NCBI GenBank assembly: GCA_049969675.1
Contig: JBMFOP010000072.1
Coordinates: 1-15,637, forward strand
Direction: 5' to 3'
Length of the DNA: 15,637 bases
From: Myxococcota bacterium
GTDB lineage: Bacteria; Myxococcota; SpSt-1050
Positions 1-15,637 of this stretch are shown piece by piece. The notes below the pieces were generated by a model. That model did no database searches, had not been told where the DNA came from, and worked only from the letters and a program-made list of their open reading frames with translations. The position numbers and the translations under genes were made by a program. Each line of letters begins with the position of its first letter. Position 1 is the first letter of the stretch.

Positions 1-512
1 CCTATGAAATTTATTCCTAAAAGTTGTGCTTCAAGTGCTGTGGTTCCACTGCCTGAAAAAGGGTCAAGGACAGTATCACCCTCTTTTAATCCTATAATGT
101 TTAGTAATGCTCTGATCATTTGAGGGTGAAATTTACCTTTATATGGGTAAATCCAGTGAGTTAGATACTGATTTACAGACCGAGTTCGATTTGTTTGTAT
201 AATCTGGAAATAATCTGTGAAATGCCCATCAACAGTTTTGTAATACGACCCTTTTCTTTTTATTCTTTCTATTAGTTCGTCTGATTTGTTGAGAATCTTA
301 AATTCTCTCAATCCATTTGTAACTTCAAAGTTGGCACCTAATGCCCTTAACTCCAATTCTGCTAAAGACAATTCGTAAATAAATTGAACATTATCCAATA
401 AAATCAAATCATGCCCCATATTTTCATTATCTATTTCATAAGCCCAGAATTGACTTTCTGCTCTTTCTATCATTATTTCACCTTTGTTTTTTAGTTTTTT
501 ATTCTCCATCAT
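1..512 (-). CDS. Amino-type (N4-cytosine/N6-adenine) DNA methyltransferase, 5' portion; continues past the left edge
   Basis: Not in the ORF track; translated by hand. Open frame from ATG 512 (GGGAG RBS at 521-525; alternative ATG 473 behind AGGTGA) reads MMENKKLKNKGEIMIERAESQFWAYE...SVNQYLTHWIYPYKGKFHPQMIRALLNIIGLKEGDTVLDPFSGSGTTALEAQLLGINFIG. HxxYPYKGKFHP followed by VLDPFSGSGTT matches motifs X and I (SAM binding) of amino-MTases. The catalytic (S/D/N)PPY motif would lie outside the window. Confidence 0.85.
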   Translation of the reverse strand, partial: MMENKKLKNKGEIMIERAESQFWAYEIDNENMGHDLILLDNVQFIYELSLAELELRALGANFEVTNGLREFKILNKSDELIERIKRKGSYYKTVDGHFTDYFQIIQTNRTRSVNQYLTHWIYPYKGKFHPQMIRALLNIIGLKEGDTVLDPFSGSGTTALEAQLLGINFI

Positions 513-688
513 TATTCTAACTCCCGTTTTACAATTAACTTAAAAATCTCCTCGAATGGATCCACTCCGGCATTTCCTAAAAGTTTTGTTGCCTTGTATT
601 TATCTTTGATCTGGCATCTGATATGAAATTTCCCATCCCGTTTTATAATCAAATTTTCTACATCTCCAATTTCTCTATTAAATTCCAC
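512..688 (-). CDS. Possible 58-aa small protein or 3' gene remnant
   Basis: GTG at 688 to TAA at 512-514: MEFNREIGDVENLIIKRDGKFHIRCQIKDKYKATKLLGNAGVDPFEEIFKLIVKRELE. It fills the whole gap, overlaps the upstream gene by 11 nt, and its stop overlaps the MTase start (TAATG). No clear RBS. Confidence 0.4.
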   Translation of the reverse strand: MEFNREIGDVENLIIKRDGKFHIRCQIKDKYKATKLLGNAGVDPFEEIFKLIVKRELE

Positions 689-1643
689 AGGAGCAGTAAC
701 CCATCACACAGTATTTCCCCCCACAATCCTGTTGAGTCTGACAGGAAGGTGGCTGACAATACTTATTTATAAGACCTCTACATTCCAGTCCCTGCTCACA
801 CTCAATTGTGTCTGTACACTGCTCACATAGTCCTTTTTTGGGACAATTGATTATACATTCACATCTCTGACTTCTGCAATATCCTCCACACTGTGGACAT
901 AATGTATTACAATCTTTGTCTTCCACACACTGTGGTTTAAATTCACATGTGTGAGTCTTCATATTACAGATATTTGACGGGTCTATCAACTGGCAGTCTT
1001 TGTCGGTATTACAGGCACCATCATTCAGTTCGCACTTTGCATCATTTGTACAGTGCTCCCATGCATTACAGGGAGGGTCACAGGTTATTTTAATACAGAT
1101 ACCGGATGAATCACATTTGGTTCCGAGCCCGGAGTTTACACAGTCTTTATCCTCCAGACACTCAACACATAATGGGTTTTCAAGTTTGGTATTGCAAAAT
1201 TTATTATCTGGCTTGGAGGCAGGTGGACAATCCTTATCTGTTATACAACCTTCAACACATTTATTATCCCGGCAGATAAATCCTAAATCACAGTCCGAAT
1301 TTTTCTGACAGGCCTTCTCGGCAAATTCACACTCCTTCTTATCATTGCATATTTCATTTGCCCCACAATCTTTATCGGTACGGCATTTTACACATACATT
1401 GTTTAGACAGAATGGCTTATCACTCGTGCAGTCCCTATCTGTCTCACAGTTGCCAACAATAACATCTTCTGAGGCGGTATCAGCAGGAACTACATCTGAG
1501 ACAACCACATCTGTCAAAGCATTCACATCTTTTAATTCAACATCTGGCAGATCAACATCAGAATTATACTCCTCAGTTGTAACTGCCAGATCACAGGATA
1601 GAACAGACAGGCTGATCAATAAGATTACTATTAACTTATTCAT
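678..1643 (-). CDS. Cysteine-rich repeat lipoprotein (321 aa)
   Basis: AGGAGG RBS upstream. Signal peptide with lipobox VLS-C17, then an acidic linker, then repeated four-Cys modules starting C-x2-D-x-D-C (CETDRDC, CRTDKDC, CITDKDC, CLEDKDC, CNTDKDC, CVEDKDC). 47 Cys by hand count; no CxxCH. Confidence 0.85.
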   Translation of the reverse strand: MNKLIVILLISLSVLSCDLAVTTEEYNSDVDLPDVELKDVNALTDVVVSDVVPADTASEDVIVGNCETDRDCTSDKPFCLNNVCVKCRTDKDCGANEICNDKKECEFAEKACQKNSDCDLGFICRDNKCVEGCITDKDCPPASKPDNKFCNTKLENPLCVECLEDKDCVNSGLGTKCDSSGICIKITCDPPCNAWEHCTNDAKCELNDGACNTDKDCQLIDPSNICNMKTHTCEFKPQCVEDKDCNTLCPQCGGYCRSQRCECIINCPKKGLCEQCTDTIECEQGLECRGLINKYCQPPSCQTQQDCGGKYCVMGYCSCGI

Positions 1644-1666
1644 AATAAAGACCTCCTACTTATACT

Positions 1667-3286
1667 TTATTTACAATAACCAAGTTGAGTCTCTCCACTC
1701 AATGAAGTACAGCTCTTGCCTGCTGGACACTTTGGACTATTATCAATCCTATCACAGGCATAGTAGCATTTATATCCACTCACACTATTCCCGAGACATA
1801 ATAGCCCCTTCTGACAATCATCATAAGTACAATCTCCACCGGCCGGCACCTTCCCTCCAAAATCGCAGATACTTGTATCTGAATCCAGTTCAAGACATAT
1901 AGAACCATCTTTGCAAAAGGCGTCACTAAAATGGTCACAGGATTCATAACAATATGCCTGACCATCTGGTGGTCCTGCACATATCAATCCCTCTTTACAA
2001 TAGTTGTAATTTCCTCCACAGGGCTGCTGTACATCCTGGGTTCCTTCACAGAATCCAGTAGCGCTATTGCAGACATACCCCGATGGACACTTCCTCCCCG
2101 GGTTATCACATCTGGGCCAGCAGACACTCTCATAGGAATTAATTGGATAACAGACATATTCACTCCTGCAATCAGAATTACTATTGCACTCTCTCAAACA
2201 CCATCTCTTGGTTGGATTGGATGCGACCTGCACACAAATACTATATACATTATTATCCCAGTCGTATGGACAGTTGTCAAAGCTGGTGCAGTCCTGTGAG
2301 CAGTAACCACCAACAAATCCGGTCCCTTCTGACTCCTGAATGCAGAACTGCCCTGAACTGCACTTAAAAGTTGAATTATCACAATTATCACCTATTGTAC
2401 CCGGTGCAATGGGATTACAGGTATAAGACTCTTTATTACAGGTTGAATTGGGGCATTGATAATCCTCTATACATTCCACACAGACACCAGACTGAGTCTC
2501 ACAATATTTATTCTTCGGATTTGACGCGCAATCATTATTATTAAAACAGATATTTGCCGATTCACACTTACCGTTTACACACTTCCCGCTACAGCAGTCT
2601 GTATCATACTGACACCCTCCCACACACGACTGTGTAGAACTGTTGCAGTACATATCACAGGGACAACCAGTCTCCAGACAACCTCTACCAGCATCAACAT
2701 ATATATCCTCAAAATTTGTATCCTGAACTGTTATATCTGTAATTTCTGCATCAGTCTGTCCACCATCAGGTCTGGCTCTCATACATATCCCAGTCTCTTC
2801 ATTACAGGTCATATTGTTTTCACAACCAATCGTCGCACATCCTACACAGACATTATTTCGGCAATATGGCTCTGGTATATCACAGTTAAAATCGGTCTCG
2901 CAGTATCTCCCAATACTTACATCCGCTGCGGCATCTATTATATCAAGACCTCCATCTCTTTGGGTCTTTATCTCGCAACTATGTGTCTTGAGATTACAAT
3001 AATATCCAGAGGGGCAGTTTGAATCACTCCTGCACCCGGAGGACGGATATTGACAGAATCCGCCAATGCACTTCATTGTGCTATCCGGGCAGTCCTCATC
3101 TGTCTTACACGCCTGAATATTCTCGGTCTGAATACATCTAAAATTTACACATCTGAATCCATTCTTGCAGTCGCTATCCATAGTACACTCATTCCCGGTA
3201 GAACCCTCTGAACAGGAGAGAGGAATCAAGATTGTAATGAAAGATGCCATTAACAAAGAGTAAATAAGGGGAGAAGGATATTTCAT
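1667..3286 (-). CDS. Cysteine-rich repeat lipoprotein (539 aa)
   Basis: The track start at 3382 runs through the promoter region. ATG 3286 has GAGGT 8 nt upstream and begins a signal peptide MKYPSPLIYSLLMASFITILIPLS-C (lipobox-like). Same Cys modules as its neighbour, with DGG/DAG acidic linkers. 71 Cys by hand count; no CxxCH. Confidence 0.85.
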   Translation of the reverse strand: MKYPSPLIYSLLMASFITILIPLSCSEGSTGNECTMDSDCKNGFRCVNFRCIQTENIQACKTDEDCPDSTMKCIGGFCQYPSSGCRSDSNCPSGYYCNLKTHSCEIKTQRDGGLDIIDAAADVSIGRYCETDFNCDIPEPYCRNNVCVGCATIGCENNMTCNEETGICMRARPDGGQTDAEITDITVQDTNFEDIYVDAGRGCLETGCPCDMYCNSSTQSCVGGCQYDTDCCSGKCVNGKCESANICFNNNDCASNPKNKYCETQSGVCVECIEDYQCPNSTCNKESYTCNPIAPGTIGDNCDNSTFKCSSGQFCIQESEGTGFVGGYCSQDCTSFDNCPYDWDNNVYSICVQVASNPTKRWCLRECNSNSDCRSEYVCYPINSYESVCWPRCDNPGRKCPSGYVCNSATGFCEGTQDVQQPCGGNYNYCKEGLICAGPPDGQAYCYESCDHFSDAFCKDGSICLELDSDTSICDFGGKVPAGGDCTYDDCQKGLLCLGNSVSGYKCYYACDRIDNSPKCPAGKSCTSLSGETQLGYCK

Positions 3287-3321
3287 ATTGCAATACCTCA
3301 GCACTATAATTAAGCGGAGGT

Positions 3322-3349
3322 ATAATATCACATAAGTATTTTCTTGCAA
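3322..3349 (-). promoter_or_regulatory. Candidate sigma70 promoter for the lipoprotein genes
   Basis: Minus strand reads TTGCAA-N16-TATTAT with TGn directly before the -10 (extended -10), about 35 nt upstream of ATG 3286. Confidence 0.45.
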
Positions 3350-3372
3350 ATATAAAATTTTTGAAATATATT
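3344..3372 (+). promoter_or_regulatory. Candidate sigma70 promoter for tRNA-Pro/rlmD
   Basis: TTGCAA (3344-3349)-N17-TATATT (3367-3372), ending 13 nt before the tRNA 5' end. Confidence 0.55.
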
Positions 3373-3385
3373 GGTTCTCCACTAT

Positions 3386-3461
3386 CGGGGCGTAGCGCAG
3401 CCTGGTTTAGCGCGCTTGCCTTGGGAGCAAGAGGTCGGTGGTTCAAATCCACTCGCCCCGA
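3386..3461 (+). tRNA. tRNA-Pro (anticodon TGG); CCA not encoded
   Basis: Folds by hand: acceptor stem CGGGGCG/CGCCCCG plus discriminator A, D stem GCGC/GCGC, anticodon stem CTTGC/GCAAG with loop CT-TGG-GA, T arm GGTGG-TTCAAAT-CCACT. C1-G72/A73 fits bacterial Pro identity. Followed by TTT rather than CCA. Confidence 0.97.
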
Positions 3462-3518
3462 TTTATAAAGATTAAAAATCTTACAATCTCCATACATAAT
3501 TCAATTTTAGAGGTTATC

Positions 3519-4661
3519 TTGAAGGAAAATGATATAAAAATTAGCAAGATGGTTCATCGGGGACTGGGGCTCGGACATAAAAATGGGAGAACTTATATGA
3601 TATATAATACACTCCCCGATGAGGTAGTGGATGCAGAGATAATTATGACCAAAAAGTCATACTCCATCGGGAGGGCAATAAAAATTAAAGAGCGGTCACC
3701 CTTCAGAGTTGAGCCAGTCTGTAAATACTATCAGATATGTGGTGGCTGTCAGTATATGCACGCCCAATATCAATTTCAGATTGAGTTGAAACAGAATGTC
3801 CTATATGAGTTACTCAGCAGGTCTCTGAAAAGAGAGACAATAGAAATTAAGAGAACCCCATCTATTTTAGACCTCAACTATAGACTGAGGGCACAGTTTA
3901 TTGTAAGAGGGGCAAAGGTGGGCTTTACTGGATTCGGTTCAAATGACTTTGTCCGAATTGATGAATGTAAGATCTGTCACGGGAAGATAAATGAGGCGGT
4001 AGAGATATTAAATAGGAATATCAGTACAGTAGAACTGAATCGTCTGTTTGTCGCAACAGATGGAGAGAGGATAAAGACATATCCGATAAAGGATTTTAGA
4101 GAGAATCTTGAGATTATGGTAAACAACCTTAAATATGTAATCAAGCCAGAGATATTCTTTCAGGCAAATATATATACATTAAGCGAATTACAGAGAGCTG
4201 TAAAGCCTCTTGAAAAGGGGATATCTGCTGTGGACTTTTATGCTGGAAGTGGATTTTTTAGTCTTTATATGGCAAAGTTCTTTGAATATCTCCTCTGTAT
4301 AGAAGAGGTAAGTGAGGCATCAAATCTATTGAAGAGGAATGCATCAATCAATAAAATTGAGAATATTGAGATTATCAATTCCTCTGTAGAAAATGCGGAG
4401 ATACCAAAAAAATACAATTCTATTGATTTGCTCTTACTTGACCCACCAAGGTCCGGGATGTCTAAAAGGGCTATAGGAAGGGCATTGAATCTAAATCCAA
4501 AAAATATCTTTTATGTAAGCTGTGACCCTGCCACCCTTGCAAGGGATATTTCATATTTTCACAAAAACTTCTATGAGATCTCGGAGATCATTATGATTGA
4601 CCAATTCCCACACACATTTCACTTTGAGACAGTTGTTAAGATGAGGAGACAATATTTATAA
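3519..4661 (+). CDS. rlmD: RlmD/RumA-family RNA (uracil-C5)-methyltransferase with TRAM domain and [4Fe-4S] motif
   Basis: N-terminal TRAM-like segment; CKYYQICGGCQY plus a distal Cys; FFQAN, DFYAGSG, DPPRSG, YVSCDPATLARD (catalytic Cys), DQFPHTFHFE. The track start at 3438 lies inside the tRNA, so TTG 3519 after AGAGGT is preferred (380 aa). Exact RNA target not determinable from sequence. Confidence 0.9.
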   Translation: MKENDIKISKMVHRGLGLGHKNGRTYMIYNTLPDEVVDAEIIMTKKSYSIGRAIKIKERSPFRVEPVCKYYQICGGCQYMHAQYQFQIELKQNVLYELLSRSLKRETIEIKRTPSILDLNYRLRAQFIVRGAKVGFTGFGSNDFVRIDECKICHGKINEAVEILNRNISTVELNRLFVATDGERIKTYPIKDFRENLEIMVNNLKYVIKPEIFFQANIYTLSELQRAVKPLEKGISAVDFYAGSGFFSLYMAKFFEYLLCIEEVSEASNLLKRNASINKIENIEIINSSVENAEIPKKYNSIDLLLLDPPRSGMSKRAIGRALNLNPKNIFYVSCDPATLARDISYFHKNFYEISEIIMIDQFPHTFHFETVVKMRRQYL

Positions 4662-4789
4662 TACTATCTCAATTTGTTCTTATTGTTCTTAATTCGGCAT
4701 AGCCAAAATCAAAAGCCTTGAAAATCTTCTTAGCATTTTGCATAGAAGTTACAATTAAAGAATCTAATCTATCCTATTTTATGAAAAAT

Positions 4790-4868
4790 CCACCTGTTGT
4801 GTTGATCCATTGATAAGATTTGAAAAAAACACACCATGGGGTTCAACCCAATAACACCCAGCAGGTGG
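4790..4868 (+). other. Imperfect inverted repeat / putative structured RNA element
   Basis: CCACCTGTTG-TGTTG (4790-4804) pairs with TAACA-cc-CAGCAGGTGG (4852-4868): 15 pairs including 2 G-U and a 2-nt bulge. Inner hairpin TGGG-GTTCAA-CCCA at 4837-4850. Confidence 0.5.
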
Positions 4869-4877
4869 GAGGTAAAT

Positions 4878-4979
4878 ATGAATGGGTTTAACATATACAG
4901 AGAGATTTTCAGATACAAAAATTATTCTGTAAAGATTTCTATTGCCCATCAATACAAAGAATCGCTCAATTTGGATTAA
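4878..4979 (+). CDS. 33-aa small ORF, or truncated start of a decayed gene
   Basis: GGAGGT RBS at 4868-4873, then ATG: MNGFNIYREIFRYKNYSVKISIAHQYKESLNLD*. The 12-mer GAGGTAAATATG is identical to the nuoM start context at 12397-12408. Confidence 0.45.
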   Translation: MNGFNIYREIFRYKNYSVKISIAHQYKESLNLD

Positions 4980-5102
4980 TTTATAAACACATAACTTTCA
5001 AAGCAGATTATTCTGGACAGCGGTGTCTATTTGTATATGTTATTGAATGGTTCAATTTCTATCAAGTTTAGGGAATTTTGCTAAAAATCTTTCAAAAATA
5101 GT

Positions 5103-5131
5103 TTGACTACTCAAAAATTAATTTGTATTAG
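5103..5131 (+). promoter_or_regulatory. Candidate promoter of the nuo operon
   Basis: TTGACT-N17-TATTAG about 30 nt before nuoA ATG 5161. The -10 lacks the conserved final T, so the call is uncertain. Confidence 0.35.
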
Positions 5132-5160
5132 CGGAATACCTTATGGGGTGAGTGTGGTCT

Positions 5161-5535
5161 ATGTATGACTTTCTTATAATTTTGATTTTTGTAGTTATAT
5201 CTATTGGTTTTGTCTTTGTGGCACTCTTTTTAGGCAGGTTTGTAAGACCATCTGTTGTAGATAAAGAGAAGGTTACCACCTATGAGTGTGGCGAGAGACC
5301 ATTTTCAAAGGCCTGGTTCAATTATAATCCCAGATTTTATATATTTGCCCTGATATTTATTGTCTTTGATGTGGCAATTGCGGCGGCGCTTCCATCTTTT
5401 GTAACATTTAAGTATTTTATATTGCAAAACGATTATCAAAATATATTGATTTCGCTCTTTGCGTTTCTTACAATTTTGATGGTGGCGCTATTTTATGTCT
5501 GGATAAAAGGAGATCTGGATTGGATAAAGAAGTAG
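5161..5535 (+). CDS. nuoA: Complex I subunit A
   Basis: Three hydrophobic helices; K..TYECGERP loop; [22 protein letters not shown]-terminus. ATG 5161 after GGGGTGA preferred over GTG 5152. Confidence 0.95.
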
Positions 5536-6098
5536 GAAAGAATGGTTCATCAGATACAGCCGGTTCAAATGAAAATGAACTGTATCGTGAGGATTTCGGT
5601 GGTGGGTTCTTATTGCTCTCAAAGTTGAGTTCCCTTATCAATCTACCGAGGGCAAATTCGCTCTGGTATCTCTTATTCTCACCTGCCTGTTGTGGGATAG
5701 AGCTTATGCAGGCCGGAGGTACAAGGACAGATATGGATAGATTCGGTATGGTCTTCAGGTCAACCCCAAGACAGGCAGATGTGATGATTGTGGGTGGTAC
5801 AGTTACATATAAGATGGCTGAGAGGGTAAAGTTGCTTTATCAACAGATGTCAGAGCCCAAATATGTGATATCAATGGGCTCCTGCTCAAACTGCGGTGGA
5901 CTCTTTGATAGGAGTTACTCTGTACTAAAAGGTGTTGACCTCATTATTCCAGTTGATATCTATATACCCGGCTGTCCTCCAAGACCCGAGGCGCTTCTGG
6001 ATGGGCTTATGCTTTTGCAAAAGAAGATAAAGAGGGAGGATTGGGGGAGGATAGTCAAAAGACATACCTCAAGGATAGATGAATATGAACATAAGTGA
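5520..6098 (+). CDS. nuoB: Complex I subunit B (N2 cluster)
   Basis: Tandem-Cys [34 protein letters not shown] start 7 nt after AAGGAG. Confidence 0.95.
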
Positions 6099-6579
6099 GG
6101 TTTATACGGAGGTAAAGAAGTTCTTCCCTGAGAAACTCTCAGAGGTAATTACATCCGGTCAGCTGACATTTTTCTATTTTGACAGAGATATTATTAAAGA
6201 CCTCTTTCTGGTCCTGAGAGATAAGATTGGTATGGAGTTCAAGCATCTATCATATATTGCGTCTGTGGATTTGAAAGATAGATTTGAATTGGTCTATTGC
6301 CTTTATAGTTATAGGTGGAATAGCATTATCCATCTCAAGACAAGACTTCCGAGAGATAATCCCGTCGTCTCGAGTATAGCAGATTTATATGTCTCGGCAG
6401 AGTGGCACGAGAGGGAGGCATACGACCTGATGGGGATTCTATTTGAAGGGCATCCGGACCTCAGAAGGATAATGATGCCAGATGACTTTGAAGGACATCC
6501 GTTGAGAAAGGACTTTTCTGAGAGGGATAATTACCACGGGATGCCGACGAGTCGTGAGAAGATATTGGGGAAATATTGA
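6079..6579 (+). CDS. nuoC: Complex I subunit C
   Basis: [40 protein letters not shown] signature. The start may be ATG 6085. Confidence 0.95.
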
Positions 6580-7721
6580 TGACGCTTGAAGAGAGATTAA
6601 ATCAGGTTAAGAGAGAGAATGAGATCCTGCTCAATATGGGTCCGCAGCACCCATCCACACATGGGGTTATTAGATTTATCATACGTGCTGATGGGGAGAT
6701 TATGGTGGAGGCACTCCCTGTGGTAGGATATCTGCATAGGGGGATTGAGAAGCTTGCTGAGATGACGCCGTATACAGGGTTTATTCCCTATACCGATAGA
6801 GTGGATTATCTGGCTGCAATGTTTGCAAATCATGCATTTGTAATGGGGGTGGAGAGGCTGCTCGGTATTGAGGTGCCGAAACGGGCTGAATATCTGAGAG
6901 TGATTGCATGTGAACTGAACAGAATTGCCAGCCATCTGATAGCATTGGGTTCAATGGCTATGGATATAGGTGCATTTACACCATTTTTGCACGGTTTGAG
7001 AGAGCGGGAATTGATAAATGATATTATGGAGATGCTCTGTGGGGCGAGACTCACCTACAACTATATGAGGATCGGTGGTGTCTCAAATGATATTGACGAT
7101 AAGATAATAAGGAAGATAAATGACTTTCTGAATAGATTCTATCCCGGTTTTATTGAGGAGTTCAACAGACTTATTACCAACAATGAAATTTTGGTAAAGA
7201 GGTGTATTAATATTGCAACCATCTCATCAGAGGAGGCAATCAATTTTGGACTTGTAGGACCAAACCTGAGGGCGTCCGGGGTAAAGTGGGATTTGCGGAA
7301 AAATATGCCCTATTCTGTATACCCTGAATTCAAATTTGATATCCCTGTTGGGAAGGGATTTAGAGGTGAGCTCGGCGATAGTTATGATAGATTTGTGGTA
7401 AGAGTGATGGAGATGGAGGAGAGCGCAAAGATATTGAGGCAGGCAATATCAGCTCTCCCCGAGGGTGAGATAATGGCAAAGGTGCCGAGGAGGATTAAAC
7501 CACCGGCTGGTGAGGTCTACTCGGCGGTAGAGAGTGCGCGGGGTGAACTCGGGTATTATATCATTTCGGACGGGACCGAGAACCCTTATAGATGTAAGAT
7601 TCGGACGGGCTCCTTCTCGGCTATGAAGGCAATTCATATTAAATCGCAGGGGTGCTTTATTGCAGACCTTGTGGTGCTTATAGCAAGTATGGATATTGTG
7701 GCACCGGAGATTGATAGATAA
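6579..7721 (+). CDS. nuoD: Complex I subunit D (quinone-reducing)
   Basis: [43 protein letters not shown] and C-terminal EIDR. No NiFe CxxC motifs. ATG 6579 overlaps the nuoC stop (TGATG). Confidence 0.96.
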
Positions 7722-8926
7722 TGTTTGAGTTGACTTCAAAATTGTTGGATTATTCAGGCATATCATCAGATTATTTTGTAATATTGCTTGTAGTCATCTT
7801 TTTCATCTATGGATTGATTGCTCTCACATTCGGTTCGCTCTTTGCCGGTGTCACAAGCTGGTATGAGAGGAGAATCGCCGGCAGGATGCAGAGCAGAATT
7901 GGTCCAAACAGAGTAGGTTTTCAGGGGTTCTGGCAGTGGCTTGCAGACGGACTTAAGTGCTGGTTCAAAGAGGATATAATCCCATTAAATGCCGATTCCG
8001 TTCTCTTTAGAATTGCACCATACCTTGTCTTTACCGGTGTTCTTGCTACATTTGTTGTCCTGCCATTCTCACCGTCCTTTGTAGGCTCTGATATGAATGT
8101 AGGCGTAGTATATCTGATTGCAATTACCGCACTTGTAGTGGCTGGAATACTTATGGCTGGTTGGGCAAGTAATTCCAAGTGGACACTTCTGGGTGGTATA
8201 AGGTCTGCGGCTCAGATGATTTCCTATGAGATACCTGTTGCGCTATCTCTCATATCCGTCATAATCCCAGCAGGGACTCTCTCCCTTCAGAAGATCATTC
8301 AGTCTCAGGGTGGGGCTCCATATAATTGGTATATCTTTCACAATCCGGGCACATTTATTGCCTTCTTTATATATTTTACATCTGCACTTGCAGAGGGGAA
8401 CAGGACACCATTTGACCTCCCGGAGGCGGAGAGTGAACTGGTCTCAGGTTATAATACAGAGTATTCGGGTATGAGATTCCTCTTTTTCTTATTTGCTGAA
8501 TGGATGAATCTCTATGTAATAGGGGCAATTGCAACGGCAATATTCCTCGGTGGTTGGAGAGTTCCGGGTATATCCTATGAGGTTCAACTCTCAAGTATAT
8601 GGCTTGAGCTTCTGGGGTTTGCAATATTCCTGTTTAAGGCACTTATTCTTGTAAATGTCATTATCTGGCTCAGATGGACACTCCCGAGACTCAGAATAGA
8701 CCAGTTAATGATTATGTGTTACAAGTATCTGATTCCTATAAGCGTCTTGATGATAATTATTTCAACACTTTTTACATTGATATTTTATGCAATTCCAATT
8801 TTGGGATTGGGCACAAGGATAATATTGTTTTTATTGAGTCTTGTAATCTTTGCATATTTTGTGCATAGAGTTTATTACAATATCAGATATTTCCCGGATA
8901 AGGCATATTTTAAGTGGATGATATGA
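7721..8926 (+). CDS. nuoH: Complex I subunit H
   Basis: ERRIAGRMQSRIGPNRVG, ADGLK..KED, AQMISYE, NRTPFDLPEAESELVSGYNTEYSG, RWTLPRLRIDQL. Starts in a TAATG overlap with nuoD. Confidence 0.96.
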   Translation: MFELTSKLLDYSGISSDYFVILLVVIFFIYGLIALTFGSLFAGVTSWYERRIAGRMQSRIGPNRVGFQGFWQWLADGLKCWFKEDIIPLNADSVLFRIAPYLVFTGVLATFVVLPFSPSFVGSDMNVGVVYLIAITALVVAGILMAGWASNSKWTLLGGIRSAAQMISYEIPVALSLISVIIPAGTLSLQKIIQSQGGAPYNWYIFHNPGTFIAFFIYFTSALAEGNRTPFDLPEAESELVSGYNTEYSGMRFLFFLFAEWMNLYVIGAIATAIFLGGWRVPGISYEVQLSSIWLELLGFAIFLFKALILVNVIIWLRWTLPRLRIDQLMIMCYKYLIPISVLMIIISTLFTLIFYAIPILGLGTRIILFLLSLVIFAYFVHRVYYNIRYFPDKAYFKWMI

Positions 8927-9501
8927 TGGAGATTAGAGAGTACCTTTCAAATATCAGAAATTCTGTGGTCTCAATATTTGAGGGGATGGCTGTCACATTC
9001 TCGTGGATGTTCAGGCGTCCGCATACCGTCCAGTATCCCGATAAAATTGAGAAGGATAAGGAACTTATTCAGAATAGATTTAGAGGGCTTCTGGAGGTAG
9101 ATTTGAGTATCTGTACAGGGTGCCTCGCCTGTCAGCGGGCATGCCCGATTGGTGTAATTATGATTGAGGTGAGCAGGGGGACTGAGAGATATATCACCAG
9201 ATTTGATATAGATGCAGGTAAATGTATGTATTGTGGACTCTGTACAGAGAGTTGCCCGACTGGAGCAATCAGACATACGAAGGAGTTTGCATTTTCAACC
9301 TATGACATCAGGAAACTAATTTTGCACTATGTAAATGAACCTGTAAAGCCATATAAACCTCAGAAGGAGACAGTTCTGAATCTTGAGAATTCGGGGAAGT
9401 TTGTGGCTGAGATAGTAAAGGGGCGTGAGAGTGAATATAAGAGATATATCGTACCACAATTGAATCTGGAAGATAGTTCAGGGTCAAAGGAGAAGGTTTA
9501 A
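8923..9501 (+). CDS. nuoI: Complex I subunit I (2x[4Fe-4S])
   Basis: TVQYP..RFRG, CTGCLACQRACP and CMYCGLCTESCP. ATG 8923 forms an ATGA overlap with the nuoH stop. Confidence 0.95.
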   Translation: MMEIREYLSNIRNSVVSIFEGMAVTFSWMFRRPHTVQYPDKIEKDKELIQNRFRGLLEVDLSICTGCLACQRACPIGVIMIEVSRGTERYITRFDIDAGKCMYCGLCTESCPTGAIRHTKEFAFSTYDIRKLILHYVNEPVKPYKPQKETVLNLENSGKFVAEIVKGRESEYKRYIVPQLNLEDSSGSKEKV

Positions 9502-9502
9502 T

Positions 9503-10003
9503 ATGCCTCTCTTCAAGTTGTTATTCTATATCATATCACTTGGGATAATAGGGCTTGCATTCATTACTGCGATATCAAAGAATATTGTCAGGTCTGTCTT
9601 TGCCCTCTTAGGGGTTATGATAGGTGTTGCCTGCCTCTATGGAATTCTGGGTTCAAGCTATCTTGCAGTGATTCAGATAATGATATATGTGGGCGGCATA
9701 ATGGTCTTATTTATCTTTGCGGTGATGTTTACATCTAAAATTGAGGATGTAAATGTCACCAATCGTTCACTGGGGAAGATTCAGGCCGTAATCATTAGCC
9801 TTGCAATATTTATAGTGCTTGCATTTATTATTCTCACTTATCCATTTGAAAAGGGTGCAGTTTCAGAACACCAGAGTATAGAGAGAATCGGAAAGGTTAT
9901 CTCTACCGACTATCTGCCATTTTTAATCGGGATTGCGGTGATACTCCTTGTCTCGCTCATCGGGGCGATAACAATTGCAAGGCCTAAAAAGGAGAGTGAG
10001 TGA
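9503..10003 (+). CDS. nuoJ: Complex I subunit J
   Basis: Five hydrophobic segments; QIMIYVGGIMVLFIFAVM motif; canonical position in the operon. Confidence 0.95.
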   Translation: MPLFKLLFYIISLGIIGLAFITAISKNIVRSVFALLGVMIGVACLYGILGSSYLAVIQIMIYVGGIMVLFIFAVMFTSKIEDVNVTNRSLGKIQAVIISLAIFIVLAFIILTYPFEKGAVSEHQSIERIGKVISTDYLPFLIGIAVILLVSLIGAITIARPKKESE

Positions 10004-10004
10004 T

Positions 10005-10313
10005 ATGGAACTAAATCTACAGGAGATATTGCTGGTTGCGGCATTCCTATTCTCAACAGGTATATTTATCATTCTCACTAGACAGAATGCAATTGCCATC
10101 CTTATGGGGGTGGAACTGATACTCAATTCGGTAAATATAAATTTTGTGGCATTTGATAGATTCCTCTTTGAGAGGATAGATGGGAATATCGCCGCTATTG
10201 TCAATATTATGCTTGCCGCTTCAGAGGTGGCGGTTGCGCTGGCGATAGTTATAAGTATATTTAGAGGTCTTAAGACCATTGAGGCAGATAAACTTGATTC
10301 ACTTAGAGGCTGA
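10005..10313 (+). CDS. nuoK: Complex I subunit K
   Basis: LMGVELILNS and AASEVAVALA carry both conserved Glu. ATG 10005, 1 nt after the nuoJ stop, is preferred over TTG 9975. Confidence 0.95.
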   Translation: MELNLQEILLVAAFLFSTGIFIILTRQNAIAILMGVELILNSVNINFVAFDRFLFERIDGNIAAIVNIMLAASEVAVALAIVISIFRGLKTIEADKLDSLRG

Positions 10314-10314
10314 T

Positions 10315-12396
10315 ATGGAGAATCTACTACTATTGATACTGATTCTTCCACTTTCTGGGGCGTTGATTAATGGGACAATTGGATATTTCATACAGAAGAG
10401 ATATGGAGGTGAGACAAACGGTATAATAGCAACATCCACAATCTCGCTCTCGTTTTTGGTTTCGCTCTATCTCTTTATTGAATTACAGGGCATAAAACCT
10501 CTGGATAGACAAATAATTCTCAATCTATACAACTGGATATTTGCAGGGAGTATCTCTTTTGATTTTGAACTGGTAATGGATCCCCTCTCTGCTGTGATGA
10601 TGCTCGTGGTCAGTGGTGTGGGTTCGCTAATTCATATATACTCTATTGGATATATGCACAACGATAAGAGCCAGTGGAGGTATTTTGCCTATCTAAATCT
10701 CTTTGCGTTTTCAATGCTCTTACTGGTGATGGCTAACAATCTGCTACTTATGTTTGTTGGATGGGAGGGGGTAGGACTCTGTTCATATCTATTGATAGGA
10801 TTCTGGTATCAGGAGCTGGATAAGGCATCTGCGGGGATGAAGGCATTCATTACAAATAGAATAGGAGACTTTGGTTTTTTAATAGGGCTCTTCTTCTTAA
10901 TATGGGGAATAAATGAGAGTCAGGAGAGCCATTCTGTAATCTCTCTCTCTTTTTCACACCTAAAAGAGATCTCCGAATCACTTGCGGATGTCAATTTTCA
11001 TAATATTGCCCTCCCAACCATCGTAGGGCTCCTCTTCTTCGTTGGGGCGACAGGGAAGTCTGCACAGCTCCCACTGTATGTCTGGCTCCCCGATGCAATG
11101 GCAGGTCCCACTCCAGTCTCTGCACTGATTCATGCAGCGACGATGGTAACTGCTGGGGTATATATGATTGCGAGGCTAAATTTTATCTATGTGCACTCTC
11201 CGGTTGCACTGACAGTGGTCGCCCTTGTGGGTGCGATTACCGCCCTTTATGCCGCCACAATGGGTTTTGCACAGACAGATATAAAGAAGGTCCTTGCATA
11301 CTCAACTATCTCACAACTCGGATTTATGTTTGCAGCAGTCGGTTCTGCAGCATTTGTCGCCGGAATCTTCCATCTTATGACACACGCATTTTTCAAGGCC
11401 TGCCTCTTTTTGGGGGCTGGCTCTGTTATTCATGCAATGAGTGGTGAACAGGATATCAGAAAGATGGGTGGCTTGAAAGATAAGATACCTATAACTTATT
11501 ACACATTTCTCATAGCCTCACTTGCGATCGCTGGTCTGCCCGGGTTATCCGGATTCTTCTCAAAGGATGAGATCTTATACAGGTCATTTATGAGTGGAGA
11601 TGGCTTCGCCGGGGCCGCTGGCTATATTGTCTTTGTACTCCTTTTAATCGCCGCACTATGCACGGCATTTTATATGTTCAGGCTGGTATTTATTACCTTC
11701 TATGGAGGTGAGATTCGCTCTGATGAGAAGGTAGTTCATCATATCCACGAATCACCGAAGACGATGACAGTGGTTCTTATTGCACTTGCATTCCTATCCA
11801 TTATAGGCGGTTATATTGGGCTTCCAGAGATATTTGGAGTTCATTCTGCCTTGGAGGAATTTCTGTCTCCCATATTTGAGGAGTCGTCTAAGAGATTGAA
11901 TATCCCTGCTTCTCATAGCGCGGAATGGATTATAATGTTACTCTCAATAACTGCCGCTGTAATGGGAATCTTTGCTGCATATAAAATTTATTACAAAAAT
12001 GGATATGAGGGTGCAAGGCCAATAAGAGAGAGAATCATGAAGATACACTACATCGTTGAAAACAAATATTTTGTGGATGAGATTTATAATTTGATGGTGA
12101 TTGAGCCAGCGAAGGTTCTCTCATACCTTTTATCACTCTTTGATAGATATATAATTGACGGGATTGTAAATCTCTTCGGAAGGGTAACAGTAATCTTTTC
12201 CAACTTTGACGGAATAATTGATAAATATGTGGTGGATGGTCTGGTCAATCTCGTGGCTCAGGGGATTAAGTTTATAGGTGATAGATGCCGCACACTTCAG
12301 ACCGGAAGAATACAGGATTATGTCTATATAATGGTAACAGGAGGATTTTTGGGTATAATCATACTCAGAATATTTAACTACTTTATAGGGAAATAA
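10315..12396 (+). CDS. nuoL: Complex I antiporter-like subunit L with extended lateral helix (693 aa)
   Basis: GWEGVGLCSYLLIGFW, NRIGD, GKSAQLPLYVWLPDAMAGPTPVSALIHAATMV, DIKKVLAYST, GFFSKD, LQTG. ATG 10315 after GAGG. Confidence 0.96.
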   Translation: MENLLLLILILPLSGALINGTIGYFIQKRYGGETNGIIATSTISLSFLVSLYLFIELQGIKPLDRQIILNLYNWIFAGSISFDFELVMDPLSAVMMLVVSGVGSLIHIYSIGYMHNDKSQWRYFAYLNLFAFSMLLLVMANNLLLMFVGWEGVGLCSYLLIGFWYQELDKASAGMKAFITNRIGDFGFLIGLFFLIWGINESQESHSVISLSFSHLKEISESLADVNFHNIALPTIVGLLFFVGATGKSAQLPLYVWLPDAMAGPTPVSALIHAATMVTAGVYMIARLNFIYVHSPVALTVVALVGAITALYAATMGFAQTDIKKVLAYSTISQLGFMFAAVGSAAFVAGIFHLMTHAFFKACLFLGAGSVIHAMSGEQDIRKMGGLKDKIPITYYTFLIASLAIAGLPGLSGFFSKDEILYRSFMSGDGFAGAAGYIVFVLLLIAALCTAFYMFRLVFITFYGGEIRSDEKVVHHIHESPKTMTVVLIALAFLSIIGGYIGLPEIFGVHSALEEFLSPIFEESSKRLNIPASHSAEWIIMLLSITAAVMGIFAAYKIYYKNGYEGARPIRERIMKIHYIVENKYFVDEIYNLMVIEPAKVLSYLLSLFDRYIIDGIVNLFGRVTVIFSNFDGIIDKYVVDGLVNLVAQGIKFIGDRCRTLQTGRIQDYVYIMVTGGFLGIIILRIFNYFIGK
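12142..12297 (+). repeat. Diverged 78-bp (26-codon) tandem repeat within the NuoL amphipathic helix
   Basis: DRYIIDGIVNL starts at 12142 and DKYVVDGLVNL at 12220. DNA GATAGATATATAATTGACGGGATTGTAAATCTC vs GATAAATATGTGGTGGATGGTCTGGTCAATCTC. Confidence 0.85.
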
Positions 12397-12405
12397 GAGG
12401 TAAAT

Positions 12406-13929
12406 ATGGACTTTATTTTATCACACATCCTGACACTGATGACATTTATCCCTTTGATTGGGATGGTGCCTGTCGCCCTTATCCCTTCCAGATATCCGCA
12501 ATATATCAAATACCTTTCTGTGGGGATAAGTGCGGTGGTCTTTCTCCTCTCTCTACTTATGTATGCATACTTTGATAGGGAGAGCACTCAGCTTCAATTT
12601 GTTGAGCACTATGTGTGGATAAGGGCATTTAATATTGAGTACTTTATGGGGGTTGATGGACTTAATGTATCGCTCGTAATTCTGACTGCGCTGATATCCC
12701 TTATTGCCTGCATTGCCTCTCTCGGGATTGAGAAGAAGGTAAAGGGATATTTTGCGATGTTTTTGCTTTTGATGACTGGTATGATGGGGACATTTGTGGC
12801 ACTTGACCTCTTCCTGTTTTATATATTCTGGGAGGTAATGCTACTCCCTATGTACTTTCTGATAGGGATCTGGGGTGGACCACGGAAGGAATATGCAGCC
12901 ATAAAGTTCTTCCTGTATACGCTGTTTGGTTCGGTGTTGATGCTGATCGGTATTATTGCATTGTATTATAATTCTGAACCCACCACTCTTGTGGATGGAA
13001 CTTCAGCATCGCACACATTTAATATAATGAAGCTCACCTTTGAAAATAACTTTTCAAATAAGGCACCTCTGCTCGGAATCTCATTTGCAAAGTTTGTATT
13101 TGTCCTCTTCTTTATAGGATTTGCGATAAAGATACCGATGTTTCCATTTCACACATGGCTGCCGGATGCACATGTTGAAGCGCCCACACCGATATCTGTT
13201 ATACTTGCAGGGATACTCCTTAAGATGGGCATATACGGAATTTTGAGAGTCAACTACCAGATTCTGCCCGAGGCTACTCTCTGGTCCGCACCGGTCGTTG
13301 CAATCTTCGGAGTTATTAATATTGTATATGCGGCATTTGTGTGTATGGCTCAGGAGGATTTAAAGAAGTTGATAGCGTATTCATCTGTAAGTCATATGGG
13401 ATTTTCTCTTCTGGCTATGAGCTCATTCTCAGAGGCGGGGATCTCAGGCGCAGTGCTGCAACTCTTTACCCACGGTGTTATCTCCCCGATGCTCTTCCTG
13501 ATTGCAGGTGTAATCTACGACAGGGCACATCACAGAGAGATCAATAAGTTTGGAGGGCTTGCCAATATTATGCCAGAGTATTCGGCATTTACGGGGCTTG
13601 CATTTATGGCATCGCTCGGGCTCCCCGGACTTGCTGGCTTTGTAGCAGAGGCACTCTGTTTTATTGGGGCATTCTCTACATATAAATTAATGACGGTAAT
13701 CGCAGCGACCAGCGTGGTAATAACTGCTGCATATTATCTCTGGACGATGCAGAGAGTCTTTTTAGGACCCATAAACCCCCGATATCTCGGCTACAAAGAC
13801 CTGAATTTAAGGGAGAGATTTACTCTCTATCCGCTTGCACTTATCATTGTGGTTCTTGGAGTATATCCCATGTTAATCCTTGATATAATAAATCCAACGA
13901 TTTTCCAGTTGATTCACTCCATCAGGTAG
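12406..13929 (+). CDS. nuoM: Complex I antiporter-like subunit M
   Basis: FYIFWE, KFFLYT, IKIPMFPFHTWLPDAHVEAPT, LLKMG, DLKKLIAYSS, GFVAE; GAGGT RBS. Confidence 0.96.
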   Translation: MDFILSHILTLMTFIPLIGMVPVALIPSRYPQYIKYLSVGISAVVFLLSLLMYAYFDRESTQLQFVEHYVWIRAFNIEYFMGVDGLNVSLVILTALISLIACIASLGIEKKVKGYFAMFLLLMTGMMGTFVALDLFLFYIFWEVMLLPMYFLIGIWGGPRKEYAAIKFFLYTLFGSVLMLIGIIALYYNSEPTTLVDGTSASHTFNIMKLTFENNFSNKAPLLGISFAKFVFVLFFIGFAIKIPMFPFHTWLPDAHVEAPTPISVILAGILLKMGIYGILRVNYQILPEATLWSAPVVAIFGVINIVYAAFVCMAQEDLKKLIAYSSVSHMGFSLLAMSSFSEAGISGAVLQLFTHGVISPMLFLIAGVIYDRAHHREINKFGGLANIMPEYSAFTGLAFMASLGLPGLAGFVAEALCFIGAFSTYKLMTVIAATSVVITAAYYLWTMQRVFLGPINPRYLGYKDLNLRERFTLYPLALIIVVLGVYPMLILDIINPTIFQLIHSIR

Positions 13930-13943
13930 AGGGGTATTGTGCT

Positions 13944-15401
13944 ATGCTGAATCATCTCCTCCCATATCTTCCAGAACTTATAGCATTTGTATCAGGGATC
14001 ATATTGCTATTTATATTTTCCATAAAAAGATTTAGTTTTGATGTCATCTCCTCAATCTCATTTCTGGTACTTATATTTATTCTTATTATCTCTGTAATAT
14101 CTTCGCCAGAGGATGTTATCAGTTCTTCTCATCTCTTCTCGGTAAGCAGTTTCTCAATATTTTTCAGGATAGTAATCATCCTCTCTATTATTCTGACATT
14201 CTTATTCTCCAGCAGGGCACGAGAACTTCCAGATAGAGTGGCACAGGAATATTCACTGATGTTGTTCCTGTTTTTTATTGCAGCATCATTTATGGTTATG
14301 GCAGAGAATCTGCTTGCACTTTATATCTCAATGGAGATACTCTCTCTCATATCCTATGTCTGTGTCTCTTTTGATCTTGAACGGAGTCGCTCACAGGAGG
14401 CCGGAATTAAGTATGCAATATATGGTGCAGTTGCCTCTTCATTAATGCTATTCGGTATTTCATATATTTATGGAATTACAGGTAGCCTGAACTATTCTGA
14501 AATTTCTACAAAGCTCTCTTCATTGAACATAAATAATGAACCTGTCTACCTTATGATACTCATTGTAACCCTGATGATTTTTGGCGGTCTCTTTTTTAAG
14601 CTGGCTGCATTTCCATTCTATGCGTGGTCTCCTGATGCCTATGAGGGAGGACCAACTCCATTTGTGGCACTCTTATCAGTCGGTTCAAAGGCAGCGGCTC
14701 TCGGTGCCCTTATCAAGGTAATGACATCCATCTTTGTAAAGTCCTCACACTTCTCTCAGGATAATGTGGTAATAATCCTGGGGGTCGTCTCCATACTTAC
14801 AATGACTCTCGGCAATCTGATGGCAATTAACCAGAATAACTTAAAGAGACTTCTTGCCTACTCTTCTATTGCACACGCTGGATATATGATTATGGCTCTA
14901 TCAGCGGCTGATACCAATGCAATAAATGCAGTAAAATTCTATATTGTTGCATATCTCCTGATGAACCTTGGTGCATTTTACTGTGTACAGACGCTCGCAG
15001 ATAGGACTGGAACAGAGGACATAGAAGTCTTCAATGGTCTATCCAGTCGCAGCCCTTATCTCGCGGGGATGTTCACCATATTCTTACTTTCTCTTACTGG
15101 CATACCACCGTTTGTTGGCTTTGTAGGGAAATTTTATTTATTTGCAGTTATAATAAATAAAGGTGGCGGATTCTACTATATTCTGGCAATTATCGGGGTC
15201 TTAAATTCAGCCATTTCACTCTACTATTATGCACGGATTATAAGGGTTATGTATCTGATTGAAGGGAGCGATGAAACATTTGTATTTGACTCTGTGAGAA
15301 GATATACTCTCGGTATTCTCGGTATTGCCACAGTTCTATTCGGTGTATATTTCTCACCCATTTTGAGATTCATAGAGCACTTCAACGGGATTTTGAGATA
15401 G
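13944..15401 (+). CDS. nuoN: Complex I antiporter-like subunit N
   Basis: MEILS, EAGIKY, FKLAAFPFYAWSPDAYEGGPTP, KRLLAYSSIAHAGY, GIPPFVGFVGKF, YYYARII. Confidence 0.96.
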   Translation: MLNHLLPYLPELIAFVSGIILLFIFSIKRFSFDVISSISFLVLIFILIISVISSPEDVISSSHLFSVSSFSIFFRIVIILSIILTFLFSSRARELPDRVAQEYSLMLFLFFIAASFMVMAENLLALYISMEILSLISYVCVSFDLERSRSQEAGIKYAIYGAVASSLMLFGISYIYGITGSLNYSEISTKLSSLNINNEPVYLMILIVTLMIFGGLFFKLAAFPFYAWSPDAYEGGPTPFVALLSVGSKAAALGALIKVMTSIFVKSSHFSQDNVVIILGVVSILTMTLGNLMAINQNNLKRLLAYSSIAHAGYMIMALSAADTNAINAVKFYIVAYLLMNLGAFYCVQTLADRTGTEDIEVFNGLSSRSPYLAGMFTIFLLSLTGIPPFVGFVGKFYLFAVIINKGGGFYYILAIIGVLNSAISLYYYARIIRVMYLIEGSDETFVFDSVRRYTLGILGIATVLFGVYFSPILRFIEHFNGILR

Positions 15402-15459
15402 TTCCTATTTTTAGGACTTTTACACTGCCCCCAATTCCTAACTTAATATTTGCTTCACC

Positions 15460-15480
15460 AACCACAAAGTGGTTTGTTTT
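15460..15480 (+). terminator. Weak candidate intrinsic terminator after nuoN
   Basis: AACCAC-AAA-GTGGTT hairpin followed by TGTTTT, about 60 nt after the nuoN stop. The stem is short. Confidence 0.3.
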
Positions 15481-15558
15481 ACCAACCGACTTTATAGTTT
15501 GTCCAAAGATACCGAATTACTCTCTATATAAGGATATAATAAAAGGACAGAGCGTTTA

Positions 15559-15632
15559 TCCATATTAAGCCAGCCTTCTGTGTTTTTGTTTGATGAAATA
15601 ATTTCACCCTGCTGAGGCTTCCATATTAAGCC
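15559..15632. repeat. 13-bp exact direct repeat TCCATATTAAGCC, two copies 61 bp apart
   Basis: Copies at 15559-15571 and 15620-15632. The second lies in a small inverted repeat GGCTT-N7-AAGCC. Confidence 0.7.
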
Positions 15633-15637
15633 CTAAC

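Follow-up and report, generated by a model that had tools for sequence, protein, structure and literature searches.

The DNA analyzed here (the window; 15,637 nt) is the whole of contig C72 in the genome of a Myxococcota bacterium (99.9% complete, 188 contigs). Open reading frames and family matches revealed a complex I operon in the order nuoABCDHIJKLMN, with the following features.

5152..10313, + strand: nuoA, B, C, D, H, I, J, and K (open reading frames; NCBIfam for D, H, J, and K; tblastn against the second complex I for A, B, C, and I)
10315..12396, + strand: nuoL, 693 aa, distal antiporter-like subunit with a lengthened lateral helix (TIGR01974, 708.8 bits; AlphaFold2; Foldseek)
12061..12093, + strand: helix motif 1, residues 583-593, with Asp588 (invariant in alignments A1 and A3)
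12142..12219, + strand: module A, 26 residues (610-635), with Asp610 and Asp615; putative distal-NuoM docking site
12220..12297, + strand: module B, 26 residues (636-661), with Asp636 and Asp641; putative docking site for the NuoM copy adjoining NuoN
12298..12390, + strand: QTG motif and last transmembrane helix, residues 662-692 (conservation; model helix 666-692)
12397..12405, + strand: nuoL-nuoM spacer, 9 nt, with Shine-Dalgarno-like GAGGT (duplex energy, -7.1 kcal/mol)
12406..13929, + strand: nuoM, 507 aa, single gene (TIGR01972, 574.2 bits; residue table)
13930..13943, + strand: nuoM-nuoN spacer, 14 nt, with its own Shine-Dalgarno-like site
13944..15401, + strand: nuoN, 485 aa, final operon gene (TIGR01770, 368.2 bits)

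The operon contains nuoA-D and nuoH-N, and nuoE, nuoF, and nuoG are absent, indicating a complex I of 11 subunits that lacks the NADH-input module. The same three genes were missing from the long-helix operons of the one-nuoM type with a visible D-H junction (45/45 and 29/29). Among the families shown, L, M, and N passed Nuo cut-offs only, with no assignment to MrpA/D or Hyf/Eh. Just 236 nt remain 3′ of nuoN, as the window is the entire contig, and no antiporter gene lies there, as first reported; in two genomes of the same genus that carry the operon, the open reading frames 3′ of nuoN were unrelated.

The initial annotation described three copies of one motif in the NuoL lateral helix, spaced 27 and 26 residues, and a helix length of the 2M type. 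The coordinates were reproduced, with motif starts at nt 12061, 12142, and 12220 (residues 583, 610, and 636) and QTG at residue 662, and the distance from Asp588 to Gln662 is 74 steps (the 75 residues originally given, counted inclusively). Alignment with canonical and 2M NuoL sets confirmed that the helix is long, at 74 versus 47-51; Thermus Nqo12 (4he8_L), first given as about 48, reads 47, whereas 6hum_F reads 48, Paracoccus 8qby_L 50, and the genome's second NuoL also 50. The six true 2M loci have spans of 73 (L159, L160) or 74 (L260, L267, L274, L280), matching the length found here. The NuoL fold, motif 1, a QTG-like anchor, and the last helix are shared with canonical three-pump complex I (E. 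coli 3rko, Thermus 4he8, Paracoccus 8qby, and cyanobacterial NDH-1 6hum), which has only one module and a span of 47-50, in contrast to the two modules here. Motif 1 presumably docks on NuoL itself, and we take the last transmembrane helix to be an anchor normally docked at NuoN. The AlphaFold2 model of NuoL (mean pLDDT, 86.5) predicts one unbroken helix over residues 585-661, for a single chain with pLDDT of about 63-85 in that stretch, and its best Foldseek matches were NuoL/ND5 chains, with a TM-score of about 0.76 to the canonical fold. None of the 24 matched PDB chains spanned the long helix as one significant stretch; the single module of solved structures aligned to module A and module B alike. 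Judged from the sequence, the brace helix is approximately one pump-width longer than usual.

Three explanations had been offered, namely that one nuoM supplies two copies, that a fourth subunit is encoded elsewhere, or that the operon is a passing intermediate. We consider the first, a cryptic four-pump complex arranged L-M-M-N from one nuoM gene, to be on balance probable. The two matching NuoM-type docking modules of this 11-subunit complex I would each grip one NuoM, NuoM would pack head to tail on itself, and the NuoL helix would serve as a ruler fixing the NuoM copy number. The fourth pump could lift the yield toward five protons per two electrons, and electrons might come from a low-potential carrier, for example ferredoxin, or through a borrowed input module; either source would cover the cost of the extra proton or permit reverse running. 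Module conservation, module symmetry, and nuoM spacing support this explanation indirectly, and the L-M-M-N assembly itself is a prediction.

The spans of 161 NuoL sequences split into 48-51 (n = 86) and 73-75 (n = 57), with other values in 5, three of them script miscalls, and 13 uncalled; this split argues that the long span is not due to chance. The 56 long NuoL proteins from genome loci had spans of 74 (n = 51) or 75 (n = 5) despite total lengths of 674-1318 aa, a constancy that would favor the two-copy reading, and 80 metagenome loci, obtained by a search biased toward long helices, gave 74-75 (n = 76), 76 (n = 1), and 100 (n = 1), with two uncalled. Frameshifted sequences (L006, L056) and those with other insert types (L060, L131, L135) were left out of the counts. 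Both modules appear to be in use, as judged from their Asp pairs, which were kept in 37/37 thinned span-74 sequences for each module and in 58/59 and 59/59 (module A) and 59/59 (module B) metagenome sequences, exceeding the two Asp of the single module in short NuoL (span 49; 15/19 and 16/19). Of 108 long helices, 2 had a proline within the insertion. The modules are alike here and have diverged in 2M complex I: the two 10-residue cores share a mean identity of 60% in the 108 long helices outside two-nuoM loci, versus 0-20% in the six true 2M loci, whose two NuoM proteins differ. Module symmetry therefore seems to track nuoM gene number, with the 2M side comprising two lineages only.

These patterns bear on a reading of the operon as an ordinary three-pump L1M1N1 enzyme, in which the additional module, derived from an old duplication, forms a bulge, rests on the membrane, or contacts lipid or some unrelated partner, and has been retained as a brace. 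This is the simplest reading of the gene content, and other inserts are on record, including a polar stretch of about 17 residues in the L060 helix, a separately arisen duplication of about 30 residues in L135, which has one nuoM, and the E. coli insertion P564ins6 (six residues, NuoM contact), which keeps 78-88% activity and pumping according to the available text of PMC3274701. Rare helices with three to five modules also exist, with spans of 100-152 among the best 150 representatives; L295 is a further case, and in L131 five nearly identical repeats accompany one NuoM and one MrpD-like gene. For such helices a strict ruler would demand up to seven pumps, and unequal crossing-over alone would yield multiples of 26 once two modules exist; both points count against the ruler. 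However, a dispensable bulge should drift in both length and sequence, yet the span stays at 74-75 across phyla with nearly invariant Asp pairs, and the helix is unbroken in the model (single chain, pLDDT about 63-85). A three-pump enzyme would also leave unexplained why the modules are alike in one-nuoM operons and diverged in 2M operons, and we regard it as rather unlikely.

A fourth pump might instead be borrowed from another locus: the second complex I could lend its NuoM, or an Mrp system or hydrogenase could lend an antiporter-like subunit. Genome-wide searches (tblastn; Pfam PF00361 at E<=1) found exactly six antiporter-like genes, namely L, M, and N of the operon and of the second complex I, bearing out the claim of a single nuoM in the operon. 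The second NuoM (contig C7) is 41% identical to the operon's, and a further nuoM above the cut-off was present in 31 of the 36 long-helix genomes in the phylum sample; in some genomes, moreover, L, M, and N of the long system are scattered. However, the PF00361 search (E<=1) found no Mrp-type gene in this genome, and no second complex I was seen in G100, G105, G110, and G123 (90-97% complete, incomplete assemblies), so no single borrowed partner fits all cases. Two different partners should also drive module divergence, as in true 2M complexes. The suggestion of an orphan fourth gene fared no better, with no unpaired nuoM in this genome or among the matches listed in 24 genomes, 21 weaker matches apart. 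Stand-alone nuoM genes in ten genomes, considered as orphans, belong to scattered long-helix systems, which still have one M per L. Borrowing from another complex is weakened by these results, and we judge it improbable.

Proportional synthesis is a general principle, and in an L-M-M-N complex the single nuoM gene would be translated at about twice the rate. The gaps of 9 and 14 nt noted on either side of nuoM agreed on remeasurement, and these two junctions are the only spaced ones in the operon, all eight from A-B to K-L lying at -16 to +1 nt. The 9-nt spacer likely gives nuoM an independent start site, under a start choice rule that prefers near, strong sites. With 13 near-duplicates left out, a nuoL-nuoM gap of <=8 nt occurred in 0/35 long versus 55/79 short operons, and the K-L junction was <=8 nt in 25/37 long operons. 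Many cells hold a long and a short operon together, which provides a built-in control: in 29 such genomes, gaps of <=8 nt were found at L-M in 0/29 long versus 20/29 short operons and at M-N in 4/27 versus 25/27. The metagenome loci showed this less clearly (L-M <=8 nt in 13/64 and <=3 nt in 7/64; M-N <=3 nt in 24/46), and a spaced L-M junction is not specific, since four Nitrospira-type 2M loci have it too (23-30 nt). Overlapping genes are associated with coupled translation of complex subunits in the available text of PMC10666635, and that of Huber 2023 treats gaps up to +10 nt, which include the 9 nt here, as possibly coupled. Start-region structure was lowest for nuoM among L, M, and N (-2.5 versus -4.3 and -9.5; p 0.0005 for lower structure at the nuoM start), which carries no weight of its own, being a consequence of the spacer; p-values are overstated, as the sequences are kin. 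Raised codon bias of nuoM was not found (p 0.62). Published mRNA from two one-nuoM operons of Manganitrophus gave M/L ratios of 0.69 and 0.87, and this lack of nuoM excess is in line with a three-pump enzyme.

In trees of 113 L, 102-105 M, and 91-92 N, then 50 N, sequences, the distribution of the long helix matched the tree of NuoN better than those of NuoM or the NuoL core, and NuoN of both 2M lineages grouped within long-helix operons (SH-aLRT 94). The closeness to NuoN would suit a complex that uses NuoN twice (L-M-N-N) or whose last helix docks beyond NuoN. Against this, modules A and B share one consensus, which is also that of the NuoM-type module in short NuoL. The QTG anchor stays the same, with Gln in 98% and Gly in 100% of 41 thinned long sequences, as does its 21-residue offset, and long operons show no gain in nuoN start-site strength (mean, -6.3 versus -6.6); we give this arrangement very little credence. 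The suggestion of a passing intermediate fits badly, because the state is old, extends across several phyla, and is strongly conserved. Operons with a long helix and a single nuoM were found widely in several phyla when screened for, and within the phylum 36 of the 91 sampled genomes had the helix; the rarity first attributed to the combination was thus overrated, and the combination is partly published (PMC9040806). A broader scenario, to which we assign slightly less than an even chance, is that four-pump complex I from three antiporter genes is an old, common enzyme whose helix counts identical NuoM copies, and that 2M operons reflect the later takeover of one of two existing slots by a second, different nuoM. 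On this view, helices with three to five modules might belong to membrane arms that are longer still.

NuoM keeps all the residues we take to serve pumping (Glu143, Lys242, Lys273, and Glu415) and those we assume to bind the helix (Lys167, His249, and Tyr325), and the pumping Glu and Lys are retained in NuoN as well. In both 2M lineages, by contrast, the TM7 Lys is missing from the proximal NuoM. In true 2M pairs (two loci), both NuoM proteins have a Glu on TM12 and no Arg on TM6, suggesting that an M-M interface needs no residue absent from this NuoM. NuoM and NuoN residues specific to long operons amounted to a few conservative changes, with no clear interface signature. The operon resembles 2M complex I in having one extra 26-residue helix module and no nuoEF, and differs in having one nuoM gene instead of two. 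The 2M complex (Chadwick, Hemp, Fischer, Orphan 2018, ISME J 12:2668) is cited in PMC9040806, PMC6606698, PMC7117926, PMC7419157, and PMC12342949, whose available text treats five protons per two electrons as a hypothesis even for true 2M. For Complex_I_1 and Complex_I_2 of Ca. Manganitrophaceae, Yu et al. 2022 described long helices accompanied by a single nuoM (PMC9040806); the available text contains no one-gene-two-copies proposal and gives no breadth; according to that text, those genomes also encode a five-pump complex, a potential subunit lender, whereas the present genome does not. The long helix beside one nuoM was therefore known already, and what is new are the comparisons favoring one nuoM supplying two copies, a proposal not found in the literature searched, mostly outside subscription papers.

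Complex I proton yield is inferred from gene counts. If one nuoM fills two slots, annotation would miss a higher-yield or reverse-running enzyme (36 versus 2 of 91 genomes in the phylum sample), with carriers among many myxobacterial relatives, acidobacteria, and other lineages. It would also account for the repeated origin of 2M complexes and offer a natural test of whether pump modules simply add onto complex I. Two candidate 2M loci were set aside: contig C8 of G041 is an Mrp-like cluster, and contig C17 of G042 looks misassembled. Three operons with a single nuoM, in which NuoM clusters with the proximal 2M NuoM, have a short helix (48 where called), so that in this NuoM branch helix length follows pump number.

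Our re-examination reproduced the positions of three NuoL helix motifs and the intergenic gaps reported in the initial annotation, as well as its lengthened NuoL lateral helix. The span, counted in residue steps from the Asp of the first motif (Asp588) to the Gln of QTG (Gln662), was 74, versus 50 in the second NuoL of the same 3.05-Mb genome and 47–50 in solved structures, as read from alignments. The window, contig C72 of that genome, carries the following features:

3-512, minus strand: DNA-methyltransferase-like ORF truncated at the contig end, with its start inside the window
678-3382, minus strand: two ORFs of 321 and 571 aa that resemble cysteine-rich repeat lipoproteins, a common type among myxobacteria
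3438-4661, plus strand: RlmD-type 23S rRNA methyltransferase
nuoABCDHIJKLMN, without nuoEFG

An AlphaFold2 model of the window NuoL, folded as a lone chain from a 48-sequence alignment, predicted a single helix over residues 585–661 followed by the last transmembrane helix, with block pLDDT of about 63–85 along the helix, and its Foldseek matches were NuoL/ND5 chains. The second complex I of this genome (contigs C4 and C7) includes E, F, and G. The whole-genome search for orphan antiporter genes proposed earlier returned only six antiporter-like genes, which make up the two L-M-N sets.

Spans were bimodal among 161 NuoL from fetched loci, with 86 at 48–51 (short, one 26-residue module), 57 at 73–75 (long, modules A and B), 5 at other values, and 13 uncalled. 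With one miscall corrected, 56 long NuoL (span 74 in 51, 75 in 5; 674–1318 residues) had no second nuoM; in 47 of them M and N came next in that order, in 1 M came next where the contig stops, and 8 had no adjacent M. An even phylum sample of 91 genomes gave full-length matches to the long-helix profile in 36 and true 2M complex I (two nuoM genes and a lengthened helix) in 2. A metagenome scan biased toward long helices yielded 80 loci: 73 of the one-nuoM type or cut short (46 called M-then-N, 21 whose sequence stops within M or beyond it, 5 lacking any gene past L, 1 miscalled), 4 true 2M, 1 three-module locus with one M, and 2 uncalled. Among the named hosts are Acidobacteriota and Binatia. 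E, F, and G were absent from 45/45 and 29/29 long one-nuoM-type operons with a visible D-H junction and present in 55/61 short operons. The window locus thus represents a widespread type and is ordinary within it, but the question it raises is now sharply testable. Yu et al. 2022 (PMC9040806) describe two clusters of canonical gene content carrying the NuoL helix insertion and suggest that both either are already able to accept extra pumps or are in transition. No proposal of two NuoM copies from one gene was found in the literature searched. The long helix beside one nuoM is real, common, partly in print, and structurally unexplained.

On balance, we lean toward a cryptic L-M-M-N complex in which one nuoM is used twice. 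Although the operon departs from 2M complex I in gene number (one nuoM, not two), its complex probably works like 2M. The NuoL helix would offer four successive grips, ordered L, M, M, N, on which copies of the same NuoM would pile head to tail until the NuoN anchor halts the stack at two; a doubled NuoN or a shifted anchor is very improbable. True 2M pairs provide a precedent for an M-M junction that is Glu-to-Glu and lacks the NuoL arginine. Since the NADH module is absent, the donor would likely be a low-potential carrier, and the bigger potential drop from carrier to quinone could, going by general redox potentials, pay for a fifth proton.

In the E. coli structure the single module is the NuoM contact, and E. 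coli residues 564-566 presumably correspond to the helix motif. These residues are nearest to NuoM according to Belevich 2011 (PMC3274701). Copies A and B can each be aligned with the one module present in solved structures. Both aspartate pairs were retained in 37/37 thinned span-74 NuoL and in 58–59 of 59 independent long NuoL; the aspartates of the single module in short NuoL (span 49) were retained in 15/19 and 16/19. Modules sharing one partner are expected to stay alike, and those facing two different partners to diverge. Identity between the two 10-residue module cores averaged 60% across 108 long helices from loci not carrying two nuoM (a set that includes loci cut before nuoN) and was 0–20% in six true 2M loci sampling two 2M lineages. 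The two NuoM of true 2M loci fall far apart in the tree, and the TM7 lysine is missing from the proximal copy, making it questionable whether the fourth 2M subunit pumps normally. Two true 2M operons lie inside the phylum, L159:8965-15594 (G117) and L160 (G102), and the lysine is missing there as in Nitrospira-type loci.

True 2M NuoL spans were 73 in L159 and L160 and 74 in L260, L267, L274, and L280, the latter four with the gene order BCDGIJK-L-M-M(-N). This order matches that described for Nitrospira in PMC6606698. Among the best 150 representatives, 135 had spans of 74–75, nine of 100–152, and six were uncalled, two of which also bear extra modules; length increments were 26 residues. Such multi-module helices cut both ways, pointing to a fixed unit, yet it is difficult to see enough pumps to occupy five modules. 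A looped brace, in which the extra segment is kept without a fourth pump, appears rather unlikely. Exact 26-residue spacing over 3–5 modules was seen in the proteins P0001, P0002, P0003, P0022, and P0038 and in metagenome locus L295 (three modules, single nuoM, very strong nuoM ribosome site, -11.6). L131:6347-8569 (G041 contig C8) encodes a NuoL-like protein whose helix contains five repeats of 27 residues, several of them near-identical, and lies between an MrpD-like gene and one nuoM; its cluster also has small genes of Mrp-like type, a gene resembling sulfate transporters, and one for a soluble protein of 1000 aa presumably resembling DUF2309/DabA. An independent ~30-residue duplication occurs in L135:7325-9295 (G042), a one-nuoM operon with E, F, and G, and a ~17-residue polar insert resembling a true loop in L060. 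L161 (G023 contig C223) and L162 (G009 contig C104) combine three NuoM-like genes with a divergent NuoL-like gene whose long helix insert lacks repeats.

A fourth subunit borrowed from another locus is improbable: an additional nuoM is present in 31/36 long-helix genomes, but three family searches found no second complex I in four long-helix genomes (90–97% complete), and the Mrp- or hydrogenase-type genes carried by those four are absent from the window genome. In 24 genomes, each nuoM over the cut-off among the matches listed belongs to an L-M-N set or a fragment of one, with 21 weak matches beyond those listed. Scattered long-helix systems still have one M per L. In one family with such a scattered system (L174-L179, L199-L203, L211-L215), nuoL, with insertions of hundreds of residues, and nuoN lie away from nuoM, which stands alone, mostly immediately upstream of an atpD-like gene.

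Subunits are usually synthesized in proportion to copy number. Overlapping genes are coupled, as stated in PMC10666635. In the window operon, L-M (+9) and M-N (+14) are the only spaced junctions, the other eight being overlapping or abutting (-16 to +1); L-M and M-N are both -1 in the second operon. An L-M gap of ≤8 nt occurred in 0/35 long versus 55/79 short operons, in 6/7 short 11-subunit and 2/2 phylum 2M operons, and, within 29 genomes holding both types, in 0 long versus 20 short. For each of the remaining junctions as far as K-L, roughly half to two thirds of long operons had a gap of ≤8 nt. The signal was weaker in an independent set (L-M ≤8 nt in 13/64; M-N ≤3 nt in 24/46), and the L-M junction was likewise spaced in four Nitrospira-type 2M loci. 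In published transcript data, two operons with one nuoM had M/L of 0.69 and 0.87; therefore, any nuoM doubling would need to be translational. The spacing around nuoM favors doubled NuoM, in a suggestive manner only.

Long helices were scattered on the NuoL core tree; they split into two groups in the tree of NuoM and came close to a single group in that of NuoN. In a quick IQ-TREE analysis of 50 NuoN, both 2M lineages, three short 11-subunit operons, and 16 long one-nuoM operons formed one group (SH-aLRT 94), with weak deeper forks and an unclean outgroup. The NuoM of the three short operons is of the type that is proximal in 2M complexes, a pattern that fits a joint loss of one pump and one module, although the opposite direction is possible. 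At L187, L188, L189, L190, L191, and L134, short-helix 11-subunit operons have a sole NuoM that is without the TM7 lysine and clusters with the proximal copy of 2M complexes. Acidobacterial-type long NuoL cores at L014, L016, L017, L018, L028, and L136 cluster with same-phylum short cores, which suggests that paralogous operons have recombined in a way that spares the helix.
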